Shown here: positions 1 to 64,000 of the stretch, piece after piece | Position numbering within the stretch: the stretch's first letter is position 1 | How the letters are laid out: every line of letters begins with the position of its first letter | NCBI GenBank assembly: GCA_963704165.1 | Contig: CAVPHD010000004.1 | Coordinates: forward strand, 581,487 to 645,486 | Reading direction: 5' to 3' | Origin: an uncultured delta proteobacterium | GTDB lineage: Bacteria > Myxococcota_A > UBA9160 > SZUA-336 | DNA: 64,000 nt | Program-made: the position numbers and the translations under genes | The notes under the pieces: model-generated | What the model was told of the DNA's origin: nothing | The model's input: the letters and a program-made list of their open reading frames with translations, nothing else | Databases searched by the model: none

Positions 1-570
1 CGGGTCGTCGCGGTCGTCGTACTCGAGCCGCAGCGCGCGCGAGATCGTCGCGTGCAGATCGTACGTGCAGGTGATGTAGGTGAGCTCGAGCACCTGCTCG
101 TCGGAAAGCCCCGCGCGCAGCGCCGCGAAGGTCTCGTCGGGAACGCGCCCGCCCTGCAGCACGAGGCCGTCGGTGTAGGCGAGCACCGCGCGCTCGAGCG
201 GGGAGTACGCCTCCGAGGTCTGCCAGGCGGGGATCGCCGCGATCTGCGCTTCGGGCATGTCGAGCGCACGCGCGGCCTTGCAGTGCTGCGAGTAGACGAA
301 CTGACTGCCGCGCGCGAAGCCCGCGCGCATCATCGCGAGCTCGCGGAGCTTCGGATCGATCTTGCGCTCTGCGCTCCGGTACAACGCGAAGCCCGCGACG
401 GCGTGGTCGAAGACGTCGGGCACGAGTGCGTAGACGGTCCACCAGTTCCCCGGCGTGCCCGTCGCGGTGCCCGGTTCGGCGACCGGATCGCGCGCACCGA
501 AGAGCAGGTCGTAGATCCGCAGCACCGACGGTGTGGCTTCTGCGCGTGAAACCTGGCGAAGACGCGGCAT
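1..570 (-). CDS. Carboxymuconolactone decarboxylase/AhpD-like family protein (3' end beyond window)
   Basis: Manual translation MPRLRQVSR...KLRELAMMRAGFARGSQFVYSQH...LERAVLAYTD; GGAGG RBS upstream; missing from ORF track because it has no stop in the window. Confidence 0.8.
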   Translation of the reverse strand, partial: MPRLRQVSRAEATPSVLRIYDLLFGARDPVAEPGTATGTPGNWWTVYALVPDVFDHAVAGFALYRSAERKIDPKLRELAMMRAGFARGSQFVYSQHCKAARALDMPEAQIAAIPAWQTSEAYSPLERAVLAYTDGLVLQGGRVPDETFAALRAGLSDEQVLELTYITCTYDLHATISRALRLEYDDRDDP

Positions 571-608
571 CGTGATCCTCCCGCCCCGTCCGTGGAGCGG
601 GCACCATC

Positions 609-1334
609 TTAGCGCGTGCGGTGTCTCCGATAGAGCTCGCAGCTCACCGCGATCTCGGCCTTCGCGCCCACGGTGCGCGCGATCGGCCCCGCGATCGTCA
701 ACCGGTCGAGCGCCGGCTTGGTCGCTCCGGTCGCGCGGGTCATCTCCTCGACGCTCGCGTTCCCGACCCGTGCGAGCCAGTCCCAGAGCGGCCCGAGCTC
801 GGGGTGAGCGAACTCGCGATCGATGCGCTCGAAGATCGGCTTGCAAGCCTCGGCGACGCGCGCCTCGAGGACCTCGGGCACGCGCGTGTAGCGGAATGCT
901 TCGAGCCAGGCCGCGAACACGTACGCGTGACCGCCACTGTTGCGGACCGCGAGCTCGAACTCGCTCTCCGCGAGCAGGTAGCCGGACGCAGCGGTCCAGG
1001 CGCGCAGGTCGCGGCGAAAGAGCGGCACGAGAGGCACGCGCTGGACCTTCCGACCGTCGATCTCGCGCAGACCGCGGGCGCGCACGAGTGCGCGGTGAAG
1101 CGCGATCCCCCCCGAACGCAGGCAGACCGCGCCGGGCGCCTCGCGCACCTGATCGTCGTCGTCGCCGTGCTCGTGTACCACGACGTCGATGCCGCCCTCG
1201 CGCAGGCGGGTGGCTGCCGCCTCGATGAGCGTCGTCTTTCCGGTGCCCGGTCCGCCGAAGACGACCGGCGCGCTTCCGCGCAGCGCTCCGTCGACGACGC
1301 GCCGCAGCACACCCTCGCGCGCAAGCCAGCTCAT
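609..1334 (-). CDS. Hypothetical P-loop NTPase
   Basis: Walker A GGPGTGKTT; co-oriented between SDR and CMD genes. Confidence 0.6.
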   Translation of the reverse strand: MSWLAREGVLRRVVDGALRGSAPVVFGGPGTGKTTLIEAAATRLREGGIDVVVHEHGDDDDQVREAPGAVCLRSGGIALHRALVRARGLREIDGRKVQRVPLVPLFRRDLRAWTAASGYLLAESEFELAVRNSGGHAYVFAAWLEAFRYTRVPEVLEARVAEACKPIFERIDREFAHPELGPLWDWLARVGNASVEEMTRATGATKPALDRLTIAGPIARTVGAKAEIAVSCELYRRHRTR

Positions 1335-1347
1335 CCCGGAGAACTCC

Positions 1348-2127
1348 TCACGCCATCACCTGTCCGCCATTCACGTCGAGCGACTGCCCGGTGATGGCGC
1401 GAGAGAGATCCGACGCGAAGAAGAGCACCGCGCCGGAGATCTCGTCCGAGTCGGGAATTCGGCCGAGCGCGATCTTCTGCGCGACCTCGTCGTAGATCAG
1501 CTTCGGATCGACGCCGCGTTGCTTCGCCTGCAGGGAGAAGAAGCCCTCGAGCGTCGCGCCCCAGATGTAGCCGGGCAGGACCGAGTTCACCCGGATCTGG
1601 TATCGGCCGAGCTCGCGCGCGATTCCCTGCGTCGCGGCGAGCAGCGCAGCCTTCGACGCCGCGTAGCTCGCCATCGTCGGCAGCACGTCGCGCACGATCA
1701 TCGAGTTGACCATCACGACCGAGCCACCGCCCTGACGCTTCATCAGCGGCACGACTTGCTGCGTGAGCCCGAGCGAGCCGAGCACGTTGGTCTCGAGCGG
1801 CGCGCGCCACTTCTGAAGATCGGATTTCTCGAAGAGCTGGTAGTGGCCGGGGTGGTACGCGTTGTTCACCAGCACGTCCACGCGGCCGAACTCCGCCTCG
1901 GCGCGCGCGACCAGATTCGCGCAATCGTCCGGCTTCGCGATGTCGGTCGGAACTTCCAGCGCGCGCCGTCCGAGCGCGCGGACCTCCGCGGCCACGGATT
2001 CGAGATTGGCCGGCGTGCGCGCGGCGAGCACGAGATCGCAGCCCTCCCGCGCGAAGAGCAGCGCGATCCCGCGACCCATGCCGGGCCCGACGCCCGATAC
2101 GATCGCCACGCGGTTCTGCAAGAGCAT
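1348..2127 (-). CDS. SDR family oxidoreductase
   Basis: SGVGPGMG, VNNA, YAASK; start moved to MLLQNRVAIV. Confidence 0.9.
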   Translation of the reverse strand: MLLQNRVAIVSGVGPGMGRGIALLFAREGCDLVLAARTPANLESVAAEVRALGRRALEVPTDIAKPDDCANLVARAEAEFGRVDVLVNNAYHPGHYQLFEKSDLQKWRAPLETNVLGSLGLTQQVVPLMKRQGGGSVVMVNSMIVRDVLPTMASYAASKAALLAATQGIARELGRYQIRVNSVLPGYIWGATLEGFFSLQAKQRGVDPKLIYDEVAQKIALGRIPDSDEISGAVLFFASDLSRAITGQSLDVNGGQVMA

Positions 2128-2167
2128 TTCGTTTCTCCGTGTCGTCCCTTCTACCGCATCCGCGCGA

Positions 2168-3460
2168 TCACGTCGTCGGCGCGACCCGGCCCCGTCCGAA
2201 CGCGACCTCGAGCACCGAGTCCTCGCCGGGCACGCCGATGCGCAGGGGAAATCCGTAGAAGCCGGTGCCGCGGTGCACGTAGAGTCGGTTGCGCCCGTGC
2301 GCGAAGAAGCCGTGATCGGGCCAGCGCGTGCGCGAGAGCACGGTCCAGTCGAGCCCGAGGGAGACGAGTCCGATCTGGCCGCCGTGCGTGTGACCGGAGA
2401 GGGTGAGGTCGGCCTCGCCGTCGGGAACGAGGGTGAACGCCGAAGGATCGTGCAGGAGCAGAAGTCGCAGGTGGTCGGGGAGCCGCGGGTTTCGCGCGCA
2501 GAGCTCCGCGAGGTGGGCTCCGCGGTCGCGCGAGACCCAGTCCGAGCCGAGGATCTGCACGGGTCCCGCCGACGTCTCGACGCAGGCCTGTGCATCGACG
2601 AGCAGTTGCACACCGACCGCTTCGAGCGCGGAGCGGATCTCTTCGGGTGCCTCGTGATCGTGGTTTCCCAGGCACGCGAAGCTCCGGCCCGCGAACTTCT
2701 CGAGTGGGTGCAGCGCGCGCGCGAGCGAGCCGGGAGAGCCCATGCCCTCCATCGTCAGCAGGTCGCCGGTCACGAGCACGAGGTCGGGATCGGACGCGAG
2801 CAATCGTTCCAGCGTGCGCTGCAGCTTCCCGACCGGCTGCCACGGCCCCAGGTGCGGATCCGCGATCTGCACGATCCGGAGTCCCCGCCGGTCCGACACG
2901 TTCCCGTGTCGCCGCTGCCGCTGAGACCTCGCCCGAACGAACTCGGCGGGCGCGTGGTCGTCGAGCTCGACGCGGACGAGCTCGGCGCGTGATCTCGCGG
3001 ACGTCACCACGGAGACACCCGCGAGCGCGAGGGGAAGCAGGTCGAGCCAACGCAACGCCTCGAGCGGCGCATCGAGTCCGAAGAGCGCGAGCGCCCCACG
3101 CACCGGAAGCAGCGCGAGCAGGTAGACGCCGGACAGGAAGCCGGCCGCGAGGAAGGTCTGTCCGGCCACCGAGACGAGCCAGCGGAACACCGGCGCGCGC
3201 AGTCGCGCGTGGACGAGCGAGAGCAGGTGAATCCCCGCCGACGCCATGCCCCAGAGAAAGAGCCCGTCGAGCAGCCCGCGCGGAACGGTGCCGAAGAGCT
3301 CTCGCAGCCGCGCGTGCACGAGCACCGCGCCCGGCAGCGACATCGCCAGCACGGCGAAACCGAAGACGGCGTACGCACGGGATCGCACGCGCGCGGCGTG
3401 GGCCGGTACACCGAAGAGGATCAAGAGGGCGAGCGCGGGGAGTACGAGGTCCGGCGTCAA
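2168..3460 (-). CDS. Membrane-anchored metallophosphoesterase (YkuE/YaeI-like)
   Basis: N-terminal TM helices; DPH, GD, GNHD, HDP, GHTHGGQ motifs. Confidence 0.88.
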
Positions 3461-3528
3461 GGTCCGGCAGACTAGCGGGCGCGCGGGAATTCTCCCAGAA
3501 TCGCGCCTTCGATCAGGAGGTCATCCCC

Positions 3529-4686
3529 TTGAAGCGAGACATCTTCAGCGACGAGCACGAGCTCTTCCGCGAGCAGTTCAAGCGCTTCGCCGTGAAGGAG
3601 CTCGAGCCGAAGATCGCCGGCTGGAACGAGAAGGGCATGAGCGACCGGGAGAGCTGGCGGCGCATGGGCGAGGAGGGCTTCCTCGGCGCGAACGCACCCG
3701 AGGAGTTCGGCGGCGCGGGCGGCGACTTCCTCTTCAACGCGATCGTCATGGAAGAGCTCGCGTACCTGCGCGCGCACGGGTTGATGGCGTCGCTGCACAC
3801 CGACATCTGCATGCCGTACATCACGGAGTTCGGGACGAAGGAGCAGAAGGAGAAGTATCTGCCCGGCACGATCGCGGGCGAGATCATCCTCGGCATCGCG
3901 ATGACCGAGCCGGGAACCGGCTCCGATCTCGCGAACGTGCAGACGACGGCGATCCGCGACGGGGATTCGTACGTTCTGAACGGTTCGAAGACCTTCATCT
4001 CGAACGGCCAGATCGGCGACCTCTTCGTCGTCGTTGCGAAGACCGAGCCCGATTCGGACCCGCCGCACCGCGGCATCAGCCTGATCCTCGTCGAGGCGAG
4101 CGCGCCGGGCTTCGTGCGTGGACGAAAGCTCGACAAGCTCGGACTTCGCGGCCAGGACACCAGCGAGCTCTTCTTCCAGGACTGCCGCGTGCCGCGTTCG
4201 AGCGTGCTCGGCGGCCACGAGGGCCGAGGCTTCAAGCAGCTGATGCAGAACCTGCAGCAGGAACGGCTCTGCATCGCCGTGGCCTCGATCGCGTCGTGCC
4301 GTCGCGCGCTCGACGACACGATGGACTACGTGAAGCAGCGCCGCGCGTTCGGCCAGCCGATCGCCGGCTTCCAGAACACGCAGTTCAAGCTGGCGGAGCT
4401 CGCCACCGAGGTCGAGGTCGGCCAGGCCTTCACCGACAGGCTGCTCGCCGCGCACGTGCGCAAGGAGAGCATCGTGACCGAGGTCTCGATGGGGAAGTGG
4501 TGGGCCACCGACCTGCAGAAGCGGCTGACGGCCGAGTGCCTGCAGCTGCACGGCGGCTACGGCTTCATGCTCGAGTACCCGATCTCGACCGACTACGCCG
4601 ACGCGGCCGTCCAGTCGATCTACGCCGGAACGAACGAAATCATGAAGCGCATCATCGCGCGCAATCTCGGACTCGATCTCACCTGA
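3529..4686 (+). CDS. Acyl-CoA dehydrogenase
   Basis: [45 protein letters not shown] before TTG 3529. Confidence 0.93.
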
Positions 4687-4700
4687 AGGAGACGCACTGC

Positions 4701-5375
4701 ATGCACCGATCGATCCTGGCCGCGTTCGTCGCGGCCTTCACCCTGTTCGGATTCATCACACCGGCAATCGCCGCAGAGGAGAAACCCATGGCCGCAACGG
4801 ACCCGGCGATCGCCGAAATCGACGCCCAGATCGCGAACGCGAAGATCGACAAGACCGCCGATCGCTGGAAGCAGCGCCTGCCCAAGCCCGCGATGGCGAG
4901 CTTCACGAAGGGCAAGAAGTACACCTGGGTCCTCGACACCAACAAGGGTCCGATCGAGGTTCTTCTCTTCTCGGATGCTGCGCCGATGCACGTGACGAGC
5001 ACGATCTACCTGACCAACATGGGCTTCTACGACGGCGTGATCTTCCACCGCGTGATCCCCGGTTTCATGGCGCAGGGCGGAGATCCGACCGGAACCGGAA
5101 CGGGCGGCCCGGGCTACGAGTACGACGGCGAGTTCGGCGGCCCGAAGCACAGCAAGCCGGGCATCCTGTCGATGGCCAACCGCGGCCCACGCACGGATGG
5201 CAGCCAGTTCTTCCTGACCTTCGTGCCGACGCCGCACCTCGACGGCAAGCACACCGTCTTCGGTGAGGTGGCCAAGGGAATGGACACCGTGCAAGCGCTC
5301 GAGAAGGCGGGCTCGAGCAACGGACAGACCAAGGAGAAGCTCGAGATCAAGAAGGCGACGATTCGCGTCGACTAG
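4701..5375 (+). CDS. Cyclophilin-type peptidyl-prolyl isomerase with signal peptide
   Basis: [44 protein letters not shown]. Confidence 0.93.
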
Positions 5376-5583
5376 ACGCGCCGCCGCTCCGCGAGTCGGA
5401 AGTCCGGGAACTTCTGCACGACGAGATCTCGCTCGCCGAGGATCTCGTCGGGCAGCCCGGGCGTCGCGAGCCGAGGCATCGCATGCCCCCCGTGCCGGGT
5501 CCCGCCGCGTGGCTCGACCGATCGCCGGCCGCTCTCGAAGTCGCGAATGGAAGTCGCGCGCTCGTCTGCACTAAGCTCGACGC

Positions 5584-6789
5584 GTGTCGCGGCTCGAGAA
5601 GATCGTCGTCGTCGGAGCTTCGCTCGCGGGCCTGCGGACCGTCGAGTCGCTGCGTCAGCTCGGGTTCGGGGGAGAGATCGTGCTCGTCGGTGCCGAGAAG
5701 CACCTCCCCTACGATCGCCCGCCGCTCTCGAAGGAGATCCTCCAGGGCCGCTGGGACACCGACCGGCTGTCGCTCCGCAAACGACCGTTCGAGGATCTGC
5801 GCGTCGATCTTCGACTCGGGATCCGCGCGACCGCACTCGACACCCGCGCGCGCGAGGTGACGCTCGCCGACGGAGGGCGTGAGAGCTACGACGCGCTCGT
5901 GATCGCGACCGGCGCGTCCGCGCGCAGACTTCCCGGCCAGCCCGAGCTCGCGGGGCTGCATCTTCTCCGCACGCTCGACGATGCGCTCGCGCTGCGCGCC
6001 TCGCTCGAACGCTCGCCGCGCGTTCTCGTCGTCGGAGCGGGATTCATCGGCGCGGAGGTCGCGGCCTCGTGCCGCGCGCGCGGACTCGAGGTCGTCGTGA
6101 TCGAGCCCTTGCCGGTACCGCTCGCGCGCGGGCTCGGCGAGCGCATGGGCCGACTCTGCGCGGATCTTCACCGCGAGAACGGTGTGGACCTGCGCTGTGG
6201 AGTCGGCGTCTCCGCCATCGAGGGCGACGGCCGCGTCGAGCGCGTCGCTCTCTCCGACGGCACGCGCGTCGCGGCCGACGTCGTCGTGGTGGGCATCGGC
6301 GTGGTACCCGAGACGCGCTGGCTCGAGGGTTCGGGCCTGGTTCTCGACGACGGCGTGGTCTGCGACGCGTACTGTGCGGCCGGACCGCCGGGGGTCTTCG
6401 CGGCGGGCGACGTTGCGCGCTGGCAGAACCCGCTCTTCGAGGAGACGATGCGCGTCGAGCATTGGAGCAACGCGGTGGAGCAGGGCGTCTACGTCGCGGA
6501 GCGGCTCGCGGGCAGCTCGGCCGGCGTGGAGCCGTTCGCGCCCGTGCCGTTCTTCTGGTCCGAGCAGTACGGTGTGAAGATCCAGTTCGCCGGCCGGATG
6601 CACGGTGACGACAGAGTCGAGGTCGTCGCCGGCTCGCTCGAGGAGCGCAAGTTCACCGCGCTCTACGGCCGAGCGGGCCGACTCACCGGCGTGCTCTGCT
6701 TCAGCCGGCCGCGTGACCTGGCGAAGTACCGGCGGCGGATCGCCGAGAAGAGCGCGTTCGCCGACGCGGTGGCGCTCGCCTCGAGCTAG
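5584..6789 (+). CDS. FAD/NAD(P)-dependent ferredoxin reductase-like oxidoreductase
   Basis: GASLAG, PYDRPPLSK, ATG, GAGFIG, AAGD, PFFWSEQY. Confidence 0.9.
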   Translation: MSRLEKIVVVGASLAGLRTVESLRQLGFGGEIVLVGAEKHLPYDRPPLSKEILQGRWDTDRLSLRKRPFEDLRVDLRLGIRATALDTRAREVTLADGGRESYDALVIATGASARRLPGQPELAGLHLLRTLDDALALRASLERSPRVLVVGAGFIGAEVAASCRARGLEVVVIEPLPVPLARGLGERMGRLCADLHRENGVDLRCGVGVSAIEGDGRVERVALSDGTRVAADVVVVGIGVVPETRWLEGSGLVLDDGVVCDAYCAAGPPGVFAAGDVARWQNPLFEETMRVEHWSNAVEQGVYVAERLAGSSAGVEPFAPVPFFWSEQYGVKIQFAGRMHGDDRVEVVAGSLEERKFTALYGRAGRLTGVLCFSRPRDLAKYRRRIAEKSAFADAVALASS

Positions 6790-7223
6790 GGCGCGAGCGC
6801 GGCCGCGAAGAGCGCACGCCGTGCGCGTGGGATCGGAACGAGCTTTCCGTCGTCGTTGACCAGTGCGTGCTCGGTGACCGCGGTGGCGATGAGCGCGTCG
6901 CCACGGCGCACCGCGTAGCCGATCGCGAGCGAGACGCGCTTCAGCCAGACGAGCCAGCAGGTGACCTGGAGGCGATCGTCGTATCGCGCAGCCTGCTGGT
7001 AGCGGACCTCGAGGCCGGTCACCGCGAAGTGCAGCCCCTCGGCGACGTACTCGCGATAGGGCCGGTCGTGCTGGTCGAGATACTCGATCCGCGCGAGCTC
7101 CAGGTAGTGCACGTAGCGCGCGTGGTGGACGACGCGCATCGCGTCGGTGTCGTAGAACGGCACGCGGTAGGAGATCGTCGCGGTCTTCGCTCCGGCGGGA
7201 GCTTCGCTGGGAAGGCGTGGCAC
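6786..7223 (-). CDS. Acyl-CoA thioesterase (YbgC/FadM, 4HBT family)
   Basis: RVPFYDTDAMRVVHHARYVHYLELAR. Confidence 0.85.
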   Translation of the reverse strand: MPRLPSEAPAGAKTATISYRVPFYDTDAMRVVHHARYVHYLELARIEYLDQHDRPYREYVAEGLHFAVTGLEVRYQQAARYDDRLQVTCWLVWLKRVSLAIGYAVRRGDALIATAVTEHALVNDDGKLVPIPRARRALFAAALAP

Positions 7224-7273
7224 GCGCGCAGTGTTCCGGTCGCCTCGCGCGGGGTCAAGGCTATCCTCGGGCG

Positions 7274-7693
7274 ATGTCCCCGGTGGACCTGCCCTTCGCG
7301 ATTCCGGAACGCGAGCTCACCTTCACGTTCGCGCGAAGCTCCGGCCCCGGCGGGCAGAATGTGAACAAGACCGAGACGAAGGCGACGCTGCGCTGGGCGG
7401 TCCGGCACAGCCCTTCGCTTCCCGACGATGTCCGCGCGCGTTTCCTTCGCGCCTACGCGAGCCGGATCACGACCGAAGGGGAGCTCGTGATCTCGTCGCA
7501 GCGCCACCGCGACCGCTCGCGGAACATCGACGACTGTCTCGAGAAGCTCGCTTCGATGTTGCGCCAGGTCGCGAAGCCGCGGGCCCGGCGCCGGCCGACG
7601 CGGCCGAGCCGGGGCGCCGTCGAGCGGCGCATCCGCGAGAAGAAGCGCCGCGCCGGGACGAAGTCCGCCCGCCGCAGACCCGCGGAGGACTAG
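7274..7693 (+). CDS. arfB: Alternative ribosome rescue peptidyl-tRNA hydrolase ArfB
   Basis: RSSGPGGQNVNK and basic C-terminal tail RRPTRPS...RIREKKRR. Confidence 0.92.
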   Translation: MSPVDLPFAIPERELTFTFARSSGPGGQNVNKTETKATLRWAVRHSPSLPDDVRARFLRAYASRITTEGELVISSQRHRDRSRNIDDCLEKLASMLRQVAKPRARRRPTRPSRGAVERRIREKKRRAGTKSARRRPAED

Positions 7694-8244
7694 CTCGTCG
7701 GAGGTCCGGAGAGCTCGGGGCCGCACTCGCGGAGCAGGCCGTCGAGCGCGAAGACGTGGTCGTCGTCGGCGGGCATCTCGCGGAGCGAACGCGCCAGCTC
7801 GCGCACGTACTCGGCGTTCGATCCGCTCGGACCGCGGGCCTGCGCGATCTGGGCGGCGATCGCGTCGAGCGGTGCGGGCCCGAGGTAGTTCGGATTGGCG
7901 GGCGTGGCGATGTAGACGAGGCCCGCCGTCCCCGTTCCGTCCCCGAAGTACAGATCGACCTGGCGGCGGTCGTATCCGCCGCGTTCCCGGTGGTCGAGAT
8001 CGGCGAGCACGCACTTCACGCCGGACTCCGGCACACGATACGCGACGCCGTAGCAGCTCGACCCGACCTCGGGAAGCAACGTCACCACTCGTCCGGGCGA
8101 GCCCGGCACGCCGCGGTGATCGGTCGAGCCCTGCCAGAAGCGCCGCGTGAAGCCGCGGATCCAGGCATTGCGGCGCTCGGCGAAGGCGAACGCGGGCCGC
8201 CAGACCAGGGATCCGTATCCGAAGACCCAGAGGGCGTTGTCCAT
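7690..8244 (-). CDS. chaC: ChaC-like gamma-glutamylcyclotransferase
   Basis: WVFGYGSLVW, QGSTDHRG, PGRVVTL, GPSGSNAEY. Confidence 0.9.
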   Translation of the reverse strand: MDNALWVFGYGSLVWRPAFAFAERRNAWIRGFTRRFWQGSTDHRGVPGSPGRVVTLLPEVGSSCYGVAYRVPESGVKCVLADLDHRERGGYDRRQVDLYFGDGTGTAGLVYIATPANPNYLGPAPLDAIAAQIAQARGPSGSNAEYVRELARSLREMPADDDHVFALDGLLRECGPELSGPPTS

Positions 8245-8300
8245 CGTTTCTGCCTGCTCCCGATACCGGCGCGCCGAGACTAGGCCAGCAAGAAGTGTCT

Positions 8301-8327
8301 TCAAGCGCCCACTCCCCAGGCCGAAAA
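8301..8327 (+). promoter_or_regulatory. Possible sigma28-type promoter
   Basis: TCAA-N15-GCCGAAAA versus consensus TAAA-N15-GCCGATAA, upstream of CDS at 8392. Confidence 0.35.
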
Positions 8328-8391
8328 GCAATGCGACCCCCGGAGATTTCGGAACGGCGGGAAGAACCCTGTAGGGGGCGGTCGAGGGAGC

Positions 8392-10470
8392 GTGTTGCGG
8401 ATCGAAGAGCTCGCACGTCGCCTCGCCGACACACCTCGCGGTGTCGGGATCGCGCTCGTCATACTGACGCTGCTGGTCTCGCCGGGCTTCGTCCGCGTCA
8501 CGGGCGATGTCTTGCCGCGCGCGCTGCCGAGCCAAGGGACGTTCGCCGGGCGCGACGTCGCGGTTCTCGAGCTCGGCTGCGCCGACGGGGTGTTCACGTC
8601 CTCGTGTCTGCGTCTCGTGACGCGCGTGACCCAAGCGCTCGAGGAGCACGGAGACCTGGTGGTGGACGCCCGCTCGCTCGCGAGCGCTCAGGTCGTGCGC
8701 GTGCGGAACTCGCAGCTGCGGGTCGAGCCGCTCGGCGCGCGCCCGCCCGCGAACGAGCCCGAGCTTCGCGCGCTGCACGCTCGCGTGCGCGGCGACGACG
8801 CGCTGGTGCAGCGATTCGTCGCGCCCGATCGCCCCGCGACCTTCGTCTACGCGGAGCTCGCGGGCGGGCGGAAGGCGACAGAGCTTCGCGCGCTCGTCGA
8901 ATCGATCCGCGCGGCCTTCGAACGCCCGCCGAAGCTCCGGGTGACGCTCGTCAGTGTAGGGTCGGGCGAGCCCGCGCAGGCCTGGCTGGAATGGCTGGCC
9001 GTCGCGTCGCTCGCGCTCGCGCTCCTGCTCGCACCGGGAGGGCTTCGCGCCGGGTTGATCGCCGGGGTCGGGGCCGTCGCGTTCGCGGGCTTCGCGCACA
9101 CGCTTCTCGGCATCTTCGGCGGGGAGATCGAAGCGCGCGGTCGATTCGTTCCCGGGCTTCTCGCCGCGAGCGCGTTCTCGACGAACCTCCTGCTGATCGC
9201 TCGCTCGCGCGCCGAGCGGCTTCGCGGGTCCTCGCCGCGGACCTCGGCCGCGTCGGCACTCGCGGCGTTCGGCCCCTCACTCGCATTCGGCGCTCTCGTC
9301 TCGCTCGGCGGTCTCGCGGCCCTGCTCGCGTTCGAGCCCGAGGTACCGCTCGCCCGCGGGCTGGCGGTCGCGTCGGGACTGGCCGTGGCGCTCGTCGCGT
9401 ATCCACTCGGCATCGCGCTCCTGGGCCTGATCGCCTGGCCCGCTCTGCTCAGCCACAGCGTCGGCGAATTCGCGTCGGAGGTTTCGAGGCGCGTCGAGCG
9501 CGCGTTCGTCGGCACGCGCTCGATCGCAGCCCTCGCCGTCGTCGGCGTCGCGCTCGTCGGGGGGATGCTCGTCGCGCTCTCGCCCGATCCGGGAGCGCGG
9601 GAGCTGCGAAGCGTCGTGCTCGACTCGGGCGAGCCCGGCGGTGCTCTCGACCCGGTCTTCCTCGAACGGGTCGCGGCGTTCCAGCGCCGGGTGGAGTCGC
9701 GCCCGGAAGTCCTCTGGTCGACCTCGCTGGTCGATACGGCGCTCGCGCCGGCGAATCGCGCGCTTCACGATGGCGACGTCCTGTTCGCGACCGTACCCCT
9801 GACCCGCACCGACGTCGATCGCGCGCTCCGCCCGTGGCAACGCGAGCATCGCTCGCTTCTCGCGCGACAGATCGACCGGGAGAATCGCAGGGTCGCCGTC
9901 GACCTGCTGATCGCACCGAGCCTCGAAGTGCCTGCGCCTGCACCCGCTCGGCCGATCGCGAGCGCGCTCCTCACCATCGGTCTGGTCGCGGTGATCGGAT
10001 TCGCGCTTCTCGGCAGCGCGCGAGGCGGATGGATCTGCGCGTTGCACGCCGCAATCGTTTCGGCGGTCCTGCTCGGCTTGTCGGGCGCGCTTCCCGACGG
10101 GCTGCGCGGAGCGGGAGCCGCGTTCGCGCCGATCTCCGCCGCCATCGGCGCGGGGTTCGGCCTGCTGCTTCTCGCGTCGATCCGGGAGCGGCTCGAAGCG
10201 GGGGCCGATCTCGAGATCGCGCTCTCGCTCGCGTTGCGCGAGACGGGGCCCGCCCTTTCAAGCGCCGCCTTCGCGAGCACGGGCTGCGTCCTGCTCGTCG
10301 GAGCGGGATCGGGCACGCCGACTGCCTTCGTCATCCTCGCGGGTCTCGGGCCGCTGCTCGCCGCGGCCTGCGTGCTGGTGGTCGCGAAGCCGCTCGTGCG
10401 CCTCGCGCGCGCGCGATTCTTCTCCGAGCGCGTTTCGCATCGCCCGGGAGTGTCGGAGCGCGAGGCCTAG
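8392..10470 (+). CDS. Divergent MMPL/RND-like membrane protein
   Basis: Two halves, each a TM, soluble loop and multi-TM block; ALDPVFLERVAAFQ and LRETGPAL are MMPL-like. Confidence 0.6.
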   Translation: MLRIEELARRLADTPRGVGIALVILTLLVSPGFVRVTGDVLPRALPSQGTFAGRDVAVLELGCADGVFTSSCLRLVTRVTQALEEHGDLVVDARSLASAQVVRVRNSQLRVEPLGARPPANEPELRALHARVRGDDALVQRFVAPDRPATFVYAELAGGRKATELRALVESIRAAFERPPKLRVTLVSVGSGEPAQAWLEWLAVASLALALLLAPGGLRAGLIAGVGAVAFAGFAHTLLGIFGGEIEARGRFVPGLLAASAFSTNLLLIARSRAERLRGSSPRTSAASALAAFGPSLAFGALVSLGGLAALLAFEPEVPLARGLAVASGLAVALVAYPLGIALLGLIAWPALLSHSVGEFASEVSRRVERAFVGTRSIAALAVVGVALVGGMLVALSPDPGARELRSVVLDSGEPGGALDPVFLERVAAFQRRVESRPEVLWSTSLVDTALAPANRALHDGDVLFATVPLTRTDVDRALRPWQREHRSLLARQIDRENRRVAVDLLIAPSLEVPAPAPARPIASALLTIGLVAVIGFALLGSARGGWICALHAAIVSAVLLGLSGALPDGLRGAGAAFAPISAAIGAGFGLLLLASIRERLEAGADLEIALSLALRETGPALSSAAFASTGCVLLVGAGSGTPTAFVILAGLGPLLAAACVLVVAKPLVRLARARFFSERVSHRPGVSEREA

Positions 10471-10506
10471 GTTCCGCGTCGAGGACGCTCCGACGCGATC
10501 GCCTCG

Positions 10507-11565
10507 CTAGGGGCAGACCCCTCCTTCGTCGACCAGGCCGTCGCAGTCGTCGTCGAGACCGTTGCAGACTTCCGGGCTCGGGAAGGAATTGGCGGAGCAG
10601 ATCAGCGCGCCGGAGAGACAGCTCTGGGTGCCGGCGGCGCAGATTCCGGGCTGACCGGTCGAGCAGGAGCCACCGCCGCCCGGGTTGCCGTCGTCGATCG
10701 CGCCGTCGCAGTCGTCGTCGAGACCGTTGCAGACTTCCGCGGTTGGCGAGCTGTTGGCGGAGCAGATCAGCGCGCCGGACAGGCAGCTCTGGGTACCGGC
10801 GGCGCAGATTCCGGGCTGACCGGTCGAGCAGGAGCCACCGCCACCCGGGTTGCCGTCGTCGATCGCGCCGTCGCAGTCGTCGTCGAGACCGTTGCAGACT
10901 TCGAGTGCGGGCAGGAGTTCACCGGTGCATGTTCCCCAGACACTCCCGCCGGTGCAGGTTCGAGTGCCGGCCGAACAGACGCCGATACCCTGCGTACCGG
11001 GCGGCCCGGAGTAGCACGCCTCGACCTGTCCGGGAGTGCAGGTGCCGAGCAGCGCGCTCACCGGGGTACAGGTCCAGACGCCCGAGAGATAGCGGAGGAT
11101 GTCTCCTTCGCTGCACGATTGTAGAAGTGTCTCCGCGCCCTGCGCGCGGAACGCGAAGGCCTCGGACGTGATCCTCTGGCGTGGTTCGAGTGTCTCGCCC
11201 TCGACCACCACCTCGAGCCAGAGATCGTCGAGATCGAATACCGACGGATCGAGCGCGGCGACAGAGCCGAGCACGACCTGGAAGACACCGTCGATCGCGA
11301 GGACCGACGGGTGCGTCTCGACGAAGAGGGGGGTCCCGCCGGTCAGCGTCGGCAGAATCCGGAACGTCAGCGCGAAAGTTCCGTCGAGAGGCGCCCCGGC
11401 GTCGTCGAGGAGACGCCCCTGGTAGTTGATCAGCGCCGGCGCCGCCGCCGCCGTGTGAGCCAGGGCGATGACGAGGGCGGAGGCGAAGAGGCACGCCCTT
11501 CCGATCGAGCGTGCACGCGATGCGCGGCGATCGGCTGGACGACTCGCGCGCTGCTCCCGGACCAT
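10507..11565 (-). CDS. Secreted protein with INYQGRL N-domain and MopE-type Cys/Asp repeats
   Basis: Signal peptide; ALINYQGRL; three EVCNGLDDDCDG motifs. Confidence 0.8.
   Translation of the reverse strand: MVREQRASRPADRRASRARSIGRACLFASALVIALAHTAAAAPALINYQGRLLDDAGAPLDGTFALTFRILPTLTGGTPLFVETHPSVLAIDGVFQVVLGSVAALDPSVFDLDDLWLEVVVEGETLEPRQRITSEAFAFRAQGAETLLQSCSEGDILRYLSGVWTCTPVSALLGTCTPGQVEACYSGPPGTQGIGVCSAGTRTCTGGSVWGTCTGELLPALEVCNGLDDDCDGAIDDGNPGGGGSCSTGQPGICAAGTQSCLSGALICSANSSPTAEVCNGLDDDCDGAIDDGNPGGGGSCSTGQPGICAAGTQSCLSGALICSANSFPSPEVCNGLDDDCDGLVDEGGVCP
10537..10902. repeat. 165-bp coding tandem repeat, about 2.2 copies
   Basis: TCGCAGTCGTCGTCGAGACCGTTGCAGACTTC at 10541, 10706 and 10871. 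Confidence 0.9.
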
Positions 11566-11724
11566 CGCATCGACCTCCTGGTGATTTCAGATCGTCCCGG
11601 CAGCGTGATCCTCCACCCCCAGAGGAGGCGAAGTCAATCTCCGCGGACTCCGCGCTCGATGCCGGTTCCGAGAGCGGGGCGTCCGAGTGAGAGGGATTGC
11701 GCGAGAATCGCGCGAGGGCGCAAA

Positions 11725-12393
11725 ATGGCGGCGGAGGTTCACACCTTGGTGTCGCGACGTTGGACCGGGATGGCGCTTGCCGTCGCGCTTTGGGCGATCG
11801 CTCTGCCGGCAAGCTCGGTCGAACTTTCGAGCGCGAGCTACCGGATCTTGGGCTCGAGCCTGAGCGGTGGAAGCGATGTGGCCATGACCAGCACCGCACC
11901 GAGTCCCCGGATCGGCGCGCTCGGCGGCTCGATCGGGCAGTCCGAGGCGCTCGGGTTCTCCGGCAGCCTGCTGACCTTGCGCACGATCGCGCCCGGTTTC
12001 TGGCCGATCCTCGGGGGCGGCTTCCCGACGCTCGACGTCGATGCCGACGCGATCGCGGCCTACCGTGACAACTGCCCGTTCAGCTACAACCCCGCGCAGA
12101 CCGACGGCGGCGGCATCCTGACCGCGTCCGCGGACGGGATCGGGGACGCGTGCCAGTGCGCGGACGTGGACGACAACGGAGTCGTCGACGATCTCGACAT
12201 CGAGGCGTATCGCGAGGCGCTCGCGGACCCGATCGCTCTGGGGCTGACACCCGCCGGCGTCGCGAAGTGCTCGGTGATCGACAGCTCCGGGCCTTGCGAG
12301 GTGCTCGACGTCGCCGTGATCGTCCGCGCGCTCGAGCCGACGCCGCTCCTGCCGGGAATCGATCAGGTCTGCACCGCCGCCAGCCCGCCGTAG
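11725..12393 (+). CDS. Secreted protein with GSIGQ..GFW domain, TSP3-like repeat and dockerin-like end
   Basis: Signal peptide; GGSIGQ...PGFW; DNCPFSYNPAQTD, DGIGDACQCADVDDNGVVD. Confidence 0.7.
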   Translation: MAAEVHTLVSRRWTGMALAVALWAIALPASSVELSSASYRILGSSLSGGSDVAMTSTAPSPRIGALGGSIGQSEALGFSGSLLTLRTIAPGFWPILGGGFPTLDVDADAIAAYRDNCPFSYNPAQTDGGGILTASADGIGDACQCADVDDNGVVDDLDIEAYREALADPIALGLTPAGVAKCSVIDSSGPCEVLDVAVIVRALEPTPLLPGIDQVCTAASPP

Positions 12394-12758
12394 CCCTGGA
12401 TGCGGATCTCGAGATACGCGCGCTTGCCGTAGCGGCCCGAGATTCGCGAGAACAGGTCGAGCAGGCGCATCTGCCAGCCGTACTTCGCGAGCAGGAGTTC
12501 GTTGGCGCGCGCGATCTCTGCCTTCGAGTCGACGATTCTCGCCTGCGCGTCGTGCCACGGGCCGTGGAGCTTTCCGCGCGCATCGCACGCCGCCACGCGC
12601 GCCCGAGGCGAGTTCCGCAGGCGCTTCACCTTCCCCGAGTCCCCGGCGGTGAAGACCCAGAGGCTCGTTCCGTCGGCGGCGAACCAGACCGGCGTTTCGA
12701 CCGCGCGCCCATCGCGGCGGAAGGTCGCAAGACTGAGGTAGCTCTCGCCCTCGAGCAC
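12363..12758 (-). CDS. PPOX-class (pyridoxamine 5'-phosphate oxidase-like) putative F420-dependent oxidoreductase
   Basis: YLSLATFRRDGRAVETPVWF, SGKVKRLRN; start uncertain. Confidence 0.85.
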   Translation of the reverse strand: MLEGESYLSLATFRRDGRAVETPVWFAADGTSLWVFTAGDSGKVKRLRNSPRARVAACDARGKLHGPWHDAQARIVDSKAEIARANELLLAKYGWQMRLLDLFSRISGRYGKRAYLEIRIQGYGGLAAVQT

Positions 12759-12835
12759 GGCGCCGAGTCTAGGACAGAGCGGCGGGGCGCGCGCGCGGTC
12801 GTGCGTTATTCTCGCGCGCCGTCCGGGAGGAGCGC

Positions 12836-13750
12836 GTGTACACCCCGCGAGAGATCGCCGAATACGCCGCATTCCGAAGCGCCATGGCGGCGCTGCGCGC
12901 GCTTCCGCTTCCGCAGGCGCAGCGGATCGGCGCGGCCGCTGCGCGCCGAATCTTCGACTTCGGCGGCAAACGCGTCGGCTACGTGCTCGCGAATCTTCGA
13001 ATTGCCTTTCCCGAGCTGCCGGAGGCCGAACGGCGCGCGATCGGACGCGAGAGCTACGTCCAGTTCGCCTGGACCGTGATCGACGTCGCGCGCAGTGCGC
13101 GCTGGGGACCGCAAGAGCTTCTCGCGCGCGTCGAGATCGAGGGTCAAGAGCACATCGACGCGGCCGTCGCGAAGGGACGGGGTGCAATCGGGCTCACGCT
13201 TCACCTCGGCAGCTTCGAAATGGTGATGCGGATCGTGCCGGCCATCGGGCTGCCGCTCACCGTGATCGGGCGGCCGCTCACGAATCGACTTCTGCGCCGC
13301 GACATGCACGCGCAGCGCACCAGCACCGGCGCCGAGCTCCTGCTCCACCGCAACGTCGCGCCGCAGATGCTGCGCGCGCTTCACAAGGGACGGTTCATCG
13401 CCGTGCTGAACGACCAGTACAAGCCCCGATCGAAGGGGATCTTCGTGCCGTTCTTCGGTGTGCGAGCCTCGACCTCGCCCGGACCCGCGGTGATCGCGCT
13501 GCGCGCCGGCGCACCGATCCTGCCGGCGGCATTCATCCGAATCGGACCCGACCGACACCGAATGGTGGTGCGACCGCCGCTCCCGATTCCGGATACCGGA
13601 GACCGGAAGAAGGACGCGGAGCTGCTCACCGCGAGCGGGAACGCCGCCCTCGAGGCCTTCATTCGCCAGGTTCCCGAGCAGTGGATGTGGAGTCACCGGC
13701 GCTTTCGACACAGTCCCGACCTGCCGGATGATCCGTACGCGGGGCTCTAG
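12836..13750 (+). CDS. Lipid A acyltransferase family (LpxL/HtrB-like)
   Basis: NLRIAFPE, HLGSFE, NDQ, VPFFG, PEQWMWSHRRF. Confidence 0.88.
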   Translation: MYTPREIAEYAAFRSAMAALRALPLPQAQRIGAAAARRIFDFGGKRVGYVLANLRIAFPELPEAERRAIGRESYVQFAWTVIDVARSARWGPQELLARVEIEGQEHIDAAVAKGRGAIGLTLHLGSFEMVMRIVPAIGLPLTVIGRPLTNRLLRRDMHAQRTSTGAELLLHRNVAPQMLRALHKGRFIAVLNDQYKPRSKGIFVPFFGVRASTSPGPAVIALRAGAPILPAAFIRIGPDRHRMVVRPPLPIPDTGDRKKDAELLTASGNAALEAFIRQVPEQWMWSHRRFRHSPDLPDDPYAGL

Positions 13751-14949
13751 AGCCCCGTGACGTCGGTCCGCTACGATCCCCGCGTGACTCGCGGTCTTCG
13801 GTTCGCGCTTCTCGTGCTCGCGCTCGCCATTTCCCTGTCGGTTCGCGCGCGCGCCGCCGAGGCCCCCGTCGTGATCCTGCTCTCGTGGGACGGGATGCGG
13901 CACGACTACCCCGACCGCACGAAGACGCTCGCGCTCGCGCGCATGCAGCGCGACGGTGTGCGCGCGGCGCGGCTGATCCCGGTGTTTCCGTCGAGCACGT
14001 TTCCCAACCACGTCTCGCTCGCGACCGGCACCTACGTCGATCGGCACGGGATCATCGGCAATCGGTTCACGGATCGTGCGGGCCGGAAGTTCGACTACAG
14101 CAACGATGCGAGCTGGATCGAGGCGGAGCCGCTCTGGATCGCGGCCGAGCGGCAGGGCGTGCGGGCGGCGACGTTCTTCTGGGTCGGATCCGAAACCGAT
14201 TGGCGCGGTCGCTCCGCGACCTACCGGATGAAGCCGTTCACGAGCTCGATCGGCGAGGCCGCGAAGGTCGACCAGATTCTCGAGTGGCTGGACCTGCCGC
14301 CCGATCGACGCCCGGGACTGGTCATGTCGTGGTGGCACGGCTGCGACCACGTCGGGCACGAGATCGGGCCGAACAGCCCGGAGATCGCGAAGCAGCTCCT
14401 CGCCCAGGACGCGGAACTCGCGCGGCTCTTCGCCGGACTCGACGCGCGGCGGGCTTGGAGCCACACGACCGTGATCGTCGCGAGCGACCACGGAATGGGC
14501 GAGGTCGTGGAACGCATCGACGCGAGCACTGCGCTGCGCTCACGGGGTATTCGCGCGCGGCTCGAACCCAGCGGCGGCGAGGCGCAGGTGTATTTGGAGG
14601 ATCCGGCGGAGCGCGAGGCGGCGCTCGCCGCGCTCGCGGACGTCGACGGACTTCGGGCCTACACGGAACAGAGTCTCCCGCCGTCGTACCGAAGTTTCTT
14701 CCCCGGCCGCAGCGGCGACCTCACGCTGGTGGCTTCGCCTCCGCGACTGCTCGCTCCACTGCGCGCGCTCGGCGGCGCGCACGGGTACGACCCGGAGATT
14801 CCCGAAATGGGAGCGGTCTTCTTCGCCCTCGGTCGCGGTGTGCCCGCGGGCGCGAGGCTCGGCGACGTGCGCGTGATCGACGTCGCGCCGACCGCCGCGG
14901 CGCTGCTCGGCATCGAGCCCCCGGCGAAGTCCGAGGGGCGCGCCCTGTT

Positions 14950-16140
<1,191 letters not shown>

Positions 16141-16336
16141 GGGCAGTCCTCCGGCAATGAGGGAAGCGGACGGGCGGGATCATACTAGACGGGCGGGCGG
16201 GACGCGAAACGGGATCCCGGCCGTCCGATTCGAGCCCTCTCCTCTGTCGCTCGAGTCGGCTCAGTTCCGCTCACCTCGAAGGTCCCGGTCGGCGGATCTT
16301 GTATGCTGCACCGCCATCCGTGAAGGGGACCGAGAG

Positions 16337-17527
16337 ATGCCGCACGCAATGGGAGGCCGACGGCCGCTCGGGTTGGCGTACTGGCCGCTGCCCGAGGACG
16401 ACCCGAAGGTCGCCATTCGTCGCGAGGACGTGAGGATCGTCACTCCCGATGGAGCGCTCGTGCGCGGGGTTCTCTGGACGCCACCCGCGGGCCAGCCGTG
16501 GAAGACGGCGATCGTGCTCTCGCATCCGCGCGGAGACTTCTCGATCCACTACGCGTGTCCGCTGCTCGCGGCCGCGGGCTACGCCGTGCTCGGCTTCGCG
16601 ACGCGCTACATCAACAACGACATCGATTGCCTGCACGAGAGCTGTACGGTGGACGTCGAGGCGGCCGTCACCGAAATGCGTCGCCGTGGCGCAGAGGCCG
16701 TGGTGCTGCTCGGAAACAGCGGCGGCGGCTCGCTGATGGCGCTCTCGCACAAGGAGAAGGGCGTCGGTGACGGCTGGATCGCGATCGCCGCGCACCCGGG
16801 CGAGGGCGTGTTCATGAATCAGGTGATCGACCCGTCGGTCGCCGACGAGAACGATCCCGAGTCCGTGATTCCCGAGCTCGACATGTACGACCCGGGGAAT
16901 GGCTGGCGGCCGTGGCCCGAACCCTGTCGCTACGACCGGGCCTGGCTCGCGCGTTACCGCGCGGCGCAGGTCGCGCGCGTCGCGCGGATCGACGCGATCG
17001 CCAAGAGCTCGATCGCGAGCGCCGAGAGCGCCGCGCGAATCGGGAAGCCGATCGACCGGAAGTCGGATCCCGGGGCGTGGCGGTATTGGCGACAGCGCGC
17101 GGTGCACGCGAAGTACATGGTCATCTACCGCACGCTCGCGGATCCGGCGTACCTCGATCTGACGATCGATCCCGACGACCGGCCGATGGGCTCGCTCTTC
17201 GCGTTCCCCGACCCATTCGACGGAAACTACGGGCGCTTCGGCCTCGCGCGCGTGATGACGGCGCGCGGCTGGCTCTCGACCTGGTCGGGAATCTCGTCGC
17301 ACGCGAAGCTCGAGGACACGATGCCGTTCGTGCGGGTGCCGGCGCTGATCCTCCATCCGACCGCCGACACGGAGATCCGCTTGTCGCAGGCTCGGGCGAT
17401 CCGTGACGCCTGCGCGTCTCCCGACATCGAGTACCACGAGCTCGCGGGCGCTCCGCACTACCTGGAAGGGCGCCGCCCGGAGGCGATGGAGATCACGGCT
17501 TCCTGGCTGCGCGCGCGGTTTCCGTGA
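16337..17527 (+). CDS. Alpha/beta hydrolase
   Basis: GNSGGG nucleophile elbow; C-terminal D and H (ADTE, APHY). Confidence 0.8.
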
Positions 17528-19323
17528 GCCAGTCCGGCTCGGAGAAACTCTCGCTGGCGGTGAAGCTCGTCTACGGAGCGCCGAGCTTCGCGGGCGCGGC
17601 GATGGCGATTCCCGTCGCCGTCCACATGCCGAAGTTCTACACCGACTCGGTGCTGGTGCCGCTGGGCTGGGTGGCACTCGCCATGGCGCTCGCGCGGGTG
17701 CTCGACGCGATCCTCGATCCCTTCGTCGGCTGGATGAGCGATCACACGCATTCGCGTTGGGGAAGGCGCCGTCCCTGGATCGCCGTCGCCGCGCCGCTCG
17801 CCGCGCTCGCCTTCATCGCGCTCTTCACTCCCCCCGCCTCGCTCGACTCCACCGACGCCGCGATCTGGTTCGGCACCACGCTCATGCTCTTCTTCACCCT
17901 GCAGATGGTCTACGGCCTGCCGCACGGCGCGCTCGGGCCGGAGCTCACGCTCGACTATCACGAGCGTTCGACCCTGTTCTCCGTGCGCGAGGCGTTCGCG
18001 TTGGTCGGGACGATCCTCGCCGCGATCGCGCCGTCGCTGCTGCACGAAGTCTTCGGCGATCCGCGCCGCGAGTTCACGATGATGGCGGTCGTCTACGCCG
18101 CGCTGATGATCGTTCTCTACTGGACGCTCGTCGGCGTCGTCCGGGAACGCCCGGACTTCGCGAAGCGGGAATCGAATCCGCTCGTGCCCGGTGTGCGGCG
18201 CGCGCTGCGCAATCGCCCCTTCTTCATCCTCTTCGCCTGCTACATCGTCGCGAGCATCCCCGGCGCGATTCCCGGTCTGCTCATGCCCTATTTCAACGAG
18301 TACGTGATCCAGCCCGAGCACCCCGAACGCTGGCTCGGTGTCTTCCTGCTGACGTACTTCGGCTCGGGTCTGCTCTGTCTGCCGCTCTGGCTCTTCGCCG
18401 CGCGGCGATTCGGCAAGCAGAACGCCTGGCTCGCGAGCTTCATCATGGGGATCACGGGCGGAACGGCGATGTTCTTCCTCGGGAAGGGCGACACGATCGG
18501 ACTCCTGTTCCTGATCGCGTGGTCGGGATCGTCGTTTGGCGCCGGGCTCTTCCTGCCGCCGGCGATCCAGGCCGACGTCACGGACTACGACGAGCTCCAC
18601 ACCGGAAAGCGTCGCGAGGCGCAGTATCTCGCGTTCTGGGGACTCGTTCCGAAGTTCATCGTGATTCCGAGCGCCTCGGTTCCGCTCTCCGTGCTCGCGT
18701 GGCTCGGCTACGCACCGAACCAGCCGCAGACTCCGGAGGTGATCCTCGCGATCAAGGCGATCTTCGCGCTGACGCCGGCGGCCTTCTCGATCGTCGCGTT
18801 CTTCATCGCCTGGCGCTTTCCGATCACCGAGGCCATCCACCGCCAGATCCTGCTCGGGGTGGCGGCGCACAAGCGCGGCGAGTCCGCGATCGATCCGCTG
18901 ACGGGTCAGGTGGTGATGCCGCCCGGGCACAAGGACGTCGACGAGAAGACGGGCTGGTTCCTCGACACGTTCTCGCGCGGCGAGCTGCTCCGCGTGCTGC
19001 GCCACGGCCCGCAGCGCGCGCTCGGCGACGTCGTGCGCGTCACGATCGCGTCGCTCGCGCTCTCGATCGGTGTCGCGGTCTGGGTGATCTACGACCTCGC
19101 GGCCACGGGCGGGAATCCGGGACCATTCGCGGTTCTCGCCATCGTGACCGCCGGCTTCTCGTTCACGGCGTTCGCCTTTCACCTGCTTCGCGTCGGTCCG
19201 GCGTTGCGGCTGCGCAAGGCGGGAATCACGGTCGAGACGCTGCGTGCGCACCTCGATCACGCGAACGGGTCGGGTGTCGTCGCAGCGATGGCGGAAGGCG
19301 AGGGTGCCGAGCGGCCCGGCTGA
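17524..19323 (+). CDS. GPH/MelB-family MFS transporter with C-terminal extension
   Basis: [36 protein letters not shown]. Confidence 0.88.
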
Positions 19324-20510
19324 ACGGTCGATGAACGGACGGATCGTCGCGGCCCGCGGCCTGCGCGGGTTCGCCGACGGGGTCGTCAGCGTCGTCTTGC
19401 CCGGCTATCTGACGCTCGTCGGGTTCTCGTCGGGCGAGATCGGCGCGCTCGCGACGTCGGCGCTGCTCGGCAGCGCGTTGCTCACGCTCGGCGTCGGGCT
19501 CGCGGGCGATCGCGCCCCGCCGCGAAGCGTGCTGCTCGGAGCCTGCGCGCTGATGATCGCGACCGGGCTCGGCTTCGCGAGCGTCGAGTCGTTCGCGTTC
19601 CTGCTCGCGATCGCATTCGTCGGGACGTTGAATCCGACCGCCGGCGACGTGTCGGTCTTCCTGCCCGACCGAAGTGGCGTTGCTCGGCCGCGAGAGCGAC
19701 ACACGCGCGCGTACCGCCCTGTTCGCGCGCTACAACCTCGCGGGTGCGCTGCTCGGCGCCCTCGGCGCGCTCGCGACGGGCTTGCCCGAGCTCGCCGTCT
19801 CGATGCTCGACGTCGAGCTCCCGACCGCGCTGCGTTCGGTCTTCGCGCTCTACGCGGGGTTCGGCGTGGTGCTCGTCGTGCTCTATGCGCGGCTCGGGCG
19901 CGAGACCGGCGCGCCGCCGCGCGCGAGCTTCGCGCGGGCCGCTCACGCGCTCGCGGAGCATCGTGCTCCGGCTGACGACTCTGTTTGCGCTCGACTCGTT
20001 CGGCGGCGGCTTCGCGGTGCAGACGATCATGGCGCTCTGGCTCTTCCAGCGCTTCGGGCTCTCGCTCGCGGAAGCGGGCGCGTTCTTCTCGGCGGCCGGC
20101 GTGCTCGGCGCGTTCTCGCAGCTCGCGTCGGCGCGCCTCGCCGCGCGCTTCGGCCTGATCGAGACGATGGTCTACACCCACATTCCCGCGAACCTGTTCC
20201 TGATCGCCGCCGCGTTCATGCCCAACGCGGAGCTCGCGCTCGACGTTCCTGCTCCTGCGTTCATCGCTCTCGCAGATGGACGTCGCCGCGCGCCAATCCT
20301 ACGTGATGGCGGTCGTGCCCCCCGAGGAGCGCGCCGCGGCGGCGAGCGTCACGAACGTGCCGCGAAGTCTCGCCTCCGCTCTCTCGCCGATGATCGCGGG
20401 TGCGTTGCTCGAGCGGTCGTCGTTCGGTTGGCCGCTCGTCGTCGCGGGCTCCGTCAAGATCGTCTACGACCTGCTCCTGCTCTGGCAGTTTCGCTCGGTG
20501 CCGCCGCGGT

Positions 20511-22079
<1,569 letters not shown>

Positions 22080-22175
22080 GCGGCGTCTTTCTAACGGAAA
22101 CGCCCGAATCATCAAGCTCTTTCGGGCGGACACCGATGGAATCGATCGCGGCATTCGTGTCGCAAAGGACGGCCG

Positions 22176-24008
22176 ATGTCGGGTGCATCGCGACGAATGC
22201 GCAATTGGCTCGCGCTGATCGATCGCGTCGTGCCGACCGCGATTCACCACGCCGATCCGATCGAGCGGCAGCGGGCCCGTCTGGTCGTCTTCAATACCTC
22301 CGTGTTCCTCGCCTACGGGGTCTTCCAGGGCGCGATGGAGATCGCGGTCGAGACCCGCGAGCGTGCGCAGCTCGCGATCGGAATCCTGGTTCTGGGAGTC
22401 GGCGCCGGGCTCGCCGCGCTCGCCTGGCTGCGCCGACGCGCCGACAGCGCCGCTGCCGCCTGGACCACGGTGATCACGCTCTTCACCGTGATCACGGTGA
22501 TCACGTACACCAAGGGCGGAATGGACGCGCCGGGACTCTCCTGGTTCGTGGTCCTGCCGGTCGTCGCGCGCGCCCTGTGCGGTAGCCGAAGCGCGTTGGT
22601 CTTCGCGGCTGCGTCGCTGGTCGTGGTGCTCACCTTCGCGCTCTTCGAGACCTACGGCGTGCCGGTCCCCCCGGCTCCGACGGGCGCGGCGCTCGGGGTC
22701 AAGCGCGTGGTCGCGATCTGCGCCGGAGCGATCCTCTGCGCGGGGCTCGTGTACATGAACGGAGTGGTCGAACAGGAGGCGCAGGCGGCGCTCGTGGCCA
22801 TGCGCGACTCGGCGACACAGGCGAACCGCGCGAAGAGCTTGTTCGTGGCGAACGTGTCGCACGAGATCCGCACGCCGATGACCGCGATCCTCGGCTATAC
22901 CGACGTTCTCGCCGAGCCGGGTCTCGACGAGGGCGAGCGGAACGAGGCGATCGAGACGCTGCGCCGGAACGGCCGGATCCTGCTCGCGCTGATCAACGAC
23001 ATGCTCGACCTGTCGAAGATCGAAGCCGGTGGCCTCGAAATCCGCAAGCGCGAGATCTCGCCGATCTCGGCCGTGCAGCAGGTCGTCGCGCTGCTGCGCG
23101 ACCGCGCACGCGTGAAGGGCATGGCGATCGAGGCCGAGTTCACGTCCGATCTGCCGCCGGCGTTGTGGACCGATCCGGTCCGGCTGCAGCAGATCCTCGT
23201 GAACCTGATCGGCAACGCGATCAAGTTCACGGAGCAGGGCGGCATACGCGTGTCGGTGTCACTCGAATCGGATGCCCCGATCCAGCGCGTCCGCTTCGAT
23301 GTGATCGATTCCGGGATCGGAATCGCCGACGCCGACCGCGGGCGCATCTTCGAGCCGTTCTCCCAGGCGGATGCGACGGAGTCCAGACGCTACGGCGGGA
23401 CGGGGCTCGGCCTCGCGATCTCGCTCCGGCTCGCGGAGGGACTCGGTGGCGAGCTCACCCTGGCGAGCGCGCCCGGCGCCGGTTCCACCTTCAGCCTGTG
23501 CCTGCCCGTGATCGAGCCGAGCGTGGACGAGCGGGACGCCCGGCATCGACCATGGCCGCGGAGCGAGCCGGTCGAGCCCGAGACGTCGTGGGCGGGTCCG
23601 CTGCCGACGCTTGGCGGCCGGGTGCTGGTGGCGGAGGACGGCCCGGACAACCAGCGGCTGATCGTCCGACTGCTCGAACGCGCGGGGCTCGAGGTCGAGG
23701 TCGCCGCCAACGGCCGCCTCGCGGTGGATCGGGCGCTCGAAGCGGAGCCGTCGGGTTCACCCTTCGACGCGGTGCTGATGGACATGCAGATGCCCGAGCT
23801 CGACGGCTACGCGGCGACGCGTGCGCTTCGCGAAGGTGGTTACGCGCGACCGATCATCGCGCTCTCCGCGCACGCGATGCGAGAGGACCGTGACCGGTGT
23901 CTCTCCGTCGGCTGCGACGCCTTCGCATCCAAGCCGATCGACCGGCGCGCGCTGCTGACGCTGCTCGCGGAACACCTGTCGAAAGCTCTACCCTCGCCCC
24001 CGGCATAG
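22176..24008 (+). CDS. Hybrid sensor histidine kinase/response regulator
   Basis: TM sensor; SHEIRTP, NLIGNAIKFT, GGTGLGL; receiver AEDG, MDMQMP, SKP. Confidence 0.93.
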   Translation: MSGASRRMRNWLALIDRVVPTAIHHADPIERQRARLVVFNTSVFLAYGVFQGAMEIAVETRERAQLAIGILVLGVGAGLAALAWLRRRADSAAAAWTTVITLFTVITVITYTKGGMDAPGLSWFVVLPVVARALCGSRSALVFAAASLVVVLTFALFETYGVPVPPAPTGAALGVKRVVAICAGAILCAGLVYMNGVVEQEAQAALVAMRDSATQANRAKSLFVANVSHEIRTPMTAILGYTDVLAEPGLDEGERNEAIETLRRNGRILLALINDMLDLSKIEAGGLEIRKREISPISAVQQVVALLRDRARVKGMAIEAEFTSDLPPALWTDPVRLQQILVNLIGNAIKFTEQGGIRVSVSLESDAPIQRVRFDVIDSGIGIADADRGRIFEPFSQADATESRRYGGTGLGLAISLRLAEGLGGELTLASAPGAGSTFSLCLPVIEPSVDERDARHRPWPRSEPVEPETSWAGPLPTLGGRVLVAEDGPDNQRLIVRLLERAGLEVEVAANGRLAVDRALEAEPSGSPFDAVLMDMQMPELDGYAATRALREGGYARPIIALSAHAMREDRDRCLSVGCDAFASKPIDRRALLTLLAEHLSKALPSPPA

Positions 24009-24025
24009 AGTCGAGGAGGTCGGGG

Positions 24026-24799
24026 ATGCGTCTTTCGGGGAAGGTCGCGCTGATCACGGGCGCGGGAAGCGGCATCGGCCGCGAGACCGCGCTGCTCTTC
24101 GCGCGCGAGGGTGCGCAGGTCGTCATCGCAGACCTCGACGAGGTCGCGGGCGAGCGCACGTCGCGCGAGGTGAAGCAGGCCGGGGGCCGCTGCATCTCGG
24201 TGCGCGCCGACGTCTCGAAGGTCGAGGACGCGCGTGCGATGGTCGAAGTGGCCGAGCGCGAGTTCGGCGCGTTGCACGTGCTGATGAACAACGCCGGTAT
24301 CTCACACATCGACGACAACGGCGCGGTGGACACCGAGGAATCGGTCTGGGACCTGACGATGCGCGTCAACCTGAAGGGCCCGTTCCTCGGCTGCAAGTTC
24401 GGCATTCCCGCACTCCAGAGGGCCGGGGGCGGATCGATCATCAACGTCGCGTCGTTCGTCGCCGTGCTCGGCGCGGCCACGCCGCAGCTCGCCTACACGT
24501 CCAGCAAAGGGGGCGTGCTCGCGATGTCGCGCGAGCTCGCCGTGATTCACGCGCGACAGAAGATCCGGGTGAACGCGCTCTGTCCGGGACCGCTTCGAAC
24601 CGAGCTTCTGATGAAGTACCTCGATACGGAAGAGAAGCGCCAGCGCCGGCTCGTGCACGTGCCGATGGGACGCTTCGGCGAGGCCGAGGAGATCGCGCGC
24701 GCCGCGCTCTGGCTCGCGTCGGACGAGTCGTCGTTCACGACCGGCGCGACGTTCCTCGTCGACGGTGGAATCACCGCCGCGTACGTGACCCCGACGTAG
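24026..24799 (+). CDS. SDR family oxidoreductase
   Basis: TGAGSGIG, NNAG, YTSSK; GAGGAGG RBS. Confidence 0.92.
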   Translation: MRLSGKVALITGAGSGIGRETALLFAREGAQVVIADLDEVAGERTSREVKQAGGRCISVRADVSKVEDARAMVEVAEREFGALHVLMNNAGISHIDDNGAVDTEESVWDLTMRVNLKGPFLGCKFGIPALQRAGGGSIINVASFVAVLGAATPQLAYTSSKGGVLAMSRELAVIHARQKIRVNALCPGPLRTELLMKYLDTEEKRQRRLVHVPMGRFGEAEEIARAALWLASDESSFTTGATFLVDGGITAAYVTPT

Positions 24800-24805
24800 C
24801 GCGAG

Positions 24806-25663
24806 TCAGTACCGAGTGATGCCGGGCCGATTCGCGTAGCCGAGGTACGCGATCCTGCGGAAGCCGATGTCCATGTCGTCGGCGACGGTTCGCAAAGTCC
24901 GCTCGTCGGCGATCTCGAACTCGGGGAGCCTCGCGAGGTTCTCGCGCAACGCGTCCTCGATCGGGGCGCGGAGCTCGACCTCGATCTCGTGGGGCCCGGG
25001 CTGATCGAGGTAGGCGGGCAGCTCGCCGGCGAGTGCGCGTTCGACCGCGCGCTTCGCACCGGACCGGATCGCCTCGCGCGCACGCGCGGGTGGAATCACG
25101 TCGCCCGAGACGTTCGAGAGCGCGCGCTTCACCTCGACGCGCTCGATCCAGGGCGCGCGCTTGGCGAGCTCGGCGATCAACACCTGATCGCCGCTGACCA
25201 GGCCGACCGGCACGCGGAGCTCTCCGGCGCGGATCGTCATGATCTCCGACTCCCCGACGGGAACTCCGCCGATGCGCACGCTCTTGAAGCGCTCGTACGA
25301 GACGGTGTGCGCCATGATTCCCGGGAACGACCCCGCGCGCGCGTGGTGGCCGACGAAGAACACCACGCCGACCGTCGCGTCGAGGCCCGACATGGTGCTC
25401 GCCGCGGGCCGACCGGCGCCGCGGATCACGCGGCAGCGCGGATCGATCTCGTCGATCACCAGATCGCAGAGCTCCTCGACGCCGTGGTTCTCTTCGACCA
25501 CGACCTCGGTCGCGCCGCCCTCGAACGCGCCCTCGATCGCCGCGTTCGCGTCCGCGGTCATCAGCCGGCGGTTGCGCTGGAAATCCATTCCGGACGAGAT
25601 CACGTCGGCCCAACGCACCAGACCCGAGATGCCCTCCATGTCGACGGAGAGCCAGACCTTCAC
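24806..25663 (-). CDS. M55 family D-aminopeptidase (DppA-like)
   Basis: SVDMEGISG, GHHARAG, AHT, VPVGLVSGD; GTGA overlap with ridA stop. Confidence 0.9.
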   Translation of the reverse strand: MKVWLSVDMEGISGLVRWADVISSGMDFQRNRRLMTADANAAIEGAFEGGATEVVVEENHGVEELCDLVIDEIDPRCRVIRGAGRPAASTMSGLDATVGVVFFVGHHARAGSFPGIMAHTVSYERFKSVRIGGVPVGESEIMTIRAGELRVPVGLVSGDQVLIAELAKRAPWIERVEVKRALSNVSGDVIPPARAREAIRSGAKRAVERALAGELPAYLDQPGPHEIEVELRAPIEDALRENLARLPEFEIADERTLRTVADDMDIGFRRIAYLGYANRPGITRY

Positions 25664-26043
25664 GGCTTGTAGGCCACGCAATCGATCTCGACGAACGCGC
25701 CGAGCGCGAGCGCCGAGCAGCCGACGGTGATGCGCGCCGGCGGGTCGCTCGGAAAGAACTCGAGGTAGGCCTCGTTCATCTCGCCGAACTTCGCCATGTC
25801 GGTGACGAAGACGTTCACCTTCACGACGTCCGAAAGCTCCGCGCCCGCGCCGCGCAGGATCGACTGGATGTTCAGGATCGTCTGGCGCGTCTCGGCCTTG
25901 GCGCCGCCCGGGACGAGCTCGAACGAGCCGGTCTTCGTGCCGAGCGTGCCCGACACGAAGATGAAGCCACCGGCGCGCGTGGCGTGAGAGAAGGCCTTCA
26001 ACTTGCCGAGCTCGGGAACGTTGATCTTGCGGATGTCGGTCAT
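25660..26043 (-). CDS. RidA/YjgF family protein
   Basis: FIFVSG, DVVKVNVF, PPAR, VEIDCVA. Confidence 0.92.
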   Translation of the reverse strand: MTDIRKINVPELGKLKAFSHATRAGGFIFVSGTLGTKTGSFELVPGGAKAETRQTILNIQSILRGAGAELSDVVKVNVFVTDMAKFGEMNEAYLEFFPSDPPARITVGCSALALGAFVEIDCVAYKP

Positions 26044-26069
26044 GGGAGCGCGATGGTACCATCGAACGC

Positions 26070-26468
26070 ATGAAGCTTGGCGGTGTTCACCACGTGTCGA
26101 TCAACGTCCACGACGTCGAGCTCACCGGCCGCTTCTACACGGACGTGCTCGGGCTCGAGGTGCTCCCCCGGCCCGACTTCCCGTTCAAGGGCCTGTGGCT
26201 GCGCGCGGGCGGCCAGCAGATCCACCTGATCGAAGTCGCGGATCACCATGCGCCCGAAGGCCAGCACTTCGCGTTCGGCGTCGACGACATCGACTCGGTC
26301 TGCGCCGCGCTCGAGGCGCGCGGCGTGAAGGTGAGCGCGCCGATGATCGTGCCGGGTGCGGGACGTCAGGCGTTCTTCCGCGACCCGTCGGGGAATCTCG
26401 TCGAGCTGAACCAACCGCGAGGGGTGGATCCGGTCGGCGCGCGCGAAGAGCGGCGCCCGGGCACTTGA
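26070..26468 (+). CDS. VOC/glyoxalase family protein
   Basis: HHVSI, FYTDVLGL, HFAF, FFRDPSGNLVEL. Confidence 0.9.
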   Translation: MKLGGVHHVSINVHDVELTGRFYTDVLGLEVLPRPDFPFKGLWLRAGGQQIHLIEVADHHAPEGQHFAFGVDDIDSVCAALEARGVKVSAPMIVPGAGRQAFFRDPSGNLVELNQPRGVDPVGAREERRPGT

Positions 26469-26758
26469 GCGCGGACGGCGACATCGCGTCGAACGCGGCG
26501 GAGAAGCTGCGAGCGCTCTCGGCGCGCCGCTTCCGGCTCGCGATCACGCTGACGGCGCTCGTGATGATCGTCTACTTCGGCTTCATCGCACTCGTCGCGT
26601 TCGATCCGGGTCTGCTCGCCCTGCGGGTCGTGCCCGGACTGACGCTCGGCATCCTGCTCGGAGCGCTGGTGATCGTGCTCGCGTGTCTGTCGACGCTGAT
26701 CTACGTGTACTGGGCGAATCGGCACTACGACGACGCGCTCGAGCGCCTGAAGGGCTAG
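26465..26758 (+). CDS. DUF485 (YjcH-like) small membrane protein
   Basis: Two TMs, YFGFI...IYVYWANRHYD; directly upstream of actP. Confidence 0.85.
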   Translation: MSADGDIASNAAEKLRALSARRFRLAITLTALVMIVYFGFIALVAFDPGLLALRVVPGLTLGILLGALVIVLACLSTLIYVYWANRHYDDALERLKG

Positions 26759-26761
26759 CGC

Positions 26762-28304
26762 GTGGGCACGCAGATCGGCGAGCCGAACCTGATCGCGATG
26801 GCTTCTTCTTCGTCTTCATCGCGATCACGCTCGGCGATCACCTGTTGGGCCGCGCGCCGCACCCGCACGACCGAGCAGTTCTACGCCGCGGGGCGCAAGG
26901 TGACCGCCGGCCAGAACGGCTTCGCGCTCGCGGGCGACTACATGAGCGCGGCGTCGTTCCTGGGCATCGCGGGGCTCGTCTCGACGACCGGGCTTCGACG
27001 GGCTGATCTACTCGACAGGCTGGCTGGTCGGCTGGCCGGTCGTGCTCTTCCTGATCGCGGAGCCGCTGCGCAACCTCGGCCGCTACACCTTCGCCGACGT
27101 CGTGGCGCTGCGCTTCCGGCAGACACCGGTGCGGATCGCCGCGGCGTTCGGCACGCTCGCGACCGTGATCTTCTACCTGATCGCGCAGATGGTCGGCGCC
27201 GGGGGCCTGATCCGGCTGCTGTTCGGGATTTCGTACGAGCTGTCGGTGACGATCGTCGGCGTCGCGATGCTCGCCTACGTGCTCTTCGGCGGGCATGATC
27301 GCGACGACCTGGGTGCAGATCGTGAAGGCGGTGCTGCTGCTCGCGGGCGCGAGCGCTGCTCGCGGTGCTCGTGCTCGCGCGGTTCGACATGAATCCGCTC
27401 GACGCTCTTCGCCGCGGCCGCGGACTGTACGGCGACGCCGTGCTCGCGCCCGGCAAGCTCGTCTCGAATCCGCTCGACGCGATCTCGCTCGGCATGGCGC
27501 TGATGTTCGGCACCGCGGGGCTGCCGCACATCCTGATGCGCTTCTACACCGTGCCGGACGCGCGCGCGGCGCGCACGAGCGTCTTCTACGCGACGGGGCT
27601 GATCGGCTTCTTCTACCTGATGACCTTCGTGCTCGGCTTCGGCGCGATGGTGCTCGTCGGCCCGGCTGCGATCCGCGCGGTCGACGCGGGCGGCAACATG
27701 GCGGCGCCGCTGCTCGCCGAGCTGCTCGGCGGCACGCCGTTCCTCGGCTTCATCTCGGCGGTCGCGTTCGCGACGATCCTCGCGGTGGTCGCGGGCCTCA
27801 CGCTCTCGGGCGCCGCCGCGCTCTCGCACGACCTCTGGGTCAGCGTCGTGCGCGGCGGACACGCGGACTCGCGCGAGCAGCTGCTGCGTCGCGCGCCTCG
27901 CGACGGTCGTGCTCGGCCTGCTCGCGATCGCGCTCGGCATCACCTTCAAGGGCCAGAACGTCGCGTTCATGGTGTCGCTCGCGTTCGCGATCGCGGCGAG
28001 CGCGAACTTCCCGGCGCTGCTGCTCTCGATCTTCTGGGGTCGCTGCACCACCATGGGCACGGTCGCGAGCATGGTGACGGGCACGGTGTCGACGCTTCTC
28101 TTGATCTGGTTCTCGCCGACGATCCAGCTCGAGATCCTCGGCGCCGACTCCGCTTGGTTCCCGCTCAAGAACCCCGCGCTCGTCACGATTCCGCTCTCGT
28201 TCCTGACCGCGATCGTCGTCTCGCTGCTCACGCCCGAATCCGGCACGGCTTCGAAGTTCGCCGAGGTCCAGCGACGCGGGCACCTCGGGAGGGCGGGGGA
28301 GTGA
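26762..28304 (+). CDS. actP: ActP-like sodium:solute symporter (cation/acetate), multiple frameshifts
   Basis: [56 protein letters not shown] in successive frames. Confidence 0.85.
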
Positions 28305-29656
28305 AGCGGGTGCGCGTCTTGATCCTCGGCGCCGCGGGGCGCGACTTCCACTACTTCAACATCGTGTACCGCGACGATCCCTCGAGCGAGGTCGTCGCGT
28401 TCACGGCCGCGCAGATCCCGGGGATCGCGACGCGGAACTATCCCGCCGTCGCTCGCGGGACCGCAGTACCCCAAGGGAATCCCGATCGTGGACGAAGCCG
28501 AGCTCGAGCGGATCTGCAAGACGCACGAGGTCGATCGCGTCGTCTTCGCCTACAGCGACTCACGCACGCCGAGGTCATGCACCTCGCCTCGCGCGCGCTC
28601 GCCTGCGGCGCCGACTTCGTCCTGCTCGGACCGCGCGCGCACCATGCTTCGCTCGCGCCGGCCGGTGATCGCGGTCTCGGCCGTGCGCACGGGCTGCGGC
28701 AAATCCCAGACCTCGCGCTGGATCGTGCGACGCCTCGCGCGCGCGGGTCTGCGCGTCGCCGCGTTGCGCCACCCGATGCCCTACGGCGATCTCGAGCGCC
28801 AGCGCGTGCAGCGCTTCGCGACCCGCGCCGATCTCGAGGCCGCCGACTGCACGATCGAAGAGCGGGAGGAGTACGAGCCCTACGTCGCGGCCGGAGCCGT
28901 GGTCTTCGCCGGCGTCGACTACGCCGAGATCCTCGCGCGGGCCGAGGCGGATGCCGACGTTCTGGTCTGGGACGGCGGCAACAACGACTTCCCGTTCCTC
29001 TGGCCCGGACCTGCACATCGCCATCGTCGATGCGCTGCGCCCGGACCAGGTCGACGACGCACCACCCGGGCGAGGCGGTGCTGCGGATGGCCGACGTCGT
29101 CGTCGTGAACAAGGTCGATGCCGCCGCCGAGCGCCGACGTGCAGCGCGCTGATGCGATGCGCGCGCGCGTGTCGAACCCGCGCGCGCGGATCGTGCGCAC
29201 CGCCTCGCCGGTCGCTCGCTCGACGACGCCGGACGCCGTGTCGGGGAAGTCGCGTGCTCGTCGTCGAGGACGGCCCGACCCTCACCCACGGCGGCATGTC
29301 GTACGGCGCGGGCTTCGTCGCCGCGACGCGCGCCGGTGTCGCCGAGATCGTCGACCCGCGCGCCGTCCGCCGCGCCCGGGATCGCCGAGGTCTACGCGCG
29401 CTACCCGCACATCGGCCGCGTGCTTCCCGCGATGGGCTACAGCGAGGCGCAGCGCGAGGCGCTTCGCCGGACGATCGAGGCCTCGAAGGCCGACGTCGTG
29501 GTGTCGGCGACGCCGATCGATCTCGCCTCGCTGCTCGGCCTGACGAAGCCCGTCGTCCGCGTCCGCTACGAGCTCGAGGAAGTCGACGCGCCGGGGCTCG
29601 GCTCGATCGTCGATGCGTTCGTCGCCGGACACGCGTCCGGCGGGCGGGGGAGCTGA
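28301..29656 (+). CDS. arcE: COG2403-type P-loop protein, probable arginine synthetase (ArcE), multiple frameshifts
   Basis: [51 protein letters not shown]; precedes OTC and carbamate kinase. Confidence 0.75.
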
Positions 29657-29658
29657 GC

Positions 29659-30594
29659 GTGCTGCGGCACCTGCTTCGCACGAGCGACCTGACGCCCGGC
29701 GACCTCGAGCACCTGCTCGCGCTCGCCGCTGCGTTCAAGTCCGACCCGCAAAGCGCGCGCACGCGCCTTCACAACGAGTCGGTCGTGCTCTACTTCAACA
29801 AACCCTCGACGCGCACGCGGATCTCGTTCGAGACCGCAGTGGCGAGACTCGGGGGGACGCCGATCGGTGTCGGGGCGACGGATCTTCAGCTCGGCCGCGG
29901 CGAGACGATCGAGGACACCGCGGCCGTGATCGGCCGCTACGCTCGCGCCTTCGTGATCCGCACCTTCGCGCACGAAGACGTCGAGCGCTTCGCCCGTGTC
30001 TCGACGATCCCCGTCGTGAACGCGCTCACCGACGCGCACCATCCGTGCCAGAGCCTGGCGGACCTGCTCGTCCTGCGCGAGAAGACCGGCGCGCTCGCGG
30101 GCCGGAAGCTCGCCTACGTCGGCGCGGGCAACAACGTGACGCACAGCCTGCTCGAGGCCTGCGCGCTCGCGGGCGTGCACACGGCGGTCGCCACGCCGAC
30201 CGGCTACGCACCCGATCCCGCGATCGTCGCGCGCGCGCGCGAGCTCGCGCGCGAGAGCGGCGCGCGGATCGAGATCGGCACCGACCCGCGCGAGGCGGTG
30301 CGCGACGCGGACGCGGTCTACACCGACACGTGGCTCTCGATGGGGGATCCGGAATCGGAACGCGCGAAGCGGCTCCGGGCGCTCGGCCCGTACCGGGTCG
30401 ATGCGCGGCTCATGTCCTGCGCGCGGCCCGCTGCGATCTTCATGCACTGCCTGCCCGTGCACCGCGGCGAAGAGGTCGACGCCGAGGTCGTCGACGGTCC
30501 GCGCTCGGTCGTCTTCGCACAGGCCGAGAACCGGCTTCACACCGCCGTCGCCGTGCTGTCCGCGCTTCTCGACGGCGCGCTCGAGGGCGCGTGA
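29659..30594 (+). CDS. arcB: Ornithine carbamoyltransferase (likely catabolic)
   Basis: KPSTRT, HPCQ, YTDTW, MHCLP, QAENR. Confidence 0.92.
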   Translation: MLRHLLRTSDLTPGDLEHLLALAAAFKSDPQSARTRLHNESVVLYFNKPSTRTRISFETAVARLGGTPIGVGATDLQLGRGETIEDTAAVIGRYARAFVIRTFAHEDVERFARVSTIPVVNALTDAHHPCQSLADLLVLREKTGALAGRKLAYVGAGNNVTHSLLEACALAGVHTAVATPTGYAPDPAIVARARELARESGARIEIGTDPREAVRDADAVYTDTWLSMGDPESERAKRLRALGPYRVDARLMSCARPAAIFMHCLPVHRGEEVDAEVVDGPRSVVFAQAENRLHTAVAVLSALLDGALEGA

Positions 30595-31514
30595 TGCGCG
30601 TCGTGGTCGCGCTCGGCGGGAACGCGCTCCTTCGCTCCGGCGAGCGCCCCGAGGTCGAGGTGCAGCGACGGAACCTGCGCCGCGCCGCGGGCGCGATCGC
30701 GGAGATCGCGCGCGAACACACGCTGGTGTTGACTCACGGGAACGGCCCGCAGATCGGCTTTCTCGCGCTCCAGTCCGAGGCCGCGGCCGAGGCGTCGGGT
30801 ATCGGCGCGCGCCCCGACCCGCTCGACGTGCTCGGCGCGCAGACCGACGCCGTCATCGGCTACCTGATCGACCAGGAGCTCGCACCGCTCCTGCCCGGCC
30901 GCGAGATCGCGACGCTGCTGACGCAGGTCGAGGTCGATCCCCGCGACCCCGCGTTCGGCACGCCGACCAAGCCGATCGGCCCGGTCTACGACGAAGCGCG
31001 TGCGCGCGCGCTCGCGGCCGAGCGCGGCTGGTCGATCGGCGAGGTCCACGGCGGATTCCGCCGCGTCGTCGCGTCACCCGAGCCGAAGCGCATTCGCGAG
31101 ATCGGCGTGATCCGCCGGCTCGTCGACTCGGGCGTGATCGTGATCTGCGCGGGCGGTGGCGGAATCCCCGTCGCCGTCACCGAGTCGGGGGCGCTTCGCG
31201 GCGTCGAAGCCGTGATCGACAAGGACCTGACGAGCGCGCTCCTCGCCGTCGAGCTCGCCGCCGACGTGCTCCTGCTGCTGACGGACGTATCGGCGATCTA
31301 CGAGGACTGGCCGAACCCCGCGCAACGCCCGATCCGCCGCATCACTCCCGCCGCCCTCCGCGCCCGCACGCTCCCCGCCGGCTCGATGCGCCCGAAAGCC
31401 GAAGCTGCCTGCCGCTTCGCCGAACGCACCGGCAAGCGCGCCGCCATCGGCGCCCTCGAAGACGCCGCCGGGCTGCTCGCGGGAACGGCGGGGACGAGTG
31501 TCGGTGCCGAGTGA
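30594..31514 (+). CDS. arcC: Carbamate kinase
   Basis: VVALGGNAL, THGNGPQIG, PTKPIG, RRVVASP, GVEAVIDKD, GSMRPK. Confidence 0.95.
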   Translation: MRVVVALGGNALLRSGERPEVEVQRRNLRRAAGAIAEIAREHTLVLTHGNGPQIGFLALQSEAAAEASGIGARPDPLDVLGAQTDAVIGYLIDQELAPLLPGREIATLLTQVEVDPRDPAFGTPTKPIGPVYDEARARALAAERGWSIGEVHGGFRRVVASPEPKRIREIGVIRRLVDSGVIVICAGGGGIPVAVTESGALRGVEAVIDKDLTSALLAVELAADVLLLLTDVSAIYEDWPNPAQRPIRRITPAALRARTLPAGSMRPKAEAACRFAERTGKRAAIGALEDAAGLLAGTAGTSVGAE

Positions 31515-32019
31515 TGTACGGGGTGAGCGGCGGGTATCGGCGCGAGGAAGGTCGAACCTGCGACCATGAACCGGCTCGGATCGCCCGGACGGCTCGTTGC
31601 GCCGTATTGCCGTGGGGGGTGCGTCAGGGGTACGCTGATTCCCGAGAGCCACACGGTTTCGATGTTTCGTGTCGCGACACGCATCGTCGCCTTCGGCAGG
31701 GGCGTTGCTTCTCTCGATCTGTTCCCTGGGCTCTTCGGCCGTCGGGGCGATTCGACGGCGTTCCAGCTCGGATGCAAGAAGGTGATCCCGCATCATGCCG
31801 ATCGTCGCGCAGCTGGTCGTGATTGCACTTCGCGTTGCAGCGCTGTGCGCGTGTATCGTGTACCTCGACGCCTGTTAGCAGGTCGCTGACGAAGCAACTC
31901 GAAACGAGTGTGCGCGTGTCGCCGTCGTCGTGAAGCGGACGTCGGGGAGTGCCGGTCGAGGGTGGGCGAGTCGAACGAATCCGCAGCGGACGTTGTTCTA
32001 CCAGCGAACCAGCTCTTGC

Positions 32020-32447
32020 TCGCCTTGATGGGTGGCTACCGGCTCGACGCGTCCGGCGTTCTCGACGCGAGCTGCGAGAGCTTCGTGCCGATCGAGGTCG
32101 CGATCGATCCGGGCGAGTACACGCGGCGGCTGCGAGCGCAGGATCCAGGCCACCGAGCCGTGGACTTCCGGGGCGAGAAGCGCAGCAACGCGACGCATCG
32201 TTCGGCGACGGATCCCGAGCGTCGATTCGCGTCGAAGGGAACGACGGGAAGCGGAGCGATTCCTGGGTACACGGTGAACGCGTTGATGGAGAACCGACAC
32301 AGGATCTTGTTGGGCATCGGTATCGAGATCTTTCGATCGTCGGCGTCGGAGACGGAAGGATTCAAGAGACTGCTGCAACGTGCGCGCCGGCGCCTGCGGT
32401 TCAAGCCGAGCACGATTGGCGCGGAGAAGGGTTGGGCATCCGCGTGA
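32020..32447 (+). pseudogene. IS5/IS1182-type transposase internal fragment
   Basis: DFRGEKRSNATHRSATDP...GYTVNALMENRH; N- and C-termini absent. Confidence 0.8.
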
Positions 32448-32563
32448 CGAGGGGATGGGAAGAACCAGAGGGGTTCTGGCGGCCGGGAACGGACGTCATG
32501 ACGAACGCAGCGCCACTACCTTGATCCAGCCCGAGCGAAGAGGGAAGGAAGCGCCAATGGCGC

Positions 32564-32674
32564 TCACCCACCGGTGAGTGAGTTCACGTGCTCGGGCCGG
32601 TTCATGGTGACGGTGGCGACGCCCTTGGCTCTGCGCTCGACGCGTACGGGCTGGCCCGTATTGCGATCCTGCAC
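32564..32674 (-). pseudogene. Enoyl-CoA hydratase N-terminal stub
   Basis: GVATVTMNRPEHVNSL, then truncated. Confidence 0.55.
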
Positions 32675-32679
32675 CGCGC

Positions 32680-33159
32680 CTAATCGCGCTGCGCGTTCCG
32701 CCGCGCGCCGCGCAGCGCCCCGATCGCGGCCTCCCACGCGCCCTCGCTGCAGAGCCCGCGCATGGAGGCGTCCTCGTACTCGGCGAGCAGCGCCTCGAAG
32801 CGCACGAAGAGCTCGCGCTCCTCGAAGCGAACGTGCCGCTCGAGCAGAGCCGCGAACTCGGCGAGGACCGGCGCGCTCGCGCCCTCGCGCACCAGCTCGC
32901 GAAGCCGCGCGTGATCCGCGCGCGCGCGCTCGACTCGCGCGGTCTCGCCCGCCTCCTCGAGCCTCGGAAGCAGCCAGCGCTCCTCGATTTTGAAGTGTGG
33001 CTCGAGCTCCGCCGCGAACTTCCGGCACACGTCCTGCCACTGCGCGCCGAGCGCGCCCACATCGTCCGCGCGCTCCGCCGCACGCCGCGTGCGCCGCGCA
33101 AGCACCAGCGCGCCGTGATGATCATCGGAGAGCGGCCGCAGATCCGGATGGCGCTTCAC
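32680..33159 (-). CDS. Hemerythrin-domain protein
   Basis: LSDDHH, HFKIEE, DH, HVRFEERELF. Confidence 0.85.
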   Translation of the reverse strand: MKRHPDLRPLSDDHHGALVLARRTRRAAERADDVGALGAQWQDVCRKFAAELEPHFKIEERWLLPRLEEAGETARVERARADHARLRELVREGASAPVLAEFAALLERHVRFEERELFVRFEALLAEYEDASMRGLCSEGAWEAAIGALRGARRNAQRD

Positions 33160-33590
33160 GTGTCGCTCCCGGCCACGGCGATCTCGTAGCGCGCGAGCTC
33201 GGCCCCGCACTGCCGGCACTTCGCGGGCCCACGCTCCGACCAGCCCGGGCGCGCCTGCGTCCAGCGCCCGCAGGCACCGCACTTCCGCGCCCGGTCGTGG
33301 TCGTCGGCCATCGTGAACTCGCTGAACGACCCCTCGACGCACCAGCGCCGGAAGCCCGGCATCAGCGTCTGGCGGTGGAACTCGTGTTCGACCCAGCGCC
33401 GCAGCGCCTCGCCGTCCGTCCAGAACGTGGTGAACAGGAAGCGCCGCTCCGCCGGCCGCTCCCAGACCACGGCCTGTAGACAACCCGCGACCGCCCGCGC
33501 CTCGCGAAGCGTCCGCTCGAGATGCTCGCGGAGCTCGGCCTCTCCGGCTTCGGAGCACCCGAACTCGGCGAGAACCAGAAGTGGGGTCAT
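33156..33590 (-). CDS. Antibiotic biosynthesis monooxygenase (ABM)-like protein with C-terminal CxxC..CxxC
   Basis: ARAVAGCL...TFWTDGEALRRWVEHEFH; CGAC...CRQC. Confidence 0.65.
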   Translation of the reverse strand: MTPLLVLAEFGCSEAGEAELREHLERTLREARAVAGCLQAVVWERPAERRFLFTTFWTDGEALRRWVEHEFHRQTLMPGFRRWCVEGSFSEFTMADDHDRARKCGACGRWTQARPGWSERGPAKCRQCGAELARYEIAVAGSDT

Positions 33591-33694
33591 GGAGCCAGCA
33601 CTATATCGCCGATGGCGGCGTGGAATCCGCCGATACCCGCCTGACTCGCGGCCTCTGCGAAGTGCTGATCACCGAGGCGCTCGCGGCCGGGCTC

Positions 33695-33843
33695 TTCCTG
33701 TCTGCATAGTGCCTTTCCCCGAACCCGACGGGCGGCACGTTCCCGATCGAGCTGCGCGGCCCGCGGTTGTCGAACCCGTCGACCCACGCAAGTGTCGCGA
33801 ACTCCACGTCTTCGACGTTCCCCCACGGACCGCTGTGCCGACG
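33695..33843 (-). pseudogene. IS3-family transposase C-terminal remnant
   Basis: GPWGNVEDVEFATLAWVDGFDNR...IGNVPP. Confidence 0.75.
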
Positions 33844-33937
33844 AGGCGTACGCCACCCTGGCAGCGCCCACTCAGGCGTACCGCCGAAAGCGCCAACCAC
33901 CGAAACAACTCATCCGAGTCGCTTCGTCAGCAGGCTG

Positions 33938-36523
33938 TTAGGGTGCCTGAGGTCCCCCTAGCTCTCTCGACCGTGTTGCCACCAACGCGGGCAGGAGGCT
34001 GCCGAGAACGGCGAGAATCGCCGCGCCCCCGCAGACCGAGAGCACCACGTCCGAGGCAAGCAACGGCTCGATACGCCAGCCGATCGATTCGGAGAGGAAA
34101 CTGCATACGACGCTCGACCAGAGCGCTCCCACAGCGATTCCAAGCGTCGAACCGAGAATGCCGACCAAGCTCCCGGCCAAGGTGATGATCGCGACCACGT
34201 TCGAGCGCGTCGCGCCTGCGGCGCGAAGAAGCGCGAACTCCCGCCGACGGGACCGAATCGAGCCGAAGATCAGGCTCAGGAGCGAGACGACACCGAGGCC
34301 ACAGACGAGGGCGATCGGTACCGAGAGGAGCGCGCGATACTTCTCGGCAGAGCGCGCGACCCACATTCGCGCCTCCCGACCACGAAGGAAGAAGAGCGGC
34401 TGAGAGCTCTCGATGCGACGCAAGGACTCGACGACTTCCTCGTCCGGCGGGCTGACCCAGAACGCGGCCATCCAGCAGGTTTCTTCAGCGTTTGCGAACA
34501 CTCGGTCGAAGACGGCTTCATCGAGGAGGAGCGACGAATTTCTTCCCGCCGTTCCACTGACGGAGGCGCCGATCCGAAACGAGCGCGGTCCGTCTCGCGT
34601 CGGGAGGGTGATGCGGTCACCGACATCGAGTCCGAAGCGCTTCCCGAACGACTCGTTCATCGCGAGATCCCCTCGCTCGAGGATCGCCCGCGTCTCCCCT
34701 GGATTCGGACTGATGAAGCGGAGTTGGCCACGCAGCGCAATCACGTCCGTGGAGAAGGAGCTGACGGTGATCTCGGTCTCGCGAAACGGTACTTCGACGC
34801 CACGCAACGGTGCGATCGCCTCGACCCGGTCATGCGCGCGCAGCATCTGAATCGTCGCGGGCGAGATCGGCTCGAGGCCGTTGCCCCCAAACGGGTCACC
34901 CGCCAGGAGAACGACTGCAGAGTCGCCGTAGAGTCCATAGTAGTAACCGTCGATGCTTCCGGTATAGCTTCCGATCGTAGTCACTCCCGCAACCAAGCCT
35001 GCGGCGATCGTGGTCCATGCGGCGAGCGTAAGAGAGGTCTCGACGGGTCGATCGCGGAGCGATGGGCCGATCAGAAACCCGATGCGCGGGATGACTCGAC
35101 TGATCCACCCGTAGGGATCCGCACCGCGGTCGATCAGTCGGTGTCCAAGACCGGCGGAGAGGGCGATTCCTCCAACCACTCCGGCCGCGATGCGAAGTGC
35201 GCCGGGTGCGGGACTCTCCAACCATGCGATGGCCAGAAGAACGGATCCGAGCACTGCGAATCGCGAGGCTTGCAGACGTGTTCGTGTGAGGCGGACTGCT
35301 CCGCGGCCCAGATCGATCAGCTCGAACGGGCCGATCTTCGCTGCGCGGCTTGCTGCAGGTACCGCGGCCGCCACGACGCTGACCATTCCAGTCACGATTC
35401 CGATCGCGACGGTCGAGAGCGCCACTCGCGCCTCTCCGAGCTCTACGCCCTGCTGCACCACGGACGCCACGGAGATCACGCCGAAGACAGCGCGCGTGAG
35501 GAAGGGCGCCGCTGCGGCTCCGAGCACGGTTCCCACGCCTGCGAGCACGAAAGAGTCGATGAGCATGGCGCGACCCACTCGTGCGCCTTCCATCCCGGCC
35601 GCACGGAGAAGGGAGAGCTCCTCGAGTCGGCGATCGATCGACATCGAGCTGACGGCGTAGGTGAGCAGAGCGGATGTCGCGAGTGCGACGAGGACGATGG
35701 CCCAGAGTGCGCGTTGGTAGGTCCGCAGAAGGGAGAGCCCGAAGCTCTCCCGTTCGGTGTCCCGTCCGACCGAAAGGCCCACGCCGATCGCCCGTTCGAT
35801 CCTCGATGCGATTTCGTCGATGGGTCGGCTCGGATCGACGGCGAGATCGATGCGCTCGAAGCGACCATTCATCCCCAGAACTTGCTGCAGTGCGAAGATG
35901 TCCATTGCCGCGATCTGGCCACCGAACGCCCCGGCCATCTCTCCGCCGAGCACGCCCCGCACGACGAGATCGATGGGCTTCCCATCGAGAGTGAGCGCCA
36001 GGGGGTCCCCGTCGCCGATCCCGAGTCTGGTCGCGAAGGCGGCCGATATGACGACGGAGTCCGGAAGCGCGAGCAGACGGACGGCATCTCGCACGACCAC
36101 GCCCGCGCGCGAGATCTCGTAGCGTCTCACATCGTTCTCGCCGAGAAGATCGAGCCCGATCACGTGAAGGGATCGCCCCTTCTCGGGACCGGACGCGACC
36201 CGAAACGTGCGCCGGATCAGGGGAGAGGCAGCGCGTACCCCGGCAAGCGCGCGGACCTGCTCCAGCACATCCTCGGAAACACCTACTTTCCCCGCGGAGA
36301 TCGAGAGCGAGGCAGATCCGATCAACGCCTGCGTCGTTGTTTGTAGCTCCTCTTGGAGGGAGCGCGACGCCACTTCGACGCTCATGGCGAGTGCGACGCT
36401 CGCTGCAATGGCGAGGCCCGTGAGAACGGACACGACGAAGCGATCGGAGAGCTGCGATCGAATCGAGAGCAGGATCGAGAAAGGCAATCGGGAGGTGCTC
36501 CCGATCAACCATTCGAAGCTCAC
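33938..36523 (-). CDS. ABC transporter permease, duplicated MacB/FtsX type
   Basis: Two periplasmic + FtsX halves; RLEELSLLRAAG and RRREFALLRAAGA. Confidence 0.88.
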   Translation of the reverse strand: MSFEWLIGSTSRLPFSILLSIRSQLSDRFVVSVLTGLAIAASVALAMSVEVASRSLQEELQTTTQALIGSASLSISAGKVGVSEDVLEQVRALAGVRAASPLIRRTFRVASGPEKGRSLHVIGLDLLGENDVRRYEISRAGVVVRDAVRLLALPDSVVISAAFATRLGIGDGDPLALTLDGKPIDLVVRGVLGGEMAGAFGGQIAAMDIFALQQVLGMNGRFERIDLAVDPSRPIDEIASRIERAIGVGLSVGRDTERESFGLSLLRTYQRALWAIVLVALATSALLTYAVSSMSIDRRLEELSLLRAAGMEGARVGRAMLIDSFVLAGVGTVLGAAAAPFLTRAVFGVISVASVVQQGVELGEARVALSTVAIGIVTGMVSVVAAAVPAASRAAKIGPFELIDLGRGAVRLTRTRLQASRFAVLGSVLLAIAWLESPAPGALRIAAGVVGGIALSAGLGHRLIDRGADPYGWISRVIPRIGFLIGPSLRDRPVETSLTLAAWTTIAAGLVAGVTTIGSYTGSIDGYYYGLYGDSAVVLLAGDPFGGNGLEPISPATIQMLRAHDRVEAIAPLRGVEVPFRETEITVSSFSTDVIALRGQLRFISPNPGETRAILERGDLAMNESFGKRFGLDVGDRITLPTRDGPRSFRIGASVSGTAGRNSSLLLDEAVFDRVFANAEETCWMAAFWVSPPDEEVVESLRRIESSQPLFFLRGREARMWVARSAEKYRALLSVPIALVCGLGVVSLLSLIFGSIRSRRREFALLRAAGATRSNVVAIITLAGSLVGILGSTLGIAVGALWSSVVCSFLSESIGWRIEPLLASDVVLSVCGGAAILAVLGSLLPALVATRSRELGGPQAP

Positions 36524-37245
36524 GATGTCGATCCGTCCGCGGAATCCGCGATCACTCGACCGTCGCTCATCTCGAGCACACGGTCCGCGTACCTCGTCGC
36601 CTCGACTTCATGAGTCATGACGATCGTCGTGACCCCGCGCTCGCGCGAGAGATCGCGAAGCAATGAGAAGATCTCGTCCGATGCTCGCGTATCGAGGTTT
36701 CCGGTCGGCTCGTCGGCGAGAATCAACGCGGGTTTGATGATCAACGCACGCGCAATCGCGACACGTTGCATCTCGCCCCCCGAGAGTTCGTGCGGTGCGT
36801 GCGTGCGCCGATGCGACATCGACAATAGCTCGACCAGCTCATCGATCTGACGGTGGAGATTCGGCAGTTTGAAGCCGTCCAGGAGAAGCGGTAGCGCGAT
36901 GTTCATCTCGACGGTGAGCGACGGGATCAGATTGAAGAACTGAAAGATCAAGCCGACGTTCCGCCGCCGGAAGCGGTCGGCGTCGCTGGCCGGAAGTGAC
37001 TGGATGTCCGTCGATCCCACGAATGCTTGCCCGCCGGTGGCTTTGCGCATGCCCGCGATCACGTGCATGAGCGTGCTCTTGCCGCTTCCGGACCGCCCAC
37101 GAACGACGACGAACTGCCCCGAGGGGATCGCGACAGTCACCCCGTCGAGGGCTCGTACCTCGTCCGCGCCGCGACGGTAGATCATTTCGACGTCGACGGT
37201 GCGAATCGACGGGCCCGGCGTGCGTTCGAGAACTCTGAGATCCAT
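36520..37245 (-). CDS. ABC transporter ATP-binding protein (LolD/MacB-like)
   Basis: [35 protein letters not shown]. Confidence 0.95.
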
Positions 37246-37262
37246 GGGTCACACTTGCGGAC

Positions 37263-37277
37263 GCAAGGCGCATGCCA
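37263..37277 (-). promoter_or_regulatory. Sigma54 -24/-12 promoter of the ABC operon
   Basis: TGGCATGCGCCTTGC (GG-N10-GC) just upstream of ATG 37245; divergent bEBP gene. Confidence 0.75.
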
Positions 37278-37338
37278 GAAACATCCGGGCATTTTGGCTT
37301 GACAAGGCCGTGCGGGGTCCGCTGTCATACGCAGAGAT

Positions 37339-38721
37339 GTGAAGGGGAGTGGCGGAAGCGTGTCTGGTCGAACGGTTCTGCTGCTGGACGTCGAGAACGC
37401 ATTCGCTGCGGCCCTCTCCGGGTGGTGTGCGCGCGGTGGGCTGCGCGTCGTCGATGCGAGTGGCGGCGTACCCGCCGAGTTGCAGCCGCAGAGCGTGGCC
37501 GTCGCGGTTCTCGGGCTTTCCCGCGGCGACGACACCGACTTCGAACGTGTTCGCGCCCTCGCGAAACTGCTTCGCGGTGCGCCGATCGTGATTCTCGCAC
37601 GCGGACTCGGTGCGGAGAGCGCCTTCCGGCTCAGCCGTCTCGGTGTCGCGGACCTCATCGAGCTCCCGGGTGAGCCGCTCGACGCGGTGGCGCGCGTCTC
37701 GCTTCAGGTGGCCAGTTCTGGCGGATCGTCGGAACTGGCGGCACTGGTCGGCGAGAGTTCACCCATGCGGGCTCTTCGCGAGGAGGTCGCGCGCACGGCG
37801 CGCGTCGAGTCGAAGGTCCTCCTCCAGGGTGAGACAGGTACGGGCAAGAGCCTCGTTGCGAGGCTCATCCACGAGCTCTCGCATCGCAAACAGGGCCCGT
37901 TCGTCCATGTGGACTGTGCGGCGCTCTCGCCGACGCTGATCGAGAGCGAGCTCTTCGGACACGAAAAGGGAGCGTTCACCGGCGCGACCGGAATGCGGCG
38001 CGGGCGGTTCGAGTTGGCCGCGGGTGGGACGATCTTCCTGGACGAGATCGGGGACCTTGATGCGGGACTGCAATCGAAGCTCTTGCGGGTGCTCGAGGAC
38101 CGTGTCTTCGAGCGAGTGGGCGGGAGTCAGTCACTGCCGATGAATGCGCGCGTGATCGCTGCAACGTGTCACGACCTCTTGCATCAGGTGCAGACGGGTC
38201 GATTCCGGATGGATCTGTACTTCCGCCTGAACGTGATCAAGCTCGTGGTTGCACCGCTGCGCGCACGGCAGGACGACGTCCCCGCGCTCGTTCGTGCGAC
38301 TGCACAACGACTCTGCGCCACGCTCGGAGTTCCGTCGCCGAGCTTTGCGGACTCATTTCACGAGCGGCTTTGCGGGTATTCGTGGCCCGGCAACGTGCGG
38401 GAGCTCGTGAACGTGCTCGAGCGCCTTCTCGTGCAGGGGGGCGCGCGCGTCTACGACGCAGAGGATCTCGATGAGCTGCTGCAGGGCGCGAGTCTGGCGA
38501 GCGATGTTCCCGTTGGAGGTGCAGATCGGGGGCGGCGCAACCCCGGCCTCGGTCCGGAACTCGAGACCGACGAGGCCGCGGACGCCTCGCGTATCGCGAC
38601 GGCGCTGCGCGAGGCGGGTGGGAACGTATCGCGAGTCTCCCGTCGCCTCGATCTCCCCCGCGGGACGCTCCGCCACCGCATTCACAAGTACAGGCTCGAT
38701 CACCTCATCCAACGGGACTGA
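37339..38721 (+). CDS. Sigma54-dependent transcriptional activator (bEBP) with degenerate receiver and Fis HTH
   Basis: GETGTGKS, ESELFGHEKGAFTGA, FLDEIG, WPGNVREL. Confidence 0.93.
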   Translation: MKGSGGSVSGRTVLLLDVENAFAAALSGWCARGGLRVVDASGGVPAELQPQSVAVAVLGLSRGDDTDFERVRALAKLLRGAPIVILARGLGAESAFRLSRLGVADLIELPGEPLDAVARVSLQVASSGGSSELAALVGESSPMRALREEVARTARVESKVLLQGETGTGKSLVARLIHELSHRKQGPFVHVDCAALSPTLIESELFGHEKGAFTGATGMRRGRFELAAGGTIFLDEIGDLDAGLQSKLLRVLEDRVFERVGGSQSLPMNARVIAATCHDLLHQVQTGRFRMDLYFRLNVIKLVVAPLRARQDDVPALVRATAQRLCATLGVPSPSFADSFHERLCGYSWPGNVRELVNVLERLLVQGGARVYDAEDLDELLQGASLASDVPVGGADRGRRNPGLGPELETDEAADASRIATALREAGGNVSRVSRRLDLPRGTLRHRIHKYRLDHLIQRD

Positions 38722-38743
38722 CGAGAGGGCTCTCCGCCGATAC

Positions 38744-41530
38744 TCACGGCGCCGCCGCCGTGCACGACGCGGCGGTTCCCGCCGCGCACGGGAGCGGGCA
38801 GGGGGCGCACTTCGGACCGGGCATCTTGGCGTGGAGCTCGCGGAAGCGGGCGAGGTCGGGAGACGAGATGTGGGCGCCGTTCTCGTCGAGGTCGAACGGC
38901 GCGCAGCGTGAGCTGCCGGCGGTTCCGCAACTGGCGGAGGCGCGCTCGTGGCCGGTGGAGCTGCGGAATTCCCGCAGGTCGGCTGTGCTGACGGGCATTC
39001 CGGCGACGCCGACGAACTTCGCGTCGCAGACGTTGCCGTAGCCGTCGGCATCGTCGTCGCGCTGGCGTCCGGTGAGGACCGCCCAGGGATTCGCTTCGAG
39101 GAAGCCGGGGGCGGCGCGGGAGTTCGGGTCGTTCACGCAGTTGTCGCAGGCGTCGCCGACCCCGTCTCCGTCGCCATCGTCCTGCAGCGGGTTGGTGGTG
39201 AACGGGCAGTTGTCGCTCGAGTGCGGGACGCCGTCACCGTCGGGGTCGCAGGCGTCGCCCTCGCAGCGCAGCGCGTCGAACGCGACGCCGCAGTCGGGGC
39301 ACTTCGGTCCGAGCCGTGGGGTCGGCAGGAGCGCGCCCGTCTGCGGGTCGAGGAGCAGACGGAAGAAGGCCGTGGCGTCGGGGCAGTCGTAGACGCACGC
39401 ACCGAGCGTGAGGTCGCGTCCGTCCAGGTCGAAGCGATCGCAGGGAAGGGACCGTGAAACGCCGCAGTCGTTCGATGTCACGAGCTTTCCGTGACTCGCG
39501 GTGAGATCGGCCAGGGCGTTGGCGCCGACGACGCCGTCGTTGTCGAAGTCGGGGTCGCAGGCGTTGCCGTAACCGTCGGCATCGTCGTCGCGCTGGCCGC
39601 CGGTGGTCGTGCGGCCGGCCACCGGCATGGCCGCGGGGTTGGGGTCGTACACGCAGTTGTCGCACGCGTCGCCGATCGAATCGCCGTCGCTGTCGGTCTG
39701 GTTGCCGATCCGCGGGACCGCGGCCTGCGCCCGGCCGTTCGCGACCGTCGGGCAGTTGTCGCACGCGTCGGGCATGCCGTCGCCGTCGGAGTCGGGGCTG
39801 GGACCGATGCAGCGCGAACAGGTGTACTGGCCATCCCCGTCGGGGTCGATCGCGCTCGAGATGCAGTCGGGGTCGCAGCGGTCGCCGAACGCGTCGTGAT
39901 CGAAGTTGCCCTGGTCGGCGTTCGCCTGCGCGGGGCAGTTGTCACGCTGCGCCTCGATGCCGTCGCCGTCCGTGTCGTAGACGGAGTCCGGCTCCTGGCC
40001 GACGCTCACGCGGAAGCTGGCCCAGTTCACGAACACGGGCGAGCTGATCACCGCCGTCGAGTCCTCGTCGGCACCGCACGCCGTCGGGCCCTCGCAGATC
40101 CGCACGTACGCGGCGCCACCGGTGCTCGGAAACGTGACCGGTGAGAAGTCGATCTCGCAGACGTCGCCGCTCGCGTCGTTTCGCGCGCAGCAGCTGGTGC
40201 AGGAGCGCAGCACCGTGCCCTGCTGATTCACGACCTCGACGTGCCCGAGCCGCCGCCGTGGCGAGGCGCTGGCGCCCTGGCTGCGCGGGTCGTTCGTCGC
40301 TCGCACCTTGAAGCGCACGCGGCCGTCGGGTGCGTCGAGCAAGCCGCCCATCTGCGCGCAGGCGGCGCCCGTGGTCAGGCCACATCCCTCGATTTCCAGG
40401 CGCGGCTTGAAGGCGCTCGAGTAGTAGCAGCGCCGCTCGCGCATCGCGCCGATCAGGTGCGAGCGATTCCACGGCGCGCCCCCGGCCTCGACCCAGCAGA
40501 TCGTCGCGCCGGTTCGCAGCAACGGCGGGTGTTCACCCGCACAGGTCGACATCGTCTGGTGTAGCTCGTGCACGTCGCTCCCGTAGGTCGGGAACAGACG
40601 GTGGCCCCGCGCGAGATACCTCTGGTAGGTGACCTCCCAGTTCGGTCCGGTCGCGTACTGCTTGCCGACCTCCATGCCGTAGATCGACCGATCGGAGAAG
40701 CCGTGGGGACGGTAATGCGGGTGCCAGTTCTGACCGGACGTCGTCGTGGGATCCTCGGGATGGGCTCGGATCAGCACGCCGTCCCCGCCGCCGTGATCGA
40801 CGCTGCTGCGGTGGATCCACCGGTACAGATCGCCCTCGTTCGCACAGCGGTCCGCTTCCGGAACCGGCACGGTCTGCTCGGGCGACTCGCGAGAGATGCG
40901 GCAGACGGTGTCGGTGTCGCCCGCGGGAATCACGACGGTGTGCGGATTCTGGCCGTTGGTGTATTCGCGTCCCGAGAACGCGACGAACTGGCCGGGCGTG
41001 TTCTTCAGGTTCGCGGCGGTCGAGTGCGAGAGCGCTTCGTTCGACCCGGTCGATCCGCTGCAGGGCTGATCGGCGGGGCCGCCGGTCCCGCAGTTCGTCC
41101 AGTCGGGGAAGCCGGACGTCGTCGGAATCACCTGGTAGCCGTACCTGAGGTCGATGCCGCGCGCGGGACCCGGCGCGATCCAGTCGAGGAAGGTCTGATT
41201 CTGCGCGCCGGCGCTGATCGCCCAGTCGTGGTACGAGAGATTTCCCCAGTCGTACCCGGCGCTTCGAATCGCGTCGTAGACGGCGATGTTCAGTCCGCGT
41301 TCGTGCGGATCGCCCAGGCCCGAATCGGTGCACACGCCGCGGGCGAGCTTCAGATGGCTGGCGGCCGATCCGGCGTGGCGGTGATCGTCGCCGGCGAGCG
41401 GCGTCAGCGTCGAATAGCTCGGCAGAGGATCCGCATGAACCGCGCCGGCCAGGCCGCCAATCGCGAGTCCCGCCCACGCCGCGCGCCGCAGACCTCTCGC
41501 AAGCCGAACGAATCCCCAGAGCCCGTGCAT
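38744..41530 (-). CDS. Secreted PHP-like metallohydrolase with thrombospondin type 3 repeats
   Basis: GDDHRH, YHD, GREYT, AHP, GSDVH; many DGDG..D.CDNC repeats. Confidence 0.72.
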   Translation of the reverse strand: MHGLWGFVRLARGLRRAAWAGLAIGGLAGAVHADPLPSYSTLTPLAGDDHRHAGSAASHLKLARGVCTDSGLGDPHERGLNIAVYDAIRSAGYDWGNLSYHDWAISAGAQNQTFLDWIAPGPARGIDLRYGYQVIPTTSGFPDWTNCGTGGPADQPCSGSTGSNEALSHSTAANLKNTPGQFVAFSGREYTNGQNPHTVVIPAGDTDTVCRISRESPEQTVPVPEADRCANEGDLYRWIHRSSVDHGGGDGVLIRAHPEDPTTTSGQNWHPHYRPHGFSDRSIYGMEVGKQYATGPNWEVTYQRYLARGHRLFPTYGSDVHELHQTMSTCAGEHPPLLRTGATICWVEAGGAPWNRSHLIGAMRERRCYYSSAFKPRLEIEGCGLTTGAACAQMGGLLDAPDGRVRFKVRATNDPRSQGASASPRRRLGHVEVVNQQGTVLRSCTSCCARNDASGDVCEIDFSPVTFPSTGGAAYVRICEGPTACGADEDSTAVISSPVFVNWASFRVSVGQEPDSVYDTDGDGIEAQRDNCPAQANADQGNFDHDAFGDRCDPDCISSAIDPDGDGQYTCSRCIGPSPDSDGDGMPDACDNCPTVANGRAQAAVPRIGNQTDSDGDSIGDACDNCVYDPNPAAMPVAGRTTTGGQRDDDADGYGNACDPDFDNDGVVGANALADLTASHGKLVTSNDCGVSRSLPCDRFDLDGRDLTLGACVYDCPDATAFFRLLLDPQTGALLPTPRLGPKCPDCGVAFDALRCEGDACDPDGDGVPHSSDNCPFTTNPLQDDGDGDGVGDACDNCVNDPNSRAAPGFLEANPWAVLTGRQRDDDADGYGNVCDAKFVGVAGMPVSTADLREFRSSTGHERASASCGTAGSSRCAPFDLDENGAHISSPDLARFRELHAKMPGPKCAPCPLPCAAGTAASCTAAAP

Positions 41531-41657
41531 CCCGCTCCCTTCCCGCTTCCGCGAACCGATCACTATTCGCGACGAGCCGCGTCTGTCAAGCCAGCTTGTC
41601 AGCGCGAGTCGCGATCCAATCACCGACGCTGCGGTGCGGAAGGGCGCGAGGGCGGGC

Positions 41658-42026
41658 TCAGCCCATGAAGAAGGCGTTCAGCTTGTTTCCGTCGAGGTCA
41701 CGGAAGTACGCCGCGTAGAAGCTCGGGGAGCGCGGTCCGGGCTTGCCTTCGTCCTTGCCGCCGAGGGCGATCGCCTTGGCGTGGATCGCGTCGACCTGCG
41801 CCTTGCTCGACGCGGCGAGCGCGATCATCACGCCGTTGCCCACGGTCGCGGCCTTGCCGTCGTCGGGCTTGATCACGCCCACCATCGGGGCGCCGGGCGC
41901 CGTCGCCCACGCGATGAAGGTCGGCATCTCCATCGCGCGCTTCGCGCCGAGCTCCGCGAGCAGCGCGTCGTAGAACTTCCCGGCGCGCGCGATGTCGTTG
42001 GTTCCGAAGGTCGTGTAGCCGATCAT
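41658..42026 (-). CDS. VOC family protein
   Basis: MIGYTTFGTND...FYD, TVGNG, YFRDLDGNKL. Confidence 0.9.
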   Translation of the reverse strand: MIGYTTFGTNDIARAGKFYDALLAELGAKRAMEMPTFIAWATAPGAPMVGVIKPDDGKAATVGNGVMIALAASSKAQVDAIHAKAIALGGKDEGKPGPRSPSFYAAYFRDLDGNKLNAFFMG

Positions 42027-42066
42027 GGGGGTCTCCAGGAGCAGGGACGCCTGCTCGTGCGATGCG

Positions 42067-42879
42067 TCAGGATACCTCGTCGAGAAAGCGCGCGAGCAGC
42101 GGGTTCGTACGCGAAGGCGACTCCCAGAACGGCATGTGCGCGAGTCCCTCGAGCACGTGCACCCGACCGTCCCAGAGATTTCGGTAGGCGAGAGAGTGCA
42201 GGAAGGCGTTGTCGACGAAGGGCTCGAGCTCACCCGAGACCACCGCGAGCGGGAGCGGAGAATTCTCGGCGATCTCGCGCCCGTCGAGATCGCGGCCCGC
42301 GGCCGCGGACGCGAGCATCATCGGGCGGTAGCGGCCATCGGTCCGCTCGCACGCCTCGAGCATCCACGGCTCGAGCGGCACGCGGGCACCGACGGCCTCC
42401 TGCGCGAACGCGCGGGCCTCGTCGGCGCTGAACTTCTCTTTGAAGGTGAGCTCCATGTGCGGCGAGCGCAGGAACCCCCGCGCGAGGTCGTTCGCGCCGA
42501 CGGGGGGCGTGCCCGTGATCCAGGCGGCGACGCAGCCGGGCCAGCGCGACATCAGCTCGAGCGCGATGTGGCCGCCGAGCGACCAGCCGACGACGACCGC
42601 GCGTTCGATCTCGAGCGCGGAGAGCACGCGCATCGCCGCGTCGGCGCTGCCGTGAATGGAGTACGAGAGCTCGGGATCGGGCGCGTTCGAGCTCGCGCCG
42701 TGTCCCGGCAGGTCGAAGGCGATCAACCGATGTCGAACGGCGAGGTCGCTCTCGAGCTGTCGCCCGAAGATCTCCTTGCAGGACGAGTTCCCGTGGATGA
42801 AGAGCACCGCGGGTTCCGCACCACCCGTATCGACGCAGGCCAGACGCCCGTGCACCGTTTCGAACGTTCGCGATCGCAC
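42067..42879 (-). CDS. Alpha/beta hydrolase
   Basis: HGNS, DLPGHG, GWSLGG, AHMPFWE. Confidence 0.9.
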   Translation of the reverse strand: MRSRTFETVHGRLACVDTGGAEPAVLFIHGNSSCKEIFGRQLESDLAVRHRLIAFDLPGHGASSNAPDPELSYSIHGSADAAMRVLSALEIERAVVVGWSLGGHIALELMSRWPGCVAAWITGTPPVGANDLARGFLRSPHMELTFKEKFSADEARAFAQEAVGARVPLEPWMLEACERTDGRYRPMMLASAAAGRDLDGREIAENSPLPLAVVSGELEPFVDNAFLHSLAYRNLWDGRVHVLEGLAHMPFWESPSRTNPLLARFLDEVS

Positions 42880-42896
42880 TCCGGTAGCCTACACCG

Positions 42897-43865
42897 ATGG
42901 CCGAGAAACGTTTCCGCGATCAGGAGATCCGCTTCGCGAACGGCGCGCTCGGGCGGTCGATCGAGATCCGGAGCGCCAACCCGCTGAACTACCACCAGCT
43001 GGTCAGCGCGCCCGCCGAGATGGCGCCGGTGACGATCGACGGTCAGCTCTTCCTGCCGCCGGACGCACGTGGCGCGCGGCCGCTCGTGATCGTCGTGCCC
43101 GGCAGCTTGAGCGTCGCGCCGTCACACCTCGCGCACGCGGAGACCTTCTCGGACCTCGGCTTCGCGAGCTTCGTGCTCGATCCGTTCGGCGGACGCAGCG
43201 TCACGTCCACGGTCGCCAACCAGACGCAGTTCTCGTTCGCGGCGAGCGCGTACGACGTGATGGTGGCCGTGCGCCAGCTCGCCGCCCTGCCGGAGATCGA
43301 TTCGAGCCGGATCGGGCTGCAGGGACACAGCCGGGGCGGGAGCGCGGTGCTTTCGGCGGTGATGCGGCGGCTCGATTCTGGAGTCTGGCGGGACGACGTG
43401 CGGGTGCGCGCCGTGCTCGCGGCGTACCCGTGGTGCGGTCACCAGCCGCTCGACCCCGACGTGGCGGGCACGGAGATTCGCGTCCTGATCGGCGATCAGG
43501 ACGATTGGGTGTCCGCGCAGCAGGCGCAGGGATTCGTGCAGGCGATCCGCTTGCGCGGTGGCGAAGCCTCGATCCGCATCTTCGCGGATGCCGAGCACAG
43601 CTTCGACCGCCTCGAGCCGGTACACGAGATCCCCGAAGCCGCGGTTTCGCCCGACGCGCCGACCGCATACCTCGCGGACGACGGCGCGTTCATCCACCCG
43701 GCGACCGGCCTCGCCGACCCCGCGCTCGTCGATCGCGATCTCGCCGTGTACGCGCTTCGGGCCGGCTACGGCCAGCGGGGCGCGACGATCGGCACGAAGG
43801 GCAATCAGGCGACGCAGTTCCGCGAGGACATGAGGGCGTTCTTCGCCCGCACGCTCGGCGGCTGA
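42897..43865 (+). CDS. Dienelactone hydrolase-like alpha/beta hydrolase
   Basis: GHSRGG, GDQDDW, AEHSFD. Confidence 0.82.
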   Translation: MAEKRFRDQEIRFANGALGRSIEIRSANPLNYHQLVSAPAEMAPVTIDGQLFLPPDARGARPLVIVVPGSLSVAPSHLAHAETFSDLGFASFVLDPFGGRSVTSTVANQTQFSFAASAYDVMVAVRQLAALPEIDSSRIGLQGHSRGGSAVLSAVMRRLDSGVWRDDVRVRAVLAAYPWCGHQPLDPDVAGTEIRVLIGDQDDWVSAQQAQGFVQAIRLRGGEASIRIFADAEHSFDRLEPVHEIPEAAVSPDAPTAYLADDGAFIHPATGLADPALVDRDLAVYALRAGYGQRGATIGTKGNQATQFREDMRAFFARTLGG

Positions 43866-43880
43866 TACCCTGCGCGGCGC

Positions 43881-44630
43881 ATGAGCCCCGCGATCCGCAT
43901 CAACCGCTTCTTCACCGAGCACGGCGTGTGCTCGCGCCGCGCCGCCGACAAGTACGTCGACGCGGGGCGCGTGCGCATCAACGACGTGGTCGCGGTGCAC
44001 GGCGACACGGTGAAAGAGGGCGACCGCGTCTCGCTCGACGGCAAGCCCGTCGCGGCGCCGGAAAAGCGGCCGGTCGTGCTCGCGTACCACAAGCCGCCGG
44101 GAATCGAGTGCACGTCGGACAAGCGCGTGCCCGAGAACATCATCGATGCGGTCGGCTATCCCGAGCGGGTCTTCCACATCGGCCGGCTCGACAAGTTCAG
44201 CGAGGGGCTGATCCTGCTCACGAACCGCGGCGAGCTCGTGAACCAGATTCTGCGCGCCCGCGGACAGCACGAGAAGGAGTACCTCGTCGAGGTCGATGTC
44301 CCCATCTCCGAGGCGTCGCTGCGGCGCATGCGCAGCGGGATCGTGATCCTGGGCCGGCGCACCCTCCCGTGCACCGTCCAGCGACTCGGCCCGCGGACGT
44401 TCCGCATGGTGCTCACCGAGGGCCGGAACCGGCAGATCCGGCGCATGTGCGAAGCGGAAGACCTGCGCGTGAAGCGACTTCTGCGCGTGCGCGTGATGAA
44501 CATCGAGCTCGGCACGCTGCGGCCGGGTCGCTGGCGCAGGCTGCGCGAGGACGAACTCGACAAGCTCGAGAAGCGCATCGCGCGCGCAGATCAGCGCAGC
44601 GCGCGGGCGGAGCTTCAGGACGAGCAGTGA
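43881..44630 (+). CDS. rluF: rRNA pseudouridine synthase (RluF-like, S4 domain)
   Basis: CSRRAAD, GRLDKFSEGL, HEKEY, EGRNRQIRRMC. Confidence 0.85.
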   Translation: MSPAIRINRFFTEHGVCSRRAADKYVDAGRVRINDVVAVHGDTVKEGDRVSLDGKPVAAPEKRPVVLAYHKPPGIECTSDKRVPENIIDAVGYPERVFHIGRLDKFSEGLILLTNRGELVNQILRARGQHEKEYLVEVDVPISEASLRRMRSGIVILGRRTLPCTVQRLGPRTFRMVLTEGRNRQIRRMCEAEDLRVKRLLRVRVMNIELGTLRPGRWRRLREDELDKLEKRIARADQRSARAELQDEQ

Positions 44631-44766
44631 CCGCTCGACGGCCTCGGAGAGCGGCAAACTACACAGGCGCCCGATCGAAGGGCTCCGCCGTCCGATCCCG
44701 CGAATGCCTGCGGCCCGGGTGACTCCGCCGCTCGAGCTGCCTCTGGTCTGCCTGCTCCCGAGCCCC

Positions 44767-44782
44767 GGGCACACGTTCTGCA
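44767..44782 (+). promoter_or_regulatory. Possible sigma54 promoter for the mreB paralogue
   Basis: GGGCACACGTTCTGCA (GG-N10-GC), 30 nt before ATG 44813. Confidence 0.5.
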
Positions 44783-44812
44783 TCACCGAGCGCGGCAACC
44801 CGGAGGCCCGGA

Positions 44813-45892
44813 ATGACCCAAAATCCCCGCGTGTCAGCGTTCCTGCGCAGGTTCTCCGCCGATCTCGGCATCGATCTCGGCTCGGCCAACGTGCGCGTCT
44901 TCAGCCGGCGAACGGGAGAGGTCTTCTCCGAGCCGAGCGTGGTCGCGCGCGAGCGCCACACGCACGAAGTCCGTGCGACCGGGTGCGAGGCCGAGGCGAT
45001 GATCGCGCGGATGCCCGAATCGATCGTCGCGGTGTTCCCGGTTCGAGACGGCGCGATCGCCGATCTCGAAGCGGCCGAGGCCTTGCTCCGCGCGATGGTG
45101 CGGCGCGCGCGAAATCCGATCGCCTTCCGGCGCCCGCGGATCGTGCTCTCTGCGCCGTGCGAGCTCACGCCCGTCGAGCGCCGGGCGCTCGAACAGGCGG
45201 CGCGAAGCGCGGGTGCGCGCGAGGTCTTCCTGCTCGCGTCGCCGATGGCGGCCGCGCTCGGCGCGGCCGTGCCGGCGGCTGAACGGGGCGGGAAGCTCGT
45301 GATCGATTTCGGCGCGGGTACGACCGAGATCGCGGTGGTGACACTCTCGGGTGTCGTGCACGCGCGCAGCCTCAGGATCGGCAGCGTGCGCCTGGAAGAG
45401 GCGGTCCAGACCTGGCTCAAGAAGAAGCTCGACGTCGAGGTCGGGCTCGGCACGGCCCGCGCGTTGACCGAGCAGCTGGGCTGCGCGATTCCCCGCGAGG
45501 ATCTGCGCGCGGTCACGATCGACGCGCGCGACCGGATCAGCGGCGAGCTGCGCGTGATTCGGGTCAAGGCGGAGGAGCTTCGCGAGGCGCTCGCGGCCCC
45601 CGTGGCGACGTTGATCGACGCGGTCCGGACGGTGCTCGAGGACGCCCCCGCGGAGCTCGCGGCCGACATCGCGCACAACGGCATCGTGCTCGCCGGCGGC
45701 GGCGCGCTCCTGACCGGTCTCGCGACGCTGCTCACGCGGGAGCTGCGGCTCCAGGTCTCGGTGGCGAAGGATCCGCTCACGGCGGTCGTCGCCGGCTGTG
45801 GATCGTGCCTCGAGCGACTCGAGCTGCTGCGCGCGCTTCGCCTCGAGGCGCGCGCGACGATCCGCCGCATCGAGCCGCTGACCGCGCACTGA
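44813..45892 (+). CDS. MreB-like actin-family protein (solo, divergent)
   Basis: GIDLGSAN, EPSVVA, DFGAGTTE, PAELAADI, GGGALL; no mreC/mreD. Confidence 0.88.
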   Translation: MTQNPRVSAFLRRFSADLGIDLGSANVRVFSRRTGEVFSEPSVVARERHTHEVRATGCEAEAMIARMPESIVAVFPVRDGAIADLEAAEALLRAMVRRARNPIAFRRPRIVLSAPCELTPVERRALEQAARSAGAREVFLLASPMAAALGAAVPAAERGGKLVIDFGAGTTEIAVVTLSGVVHARSLRIGSVRLEEAVQTWLKKKLDVEVGLGTARALTEQLGCAIPREDLRAVTIDARDRISGELRVIRVKAEELREALAAPVATLIDAVRTVLEDAPAELAADIAHNGIVLAGGGALLTGLATLLTRELRLQVSVAKDPLTAVVAGCGSCLERLELLRALRLEARATIRRIEPLTAH

Positions 45893-45920
45893 AGAGCGCT
45901 CGCGCGCTTTCCGCCGCGAC

Positions 45921-46967
45921 CTACCGCTCGCGGGAATCCGGGTAGGCGTGCAGCTTCCCCTGCCAGTCTTCGACGACGACGGTGTCGCCGTCGGCGGACT
46001 CGCGCAGGTAGCCCGGACCGATCGGCACCTTCCCCGCGCCGCCCGGAACGTCGAGCACGTAGCTCGGCTGACACAGTCCCGAGACCCGCCCGCGAAGCGA
46101 ACGGACCAGCGCCTGACCGGCCTCGATCGAGGTGCGGAAGTGGCCGGTGCCCGGCGCGAGATCCGCGTGGTGCAGGTAGTACGGCTTCACGCGCATGGCG
46201 ACGAAGCCGCGGAACAGCGCTTCGAGCGAAGCCGGGTCGTCGTTCACGCCCGCGAGCAGCACCGTCTGCGAGAGCATCGGCAGGCCCGCGTCGACGAGTC
46301 GCGCGACGGCGACGCGCGTCCGCTCGTCGAGCTCGCGCGCGTGATTCGCATGCAGAACGATCCAGACCGCCTTGCGCGCGCGCAACGCCGCGACGAGCTC
46401 CGCCGTCACGCGCTCGGGCTCGACCGCGGGGACGCGCGTGTGCACGCGGATCACGCCGAGGTGTGGGATCTCGTCGAGCCGTCGCACGATCTCGGCGAGC
46501 CGTCGCGGCGAGAGGATCAGCGGATCGCCGCCCGAGAGGATCACCTCCCAGATGCGCTCGTCTCGAGACACGTAGCCGAGCGCTTCGTCGAGCTCGGCGG
46601 GCGAGAGCGACTCGCCGCCCGGCCCGACCGCCTCGCGCCGGAAACAGAAGCGGCAGTAGACCGGACAGGCGTGCGTGGGCTTGAGCAGCACGCGATCGGG
46701 ATAGCGGTGCGTGATTCCCTTCACCGGTGTGAAGGCCGCGTCGCCGATCGGATCGGAACTCTCGTCGGCCGAGATCCGCAGCTCCGCTTCGGACGGGACG
46801 AACTGCCGCGCGATCGGATCTGCGGGGTCCTCCGGGTCGATCCGGTCCTGCACGGAGGGTGTGAGCGCGACCGCCCAGCGCGACGCCACGCGGTGTAGCG
46901 CGTCGAGCCGCTCGGCGGGAACGAGGCCCGCCTCGACGAGCCGATCGAGTTCGCGGATTCGTTTCAT
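45921..46967 (-). CDS. epmB: Lysine 2,3-aminomutase (EF-P beta-lysylation, EpmB)
   Basis: HRYPDRVL, CPVYCRFCFR, SGGDPL, PYYLH, PGGAGK. Confidence 0.92.
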   Translation of the reverse strand: MKRIRELDRLVEAGLVPAERLDALHRVASRWAVALTPSVQDRIDPEDPADPIARQFVPSEAELRISADESSDPIGDAAFTPVKGITHRYPDRVLLKPTHACPVYCRFCFRREAVGPGGESLSPAELDEALGYVSRDERIWEVILSGGDPLILSPRRLAEIVRRLDEIPHLGVIRVHTRVPAVEPERVTAELVAALRARKAVWIVLHANHARELDERTRVAVARLVDAGLPMLSQTVLLAGVNDDPASLEALFRGFVAMRVKPYYLHHADLAPGTGHFRTSIEAGQALVRSLRGRVSGLCQPSYVLDVPGGAGKVPIGPGYLRESADGDTVVVEDWQGKLHAYPDSRER

Positions 46968-47953
46968 TCGTCGGCCACTGGCGCCCAGAGCACGTCCTCG
47001 ATCCTTTCGGCCCCGGTCGCGCACATCACGAGCCGGTCGAAGCCGAGCGCCATGCCCGCACTCGCAGGGAGCCCGTGTTCGAGCGCGGCCAGGAAGTCGT
47101 CGTCGATGGGATAGCGCTCTCCGTAGAGCCGCGCCTTTTCGGCCAGGTCGCGCTCGAAGCGGCGGCGCTGCTCGGCCGCGTCCGTGAGCTCCGAGAAGCC
47201 GTTCGCGATCTCGAAGCCCGAGACGTAGAGCTCCACGCGTTCGGCCACGCGCGCGTCGCCGGGTTTCGCGCGTGCGAGCGCGCCGAGCGCGATCGGCCAG
47301 TCGTACAAGAGTGTCGGGCGGCCGACGCCGAGCTTGGGCTCGATCTCGTTCAAGAGCACCCGGAAGAAGCGATCCTCGTACGTGTCGCCCGCGCCCGCCT
47401 CGAGCGCGAAGACGTCGAGCCCGGCGTGCTTCGCGAACGCGTCCGGCACGCTGAGCCGCTCCGCGGGCTGGCGCGCATCGCACTCGATCCCGCGGTGGAC
47501 GAGCCGCTCGCGTCCGCCCGCCTCGAGCGCGACGCGCAGGAGCGCCTCGCAGTCGTCCATCAGCGCGGTGTAGTCGCAGCCCGCGCGGTACCACTCGAGC
47601 ATCGTGAACTCGGGATGGTGGGTCGAGGAGCGCTCGGCGTTCCGGAACGCGTGCGAGAGCTGGAACAGCCGGGGAACGCCCGCGACGAGCAGCTTCTTCA
47701 TCGCGAACTCCGGGGACGTGTGCAGGTAGCGGGCGCGCGCTCCCGGCCGACCCGGGGCGCGGAGCGAGGTCTCGAAGGCGAACAGGTGCGGCTCGAGCCC
47801 CGGCGAGATCTGGAGCGCCGGGGTTTCGACCTCGACGAATCCCGCGCTCGCGAAGTGCGCGCGCAGTCCCGTCGCGATCCGCGCGCGCACCTCGAGGCGG
47901 GCGCTTCGCTCGGCGAATCGCTTCGGGTGCCACCAGGGCCGCGGGTCGTCCAC
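46964..47953 (-). CDS. epmA: EF-P lysine aminoacylase EpmA
   Basis: EVETP, YLHTSPEFAMKKLL, HHPEFTMLEWYR, EIANGFSEL, GFDRL. Confidence 0.95.
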   Translation of the reverse strand: MDDPRPWWHPKRFAERSARLEVRARIATGLRAHFASAGFVEVETPALQISPGLEPHLFAFETSLRAPGRPGARARYLHTSPEFAMKKLLVAGVPRLFQLSHAFRNAERSSTHHPEFTMLEWYRAGCDYTALMDDCEALLRVALEAGGRERLVHRGIECDARQPAERLSVPDAFAKHAGLDVFALEAGAGDTYEDRFFRVLLNEIEPKLGVGRPTLLYDWPIALGALARAKPGDARVAERVELYVSGFEIANGFSELTDAAEQRRRFERDLAEKARLYGERYPIDDDFLAALEHGLPASAGMALGFDRLVMCATGAERIEDVLWAPVADE

Positions 47954-48000
47954 GCTCGCTCTCCTTCGGACCCGGGCAGGGTACCGAACGCCGTGGTCCA

Positions 48001-48717
48001 ATGGTGCCGATGCCCGCCCCCGTGATTCCCGAGAAGCGCTGCATCGGCTTCGCGCACCGCGGCGCCTCGGCCGACGCGCCCGAGAACACGATCGAGGCGT
48101 TCGCCCTCGCGCTCCGACTCGGCGCGACCGGGCTCGAATCCGACGTCTGGATCACCGCTGACGGCGTACCGGTGCTCGACCACGACGGGCGGACTCCGAA
48201 CGGCGTTCCCTTCCGCGACGTGCCCCGCGCGTCGCTGCCCGCGCACGTTCCCGCGCTGCGCGAGTTGTACGAATCCTGCGGACGCGATTTCGAGCTCTCG
48301 CTCGACGTGAAGGATCCCGACGCGGCGCGCGCGCTGACCGAGGTCGCGCGCGAGGTCGGCGATCCCGCACGGCTCTGGCTCTGTCACTGGAACTGGCGCG
48401 TCGTCGCGTCCTTCCGCCCGCTCGATCCGTCGGTTCGGCTGGTCGATTCGACGCGGGTCGAAGTGATGCGCACCGCGCCCGCGGAGCGCGCCGAGCGCAT
48501 GATCGCGCTCGGGATCGACGCGTTGAACCTGCACTGGACCGATTGGAACGCGTCACTCGCCGGCGAGTTCCGCGCCCGCGGGCGCGCGATCCTCGCGTGG
48601 GACGCTCAGGACGAGTCCGCACTGACGCGCATGCTCGCGCTCGGCGTCGATGCCGTCTTCAGCGATCACGTCGCGCGGATGATGCGCGAGATCCGAAGTC
48701 ACGCGCGGGCTGAATGA
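48001..48717 (+). CDS. Glycerophosphodiester phosphodiesterase
   Basis: AHRGAS, PENT, ESDV, DHD, GVDAVFSD. Confidence 0.88.
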   Translation: MVPMPAPVIPEKRCIGFAHRGASADAPENTIEAFALALRLGATGLESDVWITADGVPVLDHDGRTPNGVPFRDVPRASLPAHVPALRELYESCGRDFELSLDVKDPDAARALTEVAREVGDPARLWLCHWNWRVVASFRPLDPSVRLVDSTRVEVMRTAPAERAERMIALGIDALNLHWTDWNASLAGEFRARGRAILAWDAQDESALTRMLALGVDAVFSDHVARMMREIRSHARAE

Positions 48718-48742
48718 GCGCCGCTCGTCCGCGCTCCGCGGG

Positions 48743-49198
48743 TCAGGGCTTGCGGAAGATCGGCTCGAGCGCCCGGACGGGGTCGAGGATCGCGAAGTCG
48801 GTGGGCGCGACCTCGTAGCCGCGCGGGAAGGGCGGCCGGGGGTCGAGGCCGATGGCCTCGAGCACGCGTGGCGCCTGGTAGTAGGCGACGAAGGTCTGCG
48901 CGACCAGCGTCGGCAGGAAGCCGGGCGCCCGAGTGCCCGTCGCTTCGAGAAGCTCCCGACGCTCCGCGGCGGGAACCGCGGCGAATCCGCTCCGGCCACG
49001 CGCCCGCGCCAGCTCATCGACGACGGCGAGCCCGTTCGCGAGCAGCGTCTGCAGCTCGACACGCGACGCGAGGGACTCGGCGAGACCGAGCTGCCCCGCG
49101 CCCGGAAGGCGACCGTCGGCGCTCGGAGGGAGGATCGCGTCGAGCACGGCCGTCAGCGCAGCTCCGTGTTCCGTCGTGAGAGTCATCGTGTCGCTCAT
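48743..49198 (-). CDS. Gluconate 2-dehydrogenase subunit 3-like protein
   Basis: LDAILP...LPGA, AYYQAPRVLEAIG; follows the GMC gene. Confidence 0.7.
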   Translation of the reverse strand: MSDTMTLTTEHGAALTAVLDAILPPSADGRLPGAGQLGLAESLASRVELQTLLANGLAVVDELARARGRSGFAAVPAAERRELLEATGTRAPGFLPTLVAQTFVAYYQAPRVLEAIGLDPRPPFPRGYEVAPTDFAILDPVRALEPIFRKP

Positions 49199-49199
49199 C

Positions 49200-50829
49200 T
49201 CAGTCGAACAACGTCGTCAGGTTCTTCTTGATGTGGTCGGCGACGTAGAGCGCCAGACCCTGGATCGTGCAGCACGGATTCACCCCTCCGGCCGTGGGAA
49301 AGATGCTGCCGTCGATGATGAACAGGTTCGGGACGTCGTGGCACCGTCCGTGGGCGTCGACGACGGAACGGCCCGGGTCGCGTGCCCATCCGCGCCGTGC
49401 CCATCAGGTGCCAGCCCGCCATCGCGAGGGGCGCCTGCGAGATCGTGCGGTTGGCGCCGGCCGCCTTCAGCACGTCGGTCGCGCGCGCCGCGCCGTACTC
49501 GAGCATCTTGCGGCTGTTCTCGCCGAGGCGGTACGTGATCTTCGGCGCGGGTATGCCGTGGGCATCGACGAGCACCGGGTCGAGCGTCACGCGATTGCAT
49601 TCCTCCGGCAGGTCTTCGCAGATCGCGAGCAGCCCCGCGACGCGATCGAAGATCCCCGCGTACGCTTCGTGGTGTCCCTCGCCCCAGGGCAGCAGGCCGT
49701 TCGCCATTCCCAGGAGCGCGCTGGTCACGGGTCCGAAGCCGCGCATCAGCTCGAACGAGAACCCGCGCACGAAGCCCCGCGACAGGTCCGTCTCGTAGAA
49801 CTGGTGGCTCCAGAGACCGCAGCCGGTCGGTCCCTGGTGGCCGTGGAGCGGCTCGTCGAAGAGCCCGAGCACCATCGCGTAGGGATGGAACATCAGGTTC
49901 CGTCCGACGAGTCCGCTGCGGTTCGCGAGCCCGTCGGGGAAGAGCTTCGACGCCGAGTTGAGGAGAAGCCGCGGCGTGCCGATTCCATTGCACGCGAGCA
50001 CGACGATCTCCGCGCGCTGCCGCCGTTCGACGCCGTCCGCGTCGTAGTAGACCACGCCGTCGGCACGGCCGTCCTCGCGCACGAGAATCTCGCGTACACG
50101 ACAGTGTGTACGAAGCTCGACGCCGCGCCGCTCCGCGGCCGGCCAGTACGTCACGTCGGTGCTGGCTTTGGCGCCCTGCGCGCAACCCGAGATGCACGGG
50201 CCGAGGTTGATGCACTTCGCGCGGCCCATGTGCTCGCGCGTGGCGATCGCGCTGTCCGACGGCCACCAGTGCCAACCGAGATCGTTGAATCCGCGGGCCA
50301 CCGTCTCGCCGAGTCTGCCCAGCGGAACCGGGGGCAGCGGCACGTCCTTCGGCGGATAGGCCGGGTCGCCCGCGAGCCCGGCGACGCCGGTCATCCGGTC
50401 GTTCTCGGCCCAGTACGGCTCGAGGTCCGCGTACTCGATCGGCCAGTCCTCACCCACGCCGTCGAGGCTGCGCACGCGGAAGTCCGACGGCTTCATTCGC
50501 GGGTAGTGGGCCGCGTACAGCACCGTGCTGCCGCCCACCGCGTTGAAGTTCGCCACCTTGATCGGCGACTCGTCCTCGTTGATCGGATAGTCCTCGGCGC
50601 GACCGCGCGTGTTCGGATTCACGCTCCACTCGCCCTGTGCCCGCAGCTCCCAGTTCTCGAACGCGGTCGGGTACTCCGCCGGATTCATCCAGCCGCCCTG
50701 CTCGAGGCAAACGACGCGCATCCGCGTGTCGGCGATGCTCCACGCGAAGGCCGCTCCCGATGCCCCCGCGCCGATGATCAGCACGTCCACGGGCTCGTCG
50801 CTCGCGGCAGGTCTTCCGGCTCGGCTCAT
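49200..50829 (-). CDS. GMC family flavoprotein oxidoreductase (one frameshift near 49378)
   Basis: GAGASG, VGGST, HLMGTARMG; canonical tail SVVDAHGRCHDVPNLFIIDGS...NP in another frame ending at TGA 49200. Confidence 0.9.
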
Positions 50830-50911
50830 TCGGTCTCCACTCCCGCATTCGAGTGTACCCGAGCCGGATCGCGGATCGCATTCGCCGGTACGGAGCCGGG
50901 ACGCGTGAATC

Positions 50912-51934
50912 CTACGGCGGCTTCGGAATTCGCGACACGGCAGCGTCGACGGGGCTCGGTGTCATGACGACGTACCGCTGCAACCGAGTTCGCTGCACGA
51001 TCTCGACCACCGCGACCGAGGCCGCGAAGACCACAAGGCTCGCCAGCACCTGGTGCGAGCTCAACACCGGCCGCAGCACGTCGATGACGGCGACGTGGCA
51101 GAAATAGACCCCGAGCATGTAGGGCGCGATGCGGGCGACGACCGCGTTCGACCCGAGCGGCAGGAAGACGATCGCGGTGATCGCCGCCAGCGAGAGCGCG
51201 TAGCGCTCTAGCGAGGCCACGGCGCTCGGCGCGTCGACCGGGATCGCCTCGGGCAACGCGTACGCGGTGGCGAGCGCGAGCGCGCAGAATGCGCCGACCG
51301 CCATCGCCACCTTCGTGCGCTCGGCTTCCCTGGCGCGCAACAATTCGGCCAGCGCCATGCCGAGCGGAATCGAGGGCAGGGAGAAGCTCCACTGCCAGAG
51401 CACCAGGCTCCTCGCGGGAAACCTCTCGGCGACCAGGATCCAGGCGTAGCCGAGCGCGAGCAGCGCGACGAAGCGCAGCGTGCGAGATACCCGGCGCGTG
51501 AAGACATGCACGCCCGCGGAGACACCACCGGCGAAGACCGCGAAGGGGGCGAACCACATGTGGGTCCGCACGCCCGAGACGATCATCTCGGGATGCAGCA
51601 CCGAGCCCAGCGTCTGTCCGCGACGCATCGCGACGAGCGCGAGCAGCGCCGCGTAGAGCAGCGTCCAGAAGACCCACGCTCCCCCCAGCGTGCGCAGTTT
51701 TCGCGACAGAACGGAGCGTGCCCCGCGTCGATCCGCGGCGAGCACGCTGAAGGCCGCGCCGAGGAGCAGGAACGTCGGAAGACCGAAGCCGCCGAGCCAC
51801 GGCAGCCGATGCGCCATGCCGGTGTGGAATGCCACGATCTCGAACATCGCCAGCAGCCGCAGCCATTCGATCGCGGCGATTCGCGGGGCGGCGTTCGGTT
51901 CCGGGAACGACACGTGAGGGTCCATGCCTAGCAT
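50912..51934 (-). CDS. Acyltransferase-3 family membrane protein
   Basis: IEWLRLLAMFEIVAFH, HMWF, LGVYFCH. Confidence 0.8.
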   Translation of the reverse strand: MLGMDPHVSFPEPNAAPRIAAIEWLRLLAMFEIVAFHTGMAHRLPWLGGFGLPTFLLLGAAFSVLAADRRGARSVLSRKLRTLGGAWVFWTLLYAALLALVAMRRGQTLGSVLHPEMIVSGVRTHMWFAPFAVFAGGVSAGVHVFTRRVSRTLRFVALLALGYAWILVAERFPARSLVLWQWSFSLPSIPLGMALAELLRAREAERTKVAMAVGAFCALALATAYALPEAIPVDAPSAVASLERYALSLAAITAIVFLPLGSNAVVARIAPYMLGVYFCHVAVIDVLRPVLSSHQVLASLVVFAASVAVVEIVQRTRLQRYVVMTPSPVDAAVSRIPKPP

Positions 51935-51987
51935 CTCGAGCCGCGCGCTGCTCGCTCGCGTTGCGCTCCTCGCGTACCCTGTCGGCC

Positions 51988-53361
51988 ATGTCGTCCCGCG
52001 AGCAGGCCCAACGGCACCTGATCCCGCACTTCACGCGCAGCAACGTGTGGCACGCCGACGACTTGCCGGTGCTCGAGCGCGGAGAGGGGTGCTACGTCTG
52101 GGACGCCGGCGGCGACCGCTGGCTCGACGGCCTTTCGGGGCTCTTCTGCGTGAACATCGGCCACGGGCGCGCGGACCTCGCGGACGCGGCGGCTGCACAG
52201 ATGCGCAAGCTCGCGTTCGCCACGAACTGGGGCTACGCGCATCCACCGTCGATCGAGGCCGCGCGCAGGATCGCCGAGGTCGCGCCGGGCGATCTCGACC
52301 ACGTCTTCTTCGTCAGCTCGGGATCGGAGGCGGTCGAGTCCGCGCTGAAGCTCGCGCGCAACTACCACGTCGCGCGCGGGGAGCCGTCGCGCGTGAAGGT
52401 GATCGCGCGGACCTGGTCGTACCACGGCACGACGCTCGGCGCGCTCGCCGTGACCGGAATCCCGGCGATGCGCGAGCCGTACGCGCCGATGCTCTGGGAC
52501 GGCGTGGTGCGCGTGCCCAACACGCTCGACGCTCCGCCGGGTGCGCCGGGAGCCCCGGCGCGAGAGCTGCCGAGCGTGCGCGCGATCGAAGAGGCGATCC
52601 TGCGCGAGGGCCCCGAGACCGTCTCGATGCTGATCGCCGAGCCCGTGCAGAACGGGCGCGGCGCGGTCGTACCGCCCCCGGGCTACTGGCCCGAGCTGCG
52701 CAGGATCTGTGACACGTACGGCGTGCTGCTCTGCGCCGACGAGGTGATCAACGCCTTCGGCCGGCTGGGAACGTGGTTCGCGAGCGAGCGCGTCGGCGTC
52801 GTGCCGGACCTGATCACGTTCGCCAAGGGCGTGACGTCCGCCTACCAGCCGCTCGCGGGCGTGGTCGTGCGACGCCCGGTGATCGAGGCGATCTGGGATT
52901 CGCCGGGCGGCTCGTTCGTGCACGGCTCGACGTTCGGCGGCCATCCGGTCGCGACCGCGGTGGCCGTCGCGAACCTGAACGCCTTCCGCGACGAGAAGGT
53001 CTTCGAGAACGTCCTCGCGAACGAGGCGCACCTGCGCTCGCTTCTCGAGGACGTCGCTTCGCGGCACCGCTGCGTGCGCGAGGTCCGGGGGCAGGGGTAC
53101 TTCTACGCCGTCGAGCTGATGGCCGACCGCGATTCCGGCCGCGATCTCGACGCGGATCAGACGACCGCTCTTCGCGGCGGCCTGCTGCTCCGCTACATCC
53201 GCGAGGCGCGGATCTTGATCCGTCCCGACGATCGCGGCGCGACCTTCATGGCGATCGCGCCTCCGCTCGTGGCGGACCGCGATGTTCTCGCCGACCTGGC
53301 CGAACGTCTCGATCGCATCTGCACCCGCGTCGATCAGTACATCGGAGGAAATCCCAGATGA
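51988..53361 (+). CDS. Class III aminotransferase, probably taurine-pyruvate aminotransferase
   Basis: SGSEAVE, SYHG, DEVI, PDLITFAKG, HGSTFGGHP; stop overlaps xsc start. Confidence 0.85.
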   Translation: MSSREQAQRHLIPHFTRSNVWHADDLPVLERGEGCYVWDAGGDRWLDGLSGLFCVNIGHGRADLADAAAAQMRKLAFATNWGYAHPPSIEAARRIAEVAPGDLDHVFFVSSGSEAVESALKLARNYHVARGEPSRVKVIARTWSYHGTTLGALAVTGIPAMREPYAPMLWDGVVRVPNTLDAPPGAPGAPARELPSVRAIEEAILREGPETVSMLIAEPVQNGRGAVVPPPGYWPELRRICDTYGVLLCADEVINAFGRLGTWFASERVGVVPDLITFAKGVTSAYQPLAGVVVRRPVIEAIWDSPGGSFVHGSTFGGHPVATAVAVANLNAFRDEKVFENVLANEAHLRSLLEDVASRHRCVREVRGQGYFYAVELMADRDSGRDLDADQTTALRGGLLLRYIREARILIRPDDRGATFMAIAPPLVADRDVLADLAERLDRICTRVDQYIGGNPR

Positions 53362-55070
53362 CCCGCATGTCTTCCAGCGAAGCCTTCGTCGAGACACTCG
53401 TCGCGCACGGAGTCACCGACGTGTTCGGAATCGTCGGATCGGCCTACATGGACGCGCTCGACCTCTTTCCTCCCGCGGGAATCCGCTTCTGGTCCGTCGC
53501 TCACGAGCAGAACGCCGCGCACATGGCCGACGGCTACAGCCGCGTGACCGGACGCCACGGCGTCTGCGTCGCGCAGAATGGGCCGGGGATCACGAACTTC
53601 GTCACCGCGATCGCCGCCGCATACTGGGCGCACTCGCCGGTCGTGTGCATCACGCCCGAGGCCGGCACGATGGGAATCGGCACCGGCGGTTTCCAGGAGA
53701 CGGAGCAGCTGCCGATCTTCTCGAAGATCACGAAGTTCCAGACGCACGTGAATCGACACGAGCGAATCGCGGAGCTCACCCACCGCGCGTTCGTTCTCGC
53801 ACTCGCGGAGCGTGGGCCGGTGCAGATCAACATCCCGCGCGATCTCTTCTTCGGCGAAGCGGACTACGTGATCCGCGAGGCGCGTCCGATCGAGCGAGGG
53901 GCCGGCGGGGCGTCGAGCCTCGACGCGGCGGCGCGGCTGCTCGCCGGCGCGCGCTTTCCGGTGATCATGGCCGGCGGGGGCGTCGTGATGGGCGACGGCC
54001 GGAGCGAGCTCGTCGCGCTCGCCGAGCACCTCTCCGCGCCGGTGATCGCGTCGTACCTGCACAACGACGCCTTCCCGGCGAGCCACCCGCTGATGTGCGG
54101 TCCGATCGGCTACCAGGGCGCCAAGTCGGCCATGCACGTCGTCGCGCAAGCCGACGTGATTCTGTGTCTGGGCACGCAGGCTCGGCCCGTTCGGAACGCT
54201 GCCGCAGCACGGGATCGACTACTGGCCGAAGCAGGCGAAGCTGATTCAGGTCGACACCGACCACCGCATGCTCGGCCTCGTGAAGGAAGTCGAAGTGGCG
54301 GTTCACGGCGACGCACGTGCGGCAGCCGCCGAGCTCCTGGCCCGCACGAAGAACCTCGAGATCGCGGGACAGAAGACGCGCGAGGCGCGCCTGACCGAGG
54401 TCGCGCGCCGAAAGCAGGAGTGGGAGGCGGAGCTCTCGTCGTGGTCGTCGGCGGACGGCTCGCCGATCTCGCCGCGCCGCGCGCTGCGCGAGCTCGAACG
54501 CGCGATGCCGAAGCGCGCGATGGTGACGACCGACATCGGCAACATCTGCTCGGTGGCGAACAGCTACCTGCGCTTCGACGAGCCGCTCTCGATGTTCGCG
54601 CCGATGATGTGGGGCAACTGCGGCTACGCGCTGCCGACCGCGATGGGCTGCAAGGTCGCCGCGCCCGATCGCCCGGCGATCGCGTACATCGGCGACGGCG
54701 CGTGGGGCATGAGCCAGACCGAGGTCATGACCTGCGTGCGCGAGCGACTCGCGGTCGTCGCCGTGGTCTTCAACAACCGGCAGTGGGGTGCGGAGAAGAC
54801 GCAATCAGATCGACTACTACGGCAGCCGCTTCGTCGGCTCGAACCTCGACAATCCGTCCTTCGCCGGGAATCGCGCGCGCGATGGGTGCGGACGGCGTGA
54901 CCGTGGACGCGCCCGATCAGGTCGGGGACGCCCTGCGCGCGGCCGTCGCCTCGAATCGTCCGACCGTGCTCGAGATCATGTGCAACGACGAGCTCGGCGA
55001 ACCCTTCCGCCGCGACGCGTTGAAGAAGCCCGAGCGTCTGCTCGCGAAGTACCGGGCGTTCGGAGGCTGA
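53358..55070 (+). CDS. xsc: Sulfoacetaldehyde acetyltransferase (ThDP enzyme), about 3 frameshifts
   Basis: SEAFVE...FGIVGSAYMD, HEQ, QNGPGITN, TDIGNICS, GDGAWG, QWGAEK, ELGEPFRRDALKKP. Confidence 0.9.
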   Translation: MTRMSSSEAFVETLVAHGVTDVFGIVGSAYMDALDLFPPAGIRFWSVAHEQNAAHMADGYSRVTGRHGVCVAQNGPGITNFVTAIAAAYWAHSPVVCITPEAGTMGIGTGGFQETEQLPIFSKITKFQTHVNRHERIAELTHRAFVLALAERGPVQINIPRDLFFGEADYVIREARPIERGAGGASSLDAAARLLAGARFPVIMAGGGVVMGDGRSELVALAEHLSAPVIASYLHNDAFPASHPLMCGPIGYQGAKSAMHVVAQADVILCLGTQARPVRNAAAARDRLLAEAGEADSGRHRPPHARPREGSRSGGSRRRTCGSRRAPGPHEEPRDRGTEDARGAPDRGRAPKAGVGGGALVVVVGGRLADLAAPRAARARTRDAEARDGDDRHRQHLLGGEQLPALRRAALDVRADDVGQLRLRAADRDGLQGRRARSPGDRVHRRRRVGHEPDRGHDLRARATRGRRRGLQQPAVGCGEDAIRSTTTAAASSARTSTIRPSPGIARAMGADGVTVDAPDQVGDALRAAVASNRPTVLEIMCNDELGEPFRRDALKKPERLLAKYRAFGG

Positions 55071-55080
55071 GCAGGCGCCT

Positions 55081-56751
55081 CTAGCGCCGCGCCGGCTCGA
55101 GTTCGGAGATCGCCGCGCGGATGCGCTCGATCTCGACGACATCGCGGCTTCGTAGCGCGAGAGCGAGCGCCGTGCGCAGCGCGGCTTCGGCTTCGTCGCG
55201 CCGGCCGAGCTCGGCGAGGACCTGCCCCTTCAGGGACCAGACCGGGTAGAAGCCCGGAGCGATCGCGAGCGCGGCGTCGTACTGCTCGATGGCCCCGGGC
55301 AGATCGCCCTGACTCTGGTACGCGATGCCGAGATTCGCGAAGTCACTCTGGAAGCTGATGCGGTCCACGTCGGAGTACGTGATCGGATAGAGCACGGCGA
55401 GCGCGAGCGCGCAGACGAGCGGCAGCGCGAAGCGCCGGGCGCGAAGCGATCGCGTGATCTCGACGATGGCCAGGGCCGCGAAGACGAGCAGGACGGGCGT
55501 CAGCGCCATCCGGTAGCGGTCGTTGACGAAGAACGCGAGCAGAGCGAAGACGAGCGAGAGCACGTATCCGTACAGCGGCAGGGTGCGCCGTCCGCTGCGG
55601 AGCGCGAGCGCCAGGCCGACCGCCGCGAAGGGGAAGATCGCGCCGAAGCTCGTGAGCGGCAGGTCGAGCAGGCGCGAGAAGCGGCGCGCGAAGTAGAGAT
55701 TGCGGTTGTTCGGAACCTCGTAGGCGTTCACCAGGTAGCGCAGCTTCGTGCCGAGCAGTCCGAGCCAGCGCCCCGGATCGGCCGCGATCTGGCGCCAGGC
55801 CTCGCGCATCCAGAAGGCCGAGACCTCGGAAGGCCGGAGCGATTCGCGGCCGAGCTCGAGCCGAGCGACCTCGGGGAAGTTCAGGTTCTGGTCCCCGGCA
55901 CTGAGCCCGAGCACGCGGCCCTCGTAGCGCGCGGGATGCATGTAGATCCCGTCGGCGTCGGCGTTGTTGCCGATGTAGAAGTTCGCGCCGGCGTTCGACG
56001 TGAGCAGCACGGGATCGCCGCCGATCCAGAGGTTGTGTGCGAGCGAAGGCGCGAGCGCGAGCGCGAGCGCGGCCGAGTACGCGAAGAGGGGCTTCCTCCA
56101 CGCTCGCGGACCGCGCGCGCGTGCGGACAGGAGGATCGCGAGCGAAGCGAATGCCGCGAAGACCAGAATGCTGCCGCGCGCCTGCGCGGACAGACCCAGG
56201 CAGAGCCCGGACGCGAAGAGCCAGCGCAGCGACCCGCGCTCGGTGCCGGCGACCAGCGCGCAGAGCATGGCCAGGTTCAGGAAGACGATCAGCGTCTCGG
56301 CGAGCAGCAGTCCCGCGTAGAAGACGTACATCGCGTAGGTCGCGGCGAGGAGCGCGGCGACCTTCCCGACCCCGGGGTCGAAGAGCCGGCGGCCGAGCGC
56401 GTTCACCATTCCCACGCTCGCCGTCGACAAGCCGATCTGGACCCCCGCGGCGGCGAGCACCGACGGCCCGACGAGCGCGTGGAGGAGCGCGAGGAAGTAC
56501 GGATACGCCGGCCCGAGGTAGAAGACCGGCTCCGCGCGGGAGAGCCAGTCGCCGGCCGCGATGCGCTTCGCCCAGTCGTGGTAGTCGAGCGCGTCCGTGT
56601 GCAGGTGCAGGAAGAACGGCGTGTCGTGCACCTCGAACAGGTGGATCCCGCGGAGCAGCAGCGCGAGAAAGAGCAGGGCGACGAGCCAACGACGGTCGCG
56701 AAGCTCCGTCGGTCCGCGATCGTCAGGGGAGTTGCGTGCGGAGCCTCGCAG
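55081..56751 (-). CDS. GT39/ArnT-like glycosyltransferase with C-terminal TPR (start uncertain)
   Basis: DALDY, PAYPYFL, NFYIGNN, RYR; TPR NLG..Y...G...AI..Y..AL...P. Confidence 0.82.
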   Translation of the reverse strand: MRGSARNSPDDRGPTELRDRRWLVALLFLALLLRGIHLFEVHDTPFFLHLHTDALDYHDWAKRIAAGDWLSRAEPVFYLGPAYPYFLALLHALVGPSVLAAAGVQIGLSTASVGMVNALGRRLFDPGVGKVAALLAATYAMYVFYAGLLLAETLIVFLNLAMLCALVAGTERGSLRWLFASGLCLGLSAQARGSILVFAAFASLAILLSARARGPRAWRKPLFAYSAALALALAPSLAHNLWIGGDPVLLTSNAGANFYIGNNADADGIYMHPARYEGRVLGLSAGDQNLNFPEVARLELGRESLRPSEVSAFWMREAWRQIAADPGRWLGLLGTKLRYLVNAYEVPNNRNLYFARRFSRLLDLPLTSFGAIFPFAAVGLALALRSGRRTLPLYGYVLSLVFALLAFFVNDRYRMALTPVLLVFAALAIVEITRSLRARRFALPLVCALALAVLYPITYSDVDRISFQSDFANLGIAYQSQGDLPGAIEQYDAALAIAPGFYPVWSLKGQVLAELGRRDEAEAALRTALALALRSRDVVEIERIRAAISELEPARR

Positions 56752-56760
56752 CGGACTCGG

Positions 56761-57681
56761 TCAGCGCGACGCTCGCGCGCGCGATTCGACGAAGTACGCA
56801 AACGTCTCGCTCGTGGTCTTCTGCGGGCGGTAGCCGAACTCCTGAACCAGGCGCCGGTTCGAGAGCACGGGGCGATAGCGCAGGAAGCCGACCTGCTCGG
56901 GGCCGTACTGCGTGAGCCCGAGCTTCGAGAGCACCCACAGACCGGCTTGGAGGAGAGCGGGCGGAATTTCGATGTACGGCTTGCCGAGGCGCCGCGCGAT
57001 CTCGCGCACGGTGAGCGCACCGTCGCCCGCCAGGTTGTAGCAGCCCGTGCCCCCGCGTCGGATGCCGAGAAGGATCGCGCCGACCACGTCCTGGTCCCAG
57101 ATGAAGACGAACGGGCTCGCGGAGCCGCCGACGCCGAGCACGAATCGGCCGTCGAAGAGGTCCGTGATCTGGTTCTTCGTGCTGGCGCCGAGGATCGTGC
57201 CCGGGCGCAGCACCAGCTGCAGAAGCTCGGGGTGCTTCGCGCGGTACTCGGCGAGCATCTCCTCGACCTGCCGCTTGTGGTCGGAGTAGGCGAACTCCGC
57301 GTTGCCGCGAAGCGCGTGCGACTCGTCGAGCCACTCGGGGTTGTCGGCGTGGTAGCCGTAGGCGGCTCCGCTCGAGGTGTACACCAGCTTGCGTACGCCG
57401 GACTCCAAACACGCCTCGAGCACGTTGCGCGTTCCACCGACGTCGACCTCCCACTCGAGCGCTCGATTCGAGCCGCGTCCGGGCGTGACGATCGCGGCGA
57501 GGTGAACGACGACGTCCGGACGATGACGCCGGAAGCTCGCGGCGCACGCCGCCGCGTCTCGAACGTCGAGCGCGTCGGTGGTCACCCCCGTCGGAGTCTC
57601 CTGCGCGGGCAGGGGGCGCAGATCGCTGGCGACGATCGCCTCGACCCCCCCGGGCTCGGCCGCGAGCGCGGCGACGACCTG
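56761..57681 (-). CDS. NAD-dependent epimerase/dehydratase, 5' truncated at the junction
   Basis: VVHLAA, YTSSGAAYG, YSDHK; N-terminal GxxGxxG missing. Confidence 0.85.
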   Translation of the reverse strand, partial: QVVAALAAEPGGVEAIVASDLRPLPAQETPTGVTTDALDVRDAAACAASFRRHRPDVVVHLAAIVTPGRGSNRALEWEVDVGGTRNVLEACLESGVRKLVYTSSGAAYGYHADNPEWLDESHALRGNAEFAYSDHKRQVEEMLAEYRAKHPELLQLVLRPGTILGASTKNQITDLFDGRFVLGVGGSASPFVFIWDQDVVGAILLGIRRGGTGCYNLAGDGALTVREIARRLGKPYIEIPPALLQAGLWVLSKLGLTQYGPEQVGFLRYRPVLSNRRLVQEFGYRPQKTTSETFAYFVESRARASR

Positions 57682-58102
57682 AGCAGCGGCTGGTGGCCAA
57701 CCCGGAACTGGAGGCCCGCATGGTGGTGAACATCCCCCGTCCAAGGGGCAGCACCGTGGCTGGCTGACCTTCTCCGCCAGGCCTTCGTGCACGACACCTG
57801 GCGGCACCTCTGGGATCCTGGCCGCGCCGCGGCCTCGTGGCTACTTCGATCCGCGCTCCCTCGATCTGGCCCGCCAACGCCCCACCGTGTTTCACGTGAA
57901 GTGCTGCGTGGCTGACGACGACTTGCTCGTCACCAGCGCCAACCTCAGCGACAGCGCCCAGCTCGACAACTGCGAGCTCGGCATTCACTTCCCCTCCGGC
58001 AGCCGTGCCGACGCCGTGTGGCAGCACTTTGACCGCCTCATCCAGCGGCAGCCCCCTGCACTGGTGCCGATCGAGACGCCCCTCCATGGGGGCACTCAGT
58101 GA
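57681..58102 (+). CDS. DrmC-like phospholipase D nuclease, C-terminal part (frameshifted, 5' truncated)
   Basis: RMVVNIPR, YFDPRSL, HVKCCVAD, TSANLS..AQ..N.ELG. Confidence 0.7.
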
Positions 58103-58475
58103 CCCGCTGACTCCTCGCGGCCCATCAGATCGCCAGCTGCCACAGCCTCCGTGGGGTAGGTGATCCGATCCAGAATCACCTGGATGCGTTCACCGAACCG
58201 CTGGGCTTGCTCGTTCACCAGCCGCTCTGCCAGATCGATGTCACCGCCACTGCGCAGGGTTTTTGCAGGATCGTCTGCCGCGACAACTCCACCAACTGCT
58301 CCACCCGCACCACCCGCTGCCGCAGGGCCTGCACGATCAGCTCGCGGTAAACGATGCAGTGATAGAAGCGGAAGTCCGGATCCATCTGCCCCATCTCCTG
58401 GGCAATGGTGAAGCGCAGATCCTGCAGCTGCCGATAGGCGGCCTGCACGCTCGCCAGCGCAGTGGCCTCATCCAT
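58096..58475 (-). CDS. Hypothetical helical protein (one frameshift)
   Basis: MDEATALAS...RQTIL continues as LRSGGDIDLAERLVNEQAQRFGERIQVILDRI; start overlaps upstream stop. Confidence 0.5.
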
Positions 58476-59451
58476 GGGAGTGTCCCCGCCGGGATTGACG
58501 CATGGCTTTGTTGGCCTGGGCCTGCAGCACCATCAGCTCCCGCAGCTGAGCGCCGATGCCCTCGATGTCGTCGCTGAGCCGGTTGAGCACCGGCCCGATC
58601 GAGCCCGCTCAGCGCCGCGAAGCGGTCCTGCAGGATCGCCATCTCTTCCCGCAGCTGGGAGAGCTCCTCAGCCTGCAGGGCAGCCCCTGCTCTCGGGGGC
58701 CGGGGGATGGATCGCGAGCCAACGCTCACCCAGGCCCGTGCGTTCCCCGGCCAGCTGCACGAAGGCCCGCTCCACATGACCCAGCAGCGGTTGCGTCTCG
58801 ATGCCATCCAGCACCTGCAGCGCCTGCTCCAGGCCGGCCTGCACGGGGTAGGGATGGTGGCGGCCGTCGCCAGGATCATTGCGCGCTGGCCTGCAGTTCC
58901 ATCGGCATTTCCGCCAGGCGCAGCACCGCCGCATGCCACGACAGGGAATGAAAGGCCGTATCGGCCTTGGAGTGGGAGGCGTGGTGCCGGTCCTGCTGGA
59001 GCTTGATGCACAGCCCTCGGGTTTCCTGCAGCAATCCAGTGAAGCGGCGCAGTTCACCGGCTCCCTCTGGCTTCAGCCGCACCTGCTCGGGGAGATGACG
59101 CCAGAGATCGTGGATCAGACTGCCCGTGCGCCGCGTGCCGCGGTCGCTGCTCAGCAGCACCTCCCAGCGCTCATAGAAGTTGTAGGGCTCCGGCTGGATC
59201 TGCGTCAGCAGCGCCTCCAGCTCCTGGCGGGCCTGGTGCAGATCATCGGGTTCTTCCCGTTGATAGGCCCTGATGTTGCGGCCCTCGCTGCGGAGGTCTT
59301 GCAACACCTGCACCTTCACGGGCACCGCCAGCTCGAGCAGCGCCAGCAGCAACCGGCCGGCCAGCAAGGCCAGGCCGCGCTCCTTGTCCAGGGACACCGC
59401 CGCCTGAAGACTGCCGTAATGCACATGCTCTAAGGCAATTAGCAGATCCAA
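58468..59451 (-). CDS. Hypothetical protein with RxxxxH (HEPN-like) motif and coiled coil (frameshifted)
   Basis: DRHHASH at 58972-58992; later pieces AEELSQLREEMAILQDRF and DDIEGIGAQLRELM. Confidence 0.5.
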
Positions 59452-59584
59452 CCTATTGCGCCATTCTCCAATGATGCCCGGAGGATGCTGGCTGGATGTC
59501 CGTGAAAATTGACAGTTACTATCTTCATGCGGTGCTTCGCAGAAGGCGATTGCAACCGCCATGCCGCCCATGCACGATGGAGCG

Positions 59585-60055
59585 ATGAGCACCAGCCCGC
59601 TGCGCTGCCACCTGCTGATCGGCCCCCCCCGACAGTGGCAAGACCACGTTGGCCCATAGGTTGGCACCGCTGCTGTCAGGTGCCGGTGGCGAGCCTGGGT
59701 TGGTGCTCTCCACCGATGTGATCCGCGCTGAGCTGTTCGGTGATGCGGCGGTGCAGGGGCCCTGGGATGTCATCCGCACCCTGTTGCTGCAGCGCTTGCA
59801 GGCCGCAGTAGAGGCGGGTAGGCCGGTTGATCATCGATGCCACCCACGCTCGCCGCATGCGCAATGCCCTCAACCGCCAGGGCAGCAAGCAGATCCAGCC
59901 CCATCGCTATGGGCGGCTGCTGGATCTGGAGCGGCTGCTGTTCCTGATCCGCCTGCTCACCAGCTTCAACGGCCTCGACGAGGCCGACCCGTGCACAGCC
60001 TCGGCGCTGCTGCAGATCTGCAACCCCCCGCCCCAGGGGGACCTGGCCGAACGGG
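59585..60055 (+). pseudogene. Decayed, internally deleted copy of the kinase-WYL gene at 62037
   Basis: Near-identical PLRCHLLIGPP, VLSTDVIRAELFGD, DATHARR joined directly to RY.RLLD.ERLLFL...PPQGDLAER. Confidence 0.8.
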
Positions 60056-60124
60056 GTGTCCATACCCTGGCTCCAGGCGGGCCAGACTTGAGGGCTTCTA
60101 CCGCGAACGACGGAGTGTGCTTGC

Positions 60125-60550
60125 GTGTTTTTCCCCGCCGGCGCCCTCAATCGCTTCCACGACGCCCAGAATGCCGGTGCGCCCCCTGTTGTGGAGGTCG
60201 CGCTGGCTGAATTGCGCTCTGGCAGCAAGCGCAACCACTGGATCTGGTTCGTGCTGCCCCAGCTCCGCAGTCTCGGCCGCTCGGCGAACGCCCAGCTCTA
60301 TGGCATCGCAGACCTGGCAGAGGCCCTGCCTACCTGGCGGATACCGCTGCTGCACCAGCAGCTGGAGGCCGTGATGGAGGCGTTCAGGGAGCAGCTCAAC
60401 CAGCCGGGTCAGGGCCTGGAGCAACTCATGGGCGGCGGGTTGGATGCCGCCAAAACCGTGAGCAGCCTCACCTACTCGAGGCCGCCGCTGTGCTTGCACG
60501 CTGGCGACGCTCGAATCGCTCCTGAGGTCAGTGCGAGATCCACGCCGTAA
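60125..60550 (+). CDS. DUF1810 family protein (degraded C-terminus)
   Basis: LNRFHDAQ, ELRSGSKRNHWIWFVLPQL..LGRS..A..YGI. Confidence 0.8.
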   Translation: MFFPAGALNRFHDAQNAGAPPVVEVALAELRSGSKRNHWIWFVLPQLRSLGRSANAQLYGIADLAEALPTWRIPLLHQQLEAVMEAFREQLNQPGQGLEQLMGGGLDAAKTVSSLTYSRPPLCLHAGDARIAPEVSARSTP

Positions 60551-60820
60551 CTCAATCAATCAATTCGAATATCCAGATTCACCGCCCAGCCGCCCTGCTC
60601 GGCGATGTGGCAGAGAAAGCGCAGCAGGTTTTCTGGCCGGTCCACCGGGTTGAGCTGGGGCTGCTCAGGATCCGGTTCAGGTCGATGCCGGGCACCGAGC
60701 ATGAGCGCAGCACCTCCACCAGGGTGCTGCCGGGATCGCTGCAGCCGACCGCTCGGCCAGGCGCAGAAACTGCTCAAAGCCCAGCGACCCCTGGCTGTCG
60801 GCACGGAAGCGGAATATGGC

Positions 60821-61187
60821 TCAGCCCTCCTCCGGCTCGTCTGGGTTGTTGAGCTCCAACACCGTCCACTCTTGGCTCCACACCGGTCCGCAGGCTATCC
60901 CGCGTGTTGTGAGCTCAAACGCCACCCAGTTCGGCAGCTCCACACTCCGCAGGAACGCCGGGATGTCCAGCAGATCCTCGGCCGCTTCCTGGGCTGCCAG
61001 GTATTTCTGCCACAGCGGTTTGAGCTCCTCGGCCAGGTAGACGGGCTCGTCGGGCACCTCATGGCACCAGCCACCGCGCAGGGTGGGGGCGTTGGCCTGG
61101 CCGTCGTCGTGGAACACTCTCTGTCCCGTCAGCGGACAGAAGAAGTTCCAGTCGTCCAGCTCCAGCTGGATGATCTGCAGGGCTCAT
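60821..61187 (-). CDS. Hypothetical acidic protein (frameshift after codon 2)
   Basis: ATGAGC(C)CTG restores MSLQIIQLELDDWNFFCPLTGQRV...GIACGP. Confidence 0.55.
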
Positions 61188-61259
61188 ACCCTTGTCGGCG
61201 AAGAGCCAATGTTGGGGGCCCCTACTGCGAACACCGGGGCGCACCCGGGTGTTCTTAGC

Positions 61260-61652
61260 TCATGCCAACACGGTCACGGTGTTGCCGTACCGCCCCAGCT
61301 GCCGGTCGGCCGTGAGCAACAGCATTGGCTCCGTTCTGCTCTGGCACACCAGCAGCCGGTCAAAAGGATCGCGATGGTCGCCATCACACTCCAGCTCCGC
61401 CACCGCCAGCAGATGGGTGTTGCGAATCGGCAGCCAGCGGAACCCCTGCAGCGGCACCTGGCGCTCCAGTTCCGCCAGGTCCACCTGCAGCCGGCCGATC
61501 GACACCTTGATCGCCATCTCCCACAACGAGGCCTGACTCACAAACACCTCCGCCTCCGGTGCCTGCGCCTGCTCCACCACCGGCGCCGGCAGCCGCGGGT
61601 CGTCACTCAGCCACCACAGCACCAGATGGGTGTCGAGCAGCAGCCGCGTCAC
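61260..61652 (-). CDS. vapC: VapC/PIN toxin
   Basis: LLLDTHLVLW, VSQASLWE, HRDPFDRLL, LTAD. Confidence 0.92.
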   Translation of the reverse strand: MTRLLLDTHLVLWWLSDDPRLPAPVVEQAQAPEAEVFVSQASLWEMAIKVSIGRLQVDLAELERQVPLQGFRWLPIRNTHLLAVAELECDGDHRDPFDRLLVCQSRTEPMLLLTADRQLGRYGNTVTVLA

Positions 61653-61875
61653 TGCAGCGCCTCGAACAGGTGATCCAGCGGTGCATCGAAGTTGTCCGCA
61701 AGCTGGATCTGGTCGCGCATCGCCCCAGGTGCTGCCACCGGCTGGGCCGCAGCCTGCCAGCCCACCAACCGCGCAATCGGCACCCCAGAGCGGGCGATCA
61801 CCTCTCCCCCTGCTCCACCAGGTGCAGCAGCTGGGAGAGCTGGGTTTTGGCCTGGTGGATGTTCACCGGATCCAT
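61649..61875 (-). CDS. Phd/YefM-type antitoxin (one frameshift)
   Basis: VNIHQAKTQLSQLL...IARSGVPIARLV...DNFDAPL; GTGA overlap with toxin. Confidence 0.85.
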
Positions 61876-61889
61876 TGCTGCATGCGCTG

Positions 61890-61904
61890 AACTAAGTCTT
61901 AGTT
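61890..61904. promoter_or_regulatory. Palindromic TA operator
   Basis: AACTAAG-T-CTTAGTT immediately upstream of the antitoxin. Confidence 0.6.
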
Positions 61905-62036
61905 TAGTTCGCCCCAGACGGCTTCGCTGCACCGTCATGGGAGCCGATCACTGAGCTCAGCCGGCTAGTGTCGATTCAAGGTCGTCACTCGCAAGACAGC
62001 CTGGTCCTGGCCCGCCAGCCCGTTCAGGATGGGGGG

Positions 62037-64000
62037 ATGACCCCAGCACCGCTGCGCTGCCACCTGCTGATCGGCCCGCCCGGCAGTGGCAAGACCACCC
62101 TTGCCGGCCAGCTCGCGTCCCTGCTCCAGGGAGCCAGCGGCGAGCCGGGCCTGGTGCTCTCCACCGATGTGATCCGCGCCGAGCTGTTCGGTGATGCCGG
62201 TGTGCAGGGGCCCTGGGATGAGATCCGCGCCCTGATGCTGCAGCGGCTGCGCGAGGCGGTGGCGGCCGGCCGGCCGGTGATCGTGGATGCCACCCATGCC
62301 CGCCGCCCCTGGCGCCTGCTCTACACCCAGCAGCTGCAGCTGCCCCAGCCGGTGGAGTGGATCGGCTGGTGGCTCACCACCCCGCTGGAGCAGTGCAAGG
62401 CCTGGGCGCTGCGCCGTGATCGTCCGGTGCCCGAGGCGGTGATCGTGGAGTTCCACGCGAACATCAACCACCGCTTCTTCCAGCCCCACCGCGCCGAGGG
62501 CTTTGCAGCGCTCGTGGCCCTCAACCCCGCTGCCGGGGAAGGCACCACAGACGACGACCTGCGCGGCCGCCTGGCTGGCCTCACGGGCCGCATCCGCAAC
62601 GCCTGCAACCGCCAGCGCGCCGTAACCGCCCAGCTGCACCGCTACTCCCGCCTGCTCGATCAGGAACGCCTGTTGTTCCTGCTGCGGCTGCTCACCAGCT
62701 ACGGCGGGCTCGACGAGAGCGATCCGGGCACCGCCGCTGAGCTGATCCAGATCTGCAACCCGCCGCCCCAGGGCGATCTGGCCGAGCGGGCTGCCGCCTA
62801 CCTGGCCAGCTGGAAGGAAGTGCACGGCGGCAACAGCGACGTGTACGCCGATGTGGAGGCGATCCGCGCCGACCTGGCCTGGCTGGAGGCCAACGGCTTC
62901 TTCCGCCTCGACTGGCAGGGCGACCAGCCCATCACCCTCGAGGTCGAGGGGGCCCACACCGCCAGCAGCGTGAACGGTGGCTATTCCGCCCTGGCTGAAC
63001 GCCATGCCTTCCGTCGCGTGTTCACCCTGTTGCGCCACATCCTCAAGGAGCCCTTCGATGCACCGGAGAGTGAGGGCGAGCCGCAGCAGCAGGCGCCAGC
63101 GAAGGCGCCGCCGCGCCGCAAGCGCGCCCGCCGCGACAGCAGCGAGTTCAGCCCCCTCTACCGCCACCTGATCGACCGCCTGGCGGCGATCGAGGGTGGC
63201 TATCGCCCGAGCAGGAGGCCGTGTTCCGCCGCGACGTGGAGCACGTGCTCAGCCCCTACGGCTTCCTCCCCCAGGTGACGGGCCGGCCCCACAGCCGCCG
63301 CCAGGGCTACGCCATCGGCACCGCCCTGCTCTCGGCCGACCAACTTCTTGAGGTGCACGCCCAGCTCAAGGCCTCCCTCGATCGCCTCAGCGACCAATCC
63401 CAGAAGCCCCTGCTGCTCACCCTGGAGGATCGCCTCAAGCGCGCCGGCATCCTGGCCAGCGATGGCAGCCCCGGCCGTCGCCATCAGGCCAAGCGCGCCC
63501 TCGCCCACCGCTCCATCACCGCCGAGGTGCCCGGCACCCTGGCCAGCCCCGAGCAGGCGGCCCGGCTGGAGCGGGCGATCCGCGACCGCCGCCGCGTGTG
63601 GCTGCGCCACCAGCCGGAGGCCAGCCGTTTCCGTGCCTGGCCCGTGCAGTTGCTCTTCCGCACCATCAGCTGGTATCTGGCCTTTGAAACGGCCGAGATC
63701 GGCCATCAGCGCGGTCTGATCCGCTGCCTGCGTGTCGACCGGCTGGTGCTGCTCAATGAAGACGGCAATGCCCGCCGCAGCAGCGACGCCGAACACGACG
63801 ACGCCCTGGCCCGCCTTCAGCGCCTGCTGCATGTGTGCGGTGGCCTGTTCTTTGGCACCTCGGTCGACGATCAGCTGGTGGTGCTCCAGCCCAGCGGTGG
63901 CCGCAGCCCCCAGCACCCCTGGGGCCTGCTGCGCTTCTCCTGCACCCCTGCCGTTTTCGAGCTGATCCGCGAGGAACCCCACCGCTTCCCGCCGGAGCAC
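62037..64000 (+). CDS. P-loop kinase (AAA_33-like)-WYL fusion protein (frameshift near 63210; runs off window)
   Basis: GPPGSGKT, STDVIR, VDAT; after frameshift AWPVQLLF..ISWYLAFE...LRVDRL. Confidence 0.82.

Follow-up and report, generated by a model that had tools for sequence, protein, structure and literature searches.

Does the uncultured bacterium from which this DNA comes degrade arginine through ArcE, an ATP-forming enzyme, instead of arginine deiminase, and is its visibly broken arcE gene a working one? ArcE (TK2200) and the ArcE/ArcB/ArcC arginine synthetase pathway are described for Thermococcus kodakarensis in two reports (Michimori, Yokooji, Atomi 2024, PMC11032458; Michimori et al. 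2026, PMC13260591). We analysed a window, that is, the whole stretch of 64,000 nucleotides presented above, in which an original prediction had read the arginine synthetase pathway. That reading is supported by the grouping of the gene with ArcE, the search for arcA and the pattern of indels. With a probability of roughly 80%, arcE and the two genes behind it would form a working arginine synthetase pathway yielding two ATP per arginine, and errors of the assembly would be the most likely cause of the breaks in arcE.

Results

Gene arrangement

The window carries arcE and the genes for ornithine carbamoyltransferase (OTC) and carbamate kinase (CK) three in a row, co-oriented and tightly coupled (Table 1). 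This is the arrangement that the original prediction had described as a 'GTPase' of presumed COG2403 type coupled to OTC and CK, a description that fits the names given to relatives of arcE at their source. The GTG start of arcE overlaps the actP stop (GTGA), OTC begins 2 nt past the arcE stop, and OTC and CK overlap in TGATG. They close a longer series of overlapping genes that also comprises a glyoxalase-like gene, DUF485 and an actP-like permease gene, which the original prediction had left unmentioned. The actP gene shows 86-87% identity to its ortholog in genome G010, where arcE was not found. An arcD-type arginine/ornithine antiporter is absent from the operon. A promoter scan detected no sigma-70-like site in 25900-32000, and the one terminator-like hairpin (31688-31704, + strand) is at chance level (2 found versus 1.7 expected). 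Downstream of the operon, and outside the pathway, lies an IS1182-family transposase remnant.

Table 1. Features of the arcE locus (window coordinates)
Feature	Coordinates	Strand	Remarks
DUF485 small membrane protein	26465..26758	+	upstream of ActP-like permease
ActP-like sodium/solute symporter	26762..28304	+	6-8 one-base indels, 0 stops
arcE, putative arginine synthetase (ATP-forming arginine deiminase) ortholog	28301..29656	+	~447-451 aa on read-through
Ornithine carbamoyltransferase (OTC; arcB role)	29659..30594	+	311 aa, unbroken
Carbamate kinase (arcC)	30594..31514	+	306 aa, unbroken
IS1182-family transposase remnant	31908..32447	+	E 8e-8, far under cut-off

Identity of the three genes

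The broken arcE was read through with X at the breaks before protein comparison. The read-through is identical to a Thermococcus gene, L103, at 252 of 433 aligned residues (58%), and both TK2200 primers (PMC11032458, Table S5) match L103 with 0 mismatches. The forward primer had given 0 matches in our collection of genome contigs; a degenerate N-terminal motif returned 65 named loci, including a Thermococcus MAG, and a genus search then gave the primer-matched genes. The original prediction had proposed an alignment against cyclic 2,3-diphosphoglycerate synthetases (cDPGS), and here the window arcE scored 1218 with L103 versus 49 with two Thermococcales cDPGS genes. L094 was confirmed as a cDPGS (E 2e-187 to PDB 9sxb). 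In a maximum likelihood tree of 33 rows (quick IQ-TREE search), 31 ArcE-like rows, the window gene and L103 among them, split from an outgroup of just 2 cDPGS rows with an SH-aLRT of 100, along a branch of ~10 changes per column.

A frame-shift-aware alignment covered 445 of the 447 residues of an intact relative, P0003, at 84% identity, and P0003 itself is 54% identical to the Thermococcus L072 gene (506 bits, E 0.0). TK2200 homologs have been delimited by a BLASTP E < 1e-100 and a length > 380 aa (PMC11032458); by this measure the window gene is a full-length homolog, the E-value being that of P0003 and not of the broken gene. The P-loop GCGKS is present. The 125 family sequences and L103 share 137 invariant columns, of which 135 are retained in the window gene and the other 2 fall on X breaks; this is a lenient-to-moderate test as most of these sequences are close relatives of the query. 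Since PMC11032458 defines no catalytic residues and a PDB sequence search found no ArcE structure, the substrate specificity is deduced from the overall identity and the gene context. Taken together, the comparisons confirm the predicted product as an ArcE ortholog, not a cDPGS. Pfam and NCBIfam yielded weak GTPase matches and no ArcE family model, so that homologs in relatives are named 'predicted GTPase', 'GTPase' or 'cyclic 2,3-diphosphoglycerate synthase' at their source, and annotations overlook arginine catabolism.

The operon OTC exceeds the cut-offs of PRK00779 (387.6 bits versus 306) and TIGR00658 (363.7 versus 280.85) and has STRT, HPxQ, DxWxSMG and HCLP, which we take to be the OTC motifs. 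CK exceeds the PRK12354 cut-off (420.9 versus 361) and stays ~11 bits short of that of TIGR00746 arcC (346.8 versus 358.25). The operon OTC is the second one of the genome (G000, 84% complete; the other lies at C3:230-231 kb), and the operon CK is the sole one found there.

Breaks in arcE

Protein alignment to P0003 placed eight net one-base frame shifts in arcE (7 of +1, 1 of -1; near 28448, 28560, 28640, 29005, 29053, 29130, 29250 and 29365) and 0 in-frame stops. The gene is thus fragmented by indels, as originally noted, and more heavily than the protein alignment tells: DNA alignment with arcE of G003, a member of the same genus, gave ~14 single-base events, 13 of them insertions. Six of these events form two frame-restoring +1+1+1 groups (~29147-29162 and 29210-29229), and all indels lie outside long homopolymers (longest run 3). 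Programmed frameshifting was ruled out by too many sites, no long runs and unbroken relatives.

We consider the breaks, which the original prediction proposed to repair, likely to be assembly errors, because +1 errors of the same kind disrupt adk, aspS, eno and ispH, all single-copy, as well as the upstream actP, and because the invariant residues are kept and the G003 junction is unbroken (actP-arcE GTGA retained, frame open). Among 190 sampled genes of the genome, 25 contained 38 frameshifts, 33 of them +1 and 35 insertions in all, and only 1 stop. Besides the four genes named, gpmI is split likewise, all five without a second copy, and the agmatine deiminase gene is in 4 pieces. The products of adk, aspS, eno and ispH are generally essential to a cell. 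A search for reads of the source organism in 5 sequencing runs recovered at most 6% of the words per run, and the contigs obtained were short pieces from other organisms.

That arcE and actP are instead recent pseudogenes, perhaps of a mismatch-repair mutant, with the pathway dead or running from citrulline only, is unlikely but has points in its favour. The 2.9 kb of actP and arcE contain at least 14 indels, a density ~30 times the 0.17 per kb of the genome at large (P ~2e-10 under a uniform spread of errors), so that an explanation by assembly error requires a local hot spot; OTC and CK are free of indels. In addition, mutS and mutL are frame-shifted in the same assembly, and arcE occurs patchily across the genus (2 of 11). 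However, clean OTC and CK genes are expected at the background rate (P 0.72), and errors cluster elsewhere too (8 genes with at least 2 versus 2.8 expected). Decay also fits poorly with the lack of stops, the dominance of insertions that mirrors the genome-wide bias, and the same damage in genes that can hardly be dispensed with. Nor is there a surplus of amino-acid change: 8 changes are private to the window arcE versus 9-18 in four unbroken relatives, and third codon positions differ at three times the rate of first or second ones (GC3 0.93).

Direction of the putative pathway

In the likely working pathway, ArcE would convert arginine, ADP and Pi into citrulline, NH3 and ATP, as judged from its orthology with the enzyme assayed from T. 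kodakarensis. OTC would then phosphorolyse citrulline to ornithine and carbamoyl phosphate, and CK would hand the phosphate to ADP; the families of both enzymes are established and their direction is presumed. For arcA, PF02274 gave 0 matches in the 84%-complete assembly, from which arcA may have been left out, and tblastn with a same-genus ArcA reached a best E of 0.65 (a control target with 2% random indels was recovered in 5/5 trials, E<=8e-32). The proposed replacement of arcA may hold for this genome but is no rule of the genus, G003 carrying both arcA and arcE.

A catabolic direction is likely since the genome has its own argG (868 bits, cut-off 657), argH (555, cut-off 279.5), carB (over cut-off) and second OTC. 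The same genes, and a coupled CK that would drain carbamoyl phosphate to ATP, speak against a role of ArcE mainly in supplying ornithine or carbamoyl phosphate, or in running backwards (CK to OTC to ArcE) to fix ammonia into arginine rather than earn ATP. We rate such a role as improbable, on a par with decay of the gene. It would draw on the near-equilibrium ArcE reaction (Keq about 10), which in T. kodakarensis is reported to proceed in both directions and to provide carbamoyl phosphate and a precursor of proline (PMC11032458; PMC13260591). The operon without an arcD-type antiporter and the failure to find arginase in G000 point the same way, but CK could not replace CPS in T. kodakarensis. 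Marginally less probable again is a reading of the locus as a unit of six genes, with the ActP-like permease co-opted for the import of arginine or citrulline and this bacterial ArcE clade operating the near-equilibrium pathway in both directions, giving two ATP per arginine under starvation and aspartate-free ammonia fixation into arginine, alongside argG/argH, when energy is plentiful.

A role of the OTC-like and kinase genes in agmatine/putrescine catabolism, with the ArcE homolog acting on another guanidino compound, is very improbable. The bacterial clade with the window arcE does lie apart from the Thermococcus clade in the quick tree, and G000 has an agmatine deiminase-family gene, but this gene is on another contig and adjoins an N-carbamoylputrescine amidase-like gene. 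Moreover, the putrescine carbamoyltransferase model TIGR04384 scores the operon OTC at 247.7 versus a cut-off of 500, lower than the OTC models, and T. kodakarensis ArcE rejects agmatine. The chance that the gene is a cDPGS or a metallochaperone GTPase adjoining OTC and CK by accident is negligible: some relatives are so named and P0003 weakly matches cDPGS 9sxb (E 1e-4), HypB and CobW, but Thermococcus ArcE shows the same weak matches, true Thermococcales cDPGS genes adjoin a kinase gene, and the far lower score refutes a cDPGS identity at the sequence level.

Distribution

Among 60 relatives sampled from the class, arcE was found in 16 and CK in 14, about a quarter, and arcA was far rarer (2 clear matches). 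Thirteen of the 14 CK-positive relatives also have arcE; in the 14th, G009, the order is arcA-OTC-CK. CK adjoins arcE in 11 of the 16 relatives with arcE, and the arcE-OTC-CK order of the window recurs in G058 (77/73/70% identity). In 3 of the 16 a CK match is missing, so the link between ArcE and full catabolism is not a constant one. Clustering of arcE is not universal either, given that OTC or CK lies within 3 kb in 5 of the 65 motif-scan loci from other phyla (3 of the 34 with full flanks).

Discussion

What is new at the locus is the host, the pathway itself being known; bacterial arcE homologs in many phyla, and arcE beside arcB/arcC in some genomes, have been reported (PMC11032458). As far as the literature searched shows, the pathway has been assayed in one archaeon only and no bacterial ArcE has been assayed; a GC-rich bacterial lineage now joins its hosts. 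The unbroken relatives, and not the damaged window copy, are the arcE genes suited to expression.

Compared with the T. kodakarensis pathway, the likeness lies in the 58% identity over near full length to the primer-matched gene, the same three enzymes and an arcA that was not found. The genes are adjacent here, whereas the locus numbers of TK2200, TK0871 and TK2158 place these genes at a distance from one another, and argG, argH and carB are present in the window host but absent from T. kodakarensis. Furthermore, the window arcE, a putative arginine synthetase gene, stands behind an actP-like permease in a GC-rich bacterium that, by the source names of its relatives, likely belongs to the Myxococcota. 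With cDPGS (PDB 9sxb, 8ork, 8oru) it shares distant homology and weak similarity around the P-loop, but identity is ~28% over 94-152 residues only, the clade is separate and the gene neighbours are others. The arginine deiminase pathway, arcABC(D), likewise has OTC and CK downstream, in the same order with the first gene swapped, as the arcA-OTC-CK cluster of the same-genus G009 illustrates. In contrast, the window pathway would begin with a P-loop protein that is unrelated to arginine deiminase and would save an additional ATP, and arcD is absent.

Gene layout and family assignment

The window is the terminal 64 kb of contig C4 of the host assembly (G000; 3.87 Mb, 12 contigs, 84% complete, 1.55% contaminated). 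It carries genes for a predicted arginine synthetase (arcE), an ornithine carbamoyltransferase (OTC) and a carbamate kinase (CK). An ActP-like permease gene (actP) overlaps arcE in GTGA, 2 nt separate arcE from OTC, and OTC and CK overlap in TGATG; these junctions resemble those of a translationally coupled operon. The permease is probably a neighbour rather than an arginine importer, since it is 86% identical to an ortholog from a genome without arcE and its best-scoring family is the ActP/monocarboxylate symporters, albeit below the cut-off.

Features of the window, in window numbering
Feature	Position	Strand	Remarks
Thrombospondin type 3 repeat protein	about 11878-12393	+	secreted-looking
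arcE	28301-29656	+	fragmented in three-frame translation
OTC	29659-30594	+	unbroken; passes curated cut-offs
CK	30594-31514	+	unbroken; passes curated cut-off, but 11 bits short for TIGR00746
IS1182 transposase remnant	31908-32447		3' of cassette
Presumed resemblance to IS3-type transposase end	33601-33900		family search without match
Thrombospondin type 3 repeat protein	38744-41335	-	secreted-looking; adjoins sigma-54 regulator and ABC exporter; block conserved in same-genus genomes G010 and G007
Lysine 2,3-aminomutase-like radical SAM gene adjoining class II tRNA-synthetase catalytic domain gene (Pfam)	45921-47953	-	which we take to be a likely EpmB/EpmA pair for EF-P modification
PIN-domain, AAA-domain and WYL-domain genes	61260-64000		at end of contig; may form a defence or toxin-antitoxin island

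To find reference genes, the published forward primer for TK2200, the T. kodakarensis arcE, was run against 62 genomes of the genus Thermococcus. It matched nine genomes at no more than one mismatch, and both TK2200 primers matched exactly at three loci (L103, L105 and L108). Translated across its breaks, with X at each, the window gene was 57.5-58.4% identical to these loci over 433 residues (score about 1200), versus a score of 49 over 94-152 residues for two Thermococcales cyclic 2,3-diphosphoglycerate synthetases (cDPGS; L094 and L097), the former confirmed by its match to PDB 9sxb (E 2e-187). A quick tree of 33 rows split the 31 ArcE-like rows, window included, from the two cDPGS rows (100). 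The window gene grouped with those of the same-genus genomes G003 and G007 (95), nested in a clade made up of 15 rows from class relatives (99), and this clade and the Thermococcus clade formed distinct sub-branches. Scores and tree thus agree with the original prediction of a grouping with ArcE, not cDPGS. Judged by its sequence the gene is an ArcE, and its putative arginine synthetase function is transferred from the assayed TK2200.

Origin of the breaks in arcE

With a 121-residue arcE piece as query, 7999 of 8000 scored candidates were retrieved; the best were ~447-aa proteins named 'predicted GTPase', 'GTPase' or 'cyclic 2,3-diphosphoglycerate synthase'. Frame-shift-aware alignment with five ~447-aa relatives (80-85% identity over 435-445 residues) revealed eight one-base shifts (seven insertions, one deletion), identical against all five, and zero in-frame stops. 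DNA alignment with the G003 gene gave ~14 indel events, counting a neighbouring -1/+2 pair as one; a -1/+1 pair was left uncounted, as was a gap of three bases at the start. This exceeds the protein-based count because two insertion triplets put the sequence back in frame. The fragmentation by indels noted originally is real at the level of the assembly.

We consider these breaks to be assembly errors with a probability of about 0.9. In 20 stretches of the same-genus genomes G009 and G010, 306 ORFs were called, of which 190 passed our filters of 60% identity or more, almost complete coverage and a length of no more than 900 aa. G000 was frame-shifted in 25 of these (about 13%), with 38 frameshifts across 185 kb (33 of +1, two of +2, three of -1) and one stop; about four, near gene ends, could stem from reference faults. 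Affected genes include adk, aspS, enolase, ispH and gpmI, none with a second copy, as well as icd, mdh, mutS and mutL; carB, a second OTC and an agmatine deiminase gene are likewise fragmented. Since no organism can carry all these gene breaks, the assembly contains insertion-type errors, and its frameshift rate is the control needed for any 'split gene' finding there.

The alternative, a pseudogene with genuine indels, draws on the local indel density at actP and arcE, which is ~30 times background and counts against assembly error, so that this explanation needs an error hot spot. Errors do cluster elsewhere in G000 (eight genes with at least two shifts versus 2.8 expected), and the actP-like gene carries 6-8 indels of the same kind as arcE. 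Moreover, arcE keeps 135 of 137 invariant columns, the remaining two falling on breaks, and has eight private amino-acid changes over 353 shared codons versus 9, 18, 10 and 12 in four unbroken relatives. In G003 the actP-arcE junction is the same and the arcE frame is open, and the same block of ABC transporter genes lies downstream of arcE in G007. Frame-shifted single-copy genes, kept invariant columns and the open G003 frame favour assembly errors over a pseudogene.

Distribution among relatives

Among 60 relatives, which are kin and not independent so that counts are descriptive, arcE occurred in 16, CK in 14 and a clear arcA in two, with two further weak arcA matches. Thirteen of the 14 CK-positive genomes had arcE and one had arcA-OTC-CK. 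CK lay immediately 3' of arcE in ten relatives, and in G058 OTC intervenes; most arcE-CK relatives rely on a distant OTC (OTC in 60 of 61 genomes). For three arcE-bearing genomes (G025, G051 and G060; L120, L117 and L110; 92-97% complete) no CK match was found, making them candidates for non-catabolic use of ArcE. Elsewhere, arcE-CK has a CBS/DksA-finger gene on one side and a set for a formate-dehydrogenase-like molybdopterin oxidoreductase on the other (G045 and G059; L118 and L119), or behind an amino-acid dehydrogenase and 2-oxoacid:ferredoxin oxidoreductase set (G043; L115).

Within the genus, G003 has both arcE behind actP (L005) and an arcD-like antiporter with arcA (L024), a coexistence called rare in PMC11032458. 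In G007 arcE occupies the same site, with no OTC or CK behind it (L109; G007:C79:1-1260); another contig carries a more distant OTC (34%) and CK (55%) pair (L150; G007:C44:869-2795), and arcA was not found in this genome. Pathway parts thus seem to have been shuffled within the genus between arcA-type and arcE-type sets. The slot itself is variable, because G010 is syntenic on both flanks yet lacks the cassette, and an IS1182 remnant follows the cassette in G000.

Arginine metabolism of the host

No arcA was found in the 84% complete assembly: PF02274 gave no match in G000 (the control matched in 3 of 14 genomes), and tblastn with G009 ArcA gave a best E of 0.65, in a search that still detected its target after 2% added indels (5/5 trials). 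Arginase was looked for in G000 and not found. The assembly has argG, argH, carB and the second OTC. The agmatine deiminase-family gene is split into four fragments (G000:C1:86660-87655), which makes it a second place where indels concentrate. It follows an N-carbamoylputrescine amidase-like gene, and the two mark a separate agmatine-to-putrescine route.

PMC11032458 already describes this pathway, its occurrence across bacteria and clusters containing arcE, so G000 is one more host. Our literature search, with subscription journals largely outside its scope, found no bacterial ArcE assay and nothing linking ArcE to Myxococcota. According to PMC11032458, TK2200 converts arginine, ADP and Pi to citrulline, NH3 and ATP with a Keq of about 10; the enzyme is L-arginine-specific and shows little similarity to cDPG synthetase. 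By that paper's reasoning ArcE is likely catabolic in organisms with argG/argH; given these genes in G000, the window ArcE is likely catabolic too, and ArcE-OTC-CK would yield net two ATP per arginine. In T. kodakarensis, according to PMC13260591, the pathway provides carbamoyl phosphate where CPS is missing, a role that does not apply to G000.

Follow-up and report, generated by a model that had tools for sequence, protein, structure and literature searches.

The minus-strand gene near the end of the analysed DNA very probably encodes a HEPN-type RNase, and we favour the explanation that this protein is a self-restrained enzyme, a putative abortive defence that travels with a DISARM operon. 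The window, meaning the whole stretch of 64,000 nucleotides that was analysed, is the end of contig C4, and its last 6.3 kb are Cyanobium-type DNA. The features discussed below are located as follows:

57681..57682, no strand: junction between a host NAD-epimerase gene, whose 5' end is lost, and Cyanobium-type DNA; a probable chimeric assembly
57682..58102, plus strand: 3' remnant of drmC (DISARM PLD nuclease), cut by the junction at about residue 170 of 282 and frameshifted
58096..59451, minus strand: the HEPN-like gene (about 446-457 aa), with a HEPN-like domain, a coiled coil and a C-terminal helical domain
58146..58469, minus strand: conserved, unnamed C-terminal helical domain with a weak HRDC likeness
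58468..58475, minus strand: ATGGATGA, internal in-frame codons for Met-Asp-Glu
58492..58685, minus strand: predicted long helix or coiled-coil linker, residues 252-315 (pLDDT about 50-60)
58710..59430, minus strand: N-terminal HEPN-like helical domain, approximately residues 3-243 (pLDDT 86.1, pTM 0.85)
58972..58989, minus strand: R-H-H-A-S-H motif (R150-H155), the predicted catalytic Rx4H
59023..59025, minus strand: conserved Glu (E138), 12 residues N-terminal to the motif Arg
59573..60207, plus strand: AAA_33 kinase-WYL remnant, divergent from the HEPN-like gene, in a position that is not conserved in relatives

The original prediction had described two open reading frames in 58096-59451, coupled by an overlap, and had allowed that they might be one protein. 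Sequence comparison indicates that they are one gene, because intact homologues exist and because six one-base indels of the window copy are absent from a contig of run X1. The homologues are mostly 442-447 aa long (446 aa when intact), and the minus-strand frame ending at 58879 matched 164 longer proteins; the 120 matches listed are 81-98% identical, and those among them that carry a name are assigned to Cyanobium or Synechococcaceae. In comparison with three intact loci, the indels fell at about 58879, 58847, 58691, 58606, 58493 and 58263, and the 14.4-kb X1 contig, which spans 57682-59730 with 111 differing letters, contains none of them. The supposed overlap ATGGATGA (58475-58468) proved to lie inside the gene, where homologues read PVDEAT, and the reading as two translationally coupled genes was ruled out by these in-frame codons and by the full-length homologues.

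The six indels are most simply long-read errors. A host gene at 53280-55070, thiamine-diphosphate enzyme-like by eye, is likewise split over several frames, which suggests indel errors across the whole assembly. The start codon is uncertain (TTG at 59451); the other loci are homologous from 59418-59430 onwards. The HEPN-like gene is under purifying selection, with a dN/dS of 0.06-0.16 in all nine pairs compared.

The composition of the DNA changes at the junction, and the CG observed/expected ratio drops from 1.27-1.62 to 0.77-0.91 beyond about 57.7 kb. On the host side, 56777-57681 is matched at 86% by a genome of the same genus, in which the epimerase gene continues to its intact start. From 57682 on, in the middle of drmC, the matches are to Cyanobium-type loci, and contigs of X1 and X17 continue there into sequence unlike the epimerase gene. 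The Cyanobium-type segment was absent from all 20 relatives that were checked. This shift in composition, the matches that split at 57681/57682 and the absence from relatives argue for a chimeric join, and thus the gene most likely belongs to a picocyanobacterium and not to the genome of the host assembly, the last 6.3 kb of C4 being most likely a misjoin as judged from sequence. A true horizontal island was considered and rejected on the same absence from relatives, and also since both flanking genes are cut in mid-frame, the segment reaches the contig end and no contig examined spans the junction. The defence island of the original prediction was therefore retained as a DISARM context in relatives, but not as an island of the host genome, to which the gene should not be credited.

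Low CG ratios combined with low GC (0.45-0.57) were also seen in other contigs of the host assembly (C6 near 196001, C3 at 30001-34000, and C8 at 1-2000). Two of these stretches lie at contig ends, and they are possibly further foreign joins or islands. A Cyanobium-type locus at 80% identity (L009) stands in a record titled Chitinophaga pinensis MAG, which is likely misbinned. The run shares, all below 0.3, give no evidence on habitat.

The R-H-H-A-S-H motif on which the prediction was built was found at 58989-58972 on the minus strand. The warning that so short a motif may occur by chance was justified, as the window, in its 231 frames of at least 150 aa free of stops, has 57 occurrences of R[NDH]xxxH, and about 5% of the sequences obtained by shuffling the N-terminal 240 aa also contain it. 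The motif alone is thus no better than chance, and its support comes from conservation. It is kept in 120/120 close homologues among the matches listed. Three other subfamilies (B, C and D) first came to light by their C-terminal matches in iterated genome searches, and they carry the motif as RNDDEH in B, RNRTSH or RNRKSH in C, and RDSxxH (RDSAGH, RDSAEH, RDSEAH) in D, with a chance of 0.02-0.08 per shuffled N-terminal region. A comparison of the profiles of A, the window's subfamily, and B gave 95.4% (E 1.9e-8), but their N-terminal profiles alone gave no significant alignment (E 0.59, score 11.7 against a shuffle mean of 13.6). Only E138, R150, H155 and R173 are invariant in an N-terminal alignment of 34 sequences from the four subfamilies.

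When 1.84 billion representatives (50% identity, fragments included) were searched with a profile, 92 matched, and 51 of the 75 new ones, those of at least 300 aa, were kept for a motif count. R[NDH]x3H was present in 42 of the 51, mostly as RN-x3-H. The search profile itself held the motif, so the 17 representatives whose sole matched stretch lay past it were counted apart, by hand, and 12 of them carry it. Among the nine without the motif, two are the C-terminal domain on a different N-terminus, and seven keep the His and lose the Arg (P0299, P0308, P0318, P0321, P0322, P0327 and P0337); these Arg-less members are possibly inactive or use another basic residue. All 51 representatives and five references, with no selection for the motif, were placed in an alignment of 56 sequences in which all but one of the other rows are 10-20% identical to the reference P0004. 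H155 is kept in 54/56, R150 in 48/56, and N, H or D directly after the Arg in 53/56 (N in 47, H in 4, D in 2). E138 is found in 37 of the 56 members, and 50 have Asp or Glu in a column at about residue 80. Both the Arg and the His, whose conservation had been named as a check, are thus kept across four subfamilies and most distant members. Weak matches in G721, G261 (an amidase) and L115 were dropped as false family members.

The full-length model (pLDDT 72.7) is all-helical, with an N-terminal bundle, a low-confidence long helix at 252-315 and a C-terminal helical domain at 323-438, in agreement with the helical protein with a coiled coil that had been proposed. The N-terminal domain was modelled for a homologue from L016 with 59 sequences, 39 of which were distant rows picked from motif carriers. 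Its helix 128-155 ends at H155 and is followed by a loop (156-160) and a second helix (161-191). PMC3710099 defines the HEPN superfamily by an Rx4-6H motif whose Arg is followed by a polar residue, mostly N, D or H, and places this motif at a helix end, before a loop and a helix. The modelled helices exceed those of small HEPN domains in length, and a hairpin and two helices are additional to them. Typically, though not in every family, HEPN domains have a second conserved acidic residue in helix 2, as Ex3[KR]; E138 is instead part of the motif helix, within E-x-R, and we infer the helix numbering relative to the HEPN fold from the model.

HEPN RNases are dimers that pair two motif helices. 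A homodimer was predicted for residues 1-243 with a score of 0.50, compared with 0.00 for the best of three controls, and passed a mark that 20/30 solved pairs and 1/23 single chains attain. The individual runs scored 0.77, 0.00 and 0.50, with a contact agreement of at least 19% and a pLDDT of at least 75. The predicted interface consists mainly of residues 127-176, including E138, H151, H155 and R173, R150 not being named. This predicted homodimer fits paired HEPN motif helices, and it may also reflect the memory of HEPN folds held by the structure model. The N-terminal domain is modelled with confidence as a helical bundle. Foldseek, proposed as a check, listed no HEPN structure for the whole or the N-terminal model, and the latter had no match at E 0.001. 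VIA likewise returned no HEPN structure for either model, only generic helical bundles, which filled the top 50 of the N-terminal model (best match Z 10.0, rmsd 6.0, 212 aligned). Sequence searches of the PDB with queries A1, A5, A8 and A9 gave nothing credible, and residues 1-245 of P0004 had no usable match in the ESM Atlas. A match of P0241 to a Cas13b cluster in that atlas (0.76) was within the chance range, and no support was taken from it.

The family had no match above the cut-off in Pfam, NCBIfam, PADLOC or PHROGs, and PADLOC, likewise suggested as a check, placed the HEPN-like gene in no model in a meaningful way (best DrmMII, E 0.012, in one of four proteins). Sub-threshold Pfam matches were obtained in 3/55 members, all outside the window's subfamily: HEPN_Swt1 (PF18731; E 0.016, 15.9 bits against a cut-off of 27.5), HEPN_MAE_28990 (PF18737; E 0.014, 16.0 bits against 26.8), each in one member, and DUF3644 (E 0.019), which we take to be a HEPN family. 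Unrelated Pfam families score as well as or above these matches. The failure of all four libraries and the longer helices with their additional elements would also be expected if the protein were an unrelated helical bundle that uses the conserved Arg and His for other chemistry or for ligand binding. We consider this very unlikely, as the exact R-[NHD]-x3-H spacing and the set of residues at +1 are maintained across 10-20% identity, the motif stands at a helix end and the motif helices lie at the predicted dimer interface. The HEPN-like RNase of the original prediction is thus supported by the conservation of the motif, its helix-end position and the predicted dimer, together with the sub-threshold Pfam matches.

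The gene converges on a DrmC-like PLD gene, as previously noted (PADLOC DrmC, E 7.8e-13), and this arrangement recurs in 21 of the 23 loci of the window's subfamily, 15 of which have the full drmA-B-C. In these 21 loci, the last aligned drmC residue is 70-160 bases from the end of the HEPN-like gene; of the remaining two loci, a truncated gene accounts for one and a break at a contig end for the other. Among 401 genomes of the same family, 15 of the 17 close drmC genes (at least 65% identity) adjoin the HEPN-like gene and the other two are cut by contig ends, whereas the 1.5 kb around each of 13 more distant drmC loci contains no member of the family (the count leaves out 12 weaker drmC matches). 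The link with DISARM is tight but confined to one drmC lineage, the loci are therefore not independent, and the link may be one inherited insertion. The immediate neighbours in the 23 loci are drmC and variable genes, with no adjacent minimal nucleotidyltransferase, and no conserved antitoxin gene was found beside any subfamily.

The decayed kinase-WYL regulator from which the gene was said to diverge is present as the remnant at 59573-60207. Co-regulation of the window's subfamily by WYL is not supported, since a kinase-WYL gene lies within 10 kb in only 4/23 loci; the proposed defence context thus holds for DISARM drmABC as the partner, but not for the WYL regulator, which is not a conserved one. 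A second AAA_33 kinase-WYL gene, at 61968-64000 on the plus strand with one frameshift at about 63221, is 77-80% identical to the remnant over 59566-60058. The window also contains, at 60125-61850, a DUF1810 gene and a PIN toxin gene preceded by a small ORF, and, at 60821-61117 on the minus strand, an unnamed 98-aa ORF common to L016. In the DISARM locus of L006 (11416-16102), drmA and most of drmB are missing, and drmC and the HEPN-like gene are intact. In L068 (6968-11527), the gene between the DISARM methylase and drmA encodes a protein of 1520 aa in which two RNA-polymerase alpha-CTD-like domains are fused to a DEAD-type helicase; L001 has a related helicase upstream of drmA.

Taken as a self-restrained effector beside DISARM, the protein would dimerise through its motif helices, as predicted by the model, and its His and Arg would cleave the cell's own RNA in a metal-independent manner, by analogy with known HEPN enzymes. 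The coiled coil and the C-terminal domain would hold the RNase off; this self-restraint is proposed because no antitoxin gene is conserved beside the gene. A phage signal, nucleic acid or protein, might then free the RNase and arrest the infected cell. In such a way of working, the protein would resemble HEPN effectors of the Abi2/Swt1 clade and, in its link with a restriction-like system, PrrC. Intact copies of this single-gene anti-phage candidate from freshwater picocyanobacteria are known from isolates (WP_254988571.1 and WP_254937182.1), and the family, missed by four profile libraries, adds a new C-terminal domain.

A literature search on DISARM, HEPN, HRDC and Cyanobium found no description of the family, which supplementary tables of defence genes could list. 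The closest counterparts are the Abi2/Swt1-like and MAE_28990-like clades, with which, as far as the available part of PMC3710099 describes them, it shares Rx4H, N, D or H after the Arg and a helix-end motif. An upstream acidic residue, restriction-type defence neighbours and the weak Pfam matches are further likenesses, but the family differs in scoring below the cut-offs, in its longer helices and in the Glu of its motif helix. The coiled coil and the unnamed C-terminal domain that are fused to the HEPN-like domain have no counterpart among the HEPN clades in that part of PMC3710099, where the anticodon nucleases PrrC and RloC are also listed as HEPN. Like these two, the protein would be a HEPN effector associated with a DNA defence system that resembles restriction, and it has a coiled-coil element; unlike them, it belongs to no ABC-ATPase or P-loop family (Pfam scans and the all-helical model), carries its HEPN domain N-terminally, and is encoded convergently with the partner operon, not inside it. 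The motif is also of the type found in HEPN-MNT toxin-antitoxin pairs (HepT), and such pairs occur in the same islands, but the protein is three times longer and has no adjacent nucleotidyltransferase. PADLOC identifies the neighbouring operon as DISARM class I (drmA, B, C, D and MI); in contrast to its core genes, the HEPN-like gene is an extra gene of one lineage that fits none of the models for DrmA, B, C, D, E, MI and MII.

The C-terminal domain follows the pattern L-x2-LR-x2-I ... F-x2-[YW]-H-[NC]-[IL]-L ... Q ... I-x2-IL. Judged by eye, its helix pattern and spacing resemble those of HRDC (PF00570), but it has an insertion of about 15 residues and no member scanned has a Pfam HRDC match. 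When aligned with 12 HRDC domains by hhalign, it scored 18.5 (E 0.0036, probability 9%), above all of 80 shuffles (maximum 16.5). The domain also occurs on unrelated N-termini (P0300 and P0313), which suggests that it is a mobile module; these are a 679-aa protein with a weak cold-shock match and a coiled-coil protein.

The weak HRDC alignment and the constancy of the gene beside close drmC, together with subfamily C and D members near DISARM genes, would accord with a RNase wired into DISARM, whose C-terminal domain senses single-stranded DNA or a DISARM subunit and switches the RNase on. PrrC is such a switched-on backup for a type I restriction system, and here the trigger would be DrmAB engaging phage DNA, or the inhibition of DISARM. 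If DISARM does switch the protein on, this would show that DISARM can carry a suicide backup. We judge this unlikely, as the gene is on the opposite strand and so outside the drm operon, is missing beside all the more distant drmC loci, and has in subfamily B a relative that exists without DISARM, besides the non-independence of the related loci. The HRDC assignment is also of low probability: the C-terminal HMM matched none of three HRDC domains of the genome at E 10, and no HRDC structure was retrieved by PDB sequence. The fuller version, an undescribed HEPN family whose HRDC-like domain senses ssDNA made by DISARM and switches on the RNase dimer as an abortive arm of picocyanobacteria, with the sensor reused on other effectors, appears to us just as doubtful.

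The protein family was found in 29 of the 401 genomes, fragments included, and in two or three genomes of two phylum-wide samples; no relatives were found in the viral contigs, phages or plasmids searched. Subfamily C lies directly after a kinase-WYL gene and 3 kb from drmD-drmMI in G699, and 6 kb from mzaBC in G622. In subfamily D, the gene is convergent with kinase-WYL in L103, L105, L108 and L114, adjoins a DarT-like or PDC gene in L106 and L111, and has no clear defence neighbour in L104 and L110. In most of the loci read, C and D members thus adjoin kinase-WYL, drmD/drmMI, DrmC, MzaBC, DarT-like or PDC genes. Subfamily B (L026, L057 and L060-L064), by contrast, follows surE-pheS-NAD kinase in 7/9 loci, the other two being short contigs, and Pfam named no defence gene among its neighbours. 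Subfamily B thus stands among housekeeping genes and is possibly a domesticated HEPN-like gene.

The fixed position of subfamily B, whose members are 57-86% identical to the B reference, and the lack of a conserved antitoxin would be in line with a HEPN RNase that serves in stress or in RNA turnover, not in defence against phages, and is carried as cargo in defence islands. Contigs from two RNA runs also cover relatives of the gene, which is no proof of transcription. Such a role is quite unlikely in our view, since the family is patchy and deeply diverged and repeatedly shares its islands with DISARM, kinase-WYL, toxin-antitoxin and Mza genes, as is typical of defence genes, and we retain the self-restrained defence RNase as the best explanation. 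A conserved, unnamed 170-aa gene recurs beside C and D members (L102:7053-8359, L103:11462-12839, L105, L107 and L108); in L102 and L103 its neighbour is a Cas4-like nuclease gene.
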